A stretch of 64,000 bases of DNA from Eubacteriales bacterium. GTDB taxonomy: Bacteria > Bacillota > Clostridia > Oscillospirales > CAG-272. The stretch lies in assembly GCA_045631445.1 (NCBI GenBank), contig JAZQUS010000102.1, positions 23,916 to 87,915 on the forward strand, in the 5' to 3' direction. Shown here piece after piece: positions 1 to 64,000 of the stretch; the stretch's first letter is position 1; each line of letters begins with the position of its first letter. Under the pieces are notes generated by a model. That model was not told the origin of the DNA. It worked only from the letters and a program-made list of their open reading frames with translations, and made no database searches. The position numbers and the translations under genes are program-made.

Positions 1-53
1 AACGTCGCTTTTTCAACCGCCGGCCCACAAATCTGCAGACCGGCCTGTTTGTT

Positions 54-1037
54 TTAGTTATAGGTTACTGTGCCGTCTTTGGAAATTTGACCGTCGGTGC
101 AATAGATTGTGTATTCAGGAGAACCTTCATCCCAATTACTATATTTGTTAATACTGTCCCACTCTTCTATTGTGCCTCTATAACGAATAGTTGTTAAATT
201 CGGGGAATTGTATAAAATACCGCCATAGATATATGAAACTGATTTAGGTATATATAGTTCATGAATAAATTCATTGAATCCAAAAGCTCCGGGTTCAATC
301 CAAATTGTTCCGAATGGTATTTCATATGAATAATCATTTTTGGAACAAGGATATGCTCCAATTCCAACACCATCAATATCAGCAAAAAGAACACCATCTA
401 TTGATTTACAGAAAGAATGATTTGGATCTACATATATATTTTCTATCGAGGTTTGGGAAAAAGCAAGAAATCCTAACGAAGAACACTGCTTAGGCAAAGT
501 AATTGAAGTTAATGAATAACATCCAAAAAATGCATATTCAGAAATACGCAAATCTCGATTGCTTTTGGCAAACGAAACATTTTTAAGATTAATACAATAT
601 CCAAATGCTTCAATACCTATATATGTAACAGTCGATGGTATGGTTATTTCTTGCAAAGACCTACAGGCAAAAAATGCTCCATTGCCTATTGATTCTAAAG
701 AAGATGATGTATCTAACCCTACTACGCATTCAAGATTATAACAATCAGCAAAAGCCCTTTCTCCTATTTCAATAACTGTTGCGGGCATGAAAACTGTTTT
801 TATATTTGATGAATTAAATGCTTTATCGGCAATTGCTGTTACTGTATATTCCCCTATTTTTTCAGGTATTACGATTTCATCTCCCTCATAATCGCCAATT
901 CCCGTTATTGTGCAGGTTTTTTTATCGCTATTTATTTCATATTCTAATTCATTCGAATTAGAACTTAAACAAGCTGTAAATATCGACGTTGCACATAGAA
1001 TCAAAACTATGATATGGAATTTTATCGAAAATTTCAT
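54..1037 (-). CDS. BspA-type leucine-rich-repeat surface lipoprotein
   Basis: 327-aa ORF. N-terminal signal peptide with lipobox (SIFTAC). Repeated ~23-aa units with the IG.xAF..C..L pattern (IGERAFADCYNL, IGNGAFFACRSL, IGIEAFGYCINL) typical of BspA/LRR_5 repeats. Confidence 0.7.
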   Translation of the reverse strand: MKFSIKFHIIVLILCATSIFTACLSSNSNELEYEINSDKKTCTITGIGDYEGDEIVIPEKIGEYTVTAIADKAFNSSNIKTVFMPATVIEIGERAFADCYNLECVVGLDTSSSLESIGNGAFFACRSLQEITIPSTVTYIGIEAFGYCINLKNVSFAKSNRDLRISEYAFFGCYSLTSITLPKQCSSLGFLAFSQTSIENIYVDPNHSFCKSIDGVLFADIDGVGIGAYPCSKNDYSYEIPFGTIWIEPGAFGFNEFIHELYIPKSVSYIYGGILYNSPNLTTIRYRGTIEEWDSINKYSNWDEGSPEYTIYCTDGQISKDGTVTYN

Positions 1038-1212
1038 TGTAGAACCTCTCTTGATTATTTTTAGTCAAAGTAAAGATGTAAACCGTTTGGAATTTCGGGA
1101 TCAAGATAAGAAGTGTCGTCAGGAGAAATAAATCTTCTCCACTCGGGAGAGTAGTATCTTGCATTGAGGTAATACCAACCACTTTCTTGATCGAAGTAAT
1201 TATTTCCAATTC

Positions 1213-1242
1213 CATTATATACGTATTGGAAGGTTTTGTCAA
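1213..1242 (-). promoter_or_regulatory. sigma-A-type promoter candidate for the LRR lipoprotein gene (TTGACA-N18-TATAAT)
   Basis: On the minus strand, TTGACA is the reverse complement of 1237-1242 and TATAAT of 1213-1218, with an 18-nt spacer. It lies ~175 nt upstream of the ATG at 1037. Confidence 0.45.
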
Positions 1243-1244
1243 GG

Positions 1245-1285
1245 AAGAATCATAATCACCAGTTTCACTGGTGATTATGATTCTT
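1245..1285. terminator. Perfect 17-18 bp inverted repeat hairpin spanning the stop codon of the GTPase-NYN gene
   Basis: AGAATCATAATCACCAG (1246-1262), loop TTTCA, CTGGTGATTATGATTCT (1268-1284). The TAA stop (1275-1277, minus) lies inside the 3' arm. The U-tail is only weak on the minus strand; a T-run follows on the plus strand. Confidence 0.5.
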
Positions 1286-3857
1286 GTTTTTCCGCCAATT
1301 TCTTCACAAAATCAGTTATCTCATTTCCAACAGTAATCAGCTCGTCAACGAATTCTTTTGTGGTCATTCGTGAAATGCCCGAATGAACTGCTGCAAATTG
1401 AACGAGACGGTCACCTGTAACAACTCTAATCTTGTAATTAGGTCCAAGCTCGTGCATCATTCTTTCGATGTAGGCATCGGCGGTTTGATTTTCCTTTGTG
1501 AATACCACCTTATAGCCATCATTTTCAAATTCAGAACCAATGCCTTCTTTAACAAGATAAGCATCAAATACAAGAAACAATTTTTCTTTTGTGAAAGCAA
1601 CGTAATTCGACAAAATATCCATCAAAGTTTCACGCGCCTTTTCAAGTGAATAATCCGAAATTTCCTTCAATGTATCCCAAGAGTAAATAAGGTTGTAACC
1701 GTCAATTATAATCATACTTTCTTGCTTGACTAAAAGCTTTTTATTCGGCTTAATCTTGCCTGCAGAAATCACCTTTGGCTCACTATATTTTTTTCGTCTA
1801 ATCGGTCCAAAGGTACGCATCATTATTGCCTCAACCTCTTCTTCGGAAAGTGAGTAATTCTTGGCAAGTGAAGCCACTCTTGGAATAATAGCAACCTCAT
1901 TTTGAGAAAGGGAAATACCCGCATCGAGATGCTTGTATTGTTCAACCTCGCGCCAATTTACCACAAATCCTGCACCATGAGCGCAGAAAACCGAATGAGG
2001 AGAGTTATCCGTATCACCTTCGGGGTCATAACCCTTTTGGGTAACTATTTCCTCTTGATTGTGGCATTCGTCATATCCGTCGCTTACACAAGTTAGTCGA
2101 CCAAGACCGCGCGTATATGAAATAACCTCTCCCACGTAATCGTGAAGTGTGGCAACAGGCGCACGACCTGTAATATTTGTGAAATCCTCGGTTGTGCTTT
2201 CAATTTCAAACTCCGCACTCCTCATTTGCAAATCGTTCATTGCTCTGCCAACAAGAGAGGAGGGAATTTCAAGTCTAAATTTGTAATATGGCTCAAGAAG
2301 TGTGCAACCACCAACCATAAGTCCGTGACGAACTGCGCGCAATGTTGCTTCTCTAAAATCTCCACCCTCTGTGTGCTTCAGGTGTGATTTGCCTGCCACA
2401 AGCGTAATTTTAGTGTCCGTAAGCAACGCACCCGTAAGAACTCCGCGATGATTTTTCTCATATAAATGCGACAAAATAAGACGTTGCCAGTTTGTCGCAA
2501 GCATATTTTCGGGAATCTTTGTGTCAAAAATCAAACCTGTACCCTTGGGTTGCGGCTCTAGTAAGAGCTGCACCTCGGCATAGTGACGTAGTGGCTCAAA
2601 ATGTCCAATACCGATTGCTTTTGACTTTATTTTTTCTTTATAAAGAATGTTACCCGCACCAAATTGACACTCAATATTGAATCTGTCAAAAATCAATCTT
2701 TTCAAAAGATCAATTTGTATCTCTCCCATAAGTCGCGCTTCAATTTGCGATAATTCTTCATTCCAATAGAGATGAAGGGAAGGTTCTTCCTCTTCAAGTT
2801 CTTTTAACTTTGGAAAGTATAAATTCGCGTCGCTACCATCAGGAAGAATTATCCTATAAGACAACACAGGCTCGAGAACTGGCTTGCAAGTATCAGATTC
2901 CATTCCAATTCCTTGACCTGCATAAGTGGACGAAAGTCCAATTATAGCGCAAATTTCTCCTGCACTTACAGACTCAACCTGTTCAAATTTATCCCCCGAA
3001 TAAAGTCGTATTTGACTAACTTTTTCTGTAACTCTATTGCCATCGGCAGTTAAATATGAAATTTCATCACGTGCAGATAAAGTCCCGCTTGTCAACTTCA
3101 TATAGGAAAGTCGAGTGTTGCCTGAACGAGCAATCTTATATACCTTTGCGCCAAAATTACGATTATCATATATAGGAGAAAGAGAGTATTTATCAATAAC
3201 CTCAATTAAAAAGTCAATTCCTGACATTCTAAGCGCCGATCCAAAAACAACGGGGAATAAAGCTCTATCTGAAATAAGAGTAGCTATTTCTCCGTCATCA
3301 ATAGGAATTTCGGCAAGAAAATCCTCTAAAAACGCTTCATTTACAAGAGCTAATTTCTCATCAAGCTCGTGCTTTGATTGAGTGTCAAAAAAAGCAATGC
3401 AATTAGGAGATAAAACTGAACAAATCTCTGCTTCCTGTTCATCCTTTGTCTTTATTGCAATGTCACTTTTGTTAACGAAAATAAAGGTAGGAATATTGTA
3501 GTATTCAAGCAAATTCCAAAGTGTACGCGTGTGGTTTTGAACTCCGTCCGCCGCACTTATAACCAAAATTGCATAATCCAAAAGGGAAAGAACACGCTCG
3601 GTTTCGGCAGAAAAATCAACGTGTCCGGGTGTATCAAGGAGAATAAAATCACAGTTTTCGCTACTAAAACGCGCCTGCTTTGAAAAGATGGTTATACCAC
3701 GCTCGCGTTCAACCGCATTAGTATCAAGAAAAGTGTTCTTGTGATCAACTCGTCCAAGAGTCCTAATCTTGCCCGAAATATAGAGCAACGCCTCGGAAAG
3801 CGTAGTTTTTCCTGCATCAACGTGCGCAAGAATTCCAATAGTTAGCTTCTTTTTCAT
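1275..3857 (-). CDS. EF-G/TetM-like translational GTPase fused to a C-terminal YacP/Rae1-type NYN ribonuclease domain
   Basis: 860-aa ORF. G1 AHVDAGKT, G2 RGITI, G3 DTPGH, G4 NKSD. Colinear similarity to domains II-V of ribosomal-protection/EF-G GTPases. The last 146 aa (nt 1278-1716) match YacP/Rae1 (IIDGYNLIY, LVFDAY, FTKENQTADAYIE, VVTGD). RBS AAAGGAGAAG lies upstream of the ATG. Confidence 0.85.
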   Translation of the reverse strand: MKKKLTIGILAHVDAGKTTLSEALLYISGKIRTLGRVDHKNTFLDTNAVERERGITIFSKQARFSSENCDFILLDTPGHVDFSAETERVLSLLDYAILVISAADGVQNHTRTLWNLLEYYNIPTFIFVNKSDIAIKTKDEQEAEICSVLSPNCIAFFDTQSKHELDEKLALVNEAFLEDFLAEIPIDDGEIATLISDRALFPVVFGSALRMSGIDFLIEVIDKYSLSPIYDNRNFGAKVYKIARSGNTRLSYMKLTSGTLSARDEISYLTADGNRVTEKVSQIRLYSGDKFEQVESVSAGEICAIIGLSSTYAGQGIGMESDTCKPVLEPVLSYRIILPDGSDANLYFPKLKELEEEEPSLHLYWNEELSQIEARLMGEIQIDLLKRLIFDRFNIECQFGAGNILYKEKIKSKAIGIGHFEPLRHYAEVQLLLEPQPKGTGLIFDTKIPENMLATNWQRLILSHLYEKNHRGVLTGALLTDTKITLVAGKSHLKHTEGGDFREATLRAVRHGLMVGGCTLLEPYYKFRLEIPSSLVGRAMNDLQMRSAEFEIESTTEDFTNITGRAPVATLHDYVGEVISYTRGLGRLTCVSDGYDECHNQEEIVTQKGYDPEGDTDNSPHSVFCAHGAGFVVNWREVEQYKHLDAGISLSQNEVAIIPRVASLAKNYSLSEEEVEAIMMRTFGPIRRKKYSEPKVISAGKIKPNKKLLVKQESMIIIDGYNLIYSWDTLKEISDYSLEKARETLMDILSNYVAFTKEKLFLVFDAYLVKEGIGSEFENDGYKVVFTKENQTADAYIERMMHELGPNYKIRVVTGDRLVQFAAVHSGISRMTTKEFVDELITVGNEITDFVKKLAEKQES

Positions 3858-3966
3858 TTTCTTCTCCTTTCACATAAATTTTCTTAATTATATCATAAAA
3901 CCTCCTCAAATTCAAGCATAAAAAGCAAAATGCAACCCTAAGTAGCAAAAAAGCAACTAAAAAGTA

Positions 3967-3994
3967 TTGCAAATTTCTTCATTTGTGCTATAAT
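3967..3994 (+). promoter_or_regulatory. sigma-A-type promoter candidate (TTGCAA-N16-TGcTATAAT) for the LiaF-like operon
   Basis: TTGCAA at 3967-3972 and TATAAT at 3989-3994, preceded by a TGc extended -10. It lies ~30 nt upstream of the RBS AGGAG (4011-4015). Confidence 0.5.
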
Positions 3995-4023
3995 TAAAGC
4001 ATAAACCGAAAGGAGAAATGTTT

Positions 4024-4704
4024 ATGAAAAACTTAAAACGAACAATATGGGGCATCGTCCTCGTTATAGCGGCGGTAATTCTCGCACTCAACTCATTTGG
4101 CGTTATCAATTTCGACCTCTTTTTTGACGGTTGGTGGACTCTCTTCATCATCATTCCGTCATTCGTGGGCTTAATTCAGGACAGAAACAAGGGCGGAGCC
4201 GTATTTGGACTTTGCATAGGTATTTTATTGCTTCTTTCCGCACAGGAAATCATTAGCTGGGATATGATTTGGAAGATTTCGCTACCCGTTTTTATCGGCC
4301 TTGTTGGCTTGAAAATGATTTTCTCATCCTTCAAAAAGGATAAAACCGACAGAATAATCAAGGAAATCAAAAAGGAAGGCAAAAATCTTCAGCAGGGTAC
4401 GGCGGTATTCTGCGGAACTGAAATGGATTTTGATAATGTTGTGTTCGAGGGAGCGGATTTAACTGCAGTTTTCGGAGGCATTGACTGTGACCTCAGAAAC
4501 GCGATTATTGACCGCGACTGTGTAATAAAGGTTTGCTGTGTTTTTGGCGGCGTTGATATTCTCGTTCCCGATAACGTAAAAATTGTAACCAATACAACCT
4601 CAGTTTTCGGCGGTGTTGAGGTTATGAAAAACCACGATAATTCTGCAATTCACACTATCTACGTTGAGGGCTTATGCACCTTCGGAGGAGTTGATATTAA
4701 ATGA
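4024..4704 (+). CDS. LiaF-like membrane protein (cell-wall-active antibiotic response, DUF2154-type C-terminal domain)
   Basis: N-terminal TM helices. The C-terminal repeat pattern VFGGIDCDL..., VFGGVDILVP..., SVFGGVEV, TFGGVDIK is typical of the LiaF C-domain. Start moved to the ATG at 4024, 8 nt after AGGAG; the ORF-track start at 4018 is too close to the RBS. Confidence 0.65.
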   Translation: MKNLKRTIWGIVLVIAAVILALNSFGVINFDLFFDGWWTLFIIIPSFVGLIQDRNKGGAVFGLCIGILLLLSAQEIISWDMIWKISLPVFIGLVGLKMIFSSFKKDKTDRIIKEIKKEGKNLQQGTAVFCGTEMDFDNVVFEGADLTAVFGGIDCDLRNAIIDRDCVIKVCCVFGGVDILVPDNVKIVTNTTSVFGGVEVMKNHDNSAIHTIYVEGLCTFGGVDIK

Positions 4705-5450
4705 CGCATTTTCAAAGAGTTATAAAATATTTTGCGCTTTTTTTGGCTTTTTCCTTGGCTGCGGCAATAATTTTTGGAGGTATTGGTCTTATGGGAACGA
4801 TTTTTGGAATTAGTAATAATAGCGTGCTTGACGAGATGTATTCAATAGAGCTTTCACAAAATATTGAAAGAATTGATATTGATCTTTCTGCAGCGAGCTT
4901 AAAAATAGTTCTCGGTGATAAATTTGCATTATCAACGAATATAGGAAAATTAAACGTAACAAGCGATTCCACGCTAAAAATCAAACAAAAGCAACATCAA
5001 GTATTTTCCATCAATTACGGAAAAAGCGGTGAAATCATTCTTACCATACCCTCCGACGCAATGTTCCTGTCCTTCGAGCTTGATGCGGGCGCGGGCTCAA
5101 TTGAAATTGAACGTCTTAATTCCCAAAGCGTTGAAATTGATGCAGGCGCAGGTTCTATCAATATAAAAGGCGGAGAAATTGAACGCCTCGATCTCGACCT
5201 CGGCGTCGGAAAAGCCAATATAACCTCTGCAATCAAGGGCAAATCAAATATTGATTGCGGAGTTGGTGAAACCAATATCAATCTTATTGGCAAAATGGAC
5301 GATTATACGCTTGATATAGATACGGGCATTGGCTCAATCACCTTAAACGGTACCGATATAAAAGGTAATACGAAAATCGGCAACGGTCAATATAAGCTTG
5401 AAATTGACGGCGGAGTCGGTGCAATAAATATCAATTTTATCAATGAATAA
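4701..5450 (+). CDS. DUF4097/LiaG-like beta-strand repeat protein with N-terminal TM anchor
   Basis: ATGA overlap with the upstream gene. Repeated D.G.G.I.I units (DAGAGSIEIE, DAGAGSINIK, DLGVGKANIT, DCGVGETNIN, DTGIGSITLN, DGGVGAININ). Confidence 0.65.
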   Translation: MTHFQRVIKYFALFLAFSLAAAIIFGGIGLMGTIFGISNNSVLDEMYSIELSQNIERIDIDLSAASLKIVLGDKFALSTNIGKLNVTSDSTLKIKQKQHQVFSINYGKSGEIILTIPSDAMFLSFELDAGAGSIEIERLNSQSVEIDAGAGSINIKGGEIERLDLDLGVGKANITSAIKGKSNIDCGVGETNINLIGKMDDYTLDIDTGIGSITLNGTDIKGNTKIGNGQYKLEIDGGVGAININFINE

Positions 5451-5994
5451 ATACGAATACGTGCTTAAAAGAAGCAAAAGAAAAAGTATTTCCGTTGAGA
5501 TTAGCAGAGAAGCAAAAATAATAGTCCGCGCTCCGCTAAAAATGAGTGTTAAAGACATTGAGGCGTTCCTGAATTCTAAAAGCCAATGGATTGATAAGCA
5601 TCTTTCTGATGCAAAAGATAAGCTCGCAACAATGTCCAGGAAACTAAGCGAAGCAGAGAAAAACGAGCTAAGAAAAAATGCTAAAATTGTTATAACTAAA
5701 CGAGTTGAATATTTTGCAAAAATTATGAATGTTCAATATAATCGAATCTCCATAAAATTCCAAAAAACTCGTTTTGGAAGCTGCTCAACAAAGAAAAATC
5801 TAAATTTTAATGCGCTTGTGGCTCTTATGCCAAGTGAAATTCTTGATTACGTTATCGTTCACGAGCTTGCGCACCTTATTGAGATGAACCATTCGAAACG
5901 TTTTTGGAAAGAGGTTGAAAATATTCTACCAAGCTATAAAACCCAACGCAAATGGCTAAAGGAAAACGGAACTAAATATATGATGTTAATATAA
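5443..5994 (+). CDS. YgjP-like (DUF45/M48-related) metal-dependent hydrolase
   Basis: HELAHLIEMNHSKRFW zinc motif near the C-terminus, length ~180 aa, 8-nt overlap with the upstream gene. Confidence 0.7.
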   Translation: MNKYEYVLKRSKRKSISVEISREAKIIVRAPLKMSVKDIEAFLNSKSQWIDKHLSDAKDKLATMSRKLSEAEKNELRKNAKIVITKRVEYFAKIMNVQYNRISIKFQKTRFGSCSTKKNLNFNALVALMPSEILDYVIVHELAHLIEMNHSKRFWKEVENILPSYKTQRKWLKENGTKYMMLI

Positions 5995-5999
5995 AAATT

Positions 6000-6029
6000 A
6001 AGGGGCTCAATTAGAGCCCCTTAATTTTT
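6000..6029. terminator. Bidirectional intrinsic terminator
   Basis: AAGGGGCTC (6000-6008), loop AATTA, GAGCCCCTT (6014-6022), followed by a T-run. It sits between convergent genes. Confidence 0.8.
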
Positions 6030-6647
6030 TTAGTTAAATGTGTATGTAATTACAACTGTATTTCCGTTATTCGTAACGTAAGTAACCTGCATTGATATGG
6101 GTGCATTCACGCCATATTCAAGAGTAAAGCTTGATTCGCTTGCTTCAACGTTCAAGCCCATAAATCCGTCAAGAGAAGTGATTTTTCCCATAAATTTTCC
6201 GGGAATAATCATATCGTTATCAATATAATTATAAGAAAATTTAAATTTTGGAACATCAAAGTTCATAAACGAAGCAGAAGCTGACGTTGAAGGAATAATC
6301 GCACTTGCGGGAGTTAATTTATCCGCTTCACAAGTTCCTTCATAAACCGACTTATAGCTATCGGGCACCGTAATTGCTTCGTCATCAAGATTGAAGGTGT
6401 TCAAAACCTCAACTCTATAAGAAACTGTTTTCACTCCGTCAACGGTTGCAATAACGTATTTGTCATTAATTACGCATCCATTTTTAGAGGTTGTATCAAC
6501 AGTAATTGTGTAATTACTGAAAGCCATATCAAACATCGTATTGAATTTAGCAAATTCGGGATTCTCCTCTATGGTATTATCCTTACAAGAGGGGAGGAAA
6601 ATAACCATTGAGAATATTAACAATAAACATAATAAAATTCTTTTCAT
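6030..6647 (-). CDS. Lipoprotein of unknown function, co-transcribed with the endonuclease-I gene
   Basis: MKRILLCLLLIFSMVIFLPSC signal peptide with lipobox. GGAGG RBS 5 nt upstream of the ATG at 6647. Only 12 nt separate it from the upstream stop. Confidence 0.6.
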   Translation of the reverse strand: MKRILLCLLLIFSMVIFLPSCKDNTIEENPEFAKFNTMFDMAFSNYTITVDTTSKNGCVINDKYVIATVDGVKTVSYRVEVLNTFNLDDEAITVPDSYKSVYEGTCEADKLTPASAIIPSTSASASFMNFDVPKFKFSYNYIDNDMIIPGKFMGKITSLDGFMGLNVEASESSFTLEYGVNAPISMQVTYVTNNGNTVVITYTFN

Positions 6648-6659
6648 ATTAACCTCCAA

Positions 6660-8393
6660 TTAAAAATCCTTCTTTTTCAAAAGCATTAATGCTGCAAAGG
6701 AAACAGCCGCAGTGCTAATTGAAATAGAAATTAAAATATTATTTATAGCAACTGATTCATCGTTTGCAGTAATAGCTTCTTCATTATATTCAGAAACCAA
6801 GCTCTTGAATTTTGCGTATTGTTCACTAAGCGAATCCTTATCTGCTTGTGAAAGACTGTTATATATATTGATTGCCTTGCAAATCTTTTGATATTTTTCT
6901 TCACCGGAAACAGTACCGTTGTTCAATTCAACAACTATATTAGCAAAATCATCCTTAGTACCTACGGGTGTTGTAGGTTCTTTCTGACCGCAAACAGTGC
7001 AGAGCCCATTTTCGTATGCGTGATTTACAGTGTTGGTATAAGAATCAATATAAGAATCACCGCAATCACAGGTATGAGTTGTATAACCCTGAGATGTGCA
7101 AGTGGGTTTGGTCACAACGGATGTATATGAGTGAGTATGATCATACTTGATAACAATCGTTTCCGTATTTCCGCAGACAGAACAATCTCTGTGCTTGGAT
7201 CCGTCCTCGGTTGCAGTTGCTTCCTTGTCAATAATCCACGCACCATAAGAGTGACCTAGAGCAGAAATAGTAGTTGTTTTAGTTGTTGAACAACGTGTGC
7301 AGGTAATTGTGTTAACACCGTTAGTTGTACAACCTGCAGGCGTTGTCACCTCACCGTTATTCCAAGAGTGGCCCAATGCTTCAACCATTGTTTTTCCACA
7401 TTTTGTACAAGTTTGTGTAGTTGTACAAGTAGCAGAACTACCGCCTACGTGATCACATCCACCACCGCTTGCTTCACCGGATGGAGAAACAAGCTCATCA
7501 GGAACCTCACGTCCGAAAACGAGCCAAGCGTATTCGGGATAATCGATAAACACGTTTCTGTTACCCTGAATATCCTGAACTACCTCATTTCTTCCAAGCT
7601 CCCAAGTGTCAACGGGGTCAATAAGCATCCATTCAAGAAGAACGTCAACACTCTGGAATACTTCAGTAACGGAATCAGCGCCCCAAGATGAGCCCCATCT
7701 AATCCAAACGTAGAGAACGATTCTTGCAACGTCACCTTTAACGTTATCAAGAGGTTCAAAATATGTAGAGTTGTAATAACCGCCAAGATAACCAGTAGCT
7801 GGGTTGGAACCGTATTTTGCTGTTCCACCATTTGTGTTACCATACTTTTTATTTCCACGAGTACTGTTAACTACAGCATCAGAGGGACGAATGTGATGCA
7901 AGTCAGCACCACCACCACTTGTATTACCACCACCGAGAGATTGAGGCCAAACGTGTTCGCGGTTCCATCCATTCCACTGACTCATAGTAGCGGAATAATT
8001 AGTATAAATAAGGGAAACTCTTCCATCTTCGTTTTCACAGTCTGTTCTGTCTACTTTGTAATGACAGTCATTGTAAGAAGATATGTAGGAGTGTGTGCTC
8101 TTCATAAGAGTAGCAAGCGCACTTTTAATTTCATTAGCGCTCTTTTCGGAAAGCACATCGTATTCATAGCTTCCGCTATAGTAAGCATCCGCGCTCGTGC
8201 CGTTAAGAGTAGTAGCCACAACGTCTCGCTGACCTGAATTGTATTGACTTGAATACTTTGATGGTTGTCCTGCAGCTTGTTGTATGCTTGTGTCAACTTC
8301 AACAGGGGTAAATGCAAAAACACTTACAACAGTTGACTGAACGAGCATAACAAGAACAAGGAACAATGTTAATAATTTGAGAATTTTGTTCAT
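6660..8393 (-). CDS. Secreted endonuclease-I/Bsn-type nuclease with Cys-rich repeat region and C-terminal TM anchor
   Basis: Signal peptide. NREHVWPQSLGG and DLHHIRPSDAVVNSTRGN motifs of the Endonuclease_1 (Bsn/YurI-like) family. Residues ~312-470 contain repeated (A)LGHS(W/Y)...C..C modules. Hydrophobic tail ILISISISTAAVSFAALMLL followed by KKKDF. Confidence 0.8.
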   Translation of the reverse strand: MNKILKLLTLFLVLVMLVQSTVVSVFAFTPVEVDTSIQQAAGQPSKYSSQYNSGQRDVVATTLNGTSADAYYSGSYEYDVLSEKSANEIKSALATLMKSTHSYISSYNDCHYKVDRTDCENEDGRVSLIYTNYSATMSQWNGWNREHVWPQSLGGGNTSGGGADLHHIRPSDAVVNSTRGNKKYGNTNGGTAKYGSNPATGYLGGYYNSTYFEPLDNVKGDVARIVLYVWIRWGSSWGADSVTEVFQSVDVLLEWMLIDPVDTWELGRNEVVQDIQGNRNVFIDYPEYAWLVFGREVPDELVSPSGEASGGGCDHVGGSSATCTTTQTCTKCGKTMVEALGHSWNNGEVTTPAGCTTNGVNTITCTRCSTTKTTTISALGHSYGAWIIDKEATATEDGSKHRDCSVCGNTETIVIKYDHTHSYTSVVTKPTCTSQGYTTHTCDCGDSYIDSYTNTVNHAYENGLCTVCGQKEPTTPVGTKDDFANIVVELNNGTVSGEEKYQKICKAINIYNSLSQADKDSLSEQYAKFKSLVSEYNEEAITANDESVAINNILISISISTAAVSFAALMLLKKKDF

Positions 8394-8535
8394 ATTAACC
8401 TCCGTGAAGACAAATTTTTACAAATAATTATACCATAAAATTCAGAGAAATAAAAGACCTTTTGCAAAAATTATTAAAATATTTTTTAAACTGTCGAATA
8501 TATTTTTAAATTTGACATTTTTATTGAAATATCTA

Positions 8536-8564
8536 TTGAAAAATATATTTTTTTGTGATATACT
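8536..8564 (+). promoter_or_regulatory. sigma-A-type promoter candidate (TTGAAA-N17-TATACT)
   Basis: TTGAAA at 8536-8541, TATACT at 8559-8564, with TGtGa just upstream of the -10. It lies ~30 nt upstream of the PspC-domain gene start. Confidence 0.45.
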
Positions 8565-8594
8565 GTATGCATCAACTTGATAGGAGGATTTCAA

Positions 8595-8783
8595 ATGGAA
8601 AAGAAACTTTTTAGATCAAAGAACAATAAAAAAATTTGTGGTGTTTGCGGTGGATTGGCCGAATACTTTAATATGGACCCCACAATTGTTCGTCTTGTAG
8701 CTGTAGTTTTGACTCTTGCTGGTGGTTGTGGTGTACTTGCATACATCATCGCAGCATTTATTATTCCCGAAAATCCTAATTAA
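8595..8783 (+). CDS. PspC-domain membrane protein
   Basis: KICGVCGGLAEYFNMDPTIVRLVAVVLTL is the canonical PspC domain. AGGAGG at 8582-8587 supports the ATG at 8595 rather than the TTG at 8577. Confidence 0.8.
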   Translation: MEKKLFRSKNNKKICGVCGGLAEYFNMDPTIVRLVAVVLTLAGGCGVLAYIIAAFIIPENPN

Positions 8784-8805
8784 TCACTAACACTGGAGCA
8801 GTAAA

Positions 8806-9348
8806 ATGTCAGAATTTTTAGCTTTATTGCCGCCTATTGCGGTGTGCTTTCTCGTTTGTGCTGCAAAAATAGTTGAAATCACTATATCATCTCTTAAAAC
8901 CTGTATGATGGTTAAGGGGCAGCGCAAAAAAGCAGCAATGCTTGGTTTTACCGAATGTATGATTTGGGGTCTTGTAGTCTCCACAATTATTGGCACGCTT
9001 GGAGATAACTACATATTGCTTTTATTTTATTGCTTTGGTTATGCAACGGGTCTTTACCTTGGCTCAACGCTTGAAAATAAAATAGGTATAGGTACTTCTA
9101 ACTTGGAGCTTATTGCCAATGATGAAAGCACCGAGCTTATTACTACATATCTTAAAGAAAACAACCGCGGTTATACGGTTTTCGAAGGTCATGGTTCTGT
9201 TGATAAAATGAATATGATTTTCATCGTTTTACCACGTAAAGAAACGCCCAAAACCTTAAAAGACATAAGAGCTTGTTGTGATAATAAAGTGTTTGTTGTT
9301 GCAAGTGAAGTTAGTAAATACGCAGGCGGCTACGGAATGATTAAATAG
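8806..9348 (+). CDS. UPF0316 family membrane protein with DUF2179 C-terminal domain
   Basis: N-terminal TM helices (AKIVEITISSLKT...) and a C-terminal soluble domain (GYTVFEGHGS...VLPRKE), as in B. subtilis YebE-type UPF0316 proteins. Confidence 0.6.
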   Translation: MSEFLALLPPIAVCFLVCAAKIVEITISSLKTCMMVKGQRKKAAMLGFTECMIWGLVVSTIIGTLGDNYILLLFYCFGYATGLYLGSTLENKIGIGTSNLELIANDESTELITTYLKENNRGYTVFEGHGSVDKMNMIFIVLPRKETPKTLKDIRACCDNKVFVVASEVSKYAGGYGMIK

Positions 9349-9354
9349 TAAAAA

Positions 9355-9384
9355 AGTCCTTGAGTTATTCAAGGACTTTTTTTG
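9355..9384. terminator. Bidirectional intrinsic terminator
   Basis: AGTCCTTGA (9355-9363), 5-nt loop, TCAAGGACT (9369-9377), flanked by an A-run and a T-run. It overlaps the stop of the convergent mmcQ-like gene. Confidence 0.75.
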
Positions 9385-9748
9385 TTCTAATCTTCTTTTT
9401 AGTCAAATCATAGCTAATTTTTGTAACCCATTTGATTGTTTCATCATCGCACGAACCATCAAGACAAAGTGTAAGCCAATGCTTTTTATTCATATGATAA
9501 GCAGGGAAAATACCGTTTTCAAAATATAAATCGTCCATAATTTCGGGCGCACATTTGAGGTTAACAACATCAATATATTCGTCACTATCAATTCCAAGCT
9601 TGCACTTTTTAATTCTCATAACGAGAGCAAACCACTTTTTATTGTCAGAATGTCGAAATGCCCAAGCATCAAATTCATCTTCAAAAGGGAAATCATACTC
9701 GATATTATAACGAGTTTTAATGTGTAATGCTAATTCATCTCTTGTCAA
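9365..9748 (-). CDS. MmcQ/YjbR family DNA-binding protein
   Basis: 127 aa. Pattern ...YDFPFEDEFDAWAFRH...KWFALVM...VVNLKC...HMNKKHWLTL is typical of the YjbR fold family. Confidence 0.7.
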   Translation of the reverse strand: MTRDELALHIKTRYNIEYDFPFEDEFDAWAFRHSDNKKWFALVMRIKKCKLGIDSDEYIDVVNLKCAPEIMDDLYFENGIFPAYHMNKKHWLTLCLDGSCDDETIKWVTKISYDLTKKKIRTKKVLE

Positions 9749-9862
9749 AATATCACCTTCTTTGACTTAATTATACCATAAATTAAACAATTTTGCAATT
9801 AATATTGCAATTTAATTTTCAAAGTGATATAATTATTTCAATAAATTATGGAGGACTAAAAA

Positions 9863-10420
9863 ATGAGAAAGAATTTTGGACCGAAATCGTGGTTATATCC
9901 TATGCCCGTGCTTATTGTTGGCACTAATGATGAAAATGGAAATCCCAATGCTATGAACGCCGCTTGGGGTGGAATTTACGATACAAATCAGGTTATGGTC
10001 TGCCTTGCGCACGAGCACAAAACTACCGAAAACATAAAGAAAACAGGTGCGTTTACGTTGAGCTTTGCAACTGCCGAAACAGTAGCAGAGTGTGACTATG
10101 TCGGTATTGTTTCTGCAAATGACGTACCCAATAAATTCGATCGCGCGGGCTTCCACCATACAAAAAGCAATTTTGTCAACGCCCCAATTATCGTAGAGCT
10201 TCCAATGACGGTTGAATGTAATCTCATCAAATTCAACGAGGACGGTATCTGCATAGGTGAGATAGTAAACGTATCTGCAAAGGAAGAAATCCTCAACGAA
10301 AAGGGGCAAATCGACATTCATAAACTTAATCCCATCACCTATGATAGCTCGACACATACCTATTGGAAAATAGGTGATGCTGCAGGTAAAGCATTTGCTG
10401 AAGGAAAGAAAATACAATGA
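9863..10420 (+). CDS. Flavin reductase-like (FMN-binding split-barrel) protein
   Basis: PMPVLIVGTNDENGNPNAMNAAWGG and the overall ~185-aa length match the flavin reductase domain family. Confidence 0.7.
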   Translation: MRKNFGPKSWLYPMPVLIVGTNDENGNPNAMNAAWGGIYDTNQVMVCLAHEHKTTENIKKTGAFTLSFATAETVAECDYVGIVSANDVPNKFDRAGFHHTKSNFVNAPIIVELPMTVECNLIKFNEDGICIGEIVNVSAKEEILNEKGQIDIHKLNPITYDSSTHTYWKIGDAAGKAFAEGKKIQ

Positions 10421-11067
10421 GTAATAAAATCAAAATTTTAATCGGAACAACAAATCCATCAAAAATCCCGCGTTTTGAGGGATTTTTAACGGGCTGCGAC
10501 GTTGAGTTTTACACTCTGCGCGACCTTCATATTGAAGCTGAGCCCGAGGAAGCAGGGAAAACACCTATAGAAAACGCAGAAATCAAAGCGCGCTATTACG
10601 GTCAGTTTTTTGATAGAGTTATCTGTAATGATTCAGGACTTTATTTCGATTGCTTACCCCTTGATGATCCTCGCCAACCCGGACTTAATATTCGAACACC
10701 GCAGGGCAGAGAAAGAATGACAGATGAAGAGAGCATAGAATACTACTCAAATCTAGTTCATTCGCTTGGAGGCAAGGTACTTGCATATTACGTTGACGGT
10801 ATTGCCGTGTACAATCAAGGCAAGATACACACCTTTATGGAAACGGGCGAAGTAAATCGCGCAAGCGCGTTTTATATGGTCGATACTCCATCACCCAAAC
10901 GTCAGGCAGGTTGGCCTTTAAATTCTATATCCATAAATCGAAATACACTCGACTATTTCGTTGACGGCGGAAATAATAAATATGACCCCGTTCGCGAAGA
11001 CATTATGATAGGTCAGTATCGCGCACGCGTTATTGAATTTCTCAAAAAATCACTTGAATTAGAATAA
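10417..11067 (+). CDS. Ham1/ITPase-like non-canonical NTP pyrophosphatase-related protein
   Basis: ILIGTTNPSKIPRFE (compare ATGNxGK), GKTPIENAEIKARYY and NDSGLYFDCL (compare DDSGL.VDAL). Divergent, so tentative. ATGA overlap with the upstream gene. Confidence 0.5.
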   Translation: MSNKIKILIGTTNPSKIPRFEGFLTGCDVEFYTLRDLHIEAEPEEAGKTPIENAEIKARYYGQFFDRVICNDSGLYFDCLPLDDPRQPGLNIRTPQGRERMTDEESIEYYSNLVHSLGGKVLAYYVDGIAVYNQGKIHTFMETGEVNRASAFYMVDTPSPKRQAGWPLNSISINRNTLDYFVDGGNNKYDPVREDIMIGQYRARVIEFLKKSLELE

Positions 11068-11093
11068 AAAATGCTCCCACTAGGGAGCATTTT
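11068..11093 (+). terminator. Intrinsic terminator
   Basis: AAAATGCTCCC (11068-11078), loop ACTA, GGGAGCATTTT (11083-11093), directly after the stop at 11067. Confidence 0.8.
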
Positions 11094-11099
11094 CTTATG

Positions 11100-11150
11100 C
11101 CTTCCCATCGAGGGGAAGGGGGACCGCTTTAGCGGTGGATGAGGGGAACG
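11100..11150. repeat. GC-rich nested hairpin element in an AT-rich intergenic region
   Basis: CCTTCCC (11100-11106) pairs with GGGAAGG (11113-11119). ACCGCT/AGCGGT lies at 11123-11136. Trailing GGATGAGGGGAAC. The local GC content is far above that of the flanks. Confidence 0.4.
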
Positions 11151-11178
11151 AATTAAAATAAAATTATAAATAGAAGTA

Positions 11179-13551
11179 TTAAACAATCTCAAATTCAATA
11201 ATCTTATCATCAAGATGCGAACAAGAAATCGTAACTTTGGCTTTACCTTTTTGACTATTTGTTTTAACGTAAAACGCGCTCATTCCGCCCCTTAATGAAA
11301 TCATATCGGGACCAATCACTCCAAGCGGACCATCAACTGTCAGCTTAATTGCCTCGTTGGAGTAGGGAAGAAGATTACCGTTTTCGTCAGTAGCGCGAAT
11401 TCTCACAACGCCCACGTCATAGGACGTCTTTTCGCTCAAAACGGTATTCGGTGCATCAATTTCAAGCTGCATTTTGCTCATTGGTGTTTTAGTAACGGTT
11501 CTAACAACCTTTCCACCCTTAATCGCTTCAAAGCGGTAAACCGTGCTCTTGCCACCCCAATCGCCAACATATTTTGTATAAAGGTCAACGATTTTGTTTA
11601 TGCTAATTCCGTAAATAAGTATACATTTTGCTGCCATTCTTGCAAGCTTAGGTGTTATTTTAGTATATCCGTTAAGCCCAATATAATTAAGAGTCTTAGC
11701 AATATATTTTGCCTTTTTCGGTGACATCTTTTCTTCAGTTTCAAGAAGATTTCCAATATAATCGTCTATCAAAACAGGACTCTTAACCATCGACTCAAAA
11801 TGCTTGTTGTGTGGAATGTATTCCTTGATAAACTTATCATTTTTATACATTTTAACACTATCCGCATTTGTAAAAATCCAAACATTACCTTTAATTGAAG
11901 CAGGATGCTCACCAACATCCATTGACGAGCTAATCTCAAGAACATCGTTAACGTTGTCTTGCGATTTGTAAACCGCAGCCGCCATCTTATGATTGCGGAA
12001 CATATCAGTAACACCGTGATAGCAAATTCTGTCACCACTACCAAAATCCTTGTGCGTATTGTAATCGGCCATACACCAAGAAAAGCTACCACAAATATCT
12101 GAATGTGATGCAACATCATTAAGCACCCTCGCGTGACGAAGTGCGTGCTCTAAGCGGTGCTCCTCATTATCAAAGCTCTTGGTGGGGAACATATGACCAT
12201 TATTTTCAGTAATCAAAAATGGCTTTTTCTTGTTGGAAGTGATATTCTTTTTAGGAGAACAACCGGGCTTTCTGCCATCGTGCAAAAAGTCATTGTATGT
12301 ATAAACATCTTCTAAAAGCTCACTTTTTGCAAAATTTCGTACTCCGCCTGTTTGTCTCGTCGGGTCAAGCTTATGTGCCAATTCATTGGTTCTAACATAA
12401 AAATCGTGGTTATCTCTTGACTCATTGATACGAACACCCCAAATAACGATTGATGGGTGATTGCGGTATTGCAAAATCATTTCTTCCACATTTTTAACTG
12501 CTTGATCTTGCCATGCCTTGTCACCAATATGCTGCCAACCGGGAATTTCAGTGAAAACAAGAATTCCGAGCTTATCGCATTCGTCAATAAAATAATGTGA
12601 TTGAGGATAGTGTGAAGTTCTAACCGCATTAACACCAAGATTCTTTAAAACCCTCGCATCGTCTCTCTGGATAGATTCAGGCATAGCATATCCAACATAA
12701 GCATAGCTTTGATGTCTATTTAAGCCCCTTATCTGCACTCGTCTGCCATTGAGGAAAAATCCGTCATTTGTGAATTTCGAACTTCTAAAGCCAACCTTAA
12801 CTTCGTGCGTATCAATAACCCTACCACTTGAAAGAAGCTCTGTTTTCACAAGATATCGGTTAGGATGATTAATATCCCAAAGCTTTATGTTACGAATAAA
12901 TCCGTGAACGGAGAATTCGTTTGTATTAATTTCACGCTCACCTAAAGGAATGACCTCTTGCGTGTCCAAAAGAACAGCCGCTTGCCTAATGTAAGAGTTA
13001 GCAGGCAACTCGCCGTTAAGAGTAATATCACAAACGATTTTTCCCGTAAATTCGGGCTTTGCAAATATATCGGCAATATAGCATTGCTCTTTAACATCAA
13101 TATAAACATCACGATAAATGCCACCGTATGTCATATAGTCAATAACGTTACCAAAAGGCGGAATATTCAAGCTTTCTCTTGAATTGAGCTTAACAACTAA
13201 AATATTTTCTTCATTTATCTTTAATTTACCTGTCAATTCAATAGTGAAAGCGGTATAACCCGAATAATGATCGCCAATCTTTTCACCGTTCAAATAAACA
13301 ACAGCATAATGCGCCGCGCCCTCAAAGGTTATAAGAACGCGCTTATCCTTCCACTCCGCAGGCGCAAAAATCACCTTGCGATAAGCAGAGAGCATTTGAT
13401 ATTCTTCCTCTGAAAAATAGTTGAAGGGTAATTCGCGAGTAGTGTGAGGAATACGAATTTCCTTCATATCCGAGTCAACTATTCCGTTTTTATATTCTTC
13501 TTTAAATTCTCTAGCAAAAAGCCAACCATCGTTGATATAAATTCTATTCAT
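11179..13551 (-). CDS. Glycoside hydrolase family 2 (beta-galactosidase/beta-glucuronidase-like)
   Basis: 790 aa. GH2 sugar-binding N-domain (VYLNGEKIGDHYSGYTAF) and TIM-barrel motif NAVRTSHYPQSHYFIDECDKLGILVFTEIPGW. Confidence 0.8.
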   Translation of the reverse strand: MNRIYINDGWLFAREFKEEYKNGIVDSDMKEIRIPHTTRELPFNYFSEEEYQMLSAYRKVIFAPAEWKDKRVLITFEGAAHYAVVYLNGEKIGDHYSGYTAFTIELTGKLKINEENILVVKLNSRESLNIPPFGNVIDYMTYGGIYRDVYIDVKEQCYIADIFAKPEFTGKIVCDITLNGELPANSYIRQAAVLLDTQEVIPLGEREINTNEFSVHGFIRNIKLWDINHPNRYLVKTELLSSGRVIDTHEVKVGFRSSKFTNDGFFLNGRRVQIRGLNRHQSYAYVGYAMPESIQRDDARVLKNLGVNAVRTSHYPQSHYFIDECDKLGILVFTEIPGWQHIGDKAWQDQAVKNVEEMILQYRNHPSIVIWGVRINESRDNHDFYVRTNELAHKLDPTRQTGGVRNFAKSELLEDVYTYNDFLHDGRKPGCSPKKNITSNKKKPFLITENNGHMFPTKSFDNEEHRLEHALRHARVLNDVASHSDICGSFSWCMADYNTHKDFGSGDRICYHGVTDMFRNHKMAAAVYKSQDNVNDVLEISSSMDVGEHPASIKGNVWIFTNADSVKMYKNDKFIKEYIPHNKHFESMVKSPVLIDDYIGNLLETEEKMSPKKAKYIAKTLNYIGLNGYTKITPKLARMAAKCILIYGISINKIVDLYTKYVGDWGGKSTVYRFEAIKGGKVVRTVTKTPMSKMQLEIDAPNTVLSEKTSYDVGVVRIRATDENGNLLPYSNEAIKLTVDGPLGVIGPDMISLRGGMSAFYVKTNSQKGKAKVTISCSHLDDKIIEFEIV

Positions 13552-13630
13552 AAGGTCCTCCTAAATTAGAGCAATCTATATTAGAATTATATCACCAAAA
13601 ATTTTTAAAATCAATAGAAAAATATATATT

Positions 13631-13888
13631 TTATCCCTTATTTGCTAAAAACACTCTTTTTTCGTTATCCATTATTATTCCACGCAAGGAACAGGGCTCA
13701 GTTGCACTTGCAGCAATTTCATAAAACAAATCCAATGCATTATCTTTATTATTTTCTGCAAAGCTTTCACAACAAAAATCATCTTTGCTTTCAATAACGA
13801 TCACATAATATCCTCTGCAAAAATTTGAACGTAAAAGCTTATAACGCATCCCGTGAACCTCGATTTTTTGAATTAGAGTAAAATCCAT
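13631..13888 (-). CDS. Small hypothetical protein
   Basis: 85-aa ORF from the ATG at 13888, preceded by a GGGGG purine-rich RBS. No recognisable motif. Confidence 0.35.
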   Translation of the reverse strand: MDFTLIQKIEVHGMRYKLLRSNFCRGYYVIVIESKDDFCCESFAENNKDNALDLFYEIAASATEPCSLRGIIMDNEKRVFLANKG

Positions 13889-14039
13889 AATAACCCCCAT
13901 TAATTTGATAATATAATTGTATCATTTTTTCACATAAAAACTTATTTGTTTTTTAACCCGAATATACGCAACAAATGGTAATATATGGTAGAAAAATAAT
14001 ATTGTTGTTATTATACTACAAAAATTATCAAAATAAAGT

Positions 14040-14070
14040 CGAAAAAAGAAGCCCTCAAAGAGAGCTTCTT
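14040..14070 (-). terminator. Intrinsic terminator after the GPH symporter gene
   Basis: On the minus strand: AAGAAGCTCTC, loop, GAGGGCTTCTT (one mismatch), followed by TTTTTT. Confidence 0.65.
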
Positions 14071-14075
14071 AAATA

Positions 14076-15479
14076 TTATTTTTTGTTTCTTTCTTCAAGA
14101 TCCTTGCAAATTTTTGCATAAAATTCTTCATCGATCTTGAATTTCTTGTGATAGAGGTAGAAACCAACAAGAATACAAATAAGAGGAAGAATCATCATTG
14201 AGAGCTTCATAATCCAAACGGATGTATCACTTGTATTGTTCATAATATATTCTGCATCAAGAAGCTTATCACCTGTAAGTGATTGTGCAATCATATTTAT
14301 ACCTGAAATAATAAGAGTGAATGAAACAATACCCTTGCTTACAGCACCGCCAAACTGATTGATGAAGGGTTGAACCGCAAAGCTAGCCGCTTCGTTTCTC
14401 TTGCCGAGCTTCCATTCACCGTATTCAACCGCATCCGCAAGGAAGAGGAGCATAAGCAACTGAATAAATGCTTGAGCAAAGAAGAGTCCTAAACCCGCAA
14501 GAACGATAAGTGGGAGCCATTCGAATGAAAGGAAGAAGATAACGTAAGAAATTGTAACTGCTATCATAGAACCGGTATAAAGCTGTTTTCTTGTGAATTT
14601 CTTTCTGAAAAGAGGGAATACGGAAAGAGCAGTAAGCTGAGCAACAGCAAGAACCGCTGCAAATACCATATACAAGTCCTCGTTCTTAACGGCATATTTA
14701 AAATAGTATGTACCAAATCCAGTTGTGGTGCAATATCCAATCATAAAGAGAGCCATCGAAATAGCAGTTACAAGAAGCTGATCATTCTTGAAGAGTGCAC
14801 AGAAAAGATCTTTAAGAGAAGTACGCTCTGTATTTTCAAGTTGAGAACGATCTTCTTTAACACCAAACAAAGTGATACTTTGGAACGCCATCATAATAAT
14901 AGCAATAATAATCGCGAACACGAAATAGCTGTCACGAGCATTAAGTCCAATTCCTGTAAAGAAGCTTGGAACATTAAGATAAATAAGAACCATTGCAAAC
15001 ATACCAACGTTGGCACAAATTCTTGCAAACGCACCAACACTCTCACGAACACTCTGCTCCTTAGAAATTGCAGGCATAAGTGACCAATATGAAATGTCGT
15101 TAAGAGAGAAGAAAATGCTAAAGAGAAGATATGTAACTGCAAGAAGCGCGATGTGTGCAGTTTCACTCATTTCAAAGTTATGGAACATCAATACAGTAAG
15201 TATAGCAATACCAATCATACCAATAAGAATCCAAGGCTTAAATTTGCCCCATTTAGTTTTGGTATTGTCAACGATAGCACCAACGAATGGGTCAATTACC
15301 GCATCAAAAGTACCAAAAAGTGTAAGCATAATACCGATAACACCAAGCCCCTTGTCAGAGAACTTAACAACGTCAGTAAGATGCACAAGCAAATACATAC
15401 TAACTAGTGAATAAAGAGCATCTCTACCTACAGTTCCAAGACCGAAACAATACTTATTAATTTTTTGTTGTCTATTCAT
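14076..15479 (-). CDS. GPH-family glycoside-pentoside-hexuronide:cation symporter (MelB-like)
   Basis: 467 aa, ~12 TM. N-terminal YCFGLGTVGRDALYSLVSMYLLVHLTDV is typical of the GPH/MFS_2 family. It lies between the GH36 and GH2 genes. Confidence 0.75.
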   Translation of the reverse strand: MNRQQKINKYCFGLGTVGRDALYSLVSMYLLVHLTDVVKFSDKGLGVIGIMLTLFGTFDAVIDPFVGAIVDNTKTKWGKFKPWILIGMIGIAILTVLMFHNFEMSETAHIALLAVTYLLFSIFFSLNDISYWSLMPAISKEQSVRESVGAFARICANVGMFAMVLIYLNVPSFFTGIGLNARDSYFVFAIIIAIIMMAFQSITLFGVKEDRSQLENTERTSLKDLFCALFKNDQLLVTAISMALFMIGYCTTTGFGTYYFKYAVKNEDLYMVFAAVLAVAQLTALSVFPLFRKKFTRKQLYTGSMIAVTISYVIFFLSFEWLPLIVLAGLGLFFAQAFIQLLMLLFLADAVEYGEWKLGKRNEAASFAVQPFINQFGGAVSKGIVSFTLIISGINMIAQSLTGDKLLDAEYIMNNTSDTSVWIMKLSMMILPLICILVGFYLYHKKFKIDEEFYAKICKDLEERNKK

Positions 15480-15480
15480 A

Positions 15481-17799
15481 TTAAATCTCCTTTACTAAAT
15501 ACAGATTGCTTCCAAAGTCGCCAAGCACTCTGATTTTTTCATTATATCCTGTACCCTCGAATTGCATTTCAAGATTGATACCAAAATTAAGAATGTCACC
15601 GTAGCATTGATATACTTCGTGCCCATCATCCATAGAGAAATGCTTGTCAATAGTTCTAAGCAATAAACTATCCGCCTTAATTCTTATTGGGCTTATATGG
15701 TTAATAAGAGGCCCAAATGTTTTTATTCTTAGCTTTTGCTTATAGCATTCAACCGAGTAAAGCTTTTCAGGGCGCGCACTTGGAATAGTAAGTCTATCAC
15801 GGTAAGGTCCTGAAACCTGATGCTTTTGGAAAAATCCGGCAATAATTTCACCGTTACCAGAAATCTGCCAAGAAAGCTGATAGGGATTATCAACAGAAAC
15901 AAATTCAAATTTTCCGTATTGGAAGGTTCTTCTATGTGCTTTGTAGAAAGCAATTTGCTTTTTAACCTGTCTTAATTCATCGGGTGTCAATTCAGCAAAA
16001 TCAAGCTCATAGCCAAGCACACCAAAGGATGCAACGTTAAATCTTGTTGAAATAGGTGTATTTCTAAGTGTTTGTGAGTGCGGTGACATCGAAACGTGAG
16101 CAGAAATAGTTGAGGGAGGATAGAAATTATACATACCACCTTGAATATCGAGTCTCTCAATGGGGTCAGTATCGTCACTAGTCCAAATTTGTGGGGAGAA
16201 GCAAAGCATACCAAGGTCAAATCGATTTCCACCTGACGAACAGCTCTCAAACAAAATGTTCGGATGAAGCTCATAAAAAATCTTGCCGAGCACTTCGTAA
16301 AGACCAAGAATATACTTGTGATAAAATTCACCCTGATTTTGAAGAGTTGCAGAATACATATCACTAATGTGACGGTTGTAATCCCACTTAACGTACTCAA
16401 TATTTGCACTTGAAAGAATTTTGTGAACGGAATTAATAATATAATCTCTAACTTCCTTTCTCGTAAGGTCAAGAACGAGCTGATTTCTGCCTAAAGATGC
16501 CTCACGAGAGGGAACTGATATAGCCCACTCAGGATGTGAACGGTAGAGATCAGAATCCGGATTAACGCATTCCGGCTCAAACCAAAGACCGAATTTCATC
16601 CCACGATTATTGATGGCATTTGCAAGGGATTTCAAGCCACCGGGTAACTTTTTAGTATTAACAACCCAGTCGCCAAGACCTGCTCTATCATTGTTTCTGG
16701 CACCAAACCAACCATCATCAAGTACGAGCATCTCAACACCAAGCTTTTTGGCTTTGTCAGCAAGAGCAACGATTTTCTGCTTGTTGAAATTAAACATCAT
16801 CGCCTCCCAGTTGTTAATAACAACTGGACGCTCAGCATTTTTATGAATGCCGCGAACGATATGCTCGTTAACGAACGAATGCATATTCTGAGCCATTTTA
16901 TTAATGCCTTCTGATGAATAAGTAAGTACCGCTTGTGGAGTTTCAAAGCTCTCGCGACTCTTTAAAATCCAATTAAAGCAATGTGGATTGATACCGCTCA
17001 TAACTCTTGTCGTGCCAAAAGGTGATCCCTCAATAGCAGAATAGTGATTACCAGAATAAATAAGGTTAAAGCCATAAACGTTACCGTGTGAATAATCGGA
17101 GCCCTTAGCTTTAAGCATGAAAGCGGGATTATGTCTGTTTGATGAAGCCCCGACTGTTGAGGAATTAACGAAAATACATTCAGAAACGGGAGTCGAATGT
17201 ACGTGTGCCTCCTTGTTCCAAGAACCACTCAATGTAACAATATCAAAATAGCTCGATGGAAGATCAAGTGAGAAACTCATAATCTTATTAATCTTAATAT
17301 CTCTAACACCATTATTAAGAAGTATAGCATTTCTAACAATAACGTCGCAGTCCTCAAAAACTGTGTAGCTAAGCTTTAAATGAATGTTAGCATACTTTTT
17401 GTCCGTAAGCGTTACGGTAAGACATTGCGCGTTTCCGTAAGCTGTGGGAAGTGATTTAGATGTATATGGTTTGTCACTAATCTCGTGAGAATTATATACA
17501 AAATCAGAAACATAAGTTCCGTCGGGCATGATAAGTTCGATAGGTGAATGTCTGTAATCTCCCTTGCCGTTTTCGCTGTATTCAAGTAAAACGTTATCAA
17601 GTGAAGGAGAAGAAGATGTATTGTAATCAACGCAAGCTCCAAGATTAATTGAGTTCTTTAAAAGCAGAGCGTTATAAGACTGTTTTCTGATTTTTGCACC
17701 GTAATGAACATTTTCAAGCTTTCCGTAATCAGTAATTCTAAAAATATAGCTACTATTTCTCGTGTCAAGCTTAAAATAATTATTTTCAAACGTTATCAT
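15481..17799 (-). CDS. Alpha-galactosidase, GH36
   Basis: 772 aa. LVLDDGWFG, KWDYNRH and FESCSSGGNRFD motifs are characteristic of GH36 AgaA/RafA-type enzymes. Confidence 0.85.
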   Translation of the reverse strand: MITFENNYFKLDTRNSSYIFRITDYGKLENVHYGAKIRKQSYNALLLKNSINLGACVDYNTSSSPSLDNVLLEYSENGKGDYRHSPIELIMPDGTYVSDFVYNSHEISDKPYTSKSLPTAYGNAQCLTVTLTDKKYANIHLKLSYTVFEDCDVIVRNAILLNNGVRDIKINKIMSFSLDLPSSYFDIVTLSGSWNKEAHVHSTPVSECIFVNSSTVGASSNRHNPAFMLKAKGSDYSHGNVYGFNLIYSGNHYSAIEGSPFGTTRVMSGINPHCFNWILKSRESFETPQAVLTYSSEGINKMAQNMHSFVNEHIVRGIHKNAERPVVINNWEAMMFNFNKQKIVALADKAKKLGVEMLVLDDGWFGARNNDRAGLGDWVVNTKKLPGGLKSLANAINNRGMKFGLWFEPECVNPDSDLYRSHPEWAISVPSREASLGRNQLVLDLTRKEVRDYIINSVHKILSSANIEYVKWDYNRHISDMYSATLQNQGEFYHKYILGLYEVLGKIFYELHPNILFESCSSGGNRFDLGMLCFSPQIWTSDDTDPIERLDIQGGMYNFYPPSTISAHVSMSPHSQTLRNTPISTRFNVASFGVLGYELDFAELTPDELRQVKKQIAFYKAHRRTFQYGKFEFVSVDNPYQLSWQISGNGEIIAGFFQKHQVSGPYRDRLTIPSARPEKLYSVECYKQKLRIKTFGPLINHISPIRIKADSLLLRTIDKHFSMDDGHEVYQCYGDILNFGINLEMQFEGTGYNEKIRVLGDFGSNLYLVKEI

Positions 17800-17814
17800 A
17801 AATTATCTCCTTAA

Positions 17815-18507
17815 TTAAAAGTGAAGCTTTCTTGCAAGAATTGCTTTGGCATTTCTGCTTATCGATATAGCAATCATACCCAGTCCAATTATTACAAGTG
17901 GTATCATTGGATAAAGCGACCAACCGTCAAAGCTAACCTTAAATGTTACCATCAAAAATAGTTCAATAACATCCATATAAAGCCCAATGGCAATAAAGAA
18001 TGCACCTATAACGTAGAGATGCCCCTTTTTAAGATAGTAAAGTAAAACAGAAGCCGCAGTGACTATGACACCAAGATAGGTGATAAGTGGGAAGGCAAGA
18101 GTTAGAAACCAATCGCCGCCCGTCGCGTAATTGATATATTGCAAAAGCAATCCTATAAGGAAAAAGTCTAACGGCACGAATACTGCCGGAGTAGGACGTC
18201 TGAACCAAAATGGCAGAACTACTATTATGTAGCAAATTAAAACTGACAACAATACGTATGAAGACCAGGTTATATGTCTGTTTATATAGAAATCTGCATA
18301 AAGACAAACGAATATAGGAATTAAAAATAAAGTAAAAATAATGATGTGAATAGTGGTTTTACTAAGTACACTCTTGGGAACAAAATCCTTAGGATAAAGT
18401 GGGGCAACCTCAGGACGCTCAATGTCAGGATGATATGCCTCAGTTCCACAAAGAGGACATCTTTGCTCAGTATCTGCAAGCTTTACGCCGCAATTAGCAC
18501 AATACAT
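17815..18507 (-). CDS. Zinc-ribbon membrane protein
   Basis: N-terminal MYCANCGVKLADTEQRCPLCG zinc ribbon followed by ~5 TM helices. Confidence 0.55.
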   Translation of the reverse strand: MYCANCGVKLADTEQRCPLCGTEAYHPDIERPEVAPLYPKDFVPKSVLSKTTIHIIIFTLFLIPIFVCLYADFYINRHITWSSYVLLSVLICYIIVVLPFWFRRPTPAVFVPLDFFLIGLLLQYINYATGGDWFLTLAFPLITYLGVIVTAASVLLYYLKKGHLYVIGAFFIAIGLYMDVIELFLMVTFKVSFDGWSLYPMIPLVIIGLGMIAISISRNAKAILARKLHF

Positions 18508-18518
18508 ATATTTTCCTC

Positions 18519-19802
18519 CTATCTTTGATTTGATTGAACCGTTACCTCAATTCCAAGCTCTTGAAGCTCACGGAAGAAGTAGGTTTCAAGGCGCGCTTCC
18601 TTAATATCGCGCGAGAAAGTTACGTTTAATATATCTCTATAAGTATATGAGCTACAATTATAGGGGGCTTGGGCCTGCGGACCAAGAATAAAATCAACTC
18701 TATCAATGTATTTTCTCATTATTTCAGGGAGTCTTATCTGTCCCAAATTTGAAAAGCTGAGGCAAGATTTTTTTTCACCTACCGAATTAAAAACCATCTT
18801 CATAACAATGTTTTTAATGAAGAGTGGAACTATTCTCAAAATTAATAACTTTTCATCTGCGACATTGGTTTGAATCATTTTCGACATGTTCTTCTGTGTT
18901 GCATAAGTGCCTACCTTGTGGTGGACTATTTTGATAATTTCGTCAAGCGAATAGTCACCAAGTCGAGGATCTAACTCAGGGATAGTATAAAGAGCAAAAT
19001 TTCTTAAGGTTTTGCTATTAAAAATAGGTCTTAAATTTATGGGCACCAAAACCTTAACCGGCTTATATTTTTTAGGATTTTGCACAAGATCAACTTGAAG
19101 CTTTAAAATTGCCTTCATCAAAACAGCAGTTAAGTATGTATTTACCGAAACATTTTTTTCGTGTGCAAGGTGCCATATTTTGTCAGAAGACATCTGAAAA
19201 TTAGTAACATTCAAAAACGCGTCTGGCTCGGGAGTGCCGTCAATTTTCCAAGCATTTGTATCCTTGCGAGTTTCCTTGACAGGAGCGGCATTTTTAAGAA
19301 AGCTATCCTCTGTTTCATAGTGCTTAGGACGTTCCTTTCGTGAAAGAACACCGAATTCACAAGGAATTTCAATCTCGTGCTTCAATTCAAGATATTCTGC
19401 CACAAGTGACTTAAGAAATATCAATCCACCCGTACCATCGGTTAATGCGTGAAATATTTCAAGTGCAATGCGTTTTCTGTAAACGATAACGCGAAAAGCA
19501 CATTCCTTCATTTCTTTTTTTGTCATATATGCGAGCGGATAGCTATATTCCGCCATTATGGCAGGCGGCTCATCCACGGGCTGAAGATAATACCAAAATA
19601 GACCCTGCTTGAGCTTTGCCGCAATACTTGGAAATCTTGGTATCGTATTTTTAACTGCTTGTTCTAATACCTTAAGATCAACATCCTCGTAAAGAGTAGC
19701 TGAAAGACGGAACAAATTGCTCCACGATCTGCTATGCGAGGCAGGATAGATTTTAGCGGCGTTGTCAAGCTTAAACCATTTAAATCTCTTAATATCTTTC
19801 AT
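18519..19802 (-). CDS. Condensation-domain-like (HxxxDG) acyltransferase, alcohol acetyltransferase/WS-DGAT-like
   Basis: 427 aa. Catalytic-type motif HALTDGTGG at about residue 120. COG4908-like architecture. Confidence 0.55.
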   Translation of the reverse strand: MKDIKRFKWFKLDNAAKIYPASHSRSWSNLFRLSATLYEDVDLKVLEQAVKNTIPRFPSIAAKLKQGLFWYYLQPVDEPPAIMAEYSYPLAYMTKKEMKECAFRVIVYRKRIALEIFHALTDGTGGLIFLKSLVAEYLELKHEIEIPCEFGVLSRKERPKHYETEDSFLKNAAPVKETRKDTNAWKIDGTPEPDAFLNVTNFQMSSDKIWHLAHEKNVSVNTYLTAVLMKAILKLQVDLVQNPKKYKPVKVLVPINLRPIFNSKTLRNFALYTIPELDPRLGDYSLDEIIKIVHHKVGTYATQKNMSKMIQTNVADEKLLILRIVPLFIKNIVMKMVFNSVGEKKSCLSFSNLGQIRLPEIMRKYIDRVDFILGPQAQAPYNCSSYTYRDILNVTFSRDIKEARLETYFFRELQELGIEVTVQSNQR

Positions 19803-19805
19803 TTA

Positions 19806-20348
19806 TTATTCCTTATTGCTTGTTGTTAGTTGATTAAACAAAGATATAAATTCATTTTCAATATGAGAAAATTCAATATAATCAAATCTTGGGTTCGACA
19901 TAAGGGTGGGAACGTAATCAAAAATTCTCTCACCAAACAACTCAACGAACTCATAATAAAGAATGGCATCGTCAATTTCAAAAACGAGCTTCCTTTCCTC
20001 ATCAGAAAGGCAGGGAACCCACTTTTCAAAAATTTTGTTTTGAAGAACCTCCTCAACCTCAAGATATTTAGTTAAATGTTTCTTTACAGGTCTGGTAATA
20101 TCCGCAAGATAAGCCTCACTTCCATCGTGTAATAAACATCCTAAAACAACATTTTTTGAGTATCCTCGAGCAATTGCTTCATAAGCGCAATTAAGAGAAT
20201 GGAGCCCAACCGAATAAAAATGCTTGAAATGACCGTTAGCTCTACAAAGTAAAGAAAGCGCATGCGCTATATCAATAATATCAATATCCTCTATCTTAGG
20301 ATTAAGTGGATAAAACTCCTTTTTTTGATAAGTTAAAATATAGCTCAT
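19806..20348 (-). CDS. HD-domain phosphohydrolase
   Basis: HSLNCA...LLHDGSEAYLADITRPVKK HD motif. Start set at the ATG at 20348, 5 nt after GGAGG; the ORF track extends to 20399. Confidence 0.65.
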   Translation of the reverse strand: MSYILTYQKKEFYPLNPKIEDIDIIDIAHALSLLCRANGHFKHFYSVGLHSLNCAYEAIARGYSKNVVLGCLLHDGSEAYLADITRPVKKHLTKYLEVEEVLQNKIFEKWVPCLSDEERKLVFEIDDAILYYEFVELFGERIFDYVPTLMSNPRFDYIEFSHIENEFISLFNQLTTSNKE

Positions 20349-20502
20349 AAGCGCCTCCATAATATTTGCATACAAATTCATAATAATTATATCACACAAA
20401 TTATTATTTGTAAAGAAAAATATTTTTATTTTATGCGTTTTTGCTCTTGTAGAAAAAAATAAAATATGGTATAATAATTAAAAAGAATTTTATGGAGGAA
20501 AT

Positions 20503-21729
20503 ATGAAAATTACTAATAGATTTTTGAAATATGTTTCATACCCAACCATGAGTGATGAAACAAGTGAAACTGTTCCAAGTACTCATAAACAGCTTGTATT
20601 AAGCCAAGCTATTGCCAAAGAGCTTATTGCTCTTGGACTTAAGGATGTCGAACTTGACGAAAAGGGATATCTTTATGCTACATTACCCGCAAATGTTGAA
20701 AATTCAACTATTACACTCGGTCTTGTGGCACACGTTGATACAAGTGATGCGTGCCCTGATTACCCAATCAAAGCACAAATTGTCAAATATGAAGGAAAGG
20801 ATATTTGTCTTAACGAAGAAAAGGGAATTTATCTTACAAAAGAAGAATATCCTTCTTTGAATAAATACGTTGGTGATGACCTTATCGTAACAGATGGAAC
20901 AACGCTTCTTGGTGCAGACGATAAGGCGGGTGTGTGTGCTATTGTTTCTGCGCTTGAGAATATTATAAATAGCGGAGTACCCCACGGCAAAATCAGAATT
21001 TGCTTTACTCCCGATGAAGAAATAGGACGCGGAGCAGACCATTTCGACGTTGAAAAATTCGGTTGCGACTATGCCTACACGGTTGATGGCGGTTCACTCG
21101 GTGAGATAGAATATGAAAATTTCAATGCAGCATCTGCGATAGTAAAATTCAACGGCGTTTCTATTCATCCAGGTTCGGCAAAGGATAAAATGAAAAACGC
21201 ATCACTTATGGCAATGGATTTCAACGCGCTTTTGCCCGCGAATGAAATTCCTGCTCAAACCGAGGGATACGAGGGTTTTTTCCACCTTATCGAGATGAGT
21301 GGTGAATGTGAAAGTGCAACCCTTGTATACATAATTCGCGACCACGATAAAGAAAAATTCCAATCTAAAAAGGAACTTTTCCTCGAATGTGCCAAAAAAA
21401 TCAACTCAAAATACGGTGAGGGATCTTGCGTAGCAACAGTTAAGGACTCCTACTTCAATATGAAGGAAATCATCGATAACCATATGTACACAATTGATAG
21501 AGCAGTTGAAGCTATGGAACAGGTTGGCGTAAAACCGCTCATTGTTCCTATTCGTGGCGGTACTGACGGCGCGCGTCTCTCATTTATGGGATTGCCTTGC
21601 CCCAATATCTGCACGGGCGGTGAGAATTTCCACTCTCGCTTTGAATATCTCTCCGTTCAATCACTTCATAAGGTAGTAGAAATTGTAGAAAGAATTATCA
21701 TTAATGCAACTTATGCTGAAAGGAACTGA
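20503..21729 (+). CDS. pepT: Peptidase T (tripeptide aminopeptidase, M20B)
   Basis: N-terminal RFLKYVSYPTMSDE, GLVAHVDTSD, LGADDKAG and PDEEIGRGA motifs. 408 aa. Confidence 0.9.
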   Translation: MKITNRFLKYVSYPTMSDETSETVPSTHKQLVLSQAIAKELIALGLKDVELDEKGYLYATLPANVENSTITLGLVAHVDTSDACPDYPIKAQIVKYEGKDICLNEEKGIYLTKEEYPSLNKYVGDDLIVTDGTTLLGADDKAGVCAIVSALENIINSGVPHGKIRICFTPDEEIGRGADHFDVEKFGCDYAYTVDGGSLGEIEYENFNAASAIVKFNGVSIHPGSAKDKMKNASLMAMDFNALLPANEIPAQTEGYEGFFHLIEMSGECESATLVYIIRDHDKEKFQSKKELFLECAKKINSKYGEGSCVATVKDSYFNMKEIIDNHMYTIDRAVEAMEQVGVKPLIVPIRGGTDGARLSFMGLPCPNICTGGENFHSRFEYLSVQSLHKVVEIVERIIINATYAERN

Positions 21730-21731
21730 AA

Positions 21732-22301
21732 ATGGCTAAATTATATTTCAAATATGGAGCAATGGGCTCTTCAAAAACCGCAAACGCACTTATCACAAAA
21801 TTCAATTACGAAGAAAGAGGAATGAGAGTTTGGCTCATTAAGCCCTCTATTGATGACCGTGACGGCGCGGATATAATCCGTTCAAGAATTGGTCTTGAAC
21901 AAAGAGCGCAAATTATCACTCCCGATATGGATATTTTTGAAGAATTCAAAAGCCACGTTAGTACACACGCAATTATTGCGGACGAATGTCAGTTCTTTAC
22001 AAGTGCGCAAATTGATCAGCTTCGCAAAATAGTTGACGAGCTTGAAATCCCCGTGCTTTGCTTTGGACTTCGTACCGATTTCTTAACTCACACCTTTGAG
22101 GGAAGCCACCGTCTTTTCGAGGTTGCAGACTCTATTTCCGAGATTAAAACAATCTGCACCTGCGGTAAAAAAGCCGTGGTAAATGCAAGAATTGACGGTA
22201 ATGGAAAGGTTGTAACCGAGGGCGGACAAATCCTCATTGGTGGAAACGACTCCTATGTCGCAATGTGCCACGCCTGCTGGAAAAAGGCGACTAAAGAATA
22301 A
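21732..22301 (+). CDS. tdk: Thymidine kinase
   Basis: MAKLYFKYGAMGSSKTANAL P-loop, colinear with E. coli-type Tdk. C-terminal zinc-binding cysteines (CTCG...CHAC). Confidence 0.9.
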   Translation: MAKLYFKYGAMGSSKTANALITKFNYEERGMRVWLIKPSIDDRDGADIIRSRIGLEQRAQIITPDMDIFEEFKSHVSTHAIIADECQFFTSAQIDQLRKIVDELEIPVLCFGLRTDFLTHTFEGSHRLFEVADSISEIKTICTCGKKAVVNARIDGNGKVVTEGGQILIGGNDSYVAMCHACWKKATKE

Positions 22302-22307
22302 CGATAA

Positions 22308-22340
22308 AACCCGACGGAAACTCCGTCGGGTTATCTTTTT
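22308..22340. terminator. Bidirectional intrinsic terminator between tdk and xth
   Basis: AACCCGACGGA (22308-22318), loop, TCCGTCGGGTT (22322-22332), then ATCTTTTT. Confidence 0.85.
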
Positions 22341-23091
22341 AAATATCAATTTCAATCGAAACAGGGCAATGATCACTACCCATAATCTCGGTGTGGATTT
22401 TTGCTTCCTTAACCTTATCCATAATGCGATTAGAAACTACGAAATAGTCAATTCTCCAACCAACGTTCTTTTGTCTTGCTTGAAACATATAGCTCCACCA
22501 AGAATATTCAACCTTGTCGGGATAAAGCGAACGGAATGTGTCAGAGAAACCACTATTTAAAAGCTCACTAAACTTTCCTCTCTCCTCGTCTGTAAATCCG
22601 GCAGAGAAGTGGTTGGTTTTAGGATTCTTAAGGTCAATTTCCTCGTGCGCCACGTTAAGATCTCCGCAATAAATCACGGGCTTAACCTTGTCAAGCTCCA
22701 TCATATAATTTCTGAGCGCATCCTCCCAAGTCATCCTATAATCAAGTCGAGTTAATTCTCTTTGTGAGTTAGGAGTATAAACATTCAAAAGATAGAAATT
22801 CTCATATTCAAGTGTAATTGCACGCCCCTCGTGGTCGTGCTCATCAATACCAAGACCGTATTTTACCGAAATCGGCTCGCGCTTTGCAAAAATTGCCGTG
22901 CCGCTATAACCCTTTTTTTCCGCGCTATACCAAAATTGATGATGATTGGGTGTATCAAATTCCGCCTGACCGGGTTGCATCTTCGACTCTTGAATAGAGA
23001 AGAAATCCGCATCCTCATTTGCAAAAAAATCACCAAATCCCTTATTTAAACAAGCCCTAAAGCCGTTAACGTTCCAAGAAATAAACTTCAT
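22339..23091 (-). CDS. xth: Exodeoxyribonuclease III
   Basis: MKFISWNVNGFRA, QESK, GDLNVAH and the C-terminal GSDHCPV motif. Start at 23091 is supported by an AAGGAG RBS; the ORF track extends to 23139. Confidence 0.9.
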   Translation of the reverse strand: MKFISWNVNGFRACLNKGFGDFFANEDADFFSIQESKMQPGQAEFDTPNHHQFWYSAEKKGYSGTAIFAKREPISVKYGLGIDEHDHEGRAITLEYENFYLLNVYTPNSQRELTRLDYRMTWEDALRNYMMELDKVKPVIYCGDLNVAHEEIDLKNPKTNHFSAGFTDEERGKFSELLNSGFSDTFRSLYPDKVEYSWWSYMFQARQKNVGWRIDYFVVSNRIMDKVKEAKIHTEIMGSDHCPVSIEIDI

Positions 23092-23213
23092 AAATATCTC
23101 CTTTGTTTTTCTAAGTATATAATACCACAAAAATCTCAACTTTTCAACTAAAATCTCTTTTCAAATGCAAAAAAATATGATATAATAAATCAATACAATT
23201 TTTAGGAGAAAAT

Positions 23214-24290
23214 ATGAAGCTTTTAAGATCAATAATTACGTTGCTTGTCATAATGAGCTTGCTCGTTTCCTGTTACTCCTTTACGGGTGAGAGCACTTCA
23301 AATACAACGATACCAACTCAATCAACTACAACTACGTCAAAAGAATTCATCAACTTTGACCCCGATGCAGACGTTACCGATAAACCTGAAACCGATCCAT
23401 ATGCTAATATGACTGAAGAAGAGTTTTATGCAAATTATACACCTGCTACAAGCTATTGGGATGCATATTACAGAACCCAGCACTTCTTTATGTCAGGTTC
23501 TATTGAAGATCAGGATCAAGCGCCTACTCTCGCAGAAAATCAACCAAAGGAAAATGGTCTGTTCATTCGTAACACAAGCGCACTTTATTCCTCTGATGGA
23601 CAAATATACTATGTAATTGATGCGGAAGGGAATATTGTAAATAAAATCTATAAGGGAGCCGCCTATATAACACTCGAAGAAGTAGCAGCTTACGTATTCG
23701 CATTTGGTGAAATCCCTGCCAATTATGATTCAAACAAAAAAGCAAAGCCAACGAGCAGTTCGTGGGGCAAATATTTAAGAGTAAATAATACGTATTTTTC
23801 AGGCAATACCTCAAAATATCCATACGAACCCGTGCTTCCCAATATTTCGGGTTGTGGTGGTGAGCTTGACTATTATGAAATTGATATTGGAACAACGGGT
23901 ACTGATTGTGACCCTTCATATACTGCAACTATTTATAATAACGGTTCAAAAATTACCCGCGGTGCCGCGCGCATTGTTTATACGAGATACGATAAAAACG
24001 GCGATAAAATTATTGATATAAACGAAAAATATCTTTTCTATACCTATAATCACTACAATGATTTCCAAGAATACCTTAACTATGAGGGTGGTTGGGGAGA
24101 AATGTTTGGAAATATAACCGGTGGCGGTACGATTTCAAGCAAATATGATTATAATCCCACACCATATGTTCAAGTTATAAGAAAGAACCTCTTCACAGAT
24201 AAAGCAGAAACTACAAGCACCGAATATATAGAGGTTGCTTTCATTTATTTCGAGAAAAAATACTATATTGATAACACATATTGTGCATAA
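23214..24290 (+). CDS. Barnase/binase-family (N1/T1 superfamily) ribonuclease lipoprotein
   Basis: Lipobox LLVSC. The C-terminal ~150 aa are colinear with barnase: EVAAYVFAFGEIPANY (compare YHKLPDNY), YFSGNT...LP, YYEIDIG (catalytic Glu position), TRGAARIVY (two Arg) and YTYNHYNDFQEY (His position). Confidence 0.7.
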   Translation: MKLLRSIITLLVIMSLLVSCYSFTGESTSNTTIPTQSTTTTSKEFINFDPDADVTDKPETDPYANMTEEEFYANYTPATSYWDAYYRTQHFFMSGSIEDQDQAPTLAENQPKENGLFIRNTSALYSSDGQIYYVIDAEGNIVNKIYKGAAYITLEEVAAYVFAFGEIPANYDSNKKAKPTSSSWGKYLRVNNTYFSGNTSKYPYEPVLPNISGCGGELDYYEIDIGTTGTDCDPSYTATIYNNGSKITRGAARIVYTRYDKNGDKIIDINEKYLFYTYNHYNDFQEYLNYEGGWGEMFGNITGGGTISSKYDYNPTPYVQVIRKNLFTDKAETTSTEYIEVAFIYFEKKYYIDNTYCA

Positions 24291-24299
24291 GGAGAATTT

Positions 24300-25802
24300 A
24301 TGAATTTACAAGAAGCAATTAAAAAATTATACCTTTGGCAAAATAAACTTAGCGCATATAATCACGCAATGTCAATTATTTACTATGATGGCTCAACCGT
24401 CGCACCAAAGAAAACCGCACAAAACCGAGCTCATACTCTCGGCATTTTAAGTGAAGAAATGTATAATCTTACAACTAATGAAGAAACCGTTGAAATGCTT
24501 GAATTTCTTGATGCTCACAAAGACGAGCTTGATGAAAAAGAGCAGAGAATAGTTTACCTTGCCTGCAAGGGTATGAAAGAAATGAAGAAAATACCGCTTG
24601 AAGAATATATCGCATATCAAGAGTTGCTTGTAAATGCAGGTGATGTTTGGCATACCGCAAAGGAAACCGACGATTTCGAGCTTTTCCGCCCATATCTTGA
24701 ACAGATTTTTGAATATAATAAGAAATTTGCAAATTATTGCGCTCCCGAAATGCACCCCTACGATTATTGGCTCGATCAGTATGAAAAGGGACTTTCAATG
24801 GAAAAATGCGATGAATTTTTCGCAACATTGAAATCTAAAATTGTTCCGCTCATCAAGAAAATCGGAGAAGCAAAGCAGGTTGACGATTCTTGCATTCACG
24901 GTGATTTTGACGAACTTTCGCAGGAGAAATTCTCACTTGAGCTTATGAAAATTATGGGCATTGACCTTGGTGTTTGCGGACTTGGAACTACTGAGCATCC
25001 TTTTACCACAAGCATCGGCTCTCATTATGATGTAAGAATAACCACAAACTACGATAAAACTAACTTCTCATCTTCAATGTTTAGCGTTATCCATGAAGGC
25101 GGACACGCTCTATATGAAATGAATCCTCAGGAAGATTTCGCATACACATATCTTGATGGTGGTGTTTCAATGGGTATCCACGAAAGCCAAAGCCGTTTTT
25201 ATGAAAACCTTCTTGGCAGAAGTGAAGGATTTGTTAACTATGTATTCCCAATGGTTTGTGAATGTTTCCCGGAACACATGAAGGGGTATAATGCAAATGA
25301 TCTTTATCGTGCAATCAACCTTGTAACTCCTTCTTTGATACGCACCGAGTCGGACGAGGTGACCTACTCTTTGCATGTTATGGTTCGTTATGAGCTCGAA
25401 AAGAGAATAATGAGTGGATCCCTTGAAGTAAAAGACATTGCATTCGAATGGAAGAAGCTTTATAAAGAATATCTTGGAGTTGATGTGCCAAACGATAGAG
25501 AAGGTGTACTCCAGGATAGTCACTGGTCGGGCGGTAGCATAGGTTACTTCCCATCATATGCACTCGGATCTGCTTACGGAGCTCATCTTCTTCATAAAAT
25601 GAAACAAGAAGTTGATGTGGATAAATGCCTTGAAGAAGGCAATTTTGCTCCCATAAACGAATGGAATAGAGAGCACATTTGGAAATACGGTTGTCTCAAA
25701 AATCCCGATGAGCTTCTCAAAAACGCTCTTGGTGAAGAGTTTGATCCTACATATTTCACCAACTACCTTGAAGAAAAATACTCCAAAATATATAATCTTT
25801 AA
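24300..25802 (+). CDS. Carboxypeptidase M32 (Taq-type)
   Basis: HEGGHALYE zinc motif, HESQSRFYEN and the DSHWSGG/GYFPSY motifs. 500 aa. Confidence 0.9.
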   Translation: MNLQEAIKKLYLWQNKLSAYNHAMSIIYYDGSTVAPKKTAQNRAHTLGILSEEMYNLTTNEETVEMLEFLDAHKDELDEKEQRIVYLACKGMKEMKKIPLEEYIAYQELLVNAGDVWHTAKETDDFELFRPYLEQIFEYNKKFANYCAPEMHPYDYWLDQYEKGLSMEKCDEFFATLKSKIVPLIKKIGEAKQVDDSCIHGDFDELSQEKFSLELMKIMGIDLGVCGLGTTEHPFTTSIGSHYDVRITTNYDKTNFSSSMFSVIHEGGHALYEMNPQEDFAYTYLDGGVSMGIHESQSRFYENLLGRSEGFVNYVFPMVCECFPEHMKGYNANDLYRAINLVTPSLIRTESDEVTYSLHVMVRYELEKRIMSGSLEVKDIAFEWKKLYKEYLGVDVPNDREGVLQDSHWSGGSIGYFPSYALGSAYGAHLLHKMKQEVDVDKCLEEGNFAPINEWNREHIWKYGCLKNPDELLKNALGEEFDPTYFTNYLEEKYSKIYNL

Positions 25803-25812
25803 AAAATATAAC

Positions 25813-25843
25813 AAGAAGCACTGCAGTGCTTCTTTTTTTTTTT
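25813..25843 (+). terminator. Intrinsic terminator
   Basis: AAGAAGCAC TGCA GTGCTTCTT palindrome followed by a T10 run. Confidence 0.85.
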
Positions 25844-25922
25844 ATAAAATTCTATTGACAAAATCAGGAACTTGTGATAATATAACGGTTGATATATAAC
25901 AAATGCTATACTAGGAGGATTT

Positions 25923-26480
25923 ATGCCACCCAAAGTAAAAGTAACTAAAGAAGAAATTATAAATACCACTGTTGAACTTGTGCGTGCAGGCGGTCATAAT
26001 GCAATAAACGCAAGAGCAATAGCATATTCACTAAATTGTTCAACACAACCTATTTTCTCTAATTTTGAGAGTATGGAGGAATTGGAACAGTGCACTATAT
26101 TGACTGCATATAATATTTATCTCAATTTTATTAAGAATGAAGTAGAAAGCGGTAAATATCCTAAATATAAAGCGTTCGGAATGGCATATATTAGATTTGC
26201 TAAAGAAGAAAGAGAACTTTTCAAACTCTTATTTATGCGAGATAGATCCGGTGAAGATGTATCATTATCTCCAGATTTTGATGAATCCGTTAAAATGATA
26301 ATGGAAGCAAATAACGTTTCTTACGATATAGCAGAATTAATTCATCTCGAAATGTGGGCGTGCGTACACGGAATCGGAACGATACTCGCAACCTCGTTTA
26401 TGCCTCTTGAATGGGAACTTATCAGCCAAATCATAAGTGACGTATATCACGGAATAATCTCTAAATACAGAAAGGAGTGA
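25923..26480 (+). CDS. TetR/AcrR family transcriptional regulator
   Basis: 185 aa. N-terminal HTH region (IINTTVELVRAGGHNAINARAIAYSLNCSTQPIFSNF). Confidence 0.75.
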   Translation: MPPKVKVTKEEIINTTVELVRAGGHNAINARAIAYSLNCSTQPIFSNFESMEELEQCTILTAYNIYLNFIKNEVESGKYPKYKAFGMAYIRFAKEERELFKLLFMRDRSGEDVSLSPDFDESVKMIMEANNVSYDIAELIHLEMWACVHGIGTILATSFMPLEWELISQIISDVYHGIISKYRKE

Positions 26481-26484
26481 TATA

Positions 26485-27213
26485 ATGATTGCAATCAGAA
26501 CTCAAGAACTAACAAAAAAATATAAAGATCTTGTTGCAGTGGATAAATTAAATCTCACAATAAACGAAGGAGAATTATTTTCTTTACTCGGTGTGAACGG
26601 AGCAGGTAAAACAACAACTATTAAAATGCTATCTTGTCTAACAAAAGCAACAAGTGGAGATGCATTTTTGCTTGGCGAAAGCATAAAAAATAATGCATCA
26701 GAAGTGAAATCCATGATTGCAGTATCACCCCAAGAAACCGCAGTTGCTCCGGCACTTACAGTTTATGAGAATCTTGAGTTTATTTGCGGAATTTACGGAT
26801 TTACAAGAGAAAAATCCAATTCAAAAATAGAAGAATTAATTAAACTGCTATCATTAGATAGTGTAATTAACAAAAAAGCAAGCAAACTTTCCGGCGGATA
26901 TACTCGTCGTTTAAGTATCGCAATGGCACTTATAAGCGAACCGAAAATCCTTTTTCTTGACGAGCCAACATTAGGACTCGACGTTATTGCACGAAGTGAA
27001 CTTTGGGATATAATTCGTTCTTTAAAGGGAAAGGTAACCATTATTTTGACAACACACTATATGGAAGAAGCCGAGGAGCTTTCGGACCGTATTGGAATTA
27101 TGAAAGACGGTAAACTCCTAATTTGTGACACTCCCAAAGCTATAAAATCACAAACAAATGAAGAAACAATTGAAAAAGCATTTATTAAAGTAGTAAAGGA
27201 GGCAGTAAAATGA
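26485..27213 (+). CDS. ABC transporter ATP-binding protein (ABC-2 type exporter)
   Basis: Walker A GVNGAGKTT, signature LSGGYTRRL, Walker B ILFLDEPT. Confidence 0.9.
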   Translation: MIAIRTQELTKKYKDLVAVDKLNLTINEGELFSLLGVNGAGKTTTIKMLSCLTKATSGDAFLLGESIKNNASEVKSMIAVSPQETAVAPALTVYENLEFICGIYGFTREKSNSKIEELIKLLSLDSVINKKASKLSGGYTRRLSIAMALISEPKILFLDEPTLGLDVIARSELWDIIRSLKGKVTIILTTHYMEEAEELSDRIGIMKDGKLLICDTPKAIKSQTNEETIEKAFIKVVKEAVK

Positions 27214-27941
27214 GAATGTTAACCTTTGCAAAACGAAATTTAAAAGAAATTATTCGCGATCCATTAAATCTTTGTTTTCTTTTTGGATTTCCCATTGTAC
27301 TTTTACTACTTTTAAGCGCAATTCAAGCCAATATTCCCGTATCAATGTTCGAAATTGAACACCTTTCCCCCGGAATAGCTGTTTTCGGCCTAGCGTTTAT
27401 GACCTTGTTTTCGGCAACATTAATTTCAAAAGACAGACAAAGCAGCTTTATGCAACGTCTTTACACAACTCCAATGCAACCGATTGATTTTATCCTTGGT
27501 TATACTCTTCCATTAATTCCAATCGCCTTAATTGAAGGAGTGGCAACATATATTTTTGCAATTATACTTGGTCTTGAAATAACTATCAATATAGTTCTTT
27601 CAATTATCCTTCTAATTCCAATCGCACTTTTGTATATTGGTATAGGACTTCTTTGTGGTAGTATATTTAACGATAAGCAAGTTGGCGGAATTTGTGGTGC
27701 ACTATTAACCAACTTATCTGCTTGGTTTTCAGGAATATGGTTTGATCTTGACCTTGTCGGCGGCGGATTTAAAAAAGTAGCCTATGCACTCCCATTTGCA
27801 CACTCAGTAGAAATGCAAAGAGCGGTTATTTTAGGAAATTATAGTGATATATTGCCACATCTTTTATGGGTAGTCGGATATGCACTCGTAATAATTTTCA
27901 TAGCAATATATCTATTCCTTCGTCAAATGAAAAAGCAATAA
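27210..27941 (+). CDS. ABC-2 type transporter permease
   Basis: 243 aa, 6 predicted TM. ATGA overlap with the ATPase gene. Confidence 0.75.
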   Translation: MRMLTFAKRNLKEIIRDPLNLCFLFGFPIVLLLLLSAIQANIPVSMFEIEHLSPGIAVFGLAFMTLFSATLISKDRQSSFMQRLYTTPMQPIDFILGYTLPLIPIALIEGVATYIFAIILGLEITINIVLSIILLIPIALLYIGIGLLCGSIFNDKQVGGICGALLTNLSAWFSGIWFDLDLVGGGFKKVAYALPFAHSVEMQRAVILGNYSDILPHLLWVVGYALVIIFIAIYLFLRQMKKQ

Positions 27942-27946
27942 AAAAT

Positions 27947-27973
27947 GAGCCCTCGATTTGAGGGCTCTATTTT
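27947..27973. terminator. Bidirectional intrinsic terminator
   Basis: GAGCCCTC (27947-27954), loop GATTT, GAGGGCTC (27960-27967), then TATTTT. Confidence 0.8.
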
Positions 27974-27978
27974 GTTAA

Positions 27979-28887
27979 TTAAAGAATTTCAATCTGATCG
28001 TCATCCTTTTGCTCTTTAGCAATCATAAAGTCAATAGCGGGTTGCTCAAGATACTTTTGCTCGGATTTGATTTTTTCATTAAGAGCAATATTATCAATAA
28101 TCTGTTTAAGATATTTTGTCATAGCGCTCTTTGCTGTATAATCGGCGGGCGCATAGAAGGTAAGTCTGCCGTCAAGAAGGAGCTTATAAACCTTTTCTCT
28201 ATTGTCTTTTATAGGGTCAAATACACCAATGGTGTAGCCACCGCGTTCCTTTACAAGATGCATGCAAGGAATATCTGTTGCAGAGTCACCGATGTAAACC
28301 ATATTAGAAAAGGGGATTCTGCGCTCGTGGGTAGGAACGCTATCATTAACTCTCTCGTCGTGTTCCTCAAGGAAGCCCTTTGAAATACGGAAAAGATACT
28401 GTGTCTTATTGGTATAGTTTACTGCCTGCGCAGGCCAAACCGCAACGTCATCGGCATTATAAAGATATGAAGAAGCATAAATCTTTTTAAACTCATCTGC
28501 AATCTCACTACCTTCAATAATTTCACGAAGACCTGAAGAAATAACGTAATGCTCAACCTCAATTCCTTGTGACTCGGCATATTGATTAATGCGATTAAAC
28601 CAAGTTTTAACACCTTCATATAACTTAACTTCTTTACCGCTTTGAATGAAATACTCACGCTTCAACGATTTACCCTTAAACTGTGAATATTTGATAAGCT
28701 CATACATCCAAGCAAGATTCATTTCCATGCGGTTGTCTTTTGCAAGCTCATCGGACTCATGCCAAAATTGACCTACATTTACACCAAAAGAAGGGATAAG
28801 CGTGAAAGTCTGCATATCGTCGGGAGAGAGTGTTTTGTCAAAGTCGTAGCATATCGCCATAATTGGCTTTTTCTTAGAATTACTCAA
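27979..28887 (-). CDS. HAD-superfamily hydrolase (subfamily IB-like)
   Basis: Motif I ICYDFDKTL, motif II VISSG, motif IV VYIGDSATDIPC. Confidence 0.65.
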   Translation of the reverse strand: MSNSKKKPIMAICYDFDKTLSPDDMQTFTLIPSFGVNVGQFWHESDELAKDNRMEMNLAWMYELIKYSQFKGKSLKREYFIQSGKEVKLYEGVKTWFNRINQYAESQGIEVEHYVISSGLREIIEGSEIADEFKKIYASSYLYNADDVAVWPAQAVNYTNKTQYLFRISKGFLEEHDERVNDSVPTHERRIPFSNMVYIGDSATDIPCMHLVKERGGYTIGVFDPIKDNREKVYKLLLDGRLTFYAPADYTAKSAMTKYLKQIIDNIALNEKIKSEQKYLEQPAIDFMIAKEQKDDDQIEIL

Positions 28888-29009
28888 GGATTCGTCCTCC
28901 TAAAATAAAATTTACATATTTAACCAATTAATTATAACCTATAAAAACCAATTTTTCAAGTACTTTCATAAAAAATCTTTATTTTCTTGCAAATAATTTA
29001 AAAAAACAT

Positions 29010-29038
29010 TTGCAAATTTGATAAATTTATAGTATAAT
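29010..29038 (+). promoter_or_regulatory. sigma-A-type promoter candidate (TTGCAA-N17-TATAAT) for the DHH-DHH-surE operon
   Basis: TTGCAA at 29010-29015 and TATAAT at 29033-29038, ~30 nt upstream of the ATG at 29069. Confidence 0.55.
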
Positions 29039-29068
29039 AATATGATAAAGTAAGAAAGGATAAATAAT

Positions 29069-30001
29069 ATGTTTAAAAAGGTAATAGAAGCAATCGAAAA
29101 ATATGATAGGATTATTATTCATAGACATTCAAATCCCGACGGTGATGCAATAGGATCACAAGTCGGACTCAAAAATATACTTAAAGAGAACTATCCCGAA
29201 AAGGAAATCTATACAGTAGGTGATGCTTCAAAGCGTTACGGATTTATTGAGGATTCTGCAACAGACACAATTCCCGATGAATATTATAAGGGTGCACTTG
29301 CATTTGTTCTTGACACAAGCGCAAAATTCCTCATTTCCGATGAAAGATACACCCTTGCAGATACTGTAATCAAAATGGATCATCACATTTTCACAGAAGA
29401 ATTTGCCGACATTGAGGTAATTGATACTTCTTTTGAATCCTGCTGTGGACTTATCGGTATGTTTGCAATGAAAACAGGTTTGAAGCTCAATCAAATAGCT
29501 GCTAAAGCTCTTTACACAGGTATGATTACCGATTCAGGACGCTTTAGATATGATTCAACAACTTCGCAAACATTTAACGTTGCATCTTTCCTTATGGAAC
29601 AAAAATTCAATACAAATGATATTTTCTCCAATCTCTATGCAGACGAACTCCAATCAGTTCAGTTAAGAGCGAAATTTGTGTTAAAAATTACAAAAACTGA
29701 TGCACCTGTATCGTATATTTACACAACTCTTGATGAAGCCAAGAGCTATAATGCAGATATTTTTACAATTTCTCGTGGCATGGTTAATACCATGAGTGAC
29801 ATTAAGGGAATAGACATTTGGGTTAATTTTACCGAAACTGAGAACGGTGTTCTTTGTGAACTTCGTTCAAGCAAATACAATATCAATCTCGTTGCGGTTA
29901 AATACGGTGGCGGCGGTCACCAAAAGGCAAGCGGTGCAACAGTTAAGGACAGAGCAGAAGCAATGTCAATGCTTGAAGACCTCATAGCACTCACAAAATA
30001 A
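29069..30001 (+). CDS. DHH/DHHA1 phosphoesterase (NrnA-like nanoRNase / pAp phosphatase), copy 1
   Basis: HRHSNPDGDAIGS, DTS, MDHH and GGGGHQKASGA (DHHA1) motifs. 310 aa. Confidence 0.8.
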   Translation: MFKKVIEAIEKYDRIIIHRHSNPDGDAIGSQVGLKNILKENYPEKEIYTVGDASKRYGFIEDSATDTIPDEYYKGALAFVLDTSAKFLISDERYTLADTVIKMDHHIFTEEFADIEVIDTSFESCCGLIGMFAMKTGLKLNQIAAKALYTGMITDSGRFRYDSTTSQTFNVASFLMEQKFNTNDIFSNLYADELQSVQLRAKFVLKITKTDAPVSYIYTTLDEAKSYNADIFTISRGMVNTMSDIKGIDIWVNFTETENGVLCELRSSKYNINLVAVKYGGGGHQKASGATVKDRAEAMSMLEDLIALTK

Positions 30002-30015
30002 GAAAGGAAGAGAAT

Positions 30016-30999
30016 ATGACAAATTACGAAGCAAAAAAGCAAATACTTGATAAAATTAAAGAATATAATAAAATCATCATTTTCCGTCATTGGAGACCTG
30101 ATGGAGATGCAATGGGTTCATCCAAGGGCTTGCGCGAAATTTTGCGCTTAACATACCCTGAAAAAGAGATTTTGTTGCTTAATTCCGATTATTCAAATTA
30201 TCTTGAATTCCTTGGCGGAGAAGACGAGCCAGTTGCGGATGAATACTATGCAGATGCGCTTGGTATAGTGCTTGATACGGGAACAGAAGATAGAATTTCA
30301 AATAAAAAATACTCACTTTGTAAAGAAATCGTTAAAATCGACCATCATATTGTTGATGAACACTATGGTGATTATCATTGGGTAATTGAGGAAAAATCAT
30401 CGACCTGCGAAATGATTGCAGAATTTTACGATACCTTCAAAGATGAGCTTAAAATAAGCAAAGAAGCTGCAACATATATTTATTGTGGTATGGTAACCGA
30501 TAGCGGACGTTTCCGTTTCCGCGATGTTTCAGGTGATACACTTCGTTATGCAGGACTTATGCTAGACCAAGGTATTGACACCGATGTGCTTTACGCAAAT
30601 CTCTATCTCAAGGAATTCAACGAATTCAAATTTGAATCCTACGCACACGAAAAGATGGAAATCACAGAGAATGGCCTTGTTTATCTTTACGTTGATAAAG
30701 AAATGCAAGAAAAGTTTGCCCTTACAAATGAGCAGGCCTCTGCTTCCGTAAGTTTTATGGATTCTATCAAGGGCTCAATCATATGGATTGCATTCATCGA
30801 CAATGCAGACGGCTCAATCCGTGTAAGACTTCGTTCACGTTTCGTACACGTTAATCCTCTTGCGGAGAAATATCGTGGTGGAGGACATGCGTGTGCTTGT
30901 GGTGCAACAGTTTATTCAAAGGAAGAAATGGCTCAGTTTATAGCGGATGCAGATGCTCTCATTAAAGAATATAAAGAGAATAATGAGGGATGGTTATGA
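30016..30999 (+). CDS. DHH/DHHA1 phosphoesterase (NrnA-like), copy 2
   Basis: FRHWRPDGDAMGS, LDTG, IDHH and RGGGHACACGA motifs. 327 aa. A diverged paralogue of the upstream gene. Confidence 0.8.
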   Translation: MTNYEAKKQILDKIKEYNKIIIFRHWRPDGDAMGSSKGLREILRLTYPEKEILLLNSDYSNYLEFLGGEDEPVADEYYADALGIVLDTGTEDRISNKKYSLCKEIVKIDHHIVDEHYGDYHWVIEEKSSTCEMIAEFYDTFKDELKISKEAATYIYCGMVTDSGRFRFRDVSGDTLRYAGLMLDQGIDTDVLYANLYLKEFNEFKFESYAHEKMEITENGLVYLYVDKEMQEKFALTNEQASASVSFMDSIKGSIIWIAFIDNADGSIRVRLRSRFVHVNPLAEKYRGGGHACACGATVYSKEEMAQFIADADALIKEYKENNEGWL

Positions 31000-31721
31000 G
31001 ATTTCTTATAGTTAATGATGACGGTATTAACGCAGATGGTATTAAGCTCCTTGCAAAATGGGCAATGCAATATGGTGAAGTAACAGTAGTTGCTCCCAAA
31101 TTTGAGCAAAGCGGAAAAAGTCATGCAATCGACTTTATCAATCCTATAGAAATCAAGCGAGTTGATTTTATGGAAGGTGTTGAAGCATGGTCTATGGCAT
31201 CAACTCCTGCAGACTGTGTGCGTTTTGGAATTTTTGGTCTTCATAAGCAATATGATGTAGTGCTTTCGGGTATCAATCGTGGCACAAATATGAGCGGTGA
31301 CATCATATATTCAGGAACAATGGGCGCAATTTTTGAAGCAGGAAACCAACACCACAAGGGAATTGCATTCTCAACCACTCCCGAAAATCTTGAAGGTGCT
31401 GCAAAATATTTGGATATGGCTTATAACTATATCCTTAATAATAATCTTTTTGACTATTCTGACCTCTATAACGTAAACATTCCCGAAGACGTAAAGGGAA
31501 TTAAGATAACAAAACAGGGGGACGGCTTCTTTTCGGATGCATTTTATCAGGTTGATGAGGTTACTTACACCCAATACGGTAAAATGATAGCAGATACCTG
31601 TCCTGAAGATAAAACACGCGATAGCGTTGCCTTCGGTGAAGGATATATATCAGTAACTCCAATGACAAAAGAGAGAACTGATTTACCAGCATTTGAAAAA
31701 CTTAAAAATTTACTAAAATAA
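30990..31721 (+). CDS. surE: 5'/3'-nucleotidase SurE
   Basis: MRFLIVNDDGINADGI N-terminal motif, SGINRG.N.G and YSGTMGAI. Overlaps the upstream gene by 10 nt. Confidence 0.85.
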   Translation: MVMRFLIVNDDGINADGIKLLAKWAMQYGEVTVVAPKFEQSGKSHAIDFINPIEIKRVDFMEGVEAWSMASTPADCVRFGIFGLHKQYDVVLSGINRGTNMSGDIIYSGTMGAIFEAGNQHHKGIAFSTTPENLEGAAKYLDMAYNYILNNNLFDYSDLYNVNIPEDVKGIKITKQGDGFFSDAFYQVDEVTYTQYGKMIADTCPEDKTRDSVAFGEGYISVTPMTKERTDLPAFEKLKNLLK

Positions 31722-31727
31722 GATAAA

Positions 31728-31754
31728 GTGGCAGGAAATTTTCCTGCCACTTTT
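31728..31754 (+). terminator. Intrinsic terminator after surE
   Basis: GTGGCAGGAAA / TTTCCTGCCAC inverted repeat followed by TTTT. Confidence 0.8.
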
Positions 31755-31761
31755 CATAATA

Positions 31762-31792
31762 TAAAAAGTTCCCCTCGCTATTTAGCGAGGGG
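31762..31792 (-). terminator. Intrinsic terminator after the 763-aa lipoprotein gene
   Basis: CCCCTCGCT (31771-31779) pairs with AGCGAGGGG (31784-31792). On the minus strand it is followed by ACTTTTTAT. Confidence 0.7.
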
Positions 31793-31815
31793 ATTGTATT
31801 AGAATAATAAATCAA

Positions 31816-34107
31816 TTATTCAGCAACGTAAACAGTAATGGAGTTCATACGAACCTGACCACCAGTAAGAGAAGGAATTTCAAAGCTATCAACTGCTTCA
31901 GCAAATGTAACAGTAACTACACTACCATTAACAGAAACTGTAGTGCCTGCAGGAAGAGAACTATTAAATGCTGTAGCATAAGAAGTAGAGTTGCATGTAA
32001 ATTCAATCTTCAACATACCTGTAGCGGCTACGATAAGCTGTGAGCTCTTATAGAAACGAGCAGGGTTAGAATAATCAGCTACATTAGATGTACTTGCACC
32101 CTTATTGTTTGTAACAGTAATACCATTAGCAGCCCAAATCTGCTGAGAAGATGTGAATGTTGTTCTATTAGCTTTATCGGAAAAGCTAAGTGTACCAAGA
32201 AGCTTCATTGAAGCCGTAGAAGCACCACATACAGAGCAAAGACCGTCAACAAATGTATGGTTACCAGTTGCCTTGTCAGCACCAGCTGCGCCACAAACTA
32301 CACAAGTAGAATCTTTACCACATGTTGCTGCATTCCAAGAAGAGCAAACGTGAGGAACATTAATAGTTACAGTAGAAGAGCCTTGAGCAATCTGTGCAAC
32401 CTTGTTATAAATTGTAACCTTACCTTCAACTGTTACAACGTCACCGATATTAACCTTAGTTGTTGTTCTAAATACAAGAACCTTGTTGCCATTTTCATCA
32501 ACAATGTAAGGAGAGCAGTTGTTGTAAGAGCTCCATTCTTCATAGAAGCTATGAACAGTACCTGTGAACTTAACAACTGTACCTTCAGCAGAAGCAAGAA
32601 CTTCAGGAATTGTCATCATGCCGTCTTCAACGTCACCACCTTCAGAAGGAGGAACGTAGTTGGGATCCTGTTCGCCACAAGCACAAACACCGTTAACGAA
32701 TGTATGTGTATGTGTTTCTTCGCCGCCCTGAGAAGGAGGAATAACTTCGCCATCAGCAGCTTCGATTCTTGCGGGATACTGTGTACCGGAAGCGATCTGA
32801 TCTCTGTAATATACACCGGACAAGCTTACTGTTGAGTAAGAACCGTATGTACCTGCAAAGAATGTATCAGATTTGCCTTCGATTTCACCGTATACTTCAA
32901 GAATACCGTATGTTGTGTTGTATGTCCATACGCAAGTAGCTGTTTCGCCAAGTACGAAATGGCAGCCTGCATAACCATTGGACTTAAGGTATGCTTCAGC
33001 ATTGATATATGTCTTTGTTTCGCCATTCATGAAGAAGATGTGGTAGCCACCGGAAACTGCTTCAAAGTAAATCTTTACAGAAGCAGTAGCATCAGTAGTT
33101 GTTGCAAGATATGTGCCTTTTTCTGCATCCATAGTGCCGGCGAAGTAAACCTTACCTGTAGGAAGTTCCATGTAGATGTCATAAGGCTGACCAGCTACGG
33201 GAGCAGTATATGCAGGTGTTGTACCACCCTGGTTGCCACCTTCGTTGCCGCCGTTACCGCTGTTACCTCCTTCTACCTTGCCTGTGAAAACCTGAATCTG
33301 TTTAATACGAACCTGAGAAGAAAGAGCTGTTGACTGGAATACATCGGTAGCCGCATCAAATATAATAGTAAGAACGTCGTTATCACGAGTGATCGTTGCA
33401 CCTGCAACCGTCATACCGTCGAAACCGGCCATATATGACTTGCCATCAGATGTAGTATAGTCGTCAAAAGTAATAACAATCTTTGTCATACCGGGATATT
33501 CAATCTTAATTGTAGAACCCTTGTATGCTCTCTGTGCATACTTTTCCTGAACTGTAAGGGCAGTTGTAGAGGATGCCTTATCGTTGGTAAAAGTAATACC
33601 GTTAGCAGCAAATACGTTTTGTTCACCTGAACCGCTAACAAGGTTAGCGTTACCTGTCAAATCAAGAATGAGATCTGCAGAAACACCGGGAGCAACGAGA
33701 TTGTATTCAACAGTTTTTGTGGTTTTTCCATCGGGAGCTGTAATTGTTGCAATAAGCTTATAAGCAACATCAGCTGCAAGATCGGAGGGAACCTTTACAG
33801 TAGCTGCAATTTCATTTGTATAACCAACTTCAGTACCCTCGAAATCAACAACGGTTACAACGTCGCTATTTGTTTTCCAAGAAATAGCATACTTACCATC
33901 TCTAGTGGATAATACTCTAACAACAGTAAAGCTGTTAGGAGTAGTGGGTGTGGGATTGCTAGTTGTAGGAAGAAGATTCTTATAATAAGCATTAAGAAAT
34001 TCTGCTGCTGCATCAATATCATAATTAGTAGTATCCTTTTCACCACAAGCCACAAGCATGCTAAGTGAAAGAATCAAGATGAGCAATATAGATAATATTT
34101 TTTTCAT
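31816..34107 (-). CDS. Large multidomain surface lipoprotein (Ig-like N-domain, two copies of an AANGIT(F/V)TN module, shared YFAG...FMNG module, OB-fold, Cys motifs)
   Basis: Lipobox MLVAC. OB-fold-like segment VVKFTGTVHS...IGDVVTVEGKVTIYNKVAQI (residues ~497-583). Two H.F(V)(N/D)G.C..CG motifs. Paralogous to the upstream 825-aa gene in its N-terminal and central modules. Confidence 0.7.
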   Translation of the reverse strand: MKKILSILLILILSLSMLVACGEKDTTNYDIDAAAEFLNAYYKNLLPTTSNPTPTTPNSFTVVRVLSTRDGKYAISWKTNSDVVTVVDFEGTEVGYTNEIAATVKVPSDLAADVAYKLIATITAPDGKTTKTVEYNLVAPGVSADLILDLTGNANLVSGSGEQNVFAANGITFTNDKASSTTALTVQEKYAQRAYKGSTIKIEYPGMTKIVITFDDYTTSDGKSYMAGFDGMTVAGATITRDNDVLTIIFDAATDVFQSTALSSQVRIKQIQVFTGKVEGGNSGNGGNEGGNQGGTTPAYTAPVAGQPYDIYMELPTGKVYFAGTMDAEKGTYLATTTDATASVKIYFEAVSGGYHIFFMNGETKTYINAEAYLKSNGYAGCHFVLGETATCVWTYNTTYGILEVYGEIEGKSDTFFAGTYGSYSTVSLSGVYYRDQIASGTQYPARIEAADGEVIPPSQGGEETHTHTFVNGVCACGEQDPNYVPPSEGGDVEDGMMTIPEVLASAEGTVVKFTGTVHSFYEEWSSYNNCSPYIVDENGNKVLVFRTTTKVNIGDVVTVEGKVTIYNKVAQIAQGSSTVTINVPHVCSSWNAATCGKDSTCVVCGAAGADKATGNHTFVDGLCSVCGASTASMKLLGTLSFSDKANRTTFTSSQQIWAANGITVTNNKGASTSNVADYSNPARFYKSSQLIVAATGMLKIEFTCNSTSYATAFNSSLPAGTTVSVNGSVVTVTFAEAVDSFEIPSLTGGQVRMNSITVYVAE

Positions 34108-34145
34108 TATTAAACCTCTAATAGATATTTAATTTTTTCACTAAT

Positions 34146-34170
34146 ATCCCCTCGCAAAAGGCGAGGGGAT
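34146..34170. other. Intergenic GC-rich hairpin sharing its stem sequence with the 31771 hairpin
   Basis: ATCCCCTCGC (34146-34155), loop AAAAG, GCGAGGGGAT (34161-34170). No U-run on either strand. It lies between the two large lipoprotein genes. Confidence 0.5.
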
Positions 34171-34219
34171 AAGATTATTATTCATTCAATATACAGAATG
34201 ATTTGAATCAATTGCTACA

Positions 34220-36676
34220 TTAATCTGCGCTACCCTCAACATAAAAATGTACAGGATAGGAAGAAGATATTTTAGTGAGATTGCTGCAGCTAAGTGTTTC
34301 ATAAGTACCGTATGTACCAATATAGTAAGAATTCGAGCCTACAGTGAGAACAAGTGTATTGTACTCAGCGTTCCAAGTATAAACCTCAGTAGGAGCAGTT
34401 GTTGTAAATTCCATAGAACCCTTACCTTCATCAGCGCTTCTCTCATAAGCTCTAATGTATGTCTTAGTGTCACCGTTCATAAAGTAGAGATGATAACCAC
34501 CATCAACTGCTTCAAGGTAAACCTTAACGGAAGCTGTTGCATCAGTTGTTGTAGCAAAGTACCAAGGTGTAGAATCGGAGCTTACTTTACCTGCAAAGTA
34601 GAGGAACTTAGAAACGCCTTCCTGATTGAGAGCAAAATGGTAAGCAACACCTACTTCGGGAGTAGTAACCATAACAACTTCTGTTGTATCACCAGTATTA
34701 TCATCACCAGTATTGTCATCACCAGTATTATCGTCGGATTTAGCAACTGTATGAGCAACAAGAGTAGCATTCTTTGCCTGAGGAGTGCCCTTATAAGCAC
34801 CGAGTGTTGTAAGAACTGTGATTGTGTCACCAACAGCGGGCTTTGTTTCCATAGCATCGTATCTGTTGCCAAGCTGATCATAGAGACCGTAAACATAGAG
34901 CGTATTACCGTCAGCATCCTTAATGTAAAGGTTACCATATTGAGTATTAGCAACTTCAGTAACTTCACCAGTTACAAGGTACTTATCAGCTGTGTAGTTG
35001 GGATTGCTTGTACCAAGCTCATTAGCATCAGGAATAGATGTAGGAGATGTCCAAGAAAGAATCCAAGCGTTCTTTGTCTGAGCTGTGCCGCTATACTGAC
35101 CAAGAATACCAAGAAGAACTACGTAATCACCAACAACGGGCTTAGATTCCATTGCATCATATCTTGTAGAACCGTCAGCAGAATATGAACCATAAACAGT
35201 AAGAACGTTGCCGTGCTCGTCAGTAATCTTCATGTTACCATATTGTGTGTTATAAACTTCAGTGATAACACCAGCGATAAGGTACTTGCCTTCTGTGTAT
35301 GTGTTGTGTTCCTTAGCAGCACCGATTTCAATTGCTTGACCTGCTGTAAGGGGAGTCTTATTAAGAGTAACTTCAATTTCCTTTGTTTCTGTTACATCGC
35401 CACAAGTGATTGTAGCAGTAAGCTTAACAACTGTCTTTGTATCAGGAACTGTGATTGTAGCTGTTCCATCTTCAGCAATAACGATTGCTGCATTGTCGGA
35501 TACCCAAGAAATAGAAACTTCAGGGTAGTTTGCTCCTACGAGAGGAAGATTAATTACTGCATCAGCAGAGAAGCTTGTGCTTACCTTAATGTTATCCTTT
35601 TCAGAAGCAACCTTTTCAGCATCTGTATATGTAACCGCTTCATAGTTTGTGAAAGGAGTTACGCTCATAGGAATGAGGTAGGGAGCACCACTATAAAGAA
35701 TAAGGATACCTGTAACGTCTGCCTTGTAACCGAAGTGTGCAAGGTGATCAGCATCAATAGCTGCCTTATCATCAGCTGTGAGCATACCAGCGGGGAAGTC
35801 AGTAACGTATGTTCTTACATAACCCTGCTGTTCGCCGATTGAGAAGTAGAGGTACTGAGATGTTTCAGCCGCCAAATCCTGAGAACCAACTGTAACACCC
35901 TTGATAGTAACTGCCAAACCAACATAAGCACCAAGATTTGCACCTGCTGTGAACTGTTCAGTAATATCAACAAGATCAACTGTCTTGATTGTTTCGTCAA
36001 GAATAATTGCTTCACCACCGAAGATTTCCTGCATACCGCTGTAAGGTGACATTTCACCAACTACCATTACAGTCATACCAACTTTAATACCAAGAGTAGC
36101 AGGGTCTTCAACAAGCTTGTAGCAGTAGTAACCGCCCTTACCCTCAAGGTCAGCAAGGAACAAGTGGTTGTACTTATTGCCTGCAGAAGTAGAGTTAATT
36201 GCAACAACTACGCCGGCAACCTGGAGCTTGTCGCCCTTTGCAGCAGCCATATACTCTTCGTGAGTATTAAGCTCGAGCTTAGGAACTACGAGTGCAAAAT
36301 CGTGAGCTTTAGAATCGCCGTTAGGAGCAGTTACAGTAGCAGTAAGTGTGTAAGGAACTGCTTCTGCGCCCATTGTGGGAAGGTCAAGATTGTAAGAACC
36401 GTCAGCGTTCTTTGTAACAACAACGCTTTCAGTATTAGAAGCCCAATCAACAGTATAGGGCTCCATCTGATACATTATCTGACCAACGAGTGTTGTGTCT
36501 GCAGATGTAGTATTATCTGTCAACCAACCCTTGTACTGTACTTTTACAAGGTAATCAACAGCACCGTTAATGTTATAAGTAACGGGAGCAGTAGTAGTTT
36601 TATCATTATTGTCGCAAGCGATAAACGCCATAGTGCAAACAATCAAGATAAGAATTAAACTTAAAAATCTTTTCAT
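34220..36676 (-). CDS. Large multi-OB-fold surface lipoprotein
   Basis: MKRFLSLILILIVCTMAFIAC lipoprotein signal from the ATG at 36676; the ORF track starts at a GTG at 36697. Two tandem ~97-aa OB-fold-like repeats (GKYLIAGVITEVYNTQYGNMKITDEHGN... and DKYLVTGEVTEVANTQYGNLYIKDADGN...). A further OB-like segment at residues ~155-235. The C-terminal module is shared with the downstream gene. Confidence 0.7.
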   Translation of the reverse strand: MKRFLSLILILIVCTMAFIACDNNDKTTTAPVTYNINGAVDYLVKVQYKGWLTDNTTSADTTLVGQIMYQMEPYTVDWASNTESVVVTKNADGSYNLDLPTMGAEAVPYTLTATVTAPNGDSKAHDFALVVPKLELNTHEEYMAAAKGDKLQVAGVVVAINSTSAGNKYNHLFLADLEGKGGYYCYKLVEDPATLGIKVGMTVMVVGEMSPYSGMQEIFGGEAIILDETIKTVDLVDITEQFTAGANLGAYVGLAVTIKGVTVGSQDLAAETSQYLYFSIGEQQGYVRTYVTDFPAGMLTADDKAAIDADHLAHFGYKADVTGILILYSGAPYLIPMSVTPFTNYEAVTYTDAEKVASEKDNIKVSTSFSADAVINLPLVGANYPEVSISWVSDNAAIVIAEDGTATITVPDTKTVVKLTATITCGDVTETKEIEVTLNKTPLTAGQAIEIGAAKEHNTYTEGKYLIAGVITEVYNTQYGNMKITDEHGNVLTVYGSYSADGSTRYDAMESKPVVGDYVVLLGILGQYSGTAQTKNAWILSWTSPTSIPDANELGTSNPNYTADKYLVTGEVTEVANTQYGNLYIKDADGNTLYVYGLYDQLGNRYDAMETKPAVGDTITVLTTLGAYKGTPQAKNATLVAHTVAKSDDNTGDDNTGDDNTGDTTEVVMVTTPEVGVAYHFALNQEGVSKFLYFAGKVSSDSTPWYFATTTDATASVKVYLEAVDGGYHLYFMNGDTKTYIRAYERSADEGKGSMEFTTTAPTEVYTWNAEYNTLVLTVGSNSYYIGTYGTYETLSCSNLTKISSSYPVHFYVEGSAD
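34688..34732 (-). repeat. 3 x 15-nt in-frame tandem repeat encoding (DDNTG)3 linker
   Basis: The plus strand reads atcaccagtattatc / atcaccagtattgtc / atcaccagtattatc. It translates on the minus strand as DDNTGDDNTGDDNTG. Confidence 0.9.
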
Positions 36677-36744
36677 AATAATTTTTCCTTTCGCCACGAA
36701 TTTGTGGCATGATTTTTAAAAATTGTTTGAATTTTAAGTGAATA

Positions 36745-38067
36745 TTAGTGAATTGTTATATCGTCGATGGAAACAACCATAATCTGATAGCTGCCGTTAT
36801 AAACGTCAACTATACCCTTAACGTCAATGGTTTTTCCTCTAAATGCATCAGCAGTTACAGCTGTTCCGTCTGCATATTTAAGAACAGTTGTTCTAACTTC
36901 GATTTTCTTTCCATCCACTTCGCAAGTAATTGTCATAGCACCGTCGCTATCACCACCGTTATGAGTAGTGTAAATGCTTTTAACAACAAGATTGCTCATA
37001 GAAATCGTAGTGTTAAGTGCAAGCTGTGCATATGAGAACTCTTTTTCGATTTGCTCATTTTCTTCATCGAAGATTGTGAGTGTTTTAGTGGAGAAGAAGG
37101 TTTCTGCAGTTGTGGGAACAAAAGCTGCGGAATGTCCAGTGCTGATCAAAGCAAGGTTATTAGGATTATCGGGCTCACGTCTTCTATAAGAAAGACCTGA
37201 AATCTGATAAATATCACCGGCTTCGTAATATTGAACTGTACCAACAATCTTAACCTTATTTCCAACCTTAATTATATTAAGACCGTATCCGTCAAGATTA
37301 TAGCCCTTGTAGCAGGTAACACCGTGATACATACCCGTTTCCTCGGAATATGCTTCAACATAAATGCTACCACCGTCATCCTTGGTTACGACGCCTTCAA
37401 ATGAAACCTTGCATCCCTCATATGCTTCGATATTACAAGCAAGCTCCAATACCGTAAGGGGAATAGGATCATCATAGAAGAAATCGGGGTCGGTTTTATC
37501 AGAATAAACGTAGAGCTTGAGATTTTTGGCCTGATCAATAGCCTTGCCGCAAATCTCACCGTAGGAGTTTTGTGTAGAGTTAGAAGCAATAGCAAGACCT
37601 TCCTGGAGGATTTCGATATTAAGGTTACGGTAATCCGTCATATCGGCGGTTTTATACCAAACCCAAACAAGGTATCTTTCTCCTGTGGAGTCTGCATTCC
37701 AAGTATTAGTGTCGCTTTCAATAATTATTGAAACGGCATTTTCGAGCTTGCTTCTTGTGAAACTTGAGGCAGCTTTGCCCCATTCTTCAATAGCACCCGT
37801 AGATTCGGGAGTGTTGATGGCAAGATATCTTGCCTTCAACACGCCGTTATCACTAATGCTATTAGGAACATAAAAGTGTGTTGTATCTCCATCAACGTAT
37901 TGCTTAACAGTAACCTCTTGTGTAAGTCTGCCGGAGTTAAGGTCGAGCTTAACCTGAGCAACAAAATCGGTTTTCTTAATTTCACCCGAATCCTTACAAG
38001 AAATGAGGGAAGTGATAGCAATGCATATCAAGAGAAACAAGCTTAATATTCTAAAAGCTTTATTCAT
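36745..38067 (-). CDS. Staphylococcal-nuclease (SNase/thermonuclease)-type lipoprotein with C-terminal OB-fold domains
   Basis: Lipobox LISC. SNase motifs VDGDTTHFYV, ARYLAINTPES, ERYLVWVWY and NLNIEILQEGLA. C-terminal OB-like segments (KVSFEGVVTKDDGGSIYVE..., IDVKGIVDVYNGSYQIMV). Confidence 0.8.
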   Translation of the reverse strand: MNKAFRILSLFLLICIAITSLISCKDSGEIKKTDFVAQVKLDLNSGRLTQEVTVKQYVDGDTTHFYVPNSISDNGVLKARYLAINTPESTGAIEEWGKAASSFTRSKLENAVSIIIESDTNTWNADSTGERYLVWVWYKTADMTDYRNLNIEILQEGLAIASNSTQNSYGEICGKAIDQAKNLKLYVYSDKTDPDFFYDDPIPLTVLELACNIEAYEGCKVSFEGVVTKDDGGSIYVEAYSEETGMYHGVTCYKGYNLDGYGLNIIKVGNKVKIVGTVQYYEAGDIYQISGLSYRRREPDNPNNLALISTGHSAAFVPTTAETFFSTKTLTIFDEENEQIEKEFSYAQLALNTTISMSNLVVKSIYTTHNGGDSDGAMTITCEVDGKKIEVRTTVLKYADGTAVTADAFRGKTIDVKGIVDVYNGSYQIMVVSIDDITIH

Positions 38068-38112
38068 AATACTTTTGAAACTTTATTTATTAAATAACTA
38101 ATTTTGATATAA

Positions 38113-39549
38113 TTATTCGCCAATAGCGCCCTTGCAGTCAGCAACTGCGTTACTAAACAATTTGTCAATCATTGCATCTCTATCAGCAGCAGGAGTTGTC
38201 TGCCAGTTAACCATAGCTGCCTGAAGAAGCTCACCAACTGCATCACGTGCGTCGGAAGAACCGTTGAATGCGGGAGATGTGTAGTAGTAATCTGCCTGTT
38301 CAAGACAAACCTTAGCGGAAAGAGCTGCAACAAACTCACCGCCGTCAGCACTTGCCAAGAAATCAGCATAAAGAGGATCGTCAGCTACGGACTTAAGAAC
38401 AGGAACGTAACCGGAAGCTTCACCGAATTCTGCCTGGAAGGATACGTTTGTTGTGAGGAACTTCATGAAGAGCCAAGTTGCTTCTACAACTGCGGGATCC
38501 TTATCATAGAACATGCAAAGAGAAGGACCCTGAGAGATAACCTTCTTGTTATCAGCATTTGCCTGAGGAATGGATGTGATACCTACTTCGAAGGGATATT
38601 CGCCATTAACCTTAGCAGGTCTCTGGTGAGTAGCACCTGCAGAAGAACCGATTGACATATATGATCTCTGCTTGGGTGTGCCATCTTCATTAACACCCTG
38701 TTCAACGAAAAGACCGGATGTGTATGAACCGTAAATTTCCTGAGTTGTTACGTAACCCTTTTCGTGCCAATCAGCAAATCTCTTAACGAATGCTTTGTTT
38801 ACATCATTATTAAAGAGGAAGTGGTTACCGTCCTGAGCGGATGTGTAAGGACTACCGAGCTGCTCGCACATGGTGATGAACCAGTTAGATTCTGAGTCAT
38901 AACCGAGAGGAATGCAACCAGGATCGATTTCAAGAATCTTTGCGCAAAGAGCTTCCATTTCATCCCAAGTTGTGGGAGGAGTAAGGTCGTGCTCTTCAAA
39001 GAATGTCTTGTTGTAGTAAAGAACCTCTGTTGATTTGGACATAGGAAGTGTGTACATAAGACCGTCACCGAACTGTCTTCCTTCTTCATAGTAAGCAGGA
39101 ATAAAGTCAGCAATCTGTTCAGCAGTAAGACCAAGAATTTCGGTTGTACCATCAGCTCTTGTTATTTCCTTTGTGCTGCTAATGTAATCGTCAAGTGTAA
39201 CTACTGCACCTGCAAGGTTGTACATTGCAACGTGGTCAGGGTAGCAGTAAGCAATGTTGGGCTGATTGCCAACAGTAAGCTGAGTTTTGATCTTGTCACG
39301 AACGTCGTCGTAACCACCCTCTTGAGAGTGAGTGATCTTGATGTGGGGATAAAGAGCTTCGAATTCTTTAACATACTCGTCAAGAACTGCACGAAGGTTA
39401 GCACCCATTGTGTGATAGAAAACTACTTCGATTCTGCCGTCGTCAGGTTTCTTGTCATTACATGCTGTAAGAGCAAGCACGCTAAGAATCATAACTAAAA
39501 CGAGGGCAAGTGAGAGAAATTTTTTCATTGGTTTTGTCCGTCCTTTCAT
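38113..39549 (-). CDS. ABC transporter substrate-binding lipoprotein (CUT1 / solute-binding family 1)
   Basis: Signal peptide with lipobox LALTAC. ~450-aa mature protein with the SBP_bac_1-like pattern (VVFYHTMG...). An alternative start is the ATG at 39528. Confidence 0.75.
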   Translation of the reverse strand: MKGRTKPMKKFLSLALVLVMILSVLALTACNDKKPDDGRIEVVFYHTMGANLRAVLDEYVKEFEALYPHIKITHSQEGGYDDVRDKIKTQLTVGNQPNIAYCYPDHVAMYNLAGAVVTLDDYISSTKEITRADGTTEILGLTAEQIADFIPAYYEEGRQFGDGLMYTLPMSKSTEVLYYNKTFFEEHDLTPPTTWDEMEALCAKILEIDPGCIPLGYDSESNWFITMCEQLGSPYTSAQDGNHFLFNNDVNKAFVKRFADWHEKGYVTTQEIYGSYTSGLFVEQGVNEDGTPKQRSYMSIGSSAGATHQRPAKVNGEYPFEVGITSIPQANADNKKVISQGPSLCMFYDKDPAVVEATWLFMKFLTTNVSFQAEFGEASGYVPVLKSVADDPLYADFLASADGGEFVAALSAKVCLEQADYYYTSPAFNGSSDARDAVGELLQAAMVNWQTTPAADRDAMIDKLFSNAVADCKGAIGE

Positions 39550-39597
39550 TAATGAAAAATTTTATTTATTATTGCCTTTCGGCTAATAACCATTAGA

Positions 39598-40539
39598 TTA
39601 TCCTTTGATACCACTTCGTGATACACCCTTCATGATATATTTTCTAAAGAAAAGGAATACCATAAAGAGAGGAATAGATACCATTGCAACGGCAGCCATC
39701 TGTACGGGATAGTTAACCATATCTACAGCACCATCAACAGAGTAATCACCGCCACGAATACCGTTTGTTACCAAAAGGAAATTGTCGTCTTCGATAACGA
39801 GGTTGGGCCATACGTATGTGTTCCAAGCACCCATCATTTTAAGAATTGTGATGGAAATGATTGTTGGAAGAGCAAGGGGAATCATAACCTTCCAAAGATA
39901 CTTAATATCACTTACGCCGTCAACCTTAGCAGCAAGATATAATTCATTTGGAATTTGCAAGAAGTTCTGCCTTAAAAGATAAATATAGAACGTACTTACA
40001 AGGAAAGGCACAATAAGAATTGTGAATCCCCATTTATCAGTATTGCCCCAACCAAACTTAAATACAGTTTGATAGTTGGTAATCGTAAATAATTCACCGG
40101 GAATCATCATAGTTGCCAAAAGTCCCGCAAACAAAGTATCTTTACCCTTGAATTCAAGTCGCGCAAAAGCAAAAGCGGAAAGAATTGTAATAACAAGGGA
40201 GAGAAGAGTAGAAACGATACCTACGTAAACGGTATTCAAAAATACTCTTTCAAGGTTAGCGGCCTCTAAAGCCAACGCATAGTTTTTCCATTTGATGACC
40301 TCAGGCCATAATGTAGGAGTCACCCTGGTATATTCTTCATAGCTTTTAACAGAAGAAATAAGCATCCAGTAGAATGGGAAAAGGATGATTACAGCCATTA
40401 CAATAAGGAAAGCATACACGGCAACATAGCCGAGAACCTTCATTACCTTAGCGGTTCTGTTAACCTCTTTCATATTCTTTTCCTTCATAACGCGAAGGGA
40501 AGAGGTATTAGAAGGAGAAGTTATATTATTATTATTCAT
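39598..40539 (-). CDS. CUT1 ABC transporter permease (MalG/UgpE-like)
   Basis: 6 TM. EAA-loop region LYLAAKVDGVSDIKYLWKVMIPLALP. Confidence 0.8.
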   Translation of the reverse strand: MNNNNITSPSNTSSLRVMKEKNMKEVNRTAKVMKVLGYVAVYAFLIVMAVIILFPFYWMLISSVKSYEEYTRVTPTLWPEVIKWKNYALALEAANLERVFLNTVYVGIVSTLLSLVITILSAFAFARLEFKGKDTLFAGLLATMMIPGELFTITNYQTVFKFGWGNTDKWGFTILIVPFLVSTFYIYLLRQNFLQIPNELYLAAKVDGVSDIKYLWKVMIPLALPTIISITILKMMGAWNTYVWPNLVIEDDNFLLVTNGIRGGDYSVDGAVDMVNYPVQMAAVAMVSIPLFMVFLFFRKYIMKGVSRSGIKG

Positions 40540-40555
40540 TCTTTTGCCCTCCTAA

Positions 40556-41503
40556 TTAATAATAAGTAGTCTTTTTACTAATAGCGAGATTAATCATCGT
40601 TACAATAAAGATGATTACAAACAGGATAAGCGCCGCAGCGGAAGCTCTACCTGTATCACCACGCTCAATTGAGTCATAAATTAGACCAACTATAGTATTA
40701 AGACGACCCTTGGCGCCGGCAGGACCCATTCCATCGTCAAAAATACCAACAACGCTGGTATATTCTTTAAATCCGCCAATGAAACCTGTGATAACAACAT
40801 AAGTAATCATAGGAGAAAGAAGCGGTACCGTAATTCTTGTGAATGTACGAACCTTACCTGTACCGTCTACCTTAGCAGCGTCATAATATTGCTTGTTAAC
40901 ACTTTGAAGTGCGCCAAGAAGAACGAGTATCTTAAAGGGAAGAGCGTTCCAAACAATATAAACTATCATAACGAACATATTAGACTCATATGTGGATCCG
41001 GCATTAATCCAGTTGTGCCAATCGAAACCAAGAGCCATTAATACGTTGTTAATTATACCATAGTTTTGAGGAATCGCATTTGATGCACTAAGGTTACCAA
41101 CAACGTTAAACATTGCCGCAAATACCATACCAATAGCAATGGAGTTGGTAACGTAAGGAAGGAAATAGATTGTTTGTAAAAATCTCTGGAATGGCTTTAT
41201 TGCATTTAAGCATACAGAAATAAGCAATGCAATAAAGGTAGAGAGAATAACTGTGGGAACACATAAAAGAATCGTATTCTTAAGTGCAGTAATAAACTTA
41301 TCACCTTGAAGCACGGTTTTAAAATTCTTGAAACCCCACTCAAAGCCCCATCTGCCAAGTCTAATTGCAGACAAGGTATTGTAGTCCTCCTGGAAAGCCA
41401 TAATTACTGTATTTACTATAGGATACACAGTAAATACAAGAAGTAAAACGAGCGCAGGAGCAAGATAGAGCCACGCTTTCCATTGTTGTTTGCTATCTAC
41501 CAT
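40556..41503 (-). CDS. CUT1 ABC transporter permease (MalF/UgpA-like)
   Basis: 6 TM. EAA-loop region YYDAAKVDGTGKVRTFTRITVPLLSP. Confidence 0.8.
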   Translation of the reverse strand: MVDSKQQWKAWLYLAPALVLLLVFTVYPIVNTVIMAFQEDYNTLSAIRLGRWGFEWGFKNFKTVLQGDKFITALKNTILLCVPTVILSTFIALLISVCLNAIKPFQRFLQTIYFLPYVTNSIAIGMVFAAMFNVVGNLSASNAIPQNYGIINNVLMALGFDWHNWINAGSTYESNMFVMIVYIVWNALPFKILVLLGALQSVNKQYYDAAKVDGTGKVRTFTRITVPLLSPMITYVVITGFIGGFKEYTSVVGIFDDGMGPAGAKGRLNTIVGLIYDSIERGDTGRASAAALILFVIIFIVTMINLAISKKTTYY

Positions 41504-41515
41504 AATTAACTCTCC

Positions 41516-42613
41516 TTAAAAATAGATTCTCTCTTCGGTATCCTTATTGAAAATAAATACCTTATGAGGCTTGAGAGAGAAAGCTACGGTCTTAGCTGTT
41601 GTATCGATGCTAGCATCAGAGTTGATGATGGATCTTACAACGGGATTGTGAGAATTAGGATGTCTTGAAACAACACTAACGTCACGTCCCATAACTTCAA
41701 TATTAGAGATATTTGTAACGAATGCTCCGTTAGGATCAAGATTAAATCCTTCGGGACGAACACCAACGATTACGCGTTGATTTGCAACACCCGGAACGTC
41801 AAGAACTGCTCCGTCTCCAATAAGAAGCTTGCCATCCTTAACCTCACCGTCAAATACGTTAATCGGAGGAGTACCAAGGAACTTCGCAACGAAGAGATTA
41901 GCAGGATTATCATATACATCCTGGGGCTTACCAACCTGCTGAACAACACCGAGCTTCATAACAACAATGAAGTCTGAGATGCTCATTGCTTCTTCCTGGT
42001 CGTGAGTTACGAAAATTGTTGTGATGCCTGTTTCCATCTGAATTCTCTTAATTTCTTCACGAGTCTGAAGTCTAAGACGTGCGTCAAGGTTGGAAAGAGG
42101 TTCATCAAGAAGGAGAACGCGAGGCATTTTAACAAGAGCACGTGCAATAGCAACACGCTGCTGCTGACCACCTGAAAGCTCACTGGGCTTTCTGTCCATA
42201 AGCTCGTCAATCTGAACGAGCTTTGCGGCCTCAAAAGCTCTTTCAAGCATTTCGTCTTTATTGAGCTTATCAGCTCCCTTGAGATTCTGCAAGGGGAACA
42301 AAATGTTTTGCTTTACTGTCATATGAGGGTAAAGCGCATAGTTCTGGAATACCAAACCTACGCCACGTTTTTCGGTCGGAAGCTCGGTAACGTCTTCATC
42401 ACCGAAGAAAATCTGACCGGAAGAAGGTTTTTGCAAACCACTAATCATGTAGAGGGTAGTACTTTTACCGCATCCTGAAGGACCAAGCAAGCCAATAAGC
42501 TTACCGTCAGGAATTTCGATATTAAAGTTATTCACCGCTACAACATCCTCGCCAACCTTTTTCTTGTCACGGTTGGGAAAGACTTTTGTTAAATTCTGCA
42601 AAACAACTTTCAT
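41516..42613 (-). CDS. CUT1 ABC transporter ATP-binding protein (MalK/UgpC/MsmX-like)
   Basis: Walker A GPSGCGKST, signature LSGGQQQRVAIARA, Walker B LLLDEPLSNLD, and a C-terminal TOBE-like regulatory domain. Confidence 0.9.
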   Translation of the reverse strand: MKVVLQNLTKVFPNRDKKKVGEDVVAVNNFNIEIPDGKLIGLLGPSGCGKSTTLYMISGLQKPSSGQIFFGDEDVTELPTEKRGVGLVFQNYALYPHMTVKQNILFPLQNLKGADKLNKDEMLERAFEAAKLVQIDELMDRKPSELSGGQQQRVAIARALVKMPRVLLLDEPLSNLDARLRLQTREEIKRIQMETGITTIFVTHDQEEAMSISDFIVVMKLGVVQQVGKPQDVYDNPANLFVAKFLGTPPINVFDGEVKDGKLLIGDGAVLDVPGVANQRVIVGVRPEGFNLDPNGAFVTNISNIEVMGRDVSVVSRHPNSHNPVVRSIINSDASIDTTAKTVAFSLKPHKVFIFNKDTEERIYF

Positions 42614-42660
42614 AATATCTCCATTTCTTTATATAAAAAATTTTTTGAGAACAAGTGTGA

Positions 42661-43464
42661 TTAAAAATATTTTGCATTCTTAACCTCTTCGTTATGAATG
42701 CTAAGTCTGTATTCGTTTTTAGCTTCAACTGAATCAAAGATCATCTGACTTTGAAAATCCACTAAAACTGTAGATGATAAAACATCGTGTATCATAGAAT
42801 TGGTTTTAGTTGCTATCAAGAGAATAATTTCGAATATAAGTATTAAAGGAATCACCAAAAGCATAAGCCCGCCGCCTACACCGTAAAATATCATAAGAAT
42901 AATAACAACGGGAATCATCGTTTCAACGGTATACTTACCTAAAATTGAACGAACAAACATTATAAGCGGAGTCACCCTAACACCATCAATTCTCATAACA
43001 GCAAGTGAAAATATCTTCTTTCCAATAGTCTGTCCATTTTTGAAAATTGCAGGAACAATTAATTCAAGTATCACGAATGCCAAAAGGAAGCTAAGAGAAA
43101 ACATCAAGAGAGTTAAATTCATTATTATCAAATACGTCTCAGAAATCTCGGAGTCAGTATTTACTGCCTTCAAACACTCCTCCATCGTTTTAACAACCTC
43201 TTGGGGAAGAGCACTCTTTTCTTCATCGGTCATCACAGAAAATGAATCCAAACTCACGTTATGTTCTTTAACTATATTAGGGATACCATAGCTTTCTTCA
43301 ATTTGAGCAATTTTGTCAGACATCGCGTTAGAATACGAATCGTAATTCGTAACGGAAGAGATAATCCACATAAATCCGGTAACGAGAATTATCAATAAAA
43401 TCAAGTCAAGCAAAAAAGCCATAAATCTTTTTAATAAGCTTGCTTTTTGCAAATCATAAATCAT
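42661..43464 (-). CDS. RDD-family membrane protein
   Basis: KRFMAFLLDLILLIILV and NGQTIGKKIFSLAVMRIDG match RDD-domain hallmarks. Confidence 0.65.
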   Translation of the reverse strand: MIYDLQKASLLKRFMAFLLDLILLIILVTGFMWIISSVTNYDSYSNAMSDKIAQIEESYGIPNIVKEHNVSLDSFSVMTDEEKSALPQEVVKTMEECLKAVNTDSEISETYLIIMNLTLLMFSLSFLLAFVILELIVPAIFKNGQTIGKKIFSLAVMRIDGVRVTPLIMFVRSILGKYTVETMIPVVIILMIFYGVGGGLMLLVIPLILIFEIILLIATKTNSMIHDVLSSTVLVDFQSQMIFDSVEAKNEYRLSIHNEEVKNAKYF

Positions 43465-43719
43465 CTAATGAAACCTTCCATATTAATATTATTAGAAAGG
43501 GTATGTAAACGAAAATTGACATAGTTATAAATCATAAAATTACCCTACATACATAATAGCACAAACTTCTGCAAAAAACAACCCTTTTTTTTATTAATTT
43601 ATTAGAAAAAATTACTTTTCGTCACTTTGCCAAAAAAGTCACCACAAAAACGCGTTAAAAAGTCATTTCAAACAAATCAAGCACGAGCAAAATACCCAAA
43701 TAATCATATTTTTAGCCAT

Positions 43720-43759
43720 TTTTTATAAAAAACGCAACAGAATTGACTTCTGTTGCGTT
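43720..43759 (-). terminator. Intrinsic terminator after the CNNM/CorC gene
   Basis: AACGCAACAGAA (43731-43742) pairs with TTCTGTTGCGTT (43748-43759). A T-run follows on the minus strand. Confidence 0.85.
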
Positions 43760-43768
43760 TGTGCAATT

Positions 43769-45106
43769 TTACTCAATAGTGTCTTCCTCTTCAGAAGGAA
43801 TTTCTTCGGGTTTAACGTAAACCTCAATTTCGTGCGACATTATATCATCCGCTTTTGTAACAATAATGGAAAGCTTGTCATAATCGAATGTGAAACCAAC
43901 CTCAGGAATTGACTCAGCACGTTCATTAACCCAACCGTTAACAGTTGTCGAATCACTTTCTTCATCGCTGTCAATTTCAAAGAATGTAAAGAATTCATCA
44001 AGAGAAACTGTTGAGAGGACTCTATACTTGTCATCACCGATTGATTTTATCGGTTCAATGGCTTCGTCAAGCTCATCCCAAATTTCTCCAACCAGCTCTT
44101 CAATAATATCTTCCATACTAACAACACCAGAGGTTACGCCATATTCGTTAACAACTATAGCAATATGATTGTGAGTATCCTGCATTTCCTTGAGAAGAGC
44201 ATCAAGGTGCATCGTTTCAGGCACATATTTAGGAGGGAACATAGCATTCTCAAGCTTGTATTTAGGATTGGTGTGATTAAGCAAATATTCTCGCGCATAA
44301 AGTACACCAATAATTTTGTCAAGCGTTTCCTCATAAACAGGAATACGAGAATAACCCTCTTCTTTAATAATTTTAATAAGTTGCTTTTCAGTAATATCAC
44401 TTGGAATAGCAACGATGGATGATCTTTGGGTCATAACATCCGCAGCGGTAAGATTGTCAAGCTTAAATACGTTTTTGATATATTCAACGTCGTCCTCGTC
44501 AAGACCACCTTCATCGGCTCCTGCATCAAGCATAGTAACGATGTCCTCTTCAGAAACGGTTTCTTCCTTTTCGTTAGGGTCAATTCCAAACAATCTAAGT
44601 ATACCGTTTGTGGAAATAGTAAGGAACCAAATAACAGGTTTAAGAATTGTTGTAAGAACCGAAACAACACCGCAGAATGATTTAGCAACCTTTTCCTTGT
44701 GCTTCATAGCGATTCTCTTGGGTACAAGTTCGCCGAGCACAAGAGTGAAATAAGAGAGAATAAGGGTTACCAAAATAACGGATATGGTTTGAACCGCCTC
44801 CGCCTTTGCTCCGGTAAGAGCAAAGCGATGCTGAAGCATAATAGCAAGCATATCGCCGAAGCTGTCAGCAGCAAAAGCTGAACCCAAAAATCCTGCAAGA
44901 GTTATACCAACCTGAATGGTTGATAAAAACTTAGTGGGATCATCAAGAATTTTAAGTATTTTGGTTGCTTTTTTGTCACCGTCATCAGCAAGTGCTTTCA
45001 TTTTTTGACTATTTAATGAAATAACAGCAATTTCAGTAGCAGCAAAAAAAGCATTAAGTGCGATAAGTAAAAATTGTAATAATAGTTGTCTAAATATAGT
45101 AGACAT
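43769..45106 (-). CDS. CNNM/CorC-type hemolysin-family protein (DUF21 TM domain, CBS pair, CorC_HlyC)
   Basis: 445 aa. N-terminal 4 TM (LIALNAFFAATEIAVISLN), a CBS pair region and a C-terminal CorC_HlyC-like domain. Confidence 0.85.
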   Translation of the reverse strand: MSTIFRQLLLQFLLIALNAFFAATEIAVISLNSQKMKALADDGDKKATKILKILDDPTKFLSTIQVGITLAGFLGSAFAADSFGDMLAIMLQHRFALTGAKAEAVQTISVILVTLILSYFTLVLGELVPKRIAMKHKEKVAKSFCGVVSVLTTILKPVIWFLTISTNGILRLFGIDPNEKEETVSEEDIVTMLDAGADEGGLDEDDVEYIKNVFKLDNLTAADVMTQRSSIVAIPSDITEKQLIKIIKEEGYSRIPVYEETLDKIIGVLYAREYLLNHTNPKYKLENAMFPPKYVPETMHLDALLKEMQDTHNHIAIVVNEYGVTSGVVSMEDIIEELVGEIWDELDEAIEPIKSIGDDKYRVLSTVSLDEFFTFFEIDSDEESDSTTVNGWVNERAESIPEVGFTFDYDKLSIIVTKADDIMSHEIEVYVKPEEIPSEEEDTIE

Positions 45107-45357
45107 AAATCCTCCAAATAAAATAAATTTTGTTCATTAAAGTAAAAAATAAAAATTCAACCAACTCACGAAATAATCGGTGAGTGGATTTTTTTGCCCA
45201 AGAACGAGCAATTACACCTGAACAAAATTAAATTAATGGAATGCTTGTCGTTAAATAACCGAGTCACAGGGCAACTTCGGGGTAATGGGTCCACAGTAGT
45301 AAACTCCTTTCATAGATATACAGCGTGTATTATAGCACACATTTCGTCGAATTTCAA
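45107..45357 (-). promoter_or_regulatory. Promoter plus ~215-nt 5' leader with intrinsic terminator (riboswitch/attenuator-like) upstream of the CNNM/CorC gene
   Basis: On the minus strand: TTGAAA (reverse complement of 45352-45357), N17, TGcTATAAT (reverse complement of 45329-45337). Leader of ~128 nt, then hairpin CCACUCACCGAUUAUUUCGUGAGUUGG (45161-45187) followed by UUGAAUUUUUAUUUUUU, then RBS GGAGG and the ATG at 45106. Confidence 0.6.
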
Positions 45358-45418
45358 TAGGTTTTTCACATATTTTTAGTATTTTATAAAAAAAGAAATA
45401 TAAATAATCAAATATTAG

Positions 45419-45447
45419 TTGACTAAATAATCGATTTATGATAAAAT
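45419..45447 (+). promoter_or_regulatory. sigma-A-type promoter candidate (TTGACT-N17-TAAAAT)
   Basis: TTGACT at 45419-45424 and TAAAAT at 45442-45447, ~30 nt upstream of the ATG at 45479. Confidence 0.5.
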
Positions 45448-45478
45448 TAATTAATTATTTTTTGAAAGGAAGTTCATT

Positions 45479-46765
45479 ATGCTTTCGAACGAAGTTATAA
45501 AAACCTATGAAGATATATTGATCGAAGAATTGCAGATCGCAATGGGATGCACGGAGCCAATTGCAATAGCTTATGCTGCATCTATTGTTGGAGATGCTCT
45601 TGGAAAAGCACCCCACAAAATAGTGGTTCATCTTAGTGGTAATATCATAAAAAACGTAAAAAGTGTTATTGTTCCATCAACTGGCGGTATGCACGGAATC
45701 GAAAGTGCAGTTGCCGCAGGAATTATTTCAAATAGATACGATTTGAAACTCGAGCTGTTGTCAATTTTGAACGAGTCTGATGTTGAAAGGATTGCAGACT
45801 ATAAAAATAGCACCAAGATAATTCTAAACGAGCTTGAAAGCCCCTGCAATTTTGATTTGTTAATATGCGCATATGATGCAGAAAATGAAGCGTCAGTTAG
45901 AATATCAGATTATCATACAAATGTTATTTCCGTAACTCGTAACAATACAGATTTAACCGAAAAATATCGTAACGAAAAGAACGAAATCGGAAAAAGTTTA
46001 AAAAATGCTGATAGAACATTACTAACCGTTGAAAAGATTGTTGAGTTTGCTGAAACAGTTGATTTAACACGTATAAAGCCACACATTGAGCGCCAAATCG
46101 AAATGAATATGGCAATAGCCAAAGAGGGATTAAAAAATGACTATGGTGCTACGATAGGTAAAATCCTTTACCAAAATGGAAATGCACCAATGAAGGATAA
46201 GCTTAAAGCCTTTGCGGCGGCAGGAAGCGATGCTCGAATGAGTGGTTGCGAATTACCAGTTTGTATTATTTCGGGAAGTGGAAATCAGGGAATAACAGCA
46301 TCTGTACCTGTGGTAGTTTATGCTAAAGAGCATGGAATTAATGAAGAGAAAATGCTTCGTGCAGTTCTTCTTTCTGATCTTGTAACAATTCATCAAAAAA
46401 CAGGAATCGGAACGCTTTCCGCCTATTGCGGTGCAATTAGTGCAGGAGTTGGAGCAGGAGCTGGAATTTGTTATCTCCGTGGAGGAACATATCATACTGT
46501 TGCCCACACCATTGTAAATGCTGTTGCAATTCTTTCGGGAACAATTTGTGATGGTGCGAAAGCATCCTGTGCCGCTAAAATTGCTATGGCAGTTGAAGCA
46601 GGACTTGTTGGATGCGAAATGGCAAATGCTAAAAAGCAATTCTATGGTGGTGACGGAATTGTCACTAAAGGTGTAGAGAACACTATTCGAAATATCGGAA
46701 TGCTTGCTCGAGATGGCATGAGTACAACCGATAAAGAAATAATTAAAATTATGCTTGGTAAATAA
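45479..46765 (+). CDS. UPF0597/YhaM(CyuA)-like L-cysteine desulfidase family protein (serine dehydratase alpha-like)
   Basis: N-terminal LQIAMGCTEPIAIAYAAS motif, GSGNQG and conserved Cys residues (TICDGAKASCA). 428 aa. Confidence 0.7.
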   Translation: MLSNEVIKTYEDILIEELQIAMGCTEPIAIAYAASIVGDALGKAPHKIVVHLSGNIIKNVKSVIVPSTGGMHGIESAVAAGIISNRYDLKLELLSILNESDVERIADYKNSTKIILNELESPCNFDLLICAYDAENEASVRISDYHTNVISVTRNNTDLTEKYRNEKNEIGKSLKNADRTLLTVEKIVEFAETVDLTRIKPHIERQIEMNMAIAKEGLKNDYGATIGKILYQNGNAPMKDKLKAFAAAGSDARMSGCELPVCIISGSGNQGITASVPVVVYAKEHGINEEKMLRAVLLSDLVTIHQKTGIGTLSAYCGAISAGVGAGAGICYLRGGTYHTVAHTIVNAVAILSGTICDGAKASCAAKIAMAVEAGLVGCEMANAKKQFYGGDGIVTKGVENTIRNIGMLARDGMSTTDKEIIKIMLGK

Positions 46766-46789
46766 TTGATTTACATAAAGGAGAAAACC

Positions 46790-49594
46790 ATGAAAAACTT
46801 TACTTTCACAAACAAAGTAAGATTTGACTCCTGCGGTTATGATGTTTATGAATACAATCATATAAGCGGTGCAAAGCTTATCTATATCGACTCAGGAACA
46901 GATGAAAAGTCCTTCTGTGCCGCATTTAAAACAATTCCTGATGATTCAACAGGCGTATTTCACATTCTTGAACACTCTGTTCTTGACGGTTCAAAGAATT
47001 ATCCAATGAACTCCCCCTTCTTGTTTATGCTTAAAAACTCTATGAATACATTCCTTAATGCTATGACATTCCAAGGCAAAACAATGTATCCATGTGCATC
47101 TTGTAACCCTGATGATTTTGAAAACTTGATGAAGGTATACCTTGATGCAGTTTTCAATCCAATCTTGGCAGAAGGTACGTTCCTTCGCGAAGGATGGCAT
47201 ATTGAAAAAGCGGATAACGGTTACGATATTAAGGGCGTAGTTTATAATGAAATGCAGGGAGCAGGCGCATCTATTCAACGTCAGCTTTATTCTGCGATGA
47301 AATCCGACCTCTATCCCGATACTTACCAAAGCTTTAATAGTGGCGGAGAACCATCTGTTATACCTTCGCTCACTTATGAAAATTATCTTGCAGCTTATAG
47401 AAAGTACTATAGCACCGCAAACTGCGTTCTTTTCTTGCGCGGAAACATGGACCTTGAAAGATATACGGATATCATTGATCAGTGGCTCGCAAACGCATCT
47501 CAAGAAAGAAGCGAAATTAAGCACACCGTTCAAGGTCCCAACCATAAGGTTTGTGAACACGAATATCCAATTTCTCCATCCGAGGATACAAAGGGAAAAA
47601 CCAATATTGTTTACGGCTATAGCGTAGGTATGTATAACGATGCAGAAAGACAGATGGCTGCAGAGCTTCTTTCTCTTTACCTTATGGATAATAACTCATC
47701 ACCATTGAAAAAAGCTCTTACTTCAAGCGGTCTTATGCAGGATGCAGATATATACACCGCAACAGATGACATTCAAACATCTTGGGGCTTTGCGGCATAT
47801 AATACCGAAAAAGAACACCGCGACGCAATAAAAATGGTGATTGACAATACAATTCAAGGCATTATTGATAACGGAATTGATAAAGAAATTATGCTCTCAC
47901 TTCTTTCCGCAACAAGCTTTAAGATGAAAGAGCAGAGAAATGCAGTTAGAGGTCTTTGCATAAATGATTTCATCAATATCGTAAATAATGTGTTCTACGG
48001 ATTGCCCCTTAACACATACTTCGAAATTGATGAAACCTTCGAAAAATTCGAGCGTGAGCTTGATAACGGATATTTTGAAAATCTTCTTCGTGAAATTTTC
48101 TTTGAAAATGATATAACCTCAATTTCAACTCTTGTACCCGTTCAAAGAGAATCAAACGTTGCCCATCTTGCAACCGTAGAACAATATACCGCGCATCTTT
48201 CCGATGAGGTTAAGAACGAAGCGCATCAGCGATTTGTTGAAGGCACAAAACTCGCAATGGAACGAGACACGCCCGAGGTTGTTGCCAAAATGCCCACGCT
48301 TTCACTCGATAAGCTTACAAAAGAGCTTCCCAAAAATGACTTCAAAATTAATGGCAAGGTTCTCTATACTCCCGCAGAAACGAACGGCGTAGCTTACTAT
48401 CGCTTCTATTTCTCACTTGCTGGACTTAATGCAGATGAAATTATGACCCTCGAGCTTCTTTCCCGTTCATTGAGTGATTTCGCAACTGAAAATCACACCC
48501 CCTCTGAGCTTTCAAATCTTCTCAACCGATATGCAGGCAAGTGGAATTTCTCCATAATAACTATTTCCCCCGAAATGCAGAAGGCAGATCCCTACCTTGT
48601 AGTAAGCGTTGCTTGTCTTGAAAAGAACGCAGAAAAAGCACTTGAAGTGGCAAGCGAAATCCTCACAAAAACAATTTATGATGAAGAAACTGCTAAAACA
48701 GTTCTTGCACGTGAGCTTAATAATACAAAGATGCAGTTCATGGGCAACGGTGTAGGACTTGCTCTCAACACATCCGAATCCCTCATATCTGCAAGCGGAT
48801 ATTATAGCACCTTAACGGACGGCTACCCATTGTTCAAGAAAATTCAAGAGTATAGCGGAGCCCCCGCGACTTTATGCGAAAATGCAAAATCACTTCTTTC
48901 AAAAGTGTTTGCAAATGAAAACCTCTGCTACACAGGTTTCACAGGTAATAAAGAACTTCTCGTGAACACCCTCACACTTTGTAACGGTGCCAAACTCGAA
49001 GGAGCAACGTTGACTAACCCTGAAACAAAGAGAGTGGCATACGCAATCCCCGCAGGAATTAGCTTCAATGTTCGTTCACTTGATGTAAACGAAATTCTTC
49101 CTTATAGCGGAAAGCATCTTGCTCTTTCAAACCTTCTTTCACTTGGCTACTTGTGGCATAATATCCGTGAGGTAGGCGGTGCATACGGTACAGGACTTCG
49201 CTTTGCAAGACGCGGAGCTATGAACGTTTATTCCTACCGTGACCCCAAGGTTCAGGAAACTTACGAAATTTACGATAATATTGCAAATTACCTCGCAACA
49301 AATGAATTCACCGACGGTGAAATTCTCGGTTGCATCATCAGTACGCTTGCAGATTTCGTAAATCCTAAATCCGTAGAGCAAGAGGGAATTGAAAACGAAA
49401 TGAGTTACCTCGCAGGATATACCTACGAAGAAAAAGCAAAGCACATGGAAGACGTCCTCTCGTTTAGTAGAGAAGATATCAAATCCTTCATCCCCGTATT
49501 CGAAGCATTCAAAAATTCAAACGCAGAATGCTCCGTAGGTAATGGCAATAACCAAACCGCATACGGAAAATTTGATGAAATAATTAACCTTTAA
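46790..49594 (+). CDS. M16C insulinase-family zinc metallopeptidase (PreP-like)
   Basis: Inverted zinc motif HILEHSVLDGS. ~935 aa. Start at the ATG at 46790, after an AAGGAG RBS; the ORF track begins at a TTG at 46766. Confidence 0.85.
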   Translation: MKNFTFTNKVRFDSCGYDVYEYNHISGAKLIYIDSGTDEKSFCAAFKTIPDDSTGVFHILEHSVLDGSKNYPMNSPFLFMLKNSMNTFLNAMTFQGKTMYPCASCNPDDFENLMKVYLDAVFNPILAEGTFLREGWHIEKADNGYDIKGVVYNEMQGAGASIQRQLYSAMKSDLYPDTYQSFNSGGEPSVIPSLTYENYLAAYRKYYSTANCVLFLRGNMDLERYTDIIDQWLANASQERSEIKHTVQGPNHKVCEHEYPISPSEDTKGKTNIVYGYSVGMYNDAERQMAAELLSLYLMDNNSSPLKKALTSSGLMQDADIYTATDDIQTSWGFAAYNTEKEHRDAIKMVIDNTIQGIIDNGIDKEIMLSLLSATSFKMKEQRNAVRGLCINDFINIVNNVFYGLPLNTYFEIDETFEKFERELDNGYFENLLREIFFENDITSISTLVPVQRESNVAHLATVEQYTAHLSDEVKNEAHQRFVEGTKLAMERDTPEVVAKMPTLSLDKLTKELPKNDFKINGKVLYTPAETNGVAYYRFYFSLAGLNADEIMTLELLSRSLSDFATENHTPSELSNLLNRYAGKWNFSIITISPEMQKADPYLVVSVACLEKNAEKALEVASEILTKTIYDEETAKTVLARELNNTKMQFMGNGVGLALNTSESLISASGYYSTLTDGYPLFKKIQEYSGAPATLCENAKSLLSKVFANENLCYTGFTGNKELLVNTLTLCNGAKLEGATLTNPETKRVAYAIPAGISFNVRSLDVNEILPYSGKHLALSNLLSLGYLWHNIREVGGAYGTGLRFARRGAMNVYSYRDPKVQETYEIYDNIANYLATNEFTDGEILGCIISTLADFVNPKSVEQEGIENEMSYLAGYTYEEKAKHMEDVLSFSREDIKSFIPVFEAFKNSNAECSVGNGNNQTAYGKFDEIINL

Positions 49595-49600
49595 CAACAA

Positions 49601-49630
49601 AAAAACGGCGAATTTTTCGCCGTTTTTCTT
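49601..49630. terminator. Bidirectional intrinsic terminator
   Basis: AAACGGCGAA (49603-49612), loop TTT, TTCGCCGTTT (49616-49625), flanked by an A-run and a T-run. Confidence 0.85.
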
Positions 49631-49665
49631 TGTTCACAATTTAATTAAAATTGTTCATTATTTGT

Positions 49666-50442
49666 TTACAGTTTCTTAACGAATTTATCCGCCAAATCAA
49701 CCCAAACAGAGCAGGGGTGGGGCTCGTTTTCCGTCAATTCCTTGCAGGTTTCACTCGTCGCAAGCGAAAGTCCGTGATGTCCGTCAGGAAACAAAACAAG
49801 CTCGTGCTTAACACCGTTTTTCTCCAACGCAGCCGCCAAATTCTTCGAGTTTTGAACAGGTACTGCATCATCATTTTCCGTGTGCCAAATAAACGCGGGC
49901 GGAGTGTCTGAATCCACGTGCAAATCAAGTGAAAACAAGTGTTTTTGCTCCTCACTCGGCGTTTGCGTTCCGCAGAAATTATAGAGGGACCCCATATGAG
50001 TAGGACAAGCAGCAGTAACCACAGGATAGCACAAAACCATACCGTCAGGACGAGCGTCCTTAGGCAACAAAGTACCACTAGAAAGAGCAACGTGCCCACC
50101 TGCCGAGAAGCCCATAACAAAAACCTTGTCAGCCCTTATATTATAAGGGATTGCATTATCTCGAATATGCTTAATTGCAAGCTCAATTTCGCGCAACGGA
50201 TTAAGATTTTTAGCCATTTCTGCTACTGAATATTTAAGCACGAAAACATTATATCCGCGAGCCAAAAATTGAAGTGCAATCGGCTCACTTTCGCGATCCG
50301 AGGTCCATTGATAACCACCACCGGGGCATATCAACATAGCTCTTCTCGGCTCGTTACCCATCTCCGGAGGATTATCTCTAATATACGTAATCAAATGCGC
50401 TTTTTCATCTTGCGGAAAAATATACAATTCATCAATTTTCAT
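49666..50442 (-). CDS. Alpha/beta hydrolase (esterase/lipase-type)
   Basis: Oxyanion region LICPGGGY, nucleophile elbow GFSAGGH and a C-terminal His (DGHHG). Confidence 0.75.
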   Translation of the reverse strand: MKIDELYIFPQDEKAHLITYIRDNPPEMGNEPRRAMLICPGGGYQWTSDRESEPIALQFLARGYNVFVLKYSVAEMAKNLNPLREIELAIKHIRDNAIPYNIRADKVFVMGFSAGGHVALSSGTLLPKDARPDGMVLCYPVVTAACPTHMGSLYNFCGTQTPSEEQKHLFSLDLHVDSDTPPAFIWHTENDDAVPVQNSKNLAAALEKNGVKHELVLFPDGHHGLSLATSETCKELTENEPHPCSVWVDLADKFVKKL

Positions 50443-50554
50443 AAAATCACCTCTTTAAACTCATTATATCACCTAAAAACAATTTGTCAATATCAATGCA
50501 TATTTTTCTTTTATTTACAAATAATATTTTTACCAAACGAAAAAGGAGAAAAAT

Positions 50555-51004
50555 ATGAACAACTCTAATAATATCAAGGATTCCGAGCTTCTTCAAGATA
50601 TTTATTCAAACGTAAAAATGGGTTCTGAATCCATCATTAATTTGCTTCCCAAAATCAAAGATGACAATATGAAAACATTTATGACAAGCCAACTTGATCA
50701 ATATGAAAAATATGCTCAAGCCGCAAGAAAACAGCTTATTTCTCAGGGGATCGAGCCCAAAGAAGTCAACCCAATTTCAAAGCTTGGCGCAAAAATTGGA
50801 ATGGAAATGAAATCGATGCAAGATAGCACTACAAGTCATATGGCAGAAATGATGGTTCAGGGATCTACAATGGACGTCACAGATCTTTTGCAAAAGGTAA
50901 GCGTCTACGAAAAACATCCTGAATGTAGCAATTCTGTAAAACTTGCTAAGGAAATTATAGCATTTGAAGAGAGAAATATAGAAAAAATGAAGGAGTTTTT
51001 GTAA
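50555..51004 (+). CDS. Hypothetical helical protein
   Basis: 149-aa ORF with an AAAGGAG RBS. Predicted all-helical composition. No confident family assignment. Confidence 0.4.
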   Translation: MNNSNNIKDSELLQDIYSNVKMGSESIINLLPKIKDDNMKTFMTSQLDQYEKYAQAARKQLISQGIEPKEVNPISKLGAKIGMEMKSMQDSTTSHMAEMMVQGSTMDVTDLLQKVSVYEKHPECSNSVKLAKEIIAFEERNIEKMKEFL

Positions 51005-51077
51005 AATTTATTGACATACGCTATAAAATATTATATAATAATTATATCAATATTTTAAACGAATGGAGATTTAAACA

Positions 51078-51275
51078 ATGAAAGTTACAAAAGAATCCAT
51101 TATCGGCGACGTTCTTGATTTTAATCCCGAAACAGCGCAATTTTTCTTTGAAATAGGTATGCATTGCCTTGGTTGTCCCGCTTCTCGCGGTGAAAACATC
51201 GCAGATGCTTGCGCAGTTCACGGTACAGATGCTGATAAACTTGTTGAAAAGATTAATGCTTTTCTTGGAAACTAA
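51078..51275 (+). CDS. DUF1858-domain protein (hybrid-cluster-protein-associated redox disulfide type)
   Basis: 65 aa. IGDVL...PETAQFFFEIGMHCLGCPAS...IADACAVHG matches the DUF1858/CxxC pattern. Confidence 0.7.
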   Translation: MKVTKESIIGDVLDFNPETAQFFFEIGMHCLGCPASRGENIADACAVHGTDADKLVEKINAFLGN

Positions 51276-51279
51276 TTAA

Positions 51280-51305
51280 AAGGGGCTAGAAAATAGCCCC
51301 TTTTC
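51280..51305 (+). terminator. Intrinsic terminator
   Basis: AAGGGGCTA (51280-51288), loop GAAAA, TAGCCCCTT (51294-51302), then TT. Confidence 0.75.
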
Positions 51306-51320
51306 GCTCTTGGAGATATT

Positions 51321-52004
51321 ATGGAACAAATTAAATTAAATGATAGATTATTAACTGCAATCCCTTTCGTTAGAAAAGGCAAAAAATTTGCAGATATTGG
51401 CACAGATCACGCATATTTACCAATTTATCTTGTAAATGAAGGCATTATTGCTATAGCAATTGCAGCTGATATTAATAAAGGTCCGCTTGAAAAGGCAGAT
51501 GAAAACATAAGTAAATATGGATTAAACTCTCAAATATCGACAGTTTTATGCGACGGTCTTTCAAAAATTGAGCCCAATCTTGCTGATGATATTGCAATAT
51601 TCGGCATGGGCGGAGAGCTTATTATCAAAATTGTTGACGAGGCAAATTGGCTAAAGGATTCCGATAAACGCTTGATTCTTCAGCCTATGACACATCCTGA
51701 AAAGGTTAGAGAATATCTTGCTAAAAACGGTTATAAAATCATTGGCGAGAGCCTTTCTCTTGATAGAGGCAAAATATATCAAACAATTTGCGCAGAATAT
51801 GATGGCTTTATTAGAGAATACGATGCCTTTACATATGCTTTCGGTGAATATATTTTGAAAAACAAAAATAGACTTCTTATCGAGCTTTTAAACCAATCCA
51901 AAATAAAAATCGAAAAAAAGATAAAAGGCAAACGTGAGGGCGGAGAAGATGTTTCTTATGAACTCGGTTTACTTGAAAACATTAATAATTACATAGAGAG
52001 GTAG
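51321..52004 (+). CDS. trmK: tRNA (adenine22-N1)-methyltransferase
   Basis: FADIGTDHAYLPIYLV and IAGMGGELI-type motif (IFGMGGELI). 227 aa. Followed by nif3, as in other Firmicutes. Confidence 0.8.
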   Translation: MEQIKLNDRLLTAIPFVRKGKKFADIGTDHAYLPIYLVNEGIIAIAIAADINKGPLEKADENISKYGLNSQISTVLCDGLSKIEPNLADDIAIFGMGGELIIKIVDEANWLKDSDKRLILQPMTHPEKVREYLAKNGYKIIGESLSLDRGKIYQTICAEYDGFIREYDAFTYAFGEYILKNKNRLLIELLNQSKIKIEKKIKGKREGGEDVSYELGLLENINNYIER

Positions 52005-52009
52005 TAAAA

Positions 52010-52777
52010 ATGACAGTTTACGAACTTAGTAAATATATGAATCAAAGAATTCCAAGAGAGCTTTCTTGCTCTTGGGATAATGACGGACTTATGTGCTGCC
52101 CCAACGGAAATAGGGAAGTAAAAAAAGCATTATTTTGTATGGATGTTACTCCTAAAGCTATTGACTATGCAATTGAAAACGGATATGACATTATTGTATC
52201 ACATCATCCCCTCATATTCAAAGGCATTAAGAGTGTTTCTGGAGATTTTGGAATTCCTTCAAGAATTATAAAACTTATCAAAAATGACATTTCTGTTATG
52301 TCATTTCATACTCGTTTTGACACCGTTGATGGTGGAGTTAACGATGCTCTTGCAGAGCTTTTTGAACTTTCTGACGTTAAAAAAGTACTTTGCGACGGTG
52401 TTGAAATGATGCGAATAGGCAATCTCAAAGAAGAAATAACTATCGAAGAGTTTGTTTTACTCGTTAAGGAAAAGCTTGGTTGTGAGCATCTTAATTTTGC
52501 TTCTCATACAGGCAAAGTTCATCGACTTGCCGTTCTTGGTGGAGGCGGAGGCGGAGGCATTAGAGATGCACAAAATGCCGGTGCCGATACTTATCTTTCC
52601 GGAGAAATCGGTTATCATAATCTCACTGATTGTAACGATTACCGCATCAATCTTATAGAAGCAGGACATTATTTTACTGAATATCCTGCACTCAAAAATC
52701 TTGCTAAATTTGTTCTTGAATCAAATAATACAATCAAATGCGATTTCTTTGAAACAAATATTATTAATCATATATAA
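52010..52777 (+). CDS. Nif3-like dinuclear metal centre protein (YqfO/GTP cyclohydrolase 1 type 2 homologue)
   Basis: WDNDGL, IVSHHPLIF and HTRFD motifs plus C-terminal EAGHY.TE. Confidence 0.8.
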   Translation: MTVYELSKYMNQRIPRELSCSWDNDGLMCCPNGNREVKKALFCMDVTPKAIDYAIENGYDIIVSHHPLIFKGIKSVSGDFGIPSRIIKLIKNDISVMSFHTRFDTVDGGVNDALAELFELSDVKKVLCDGVEMMRIGNLKEEITIEEFVLLVKEKLGCEHLNFASHTGKVHRLAVLGGGGGGGIRDAQNAGADTYLSGEIGYHNLTDCNDYRINLIEAGHYFTEYPALKNLAKFVLESNNTIKCDFFETNIINHI

Positions 52778-52789
52778 AAGGAGAAAACT

Positions 52790-53482
52790 ATGACCTTTGT
52801 TGCATCAAACCTTTACGGAAGAATGGATAAGTTTGAAAAGCTTATCAAAAAAATAAATCTTAAGGATAGTGATATCCTTTATATTCTCGGAAATATAGTT
52901 GATTTTGGTGAAAATTCAATAGAGCTTGTTAATGAATTAAGCGCGCAATATAACGTATATACTGTTCTTGGAGAACACGATTATAAAGCATATCTTTTGC
53001 TTTCTGAATTTGATAGAATAATTAGAGAAGGTGGCGCACCATCGCTTAATTTCTCTAAGGAAATGATTGAATGGTGTCAAAATGGTGGTCAACCAACACT
53101 TGAAGCCTTTAAGGATGCAAATGCAGATGACAAAGAAGGATTCCTTGACTATCTCTCCGACCTTCCTGTATTCGAAGAGGTGACACTCAAAAATGGTAAG
53201 GAATTCGTTTTGACTTGTCGTGGAATTGATAATTTTGATAAAAATACCGACCTTTATGACTACGAGTTAGATGACTTTATGAATGGTTATCTTGATATCG
53301 AAAAAACATATTTTGATAATAAAACAATGGTAGTTGGCTATGTTGATTACGAGCATACACCTGCAGGAAGAGCAGGAAAGGTAAATGCGAGGAATAACAA
53401 TATCGCGCTTGCTTGTGATATGAGTGAAAATGACGACGTTGTTTGCATTTGCCTTGAAACTAACGAGGAATATTATGTTTAA
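52790..53482 (+). CDS. Metallophosphoesterase-fold protein with degenerate metal-binding motifs
   Basis: Colinear with calcineurin-like phosphoesterases, but motif I reads ASNLYG (expected D.H), motif II GNIVDFG (expected GD..DRG) and motif III GEHD (expected GNH[DE]). Confidence 0.55.
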   Translation: MTFVASNLYGRMDKFEKLIKKINLKDSDILYILGNIVDFGENSIELVNELSAQYNVYTVLGEHDYKAYLLLSEFDRIIREGGAPSLNFSKEMIEWCQNGGQPTLEAFKDANADDKEGFLDYLSDLPVFEEVTLKNGKEFVLTCRGIDNFDKNTDLYDYELDDFMNGYLDIEKTYFDNKTMVVGYVDYEHTPAGRAGKVNARNNNIALACDMSENDDVVCICLETNEEYYV

Positions 53483-54860
53483 TATCAAGAAAAACGACAC
53501 AGTCGAACTACTTATTGAAGATATCAATAATCTCGGTGCAGGAGTTTCTCATCTCGAAGACGGACGTGTTATTTTTGTAAGAGGTGCAGTAACAGGTGAC
53601 AAAATTAAAGCTAAAATTATTAAAGTCAATACTAATTTTGCCGTTGCTCGACTTGAAGAAATTATAACTCCTTCTGAATTCCGTGATAATGAATGCTTTT
53701 GCAATGCAAGTGAAAGCTGTGGGGGATGTGTATATCGACATATTACCTATGAACACGAAAAAGAAATTAAGAAAAACTATGTTAAGCATGCATTCATCAA
53801 GGCGGGATTGCCCAATGTAGTTATTAATGACGTACATAGTACAAACCAAACAAAAGCATATAGAAACAAGGCACAATATCCCTTTGCAATGACAAAGCAA
53901 GGAATTGTCGCAGGATTTTATGCAAGTAAAACACATAATGTAGTGCCTGCATTTGACTGTTCACTTCAACCCAAGATTTTTGGTGAAATTTTGCGCGATG
54001 TTTGTAATTTTGCTAACCAAAACAATCTTTCTGTTTACGATGAAGAAAGCGGAAAAGGGTTGCTTCGACATCTCTATATGAGAATTGGTGAGAAAACAGG
54101 ACAAATTATGCTTTGTCTTGTTATAAACGGTGATAAATTACCTAAAGAAAATCAATTTGTTGAATTCTTTACAACGGAATATAATTGCATTGCAAGTATT
54201 CAAATTAACACTAACGAAAAAAATACAAACGTTGTACTTGGTGAAAAATACCGTGTTATTTACGGTGAAAGCTATATAGAGGATATCCTTTGCGGTGTTC
54301 GTTTTAGAATAACTCCCGAATCCTTCTATCAGGTAAATCACGATGGAGCAGAAATCCTTTACGGACTTGCTAAAGAAAAGGCTAAATCAGGATTTGATGC
54401 TAAAATTTCACTTGTTGATATGTACTGCGGAACAGGTACTATCGGTCTTTCAATGTCCGATATTGCAAAAGAGTTAGTTGGTGTTGAAATAGTTGAGGGT
54501 GCAGTTGAATGTGCCAAAATTAATGCTCAAATCAACGGATTTGAAAATGCAAAATTCTACGCTGGAGATGCGAAGGATATTGAGAGTATGTTTGCATCTG
54601 TTGAAGCGCAGCACGGAGCACTTAATCCCGACGTTGTAATCCTTGATCCACCGAGAAAGGGCTGCACCCCTGAGGTTATAGAATTCCTTTCAAAACGTGA
54701 TATAAAACGCATAGTTTACGTTTCTTGTGACCCCGACACACTTGCAAGAGATTGCAAAATGTTTTCAACTCTTGGATATACAATTGGCGAAGTCGATCCC
54801 GTTGATATGTTCCCAAGAACGGGGCATGTTGAGAATGTTTGTTTAATATCAAAGCAATAA
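53475..54860 (+). CDS. rlmD: 23S rRNA (uracil-C5)-methyltransferase, RumA/RlmD family (TRAM, 4Fe-4S Cys cluster, SAM MTase)
   Basis: TRAM domain (ELLIEDINNLGAGVSH), Cys cluster CNASESCGGCVYRH, SAM motif DMYCGTGTIG, catalytic region DPPRKG...YVSCDP. Start at the ATG at 53475, overlapping the upstream stop by 8 nt. Confidence 0.8.
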   Translation: MFNIKKNDTVELLIEDINNLGAGVSHLEDGRVIFVRGAVTGDKIKAKIIKVNTNFAVARLEEIITPSEFRDNECFCNASESCGGCVYRHITYEHEKEIKKNYVKHAFIKAGLPNVVINDVHSTNQTKAYRNKAQYPFAMTKQGIVAGFYASKTHNVVPAFDCSLQPKIFGEILRDVCNFANQNNLSVYDEESGKGLLRHLYMRIGEKTGQIMLCLVINGDKLPKENQFVEFFTTEYNCIASIQINTNEKNTNVVLGEKYRVIYGESYIEDILCGVRFRITPESFYQVNHDGAEILYGLAKEKAKSGFDAKISLVDMYCGTGTIGLSMSDIAKELVGVEIVEGAVECAKINAQINGFENAKFYAGDAKDIESMFASVEAQHGALNPDVVILDPPRKGCTPEVIEFLSKRDIKRIVYVSCDPDTLARDCKMFSTLGYTIGEVDPVDMFPRTGHVENVCLISKQ

Positions 54861-54881
54861 ATCAAATAAAAGGTGGATTGT

Positions 54882-55370
54882 ATGTACAGAATAAAACATA
54901 AAATATCTTCGGGAAACTGGCAACGTGTTATAAATTTTGATTTTGAATGCCAGGATTTTTTTACAATTACAACTGACAAGTTTATTATTCGGATTACAGG
55001 TGGAAGTATAATCATATCAGATAAGATTAATGACGCACCTATTTCACGAATCAAAGGATATAATTATTTATATACAGGAGACGTTACGCCTGATGAAAAA
55101 GACTTGTTTGCGTTGGAAAACGGTAAACATTTTTATATAGTTTCATTAGAAGATTTTAAACAAAAATTGAAGGTAACTCTTCCACGTTCTTTTGAATCAA
55201 TTGATACATATGGAAGTTATTCGAAGGACGGAAAGCATTTGTATATACCTGTACAAAAATATGTTGATAAACAACGCAAGTATTGGCTATGTGAATATGA
55301 AACAACTAGATATTCGTTGGTTTCTATGGAAGAAATCAGCAAATCCAATGTGACATTTTGGTATAGTTAA
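54882..55370 (+). CDS. Hypothetical protein
   Basis: 162-aa ORF from the ATG at 54882, 5 nt after AAGGTGG. No recognisable motif. Confidence 0.4.
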   Translation: MYRIKHKISSGNWQRVINFDFECQDFFTITTDKFIIRITGGSIIISDKINDAPISRIKGYNYLYTGDVTPDEKDLFALENGKHFYIVSLEDFKQKLKVTLPRSFESIDTYGSYSKDGKHLYIPVQKYVDKQRKYWLCEYETTRYSLVSMEEISKSNVTFWYS

Positions 55371-55397
55371 TTATGCTTTAATATTAGGATGTAAACC

Positions 55398-56327
55398 ATG
55401 ACACATTTAGACTACTTAAACAAAAACTATCCTATGCGAAAAAGCACGGGAGAAAAAGAGAATTTCAGAAAATACATAGTCAATTCACTAGCCAAAAAGG
55501 GAATTGAGGCAAGAGTCGAGCGAACGAAGGACGGAAAGAATGATAACATAATTATTGGTAATCCTGAAAGTGCTAACGCTATTTTTACCGCGCATTATGA
55601 CACGCCCGCACGCTCAATATTTCCCAATATAATGATGCCCAAAAGCAGAGCTTTGTTTTATGCTTATCAATTCGTACCCGTTATATTTTTGCTTGTTGTT
55701 TCTTTTGCTTTTGCTTTTGTTGTAGGAACATTGATTTTTAATGATACTAAAGTATATTTGTTATCATTTTTATTCGCATATTACGGCTTGTTTTTTGGCA
55801 TTATGCGAGCTTTTAAGAATAAAAACAACTATAATGACAACACATCTGGTGTAGCCACAGTTTTGAGTATAATTGATAGTCTTTCAAAGGAAGAATTGAA
55901 TAATTTTGCATTCATTCTGTTTGACAACGAAGAAAAAGGGAAAAAGGGATCAAAGGCATACTATAACGATCACAAAGAGCAAATGAAAGACAAGTTTCTA
56001 ATCAATTTTGATTGCGTTGGTAACGGAGATAATGTGGTTTTCATAGCTCAAAAGGATGCTGTAGATTCAACTGAATACAATAATCTAAAGAGAATATTTG
56101 TTCAGGAAGATGGATTTAATGTAGAATTCTTAACTCACAAGGAAGCCGATTCTAATTCCGATCACAAAAATTTTCCAAAGGGAGTTGCTTGTGTGGCTTG
56201 TAAAAAAGGCAAAAACGGACTTTTATATACGCCGAATATTCATACATCAAAGGATACGGTTGCATTTAATAAAAACATTGACTTTATAACCAAAAATATT
56301 TTTAAAACAATAACAGAAAACGACTAA
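55398..56327 (+). CDS. M28-family metallopeptidase with inserted transmembrane segment(s)
   Basis: M28 ligand motifs are in order: FTAHYDTP, YNDNTSGVA, FDNEEKGKKGS, NFDCVG, SDHKNF. A hydrophobic stretch (FVPVIFLLVVSFAFAFVVGTLIF...LLSFLFAYYGLFFGIM) sits between the first two. Confidence 0.6.
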   Translation: MTHLDYLNKNYPMRKSTGEKENFRKYIVNSLAKKGIEARVERTKDGKNDNIIIGNPESANAIFTAHYDTPARSIFPNIMMPKSRALFYAYQFVPVIFLLVVSFAFAFVVGTLIFNDTKVYLLSFLFAYYGLFFGIMRAFKNKNNYNDNTSGVATVLSIIDSLSKEELNNFAFILFDNEEKGKKGSKAYYNDHKEQMKDKFLINFDCVGNGDNVVFIAQKDAVDSTEYNNLKRIFVQEDGFNVEFLTHKEADSNSDHKNFPKGVACVACKKGKNGLLYTPNIHTSKDTVAFNKNIDFITKNIFKTITEND

Positions 56328-56476
56328 ATTTGTTCAATTTTAACAATGTTCATCAAAGAGTGTTGACAAATCAACAAATTTCATTTATAATAAAAACATT
56401 AAATGCTAGTGTGAATTATATATGTATATTATTCACTTTTTATGAATATTTACTGAATTGAGAATGGAGTAAAAAC

Positions 56477-57361
56477 ATGTCTAACACAAAAAGAAAACGC
56501 AGATGGGGAGATAGAAAAGAGGGCAGAAAACTACGCACTATCGATCCAATGTTTAAGATTATGCCTTATATTATGACTAGACGAAGTGATTCTCAAAACT
56601 TCTTTACTGAAAAGCTTGATATTACTGAAGCGGAAAAGTTTTGTCGTGAGCAAATCAGAGAAGGACGCAAGAATTTTTCGATTCTTCACGTTATTATTGC
56701 CGCGTACATAAGAGTAGTATCTCAACGTCCTGCAATTAATAGATTTGTAAGTGGACAAAAAATCTATGCTCGAAACGATATTGAAGTTTTGATGACCATA
56801 AAGAAAAAAATGGCTCTTGACGGTGAAGAAACCTGCATCAAGGTTAAATTCGAGCCCACAGACACCGTTTATGATGTATATGATAAATTCAATAAAGTAG
56901 TTGAGGAAAACAAGGGTGAGGCAGAGGCAAATAACACCGAAAAAATGGCTAAATTTTTGCGACATATTCCAGGATGGCTGGTTCGTTTCTTCGTTAAATT
57001 ATTGAACTGGTTAGATTACCATGGTTGGTTGCCTAAATTTATTCTTGATTTAAGCCCCTTCCACGGCTCATTAATTATCACATCTATGGGTTCACTCGGT
57101 ATTCGTCCAATTTATCACCATATCTATGACTTTGGTAATTTGCCTGTTTTTGTGGCATATGGCGCAAAGCAGCACGGTGTTAAGATGGATGATGAAGGTA
57201 ATGTTAAAAAATACCGCTATATCGAAATGAAGGTAACAACCGATGAAAGAATTTGCGATGGTTATTATTTTGCATCAGCATTCAAAATGGTTAAAAAGCT
57301 TTTTGAAAATCCATCAGTTCTTGAAAATCCACCTGAAAAAATAATTGAAGATATTGATTAA
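56477..57361 (+). CDS. Stand-alone 2-oxoacid dehydrogenase acyltransferase (E2 catalytic-domain-like) protein
   Basis: 294 aa. The C-terminal TDERICDGYYFASAFKMVKKLFENP corresponds to the DHRxxDG catalytic motif region. No lipoyl domain. Confidence 0.6.
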   Translation: MSNTKRKRRWGDRKEGRKLRTIDPMFKIMPYIMTRRSDSQNFFTEKLDITEAEKFCREQIREGRKNFSILHVIIAAYIRVVSQRPAINRFVSGQKIYARNDIEVLMTIKKKMALDGEETCIKVKFEPTDTVYDVYDKFNKVVEENKGEAEANNTEKMAKFLRHIPGWLVRFFVKLLNWLDYHGWLPKFILDLSPFHGSLIITSMGSLGIRPIYHHIYDFGNLPVFVAYGAKQHGVKMDDEGNVKKYRYIEMKVTTDERICDGYYFASAFKMVKKLFENPSVLENPPEKIIEDID

Positions 57362-57371
57362 TACTATAAAC

Positions 57372-57400
57372 AAAACAGCCGATTTTATCGGCTGTTTTTT
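57372..57400 (+). terminator. Intrinsic terminator
   Basis: AAAACAGCCGA (57372-57382), loop, TCGGCTGTTTT (57388-57398), extended T-run. Confidence 0.85.
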
Positions 57401-57487
57401 CCATATTTTGCACCTGCCAAATTTGAATAATTTAACCTTATCAAAGTCAATACTTTTCATATAATATAAGATTATATGGAGAAGTTT

Positions 57488-58261
57488 ATGTATTACAATA
57501 AAGTTGAAATATGCGGAGTAAACACCTCAAAATTATCAGTTTTGAGTGACGATAAAAAAAGAGAATTGTTGATAAAATCAAAGAACGGGGATTTCAATGC
57601 AAGAGATGAGTTAATATACGGAAATCTACGTCTTGTTTTAAGCGTAATTCAGAGATTTACCAATAGAAATGAAAATCTTGACGATTTATTTCAGGTTGGT
57701 TGCGTAGGACTGATTAAAGCGGTTGATAATTTCAATATTGAACTCGATGTTAAGTTTTCAACTTATGCAGTTCCTATGATAATCGGTGAAATAAGAAGAT
57801 ATTTAAGAGATAACAACAGTATTAGAATAAGCAGGTCAGTAAGAGATCTTGCTTATCAAGCTTTAACTGCAAGAGAAGAGTTGACACGGAACAATTTTAA
57901 CGAACCAACAATAGAACAAATAGCAGAAAAGTTAGGACAAGAAAAGGAGGCTGTTGTATATGCAATGGAGGCAATAGTTGCCCCTATATCTCTTTACGAA
58001 CCGGTATATACTGATAATGGAGATTCTATATATGTGATTGATCAGTTGAGCGATTTAAACTCACGTGATGAAATGTGGCTTGAAAATATTGCTCTTGCGG
58101 ATGCACTTAAGGTTTTAAATGAACGCGAACGCTCAATCATCAATATGAGATTTTACAAAAATAAAACGCAAATGGAAATTGCGCAAGAAATCGGAATATC
58201 CCAAGCTCAAGTATCTCGACTCGAAAAAGCGGCTCTTGAACGAATGCGAAAGCAATTTTAA
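57488..58261 (+). CDS. sigG: Sporulation (forespore) RNA polymerase sigma factor SigG
   Basis: Colinear with B. subtilis SigG: NKVEICGVNTSKLSVL, GNLRLVLSVIQRF, DDLFQVGCVGLIKAVDNF, VKFSTYAVPMIIGEIRRYLRDNNSIRISRS, GISQAQVSRLEKAA. Start at the ATG at 57488, 6 nt after GGAG; an upstream ATG at 57476 is also possible. Confidence 0.9.
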   Translation: MYYNKVEICGVNTSKLSVLSDDKKRELLIKSKNGDFNARDELIYGNLRLVLSVIQRFTNRNENLDDLFQVGCVGLIKAVDNFNIELDVKFSTYAVPMIIGEIRRYLRDNNSIRISRSVRDLAYQALTAREELTRNNFNEPTIEQIAEKLGQEKEAVVYAMEAIVAPISLYEPVYTDNGDSIYVIDQLSDLNSRDEMWLENIALADALKVLNERERSIINMRFYKNKTQMEIAQEIGISQAQVSRLEKAALERMRKQF

Positions 58262-58300
58262 GTTATTTAATTGTCATATGTTATTATTTTGCATAATATG

Positions 58301-58340
58301 TTAAAGAAGAAAGAGTTTTTTCTTCCTTAACACTTTTTTT
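58301..58340 (+). terminator. AT-rich hairpin plus T-run after sigG (weak terminator or attenuator)
   Basis: TTAAAGAAGAAAGA / TTTTTCTTCCTTAA (one mismatch) followed by CACTTTTTTT. It lies immediately upstream of the GGAGGG RBS of the Cys-rich gene. Confidence 0.5.
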
Positions 58341-58354
58341 GGAGGGTATATATT

Positions 58355-59188
58355 ATGTCGGATAATAGATTTCCTTGCTCTGGCCTTGGTGGTACAAGAG
58401 AAACCATTTGCATAGAGGCAAATCATGTTCTTGATTCGTGCAGGGACAGAGATTGCTATGAAAATGTTCAAGTTTTTCTTACAAATTACGGGAACGAAAT
58501 TATTGAAAGAACAGGCAACATCAGAGTCAAAAGCTCTTGCATCACATGGAGCAATATCACGGTTGACCCAATAGCGTTTAACCGCGGTTTTTATTCCGTA
58601 AATATGCGTCTTTACATTAAAATTTCCTTTGAAGCATGCTTGGCACCCGGTAGAATTCAGGAGTTCGACGGTGTCGCAGTAATTGATAAAACGGTTGTCC
58701 TCTTCGGTGGTGAGAGTAATCTTAACGTGTTCAAAAGCAATGGTACGTCAGGCTTCTGCGAATTGTCAACGGATCTTTGTTGTGCTGAGGGCAACATACC
58801 AACTGCTGTAGCTGAAGTTGTTGACCCAATCATACTCGGTGCTAAAATAATTGAGAAGCATCACGATCATCATTGCTTCTGCTGTTGTTCTTGCGGTGAT
58901 ATTCCGGATGGTGTAACAAGAAATATAAACGGTACTCTTTGTGATGATGGTAAAAGGTTTTTGGTTGTGTCTGTAGGTATATTCTCAGTATTGAGGATTG
59001 TTCGTCCTGCACAGTATTTAATTCAGGCTACCGAATATACCGTGCCTGACAAGGAATGCTTATCACACACAGACGAGAATCCCTGCGATATATTTAGAAG
59101 TATGGCTTTTCCTATGCATGAATTTACAACGGGAAGTGTACCTGCCCCCACACCAAATAAACATTCAGACAAGGGTTGTCATTGCTAA
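58355..59188 (+). CDS. Cys/His-rich protein of unknown function (possible spore-associated)
   Basis: 277 aa with 19 Cys, including EKHHDHHCFCCCSCGD and a C-terminal KGCHC. No signal peptide. GGAGGG RBS 8 nt upstream. Directly downstream of sigG. Confidence 0.6.
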   Translation: MSDNRFPCSGLGGTRETICIEANHVLDSCRDRDCYENVQVFLTNYGNEIIERTGNIRVKSSCITWSNITVDPIAFNRGFYSVNMRLYIKISFEACLAPGRIQEFDGVAVIDKTVVLFGGESNLNVFKSNGTSGFCELSTDLCCAEGNIPTAVAEVVDPIILGAKIIEKHHDHHCFCCCSCGDIPDGVTRNINGTLCDDGKRFLVVSVGIFSVLRIVRPAQYLIQATEYTVPDKECLSHTDENPCDIFRSMAFPMHEFTTGSVPAPTPNKHSDKGCHC

Positions 59189-59195
59189 TAAAAAT

Positions 59196-59222
59196 GGCTG
59201 TTGCGAAAGCAACAGCCGTTTT
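59196..59222. terminator. Bidirectional intrinsic terminator
   Basis: GGCTGTTGC (59196-59204), loop GAAA, GCAACAGCC (59209-59217), then GTTTT. It lies between convergent genes. Confidence 0.85.
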
Positions 59223-59223
59223 A

Positions 59224-60501
59224 TTATTTTAATACATATTTAGGTTCAGCTTTATTAATAACCGTGTCACGAGTAATGATAATCTTTTGAATATCATTGC
59301 GAGATGGTATGGAATACATAAGTGGCATGAGGAATCCCTCCATAATGGAGCGAAGTCCACGCGCACCGGTATTTTGTTCAATAGCAAGTTCAGCAATAGC
59401 GCCTATTGCTTCATCTTCAAATTCAATTTCAACGTTATCAATACCGAACAGTTTGATATATTGCTTCAAGAGAGAATTTTTGGGCTCTTTGATAATTCTT
59501 GTAAGTGCTGTTTTATCAAGTTCAGAAAGAGCAACAATAACGGGAATACGACCAGTAAGCTCTGGAATAAGTCCATACTTAACTATGTCGTGAGATGTTA
59601 CATCTTTGTAGATGCCGTCCTTTTTCTTTTCGTTCTTTTTCTTAACTTCGCCACCAAATCCAATAACATTATTACCCTTGCGTTTTTCAATAATCTGCTC
59701 TAGTCCGTCAAATGCTCCTCCACAAATAAATAGGATATTGGAGGTATTGATTTGGATAAATTCTTGATTGGGATGCTTACGTCCACCCTGAGGAGGAACA
59801 TTAGCAACGGTACCCTCAAGAATTTTCAAAAGCGCTTGTTGTACACCTTCACCGGAAACATCACGGGTGATGGAACGATTTTCACTTTTTCTTGAAATTT
59901 TGTCAATTTCGTCAATATAAATAATACCTTTTTCTGCACGTTCAACATCGTAATCTGCGGCTTGTATAAGACGAAGAAGAATATTCTCTACATCCTCACC
60001 AACATAGCCCGCTTCAGTCAATGTGGTGGCATCTGCAATAGCAAAGGGCACTTGAAGAGTTTTAGCAAGTGTTTGTGCAAGATATGTTTTACCAACACCC
60101 GTTGGACCAATTAAAAGAACATTTGACTTTTGGAGCTCAACACCGTCAATTTCTTTCTCATCCTTTTTTTCGGCTTTAGAAAGTATTCTTTTATAGTGAT
60201 TATATACCGCAACGGAAAGCGCAATTTTTGCATCATCCTGGCCGATAACGTACTCGTCAAGAGTTTTCTTGATATCCATGGGTTTAGGAAGCTCGTCAAA
60301 CTTTAATGAATCGGTATTTGAAGAAAAATCTGCAAATGCTTCATCTAAAATATCAGAGCAGGCAAGTACACAATAATCACAAATATATGCTCCCGTAGGA
60401 GATGGTATTAAAAATTCAACTTGATTTTCATTTCTTCCGCAGAAATGGCAATACCTTTTTGGGGTATTGCCGTTTCCGTCGGCCTTTTTATTTTCAGCCA
60501 T
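59224..60501 (-). CDS. clpX: ATP-dependent Clp protease ATP-binding subunit ClpX
   Basis: N-terminal zinc-binding CHFCG...CDYC, Walker [17 protein letters not shown], and the ClpP-docking tripeptide LGF in the form IGFGG. Confidence 0.95.
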
Positions 60502-60517
60502 AATATTTACCTTTCAA

Positions 60518-61111
60518 TTAAGCGTGCTTATCAATAACCTTATCAATAAGACCGTATTCGAGAGCTTGATCTGCGGTCATATAATTATCTCTTTCGGTAT
60601 CACGCGCGATTTCTTCAATAGTTTTACCTGTATTCTTAGCAAGTATTGCGTTGAGTCTATCACGTGTTCGAAGAATAAGCTCTGCTTGAATTTTAATGTC
60701 AGTCGCCTGACCCTTAGCGCCACCAAGAGGTTGATGAATCATGATCTCACTATTAGGAAGAGCAAATCGTTTACCTTTAGTTCCTGCTGAGAGAAGAAAC
60801 GCACCCATACTTGCAGCCATACCAATACAAACGGTTGAAACATCGCATTTAATGAAGTTCATCGTATCATAAATTGCCATGCCCGCAGTAACTGAGCCAC
60901 CTGGTGAATTGATATAAAAGGAAATATCCTTATCGGGATCCTGTGCCTCGAGGTAGAGAAGCTGAGCAACCACAAGGGAAGCTGTGGCATCATTTACCTC
61001 ATCGGAGAGAAATATAATACGGTCATTAAGCAATCTAGAAAAAATATCATAGGATCTTTCGCCTCTACCTGTTTGTTCAACAACCATTGGGACGAGTGAA
61101 TTATTCATCAT
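60518..61111 (-). CDS. clpP: ATP-dependent Clp protease proteolytic subunit ClpP
   Basis: [11 protein letters not shown], catalytic [11 protein letters not shown] (Ser) and IMIHQP (His). Confidence 0.95.
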
Positions 61112-61141
61112 AAGTAATGACCTCCTAAAATTTTAAGGGGA

Positions 61142-62539
61142 TTAAGCTTCTGCTTCTTCAGTAGCTTTCTTTGTTGTTTTTCTTGTCTTCTTTACAGGCT
61201 TTTCTTCGCCTTCTGCTTCTTCAGTCTTGGGAGCTGCCTTTCTTGTTGTTTTCTTTTTGGGAGCTTTAACAACGGACTTTTCCTTAACCGCGTCAAGAGC
61301 AAGCTTAACTCTCATATCAGCTGCTATGAACTCGGAGTCGATAGATGCCTTAACCTGTTCAACGTCGATACCGTATGCTTCAGCAATTCTTGCATATTCC
61401 GCATTGATGTCGTCTTCGGAAGCATTGAGGTTTTCAAGCTCTGCAATCTTTTCGAGTGCAAGTCTTGCCTTAACCTGCTTTTCTGCTTGAGGACGGAACT
61501 GTGCGCGAAGAGTTTCAAGTGTCATACCTGTATACTGGAAGTATGTTTGAAGATCAAGTCCCTGCATTCTAAGCTGATTATCATAATCGCGAACAAAGTT
61601 TTCTGCTTCGTTTTCAAACATAGCTTCAGGAATTTCTGCTTCAAGCTTTTCAATAAGAGCATCCATAATTTGACCGTCAACTGCAGACTGAGCAGTTGCT
61701 TCGTGTCTTGCTTCAATTTTTGCCTTAAGATCTGCCTTATATTCATCAAGTGTATCGAATTCGGATACGTCTTTAGCAAATTCATCATCAAGCTCAGGGA
61801 GCTCAACCTTAGTGAGTGCGTGAAGCTTTACCTTGAACACAGAAGCCTTACCTGCAAGATCTTCTGCATGGTATTCTATGGGGAAGGTAACGTTAACGTC
61901 GAATTCCTCATCTACGGAGTGACCAACGATTTGTTCTTCGAAACCAGGAATAAACTGACCTGAACCGAGCTTAAGAGCATAATCTTCACCCTTGCCACCT
62001 TCAAAAGCAACATCGTCAACAAATCCTTCGAAGTCAATAACTGCTGTGTCACCGAGCTCTGCAGGACGATCGTTAGCATCAAGCTCGCGACTATTTCTTT
62101 CTCTAACGAGATCAAGTTCCTTATTAATTTCTTCATCAGTCACAGGAGCAACTTCCTTTGTTACTTCGATACCAAAGTAACCTTCGATTTTAACATCGGG
62201 CTTAACATAAACTTTAGCTGTGAAAACAACGCCGTTTTCGTCAAGTGAAAGAACATCAATTTCAGGCTGAGATACAGGATCAATGCCTGCTTCCTTAACA
62301 GCAGCTTCATAAGCTTCGGGAAGAATGTCGTTAAGAGCTGTGTCATAGAAGAAGCCCTTACCATACATTTTTTCAATCATAGCTCTGGGAGCTTTGCCTT
62401 TTCTAAAGCCGGGAATATTAATTTTTCCAACTTCTTTTCTGTAAGCGCGCTCGCAAGCGGCCTCAAATACAGACTGTTCAACAGAGAAGTGAAGCTCTAC
62501 CTGGCTTCCTTCGATTTTTTCGTTTTTGATTAATTTCAT
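61142..62539 (-). CDS. tig: Trigger factor
   Basis: N-terminal ribosome-binding GFRKGKAP motif and an FKBP-type PPIase core (DFEGF.DD..FEGG). Start at the ATG at 62539 after a GGAGG RBS. Acidic/Lys-rich C-terminal tail. Confidence 0.9.
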   Translation of the reverse strand: MKLIKNEKIEGSQVELHFSVEQSVFEAACERAYRKEVGKINIPGFRKGKAPRAMIEKMYGKGFFYDTALNDILPEAYEAAVKEAGIDPVSQPEIDVLSLDENGVVFTAKVYVKPDVKIEGYFGIEVTKEVAPVTDEEINKELDLVRERNSRELDANDRPAELGDTAVIDFEGFVDDVAFEGGKGEDYALKLGSGQFIPGFEEQIVGHSVDEEFDVNVTFPIEYHAEDLAGKASVFKVKLHALTKVELPELDDEFAKDVSEFDTLDEYKADLKAKIEARHEATAQSAVDGQIMDALIEKLEAEIPEAMFENEAENFVRDYDNQLRMQGLDLQTYFQYTGMTLETLRAQFRPQAEKQVKARLALEKIAELENLNASEDDINAEYARIAEAYGIDVEQVKASIDSEFIAADMRVKLALDAVKEKSVVKAPKKKTTRKAAPKTEEAEGEEKPVKKTRKTTKKATEEAEA

Positions 62540-62628
62540 TTGTAATTCCTCCAAGAATTTTAACATACATTAATGATTATACATAATTAACAACAAAATG
62601 TCAAGTTTTTTTTGCAAAAATACCAAAA

Positions 62629-63357
62629 TTAAAGAAAAATTGGCATGGGGGCGAAATTTAGATAGTCTGCAGCCACCATTGTAAAGGTAATTCCGTCAAA
62701 TGTGAACTGACGGGGAATGCTATAATTGTTATGGATATGTCCATAATAGCAGGTTTTGATTTCAAACTTTTTCAACACATCGAGAATTTTATCACACACG
62801 CAATCTGCATACACGGGAGGGAAATGCAAAAATACCAAAATAGGAAGATCATTTCCCGCTTTTTTTATTTCTAAAGCTTCTTTCAAACTGATTTCAAGTC
62901 GCTGCGCTTCTCGTGCAACAATTTTCTCATAATCAACATCGCCCACAGTTTTTTGTTGTTTTTCATCATAAAACCAACCTCGTGAGCCACAAATGATGCA
63001 ATCCTCAAGAAGATATGCATTATTGTGCAAGAGTTTTATCGTTGTAATTTCGTTTTCTTCAAAGAACGAATAAATTTTTGAAGCAGTTGACCACCAAAAA
63101 TCGTGATTTCCTTTGCCTATTATTTTAGTGCCCGGCAGGGAGTCCAAAAATTTAAAATCAGATTTTGCTTCTTCGAGTGTCATAGCCCAAGAAATATCAC
63201 CTGGAATAACAACTGTATCGTCATCATTAATTATAGCGCGAAAATATTTTTCAAGCTTCGCGTGATAATCCTTCCACTTTGTACCGAATTTTTCCATTGA
63301 TTTATTTGTAGTTTCGTTTGTGGAAAGATGAAGATCGGAAATAACGTATAAAGACAT
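62629..63357 (-). CDS. Metallophosphoesterase (canonical motifs)
   Basis: ISDLHLS, PGDISW, GNHDFWW and HFPP...GHIH motifs are intact. Confidence 0.75.
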   Translation of the reverse strand: MSLYVISDLHLSTNETTNKSMEKFGTKWKDYHAKLEKYFRAIINDDDTVVIPGDISWAMTLEEAKSDFKFLDSLPGTKIIGKGNHDFWWSTASKIYSFFEENEITTIKLLHNNAYLLEDCIICGSRGWFYDEKQQKTVGDVDYEKIVAREAQRLEISLKEALEIKKAGNDLPILVFLHFPPVYADCVCDKILDVLKKFEIKTCYYGHIHNNYSIPRQFTFDGITFTMVAADYLNFAPMPIFL

Positions 63358-63460
63358 TATTGATTCCTTTCACTGAATAAATTTAGATAAAAGTGTTCAT
63401 ACTGTTTATGAGAGATTTCTCTCAAAATTTTAGCCATTAGGCAGAATGGAGCATATTATT

Positions 63461-63649
63461 ATGAACAATGAAAAAAAATGTTGTGGAACTCCTAAAAACG
63501 TTATCAAAGGAATTACCTGTGATGTTATCACATGCAAATATCACGAGGGTGAAGGTCATTGCACTGCAGGTCACATTAAAGTAGGTCCTCATCAAGCAGA
63601 GATAAGTAGAGAAACTCTTTGTACTACCTTTGAAAACAGAACAGAATAA
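63461..63649 (+). CDS. DUF1540-domain protein
   Basis: CDVITCKYHEGEGHCTAGHIKVG is the DUF1540 Cys/His pattern. The ATG at 63461 lies 9 nt after GGAG; the in-frame ATG at 63446 is an alternative. Confidence 0.65.
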   Translation: MNNEKKCCGTPKNVIKGITCDVITCKYHEGEGHCTAGHIKVGPHQAEISRETLCTTFENRTE

Positions 63650-63685
63650 CCGATTTTCTAAAGCATATCCCAAAGAGGGATATGC

Positions 63686-64000
63686 TTATTCTTTAATAAA
63701 ATTTAATACTTCATTGTACATATCATCAACTGAAATGTTTTTGCTGAAATTGACCTTCTTTTTGTCAAGTTGACATAATGGCTTAGGAATTTTTGTGCCT
63801 GTGGTTATGGATAATTCTTCGAGCACTTCCAAATCATCATAAGGATTTTCTCCATATATTGAATTGTAAACACTCTGCGCAAATTTATATGGGCTTGCAG
63901 TTGAAGCCACTACCGTTTTTGTATTATCAAGAGTCTCTTTACGATAGCTTTCAAGAGCATAAAAGGCAACCGCGGTATGAGTATCCATTAAATAATCCTC
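63686..64000 (-). CDS. thrC: Threonine synthase, C-terminal part (gene continues beyond the window edge)
   Basis: DTHTAVAFYALESYRKE...VVASTASPYKF matches the C-terminal region of ThrC. The frame stays open to position 64000. Confidence 0.75.
   Translation of the reverse strand, partial: EDYLMDTHTAVAFYALESYRKETLDNTKTVVASTASPYKFAQSVYNSIYGENPYDDLEVLEELSITTGTKIPKPLCQLDKKKVNFSKNISVDDMYNEVLNFIKE

Follow-up and report, generated by a model that had tools for sequence, protein, structure and literature searches.

A widespread fusion of an EF-G/Tet-like translational GTPase with a Rae1-type NYN nuclease in gut Clostridia

The 64-kb stretch of DNA analysed here (the window) carries a gene for an 860-amino acid protein in which a five-domain translational GTPase of the EF-G/Tet type is followed by a ribonuclease domain of the YacP/Rae1 NYN type, and comparative data confirm this fusion as a real, conserved, and widespread gene of gut Clostridia and not a frameshift or assembly artefact. 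A TetM-like/NYN_YacP fusion has been described in ten species (Atkinson 2015, PMC4342817), and the same architecture appears in Matelska 2017 (PMC5499597). The window protein combines a Tet-like GTPase and a YacP-type NYN domain in one polypeptide of a clostridial genome, and with the same architecture and taxonomic home it is a member of that group. The two papers recorded the fusion only, with family size, conservation, structure, and function absent there, and no member of the family has been characterised in the literature. A sequence-only reading of this DNA had stated that no characterised protein with this architecture was known, which is correct as to characterisation, but the architecture itself was already published. 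New here is a YlmH-family gene kept directly downstream of the fusion gene in one clade. The chances are roughly even that the protein works on stalled ribosomes as a Rae1-type nuclease anchored by its GTPase, a chromosomal factor of the housekeeping type. The features of the gene are collected in Table 1.

Table 1. Features of the fusion gene and its flanks, in window coordinates
Feature	Position (nt)	Strand	Basis
Whole gene, 860-aa EF-G/Tet-like GTPase plus YacP/Rae1 NYN domain, single ORF	1275..3857	-	ORF list, Pfam, NCBIfam
Putative promoter and ribosome-binding site region	3861..3915	-	Consensus scan and sequence reading
Putative promoter, TTGAAT, 17-nt spacing, TG-TATAAT	3915..3887	-	Consensus scan; pattern match, candidate
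Putative ribosome-binding site AAAGGAGAAG	3870-3861	-	Read from sequence
G domain, residues 1-230, motifs G1-G5	3168..3857	-	GTP_EFTU, 6e-49
EF-G-type domains II (~236-318), III (329-400), IV (401-518), V (519-597)	2067..3152	-	Pfam, AlphaFold2, Foldseek
Domain IV with family-specific tip loops GHFEPLRHYAEV (418-429) and H492-x-KHTEGGDFR (492-502)	2304..2657	-	Family conservation
Conserved post-domain-V module, residues 598-655 (58 aa)	1893..2066	-	AlphaFold2, conservation, motif scan
Flexible tether, residues 656-712 (~57 aa)	1722..1892	-	pLDDT, member comparison, charge count
NYN_YacP ribonuclease domain, residues 713-860	1278..1721	-	PF05991, PDB match, conservation
Catalytic Asp codons D719, D765, D794, D816	1701-1703; 1563-1565; 1476-1478; 1410-1412	-	Alignment
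Perfect hairpin, 19-bp stem, 3-nt loop, spanning the stop codon	1245-1285	-	

The open reading frame is unbroken, as had been read from the letters and is borne out by the ORF list, and extends from an ATG start preceded at 6 nt by a GGAG ribosome-binding site to a TAA stop codon at 1275-1277. The leader is short, and neither an attenuator nor a leader peptide was found upstream in the sequence or in the consensus scan of that region. A promoter-like match inside the gene (1732..1705) was set aside as chance because its transcript would start 3' of Met715, which is not conserved. The stop codon lies within the stem of a hairpin that had been described as a perfect 17-bp structure at 1246-1284; the hairpin is real and spans the stop, but the stem has 19 bp and begins and ends one nucleotide further out. 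The 76-nt stretch containing it (1225-1300) has a folding energy of -28.4 kcal/mol (z = -6.9 against shuffles). The structure is likely a 3'-end or terminator element, and many relatives of the fusion gene have a canonical hairpin and U-tract right after the stop; here no U-run is present 3' of the hairpin on the strand of the gene, the T-run being on the forward strand only. In composition the gene matches its surroundings, indicating a native gene, and the 64-kb window yielded no tRNA, rRNA, or Rfam element.

By motifs, domains, and fold the window protein is an EF-G/EF2-type five-domain translational GTPase. The G domain contains G1 (AHVDAGKT, residues 11-18), G2 (RGITI, 53-57), G3 (DTPGH, 75-79), and G4 (NKSD, 129-132), with GSAL also present among the G1-G5 motifs, and the catalytic His79 is encoded at 3621-3623. 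Conservation was assessed in 81 diverse members with 36-48% identity to the window protein, in which D14, G16, K17, T56, D75-T76-P77-G78-H79, K130, and D132 are invariant. The Pfam search that had been proposed from the sequence places GTP_EFTU at residues 4-224 (6e-49), EF-G_D2 at 245-313, EFG_IV at 415-514 (2e-12), EFG_C at 520-601 (8e-18), and NYN_YacP at the C terminus, with EFG_III at 329-400 scoring 22.4 bits, under the cut-off of 27. The order and fold of domains II, III, IV, and V are of the EF-G type, domain III being recognised below the cut-off and the other three above it, and this is supported by an AlphaFold2 model from an alignment with the 81 diverse members (mean pLDDT 91.8, pTM 0.75); the model obtained from a shallow alignment (73-93% identity) had a pLDDT of 57 and was discarded. 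Foldseek aligns the model over ~690 columns to ribosome-bound EF-G (1e-51). The EF-G-like segments quoted in the sequence-only reading, LLEPYYKFRLEIP at 520-532 and RAPVATLHDYVGEVISYTRG at 565-584, and its G1-G4 motifs are all present. The EF-G-like body, placed there at residues 1 to ~680, ends at ~600.

The tip of domain IV is formed by two family-specific loops in which G418, H419, and E428 are invariant and E421, P422, L423, H425, Y426, A427, K494, H495, T496, G498, G499, D500, F501, and R502 are at least 90% conserved. The second loop (492-502) aligns with YYSPVSTPADFR of TetO and SYHEVDSSAMAFK of EF-G, from which it follows that the Tet motif is not kept. The window protein has the fold and GTPase motifs of EF-G, and its His492 corresponds in the alignment to a His conserved in EF-G at the tip of domain IV, whereas its G domain is shorter (230 residues), its domain IV loops differ, a nuclease is added, and a score of 246 bits for the EF-G equivalog TIGR00484 (cut-off 659.4) sets it apart from EF-G proper.

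The region between domain V and the NYN domain, previously taken as a ~110-aa linker, comprises 114 residues and is divided into a conserved folded module and a basic tether, neither of which is matched by a Pfam family. The module (consensus PCHN..EVI...GYDPE.D..N..DSVFC.HGAG..V.W.EV..MH) is predicted by AlphaFold2 as one helix, a β-hairpin, and a short helix, with block-mean pLDDT of at least 90 up to residue 650. Among the 81 members Y610, F624, and G628 are present in all, C598 and H643 in 77, and C625 in 75. The tether differs in sequence and length between members and contains two stretches modelled with pLDDT below 50 (658-671 and 689-708) on either side of a semi-conserved helix (672-683, E.LE.I..RT[FY]GP). 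Its last 29 residues (684-712) are strongly basic, with 10 K/R and 1 D/E, as expected for a segment running along RNA.

The C-terminal domain is of the YacP/Rae1 type, as had been proposed for the last ~146 residues. PF05991 (NYN_YacP) covers residues 716-857 (1.1e-40, 139.8 bits, cut-off 24.6; profile positions 1-144 of 166), and the domain aligns with 143 residues (3-145) of Bacillus subtilis YacP (PDB codes 5MQ8/5MQ9; 8.5e-23 for 5MQ8). The motifs IIDGYNLIY (717-725), LVFDAY (762-767), FTKENQTADAYIE (786-798), and VVTGD (812-816) contain the four aspartates D719, D765, D794, and D816, all invariant in 81/81 members, and the earlier view that the acidic NYN positions are intact is upheld. 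D719 and D794 align with Rae1 D7 and D81, the residues altered in the catalytically dead D7N D81N double mutant (PMC10351889), and the two further conserved Asp are likewise shared within the NYN_YacP fold. The catalytic residues of the GTPase and of the nuclease are therefore both invariant across the same 81 members, which argues that both activities are under joint selection. Rae1 is a free single-domain protein of ~170 aa, whereas the NYN domain of the fusion is the C-terminal part of an 860-aa chain and is permanently tethered to the GTPase.

A protein 100% identical to the window protein is present in NCBI (P0001), and 119 further clusters with 73-99% identity are all ~860 aa long and all contain PF05991. 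The exact window protein is absent from the contig index, and the family analyses use its relatives. At 50% identity 259 clusters reach E <= 1e-30. Relatives come from Oscillospiraceae, Lachnospiraceae, Monoglobus, and others, and Agathobacter rectalis and Monoglobus pectinilyticus are cultured species that carry the gene. The survey of the fused architecture suggested by the sequence-only reading was carried out with the motifs FC[AT]HGAGF and YDPExD..N, taken from the 598-655 module in a 6-sequence alignment, and returned at least 587 confirmed matches in species-representative genomes of Oscillospirales, Lachnospirales, and Monoglobales. The distribution is wide and looks vertical. In complete loci from other species the G domain, domains IV/V, module, and NYN domain are in a single ORF in 80/80 cases (six further loci are cut by contig ends), and the module was never found without NYN in these loci, so that the fusion stands where a frameshift or two separate genes had been raised as a concern. 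No stand-alone yacP was found in the window or in 1.24 Mb of related loci. The gene is present in one copy per locus; an apparent pair in one metagenome-assembled genome (L015, L017) was rejected as a duplicated contig with 100% identity. A plasmid origin was also rejected, as full-length matches in "plasmid" records come from two replicons, of 252 kb and 518 kb, that have housekeeping genes, for example those for methionyl aminopeptidase, SSB, and SecA. Family members also occur in two records named "Bacteriophage sp.", both unverified and unannotated; the one looked into holds AddAB, FeoB, RsmH, GltX, and glycerol kinase and is therefore bacterial DNA, and a phage origin was rejected.

The genes flanking the fusion are ordinary and differ between clades. 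In one clade, within which identity of the family proteins goes down to 51%, a YlmH-family gene is directly downstream on the same strand in 13/14 loci with gaps of about -25 to +120 nt, and a YlmH neighbour occurs in 11/72 loci of the neighbour census. YlmH is a ribosome quality control (RQC) factor in B. subtilis (PMC11317155), and its position downstream of the fusion gene was counted in support of action on stalled ribosomes. Counted against that action is that the link belongs to a single clade, indicating a single evolutionary event, and that it is absent from most loci and from the 64-kb window, which has no YlmH gene. Enzymes of tRNA and rRNA are occasional neighbours, each in only one to three of ~70 loci: a Dus gene overlaps the stop codon of one family member, another member has RsmH upstream and GltX downstream (L087), TadA and the CCA-adding enzyme were each counted twice, and MnmG was also seen. 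Such neighbours fit an RNA-processing role about as well as a stalled-ribosome role.

For free Rae1, mRNA cleavage takes place on ribosomes that have stalled or collided and feeds trans-translation (PMC12407103, PMC13622287). A ribosome-associated action would be expected for the fusion too. The sequence-only reading had taken Rae1 as an A-site endoribonuclease and the fusion as a GTPase delivering it for A-site mRNA cleavage; the A-site nuclease model has since been withdrawn by the Rae1 authors themselves in a 2025 revision. Known EF-G and TetM ribosome complexes have domain IV of these factors filling the 30S A site, so the NYN domain of the same chain would presumably be kept from being there simultaneously. 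What follows for the fusion protein is inferred throughout: that it binds ribosomes, which RNA it cuts and where, and what part GTP plays. The EF-G/Tet-like body in the GTP form would dock at the factor-binding site of a stuck ribosome, and the family-specific domain IV tip would probe the decoding centre. The NYN domain, ~57 residues past the post-domain-V module, would then cut RNA exposed outside the A site, most likely mRNA at the ribosome edge or the collided-ribosome interface, where free Rae1 cuts. The cut message would pass to the tmRNA or RQC pathway, and GTP hydrolysis would free the factor. A role at the ribosome in quality control, as suggested from the sequence, or in rescue is the reading best supported here. 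SmrB of Escherichia coli, yeast Cue2, and eukaryotic Hbs1-Dom34 offer a functional analogy only, in that a nuclease or an A-site probe reaches stalled or collided ribosomes, delivered in the case of Hbs1 by a translational GTPase; the SMR fold of SmrB/Cue2 is unrelated to NYN, and sensor and nuclease are separate there, whereas they form a single chain here.

A rather doubtful alternative is a factor of ribosome biogenesis, RNA maturation, or turnover, in which the GTPase would dock on ribosomes that are immature, idle, or damaged and rRNA or tRNA, not mRNA, would be trimmed or cleaved by the NYN domain. For YacP-type NYN proteins the first prediction was a function in rRNA or tRNA processing (PMC5499597, PMC4342817), drawn from the gltX-cysS-mrnC-yacO-yacP operon; unlike yacP, the fusion gene is outside that operon. 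[quoted passage not shown] A full EF-G-type domain IV with an invariant tip further argues for probing of the decoding centre in an assembled ribosome.

It is improbable that the protein is a TetM/TetO-like tetracycline ribosomal protection protein with an incidental extra nuclease domain, a possibility raised in Atkinson 2015 (PMC4342817). In sequence the GTPase body is closest to TetM/TetO and shares their five-domain plan and order of size: the best NCBIfam match is tet_protect (391 bits, compared with 278 bits for EF-G), the best PDB sequence match is TetO (1.6e-65), and the RefSeq name of the Agathobacter rectalis member is [quoted passage not shown]. The scores are, however, far under the curated cut-offs (391 against 775 for tet_protect NF012153, 258 against 1100 for NF033148 (TetM/W/O/S), and 220 against 1420 for NF012155). 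The YSPVS loop in domain IV of TetM/TetO is the loop that displaces tetracycline; GLYYSPVSTPADFR of TetO aligns with GKSHLKHTEGGDFR of the window protein, the segment opposite YYSPVS reads SHLKHTEGG, and the KHTEGGDFR form is at least 90% conserved in the family. Tet ribosomal protection genes are usually on mobile elements and have a leader or attenuator; here a short leader lacking a leader-peptide attenuator, housekeeping neighbours in a chromosomal, non-mobile context, and native composition are found, together with the apparently vertical spread over at least 587 species matches. The C terminus is 260 aa longer than in TetM/TetO, and a resistance role leaves the invariance of the four nuclease Asp unexplained. 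As judged from sequence, the family fails the tests for tetracycline protection in its curated scores, YSPVS loop, leader, and context.

It is highly improbable that the protein is a toxin-like or anti-phage effector that halts translation during stress or infection through RNA cleavage on ribosomes, although NYN and PIN nucleases are frequent in such toxin and defence systems. A BrnT/CopG toxin-antitoxin pair lies beside the A. rectalis copy, on the other strand, and the two "Bacteriophage sp." records could be taken in the same sense, but no PADLOC family matches, the setting is neither that of a defence island nor mobile, and the census contains no recurring antitoxin or immunity partner. 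The phage label did not hold for the record examined, and a single native copy per locus with wide vertical distribution also speaks against such an effector. The phage- or stress-triggered shut-off put forward in the sequence-only reading has found no support. Joining of a tet-like GTPase gene and yacP by sequencing or assembly error is already refuted by the comparative data, namely 120 close-relative clusters of uniform length with PF05991, the single ORF in every complete locus of other species, and a joining region that is conserved and confidently folded in the model.

A natural GTPase fusion bears on how Rae1 reaches the ribosome and is positioned there. The association of Rae1 with the ribosome is only transient, and hence no ribosome-bound structure exists according to a 2026 preprint (PMC13622287); a fusion whose GTPase could be locked in place by a GTP analogue or by mutating His79 would be a practical way to trap a Rae1-type nuclease on it. 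At least some family members are annotated as tetracycline-resistance proteins, and as the family fails the defining Tet tests, the counts of tet genes in resistome surveys of gut metagenomes may be too high. More tentatively, GTPase-anchored action on stalled ribosomes may take the form of a single-chain "sensor plus scissors" for stalled or collided ribosomes in a large share of the gut Clostridia, working with YlmH in one clade, in which the GTPase checks the decoding centre and GTP licenses and then releases the tethered Rae1 nuclease. If true, this would be a GTPase-gated bacterial no-go decay without a characterised counterpart, and if the GTPase does gate the cut, the mechanism would be new to bacterial ribosome rescue and would be present in many abundant species of the human and animal gut.

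The sequence-only reading had placed a translational GTPase and a C-terminal NYN_YacP domain in one uninterrupted ORF, and this was borne out with the architecture correctly assigned and all of the quoted motifs found in the protein. The C-terminal domain aligns with the structure of B. subtilis YacP/Rae1 (5MQ8/5MQ9) over 143 residues (8.5e-23). The coordinates of the gene, its flanking signals and the domains are collected in the table.

Features of the fusion gene (window coordinates) and of its product (residue numbers)
Feature	Position	Strand	Basis
Whole gene, single uninterrupted ORF, 860 aa	1275..3857	-	ORF list
GGAG ribosome-binding site	6 nt 5' of ATG	-	sequence
Promoter-like site of fusion gene	3915..3887	-	pattern match
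Hairpin, 19-bp stem, over stop codon	1245-1285	-	folding
GTP_EFTU	residues 4-224		Pfam, 6e-49
EF-G_D2	residues 245-313		Pfam
EFG_III	residues 329-400		Pfam, slightly below cut-off
EFG_IV	residues 415-514		Pfam
EFG_C	residues 520-601		Pfam
NYN_YacP	residues 716-857		Pfam, 1.1e-40

The fusion is a conserved gene and not an error. NCBI holds one protein 100% identical to the window protein and 119 further clusters at 73-99% identity, each ~860 aa and each with PF05991. A complete HMMER search using residues 591-860 as the query gave 259 clusters (50% identity) at E <= 1e-30; most full-length hits are 830-1000 aa long and are matched at about 590-860. Two peptide motifs drawn solely from the segment joining domain V to NYN were scanned against a single genome for each species and yielded at least 587 confirmed relatives among the 600 stretches listed. 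The matches listed include Oscillospiraceae, Faecousia, Evtepia, Ruminococcus, Ruminiclostridium and Acutalibacteraceae together with Blautia, Roseburia, Acetatifactor and other Lachnospiraceae, and the nearest species representative among them is a gut MAG of an uncultured 'Eubacteriales bacterium' (L007, 91% identity, 139-residue query region). The gene is also present in cultured species, Agathobacter rectalis and Monoglobus pectinilyticus among them. The G domain, domains IV/V, middle region and NYN lie within one ORF in 80 of 86 fetched loci, with the other six truncated by contig ends, which along with the NCBI clusters makes a sequencing or assembly error joining GTPase and yacP genes vanishingly improbable. 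A paralogue suspected in MAG JAFVSI01 was rejected, as the genes on two of its contigs (L015 and L017) are 100% identical over 463 aa and reflect assembly redundancy. The novelty claimed for the architecture was overstated; the fusion had been noted by Atkinson (2015; PMC4342817), and the same TetM-like-NYN_YacP fusion was described by Matelska et al. (2017) (PMC5499597) with its role left open. A literature search found no characterization of any member, and the window protein belongs to a family already recorded but never studied.

In an alignment of 81 members, each 36-48% identical to the window protein, the GTPase residues D14, G16, K17, T56, D75-T76-P77-G78-H79, K130 and D132 are invariant. 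The acidic NYN positions, expected to be intact, are likewise invariant (D719, D765, D794 and D816). Alignment to the YacP structure makes D719 and D794 equivalent to Rae1 D7 and D81, and the Rae1 D7N D81N double mutant is catalytically dead (PMC10351889). Joint invariance of both sets of catalytic residues means that the role of the protein would need both GTP hydrolysis and RNA cleavage.

The ~110 residues before NYN had been taken as a plain linker, which holds for a flexible tether of ~57 residues but not for residues 598-655 (window 1893-2066). The AlphaFold2 model built from a diverse alignment (mean pLDDT 91.8, pTM 0.75) falls below a pLDDT of 50 solely at residues 658-671 and 689-708, and residues 598-655 are confidently folded and conserved, matching no Pfam family. 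Conserved residues in this module are C598, Y610, F624, C625, G628 and H643, with C598, C625 and H643 near-invariant and H599 and H627 frequent, and the Cys/His residues may form a candidate metal site. Downstream lies a weakly predicted, semi-conserved helix (residues 672-683) followed by a variable stretch with 10 Lys/Arg and one acidic residue in 29 residues in the window protein. Because the module folds and the remainder up to NYN is weakly predicted or variable, the NYN domain is modeled as tethered past a fixed extension of domain V.

The earlier rationale of an A-site nuclease is outdated, the Rae1 field having moved past that model; Rae1 produces tmRNA substrates on collided ribosomes (PMC13622287). 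The GTPase body would bind the factor site of a ribosome unable to proceed, with the domain IV tip reading the decoding centre. Since domain IV would fill the A site, NYN would have to act elsewhere within reach of the tether, by analogy with Rae1 most likely on mRNA at the ribosome boundary or collision interface. GTP hydrolysis would then release the factor, and tmRNA or ribosome quality control (RQC) would complete rescue. We judge this mechanism, a GTPase body on a blocked ribosome with a tethered NYN cutting outside the A site, to be about evenly balanced between right and wrong.

The family gene is mostly solitary. Its sole recurrent neighbour is a gene of the YlmH family (Pfam YlmH_RBD; YlmH is an RQC factor in B. 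subtilis, PMC11317155), directly downstream on the same strand in 11/72 loci by neighbour census and 13/74 by profile search. These loci form a single clade, comprising 13 of its 14 members, and in the fourteenth the contig ends almost directly after the family gene. Family-protein identity within the clade falls to 51%; the pairing is a single evolutionary event kept across considerable divergence, a suggestive linkage and not a general one, and the window has no YlmH gene. At L026, a locus of this family, 2 nt separate the family gene from the YlmH-family gene, whose ribosome-binding site falls within the upstream gene. Isolated members lie beside genes for the tRNA/rRNA enzymes Dus, MnmG, TadA, CCA-adding enzyme, RsmH and GltX, and a role in rRNA/tRNA processing or ribosome turnover is an unlikely but serious alternative. 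In one clade (L001-L003, 10754-11692) the family-gene stop codon overlaps the start of tRNA-dihydrouridine synthase (Dus), followed by MurJ and GreA; these 918-aa proteins are abundant, with one cluster on 103 contigs. The A. rectalis gene (L088, NZ_CP143948.1, 4120-6921) is on a record labelled plasmid, yet with housekeeping genes aboard, and has a BrnT/CopG toxin-antitoxin pair immediately upstream on the opposite strand.

Genuine tetracycline ribosomal protection is improbable. The best model matches are Tet models, and in RefSeq the A. rectalis member bears the name 'TetM/TetW/TetO/TetS family tetracycline resistance ribosomal protection protein', but Tet models score far under curated cut-offs (391 vs 775; 258 vs 1100), with EF-G models likewise below cut-off. 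In domain IV, TetO 'YYSPVSTPADFR' aligns with 'SHLKHTEGGDFR' in the window protein, the latter form occurring family-wide, and a second tip loop, GHFEPLRHYAEV, is also conserved across the family. No leader or attenuator was found upstream by sequence and consensus scan, the gene composition is native, and flanking genes are ordinary chromosomal genes varying by clade. By the available tests the window protein does not appear to be a tetracycline-protection protein. A toxin or defence role is less probable still, with no PADLOC match and the examined 'phage' record being bacterial DNA. That record (L087, MT835514.1, 'UNVERIFIED: Bacteriophage sp.', 1-37759) carries AddAB, CspB protease, FeoB, RsmH, GltX, glycerol kinase and cardiolipin synthase, so a phage origin was rejected in favour of a bacterial chromosome; its family gene, between rsmH and gltX, is reminiscent of the B. 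subtilis gltX...yacP operon.

The hairpin over the stop codon, previously described as a perfect 17-bp structure at 1246-1284, is present with a longer stem, and the 76-nt stretch containing it has a z of -6.9. On the strand of the fusion gene there is no U-run 3' of the stem and an A-run lies 5' of it; it is the + strand, on which no gene ends at the hairpin, that has the T-run required of a canonical terminator (GTTTTTCC following the stem). In many relatives the equivalent site is occupied by an ordinary hairpin with a U-tract, and the structure is read as the 3' end of a singly transcribed gene. Immediately past it, at 1214-1242 (- strand), lies a promoter sequence that matches the sigma-70 consensus at 12/12 positions (TTGACA, 17 nt, TATAAT), ~170 nt upstream of the next - strand gene (54..1037, BspA-type leucine-rich-repeat protein), which would therefore carry a long leader. 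In the divergent neighbouring cluster at 4018-5994 (+), stop codons overlap start codons; its genes code for a LiaF-like membrane protein, a DUF4097 'toastrack' protein and a YgjP-like metallopeptidase, and the cluster resembles a module for cell-envelope stress. A 577-aa secreted protein (6660-8393, - strand) has an Endonuclease I domain, after which come Cys/Thr-rich repeats (..CTTTQTCTKCG.., ..CTTNGVNTITCTRC..) and, at the C terminus, a membrane anchor.

The resistance-gene label on the A. rectalis member is a likely misannotation that can be corrected, and the family offers a tractable route to observing the engagement of a Rae1-type nuclease with the ribosome.
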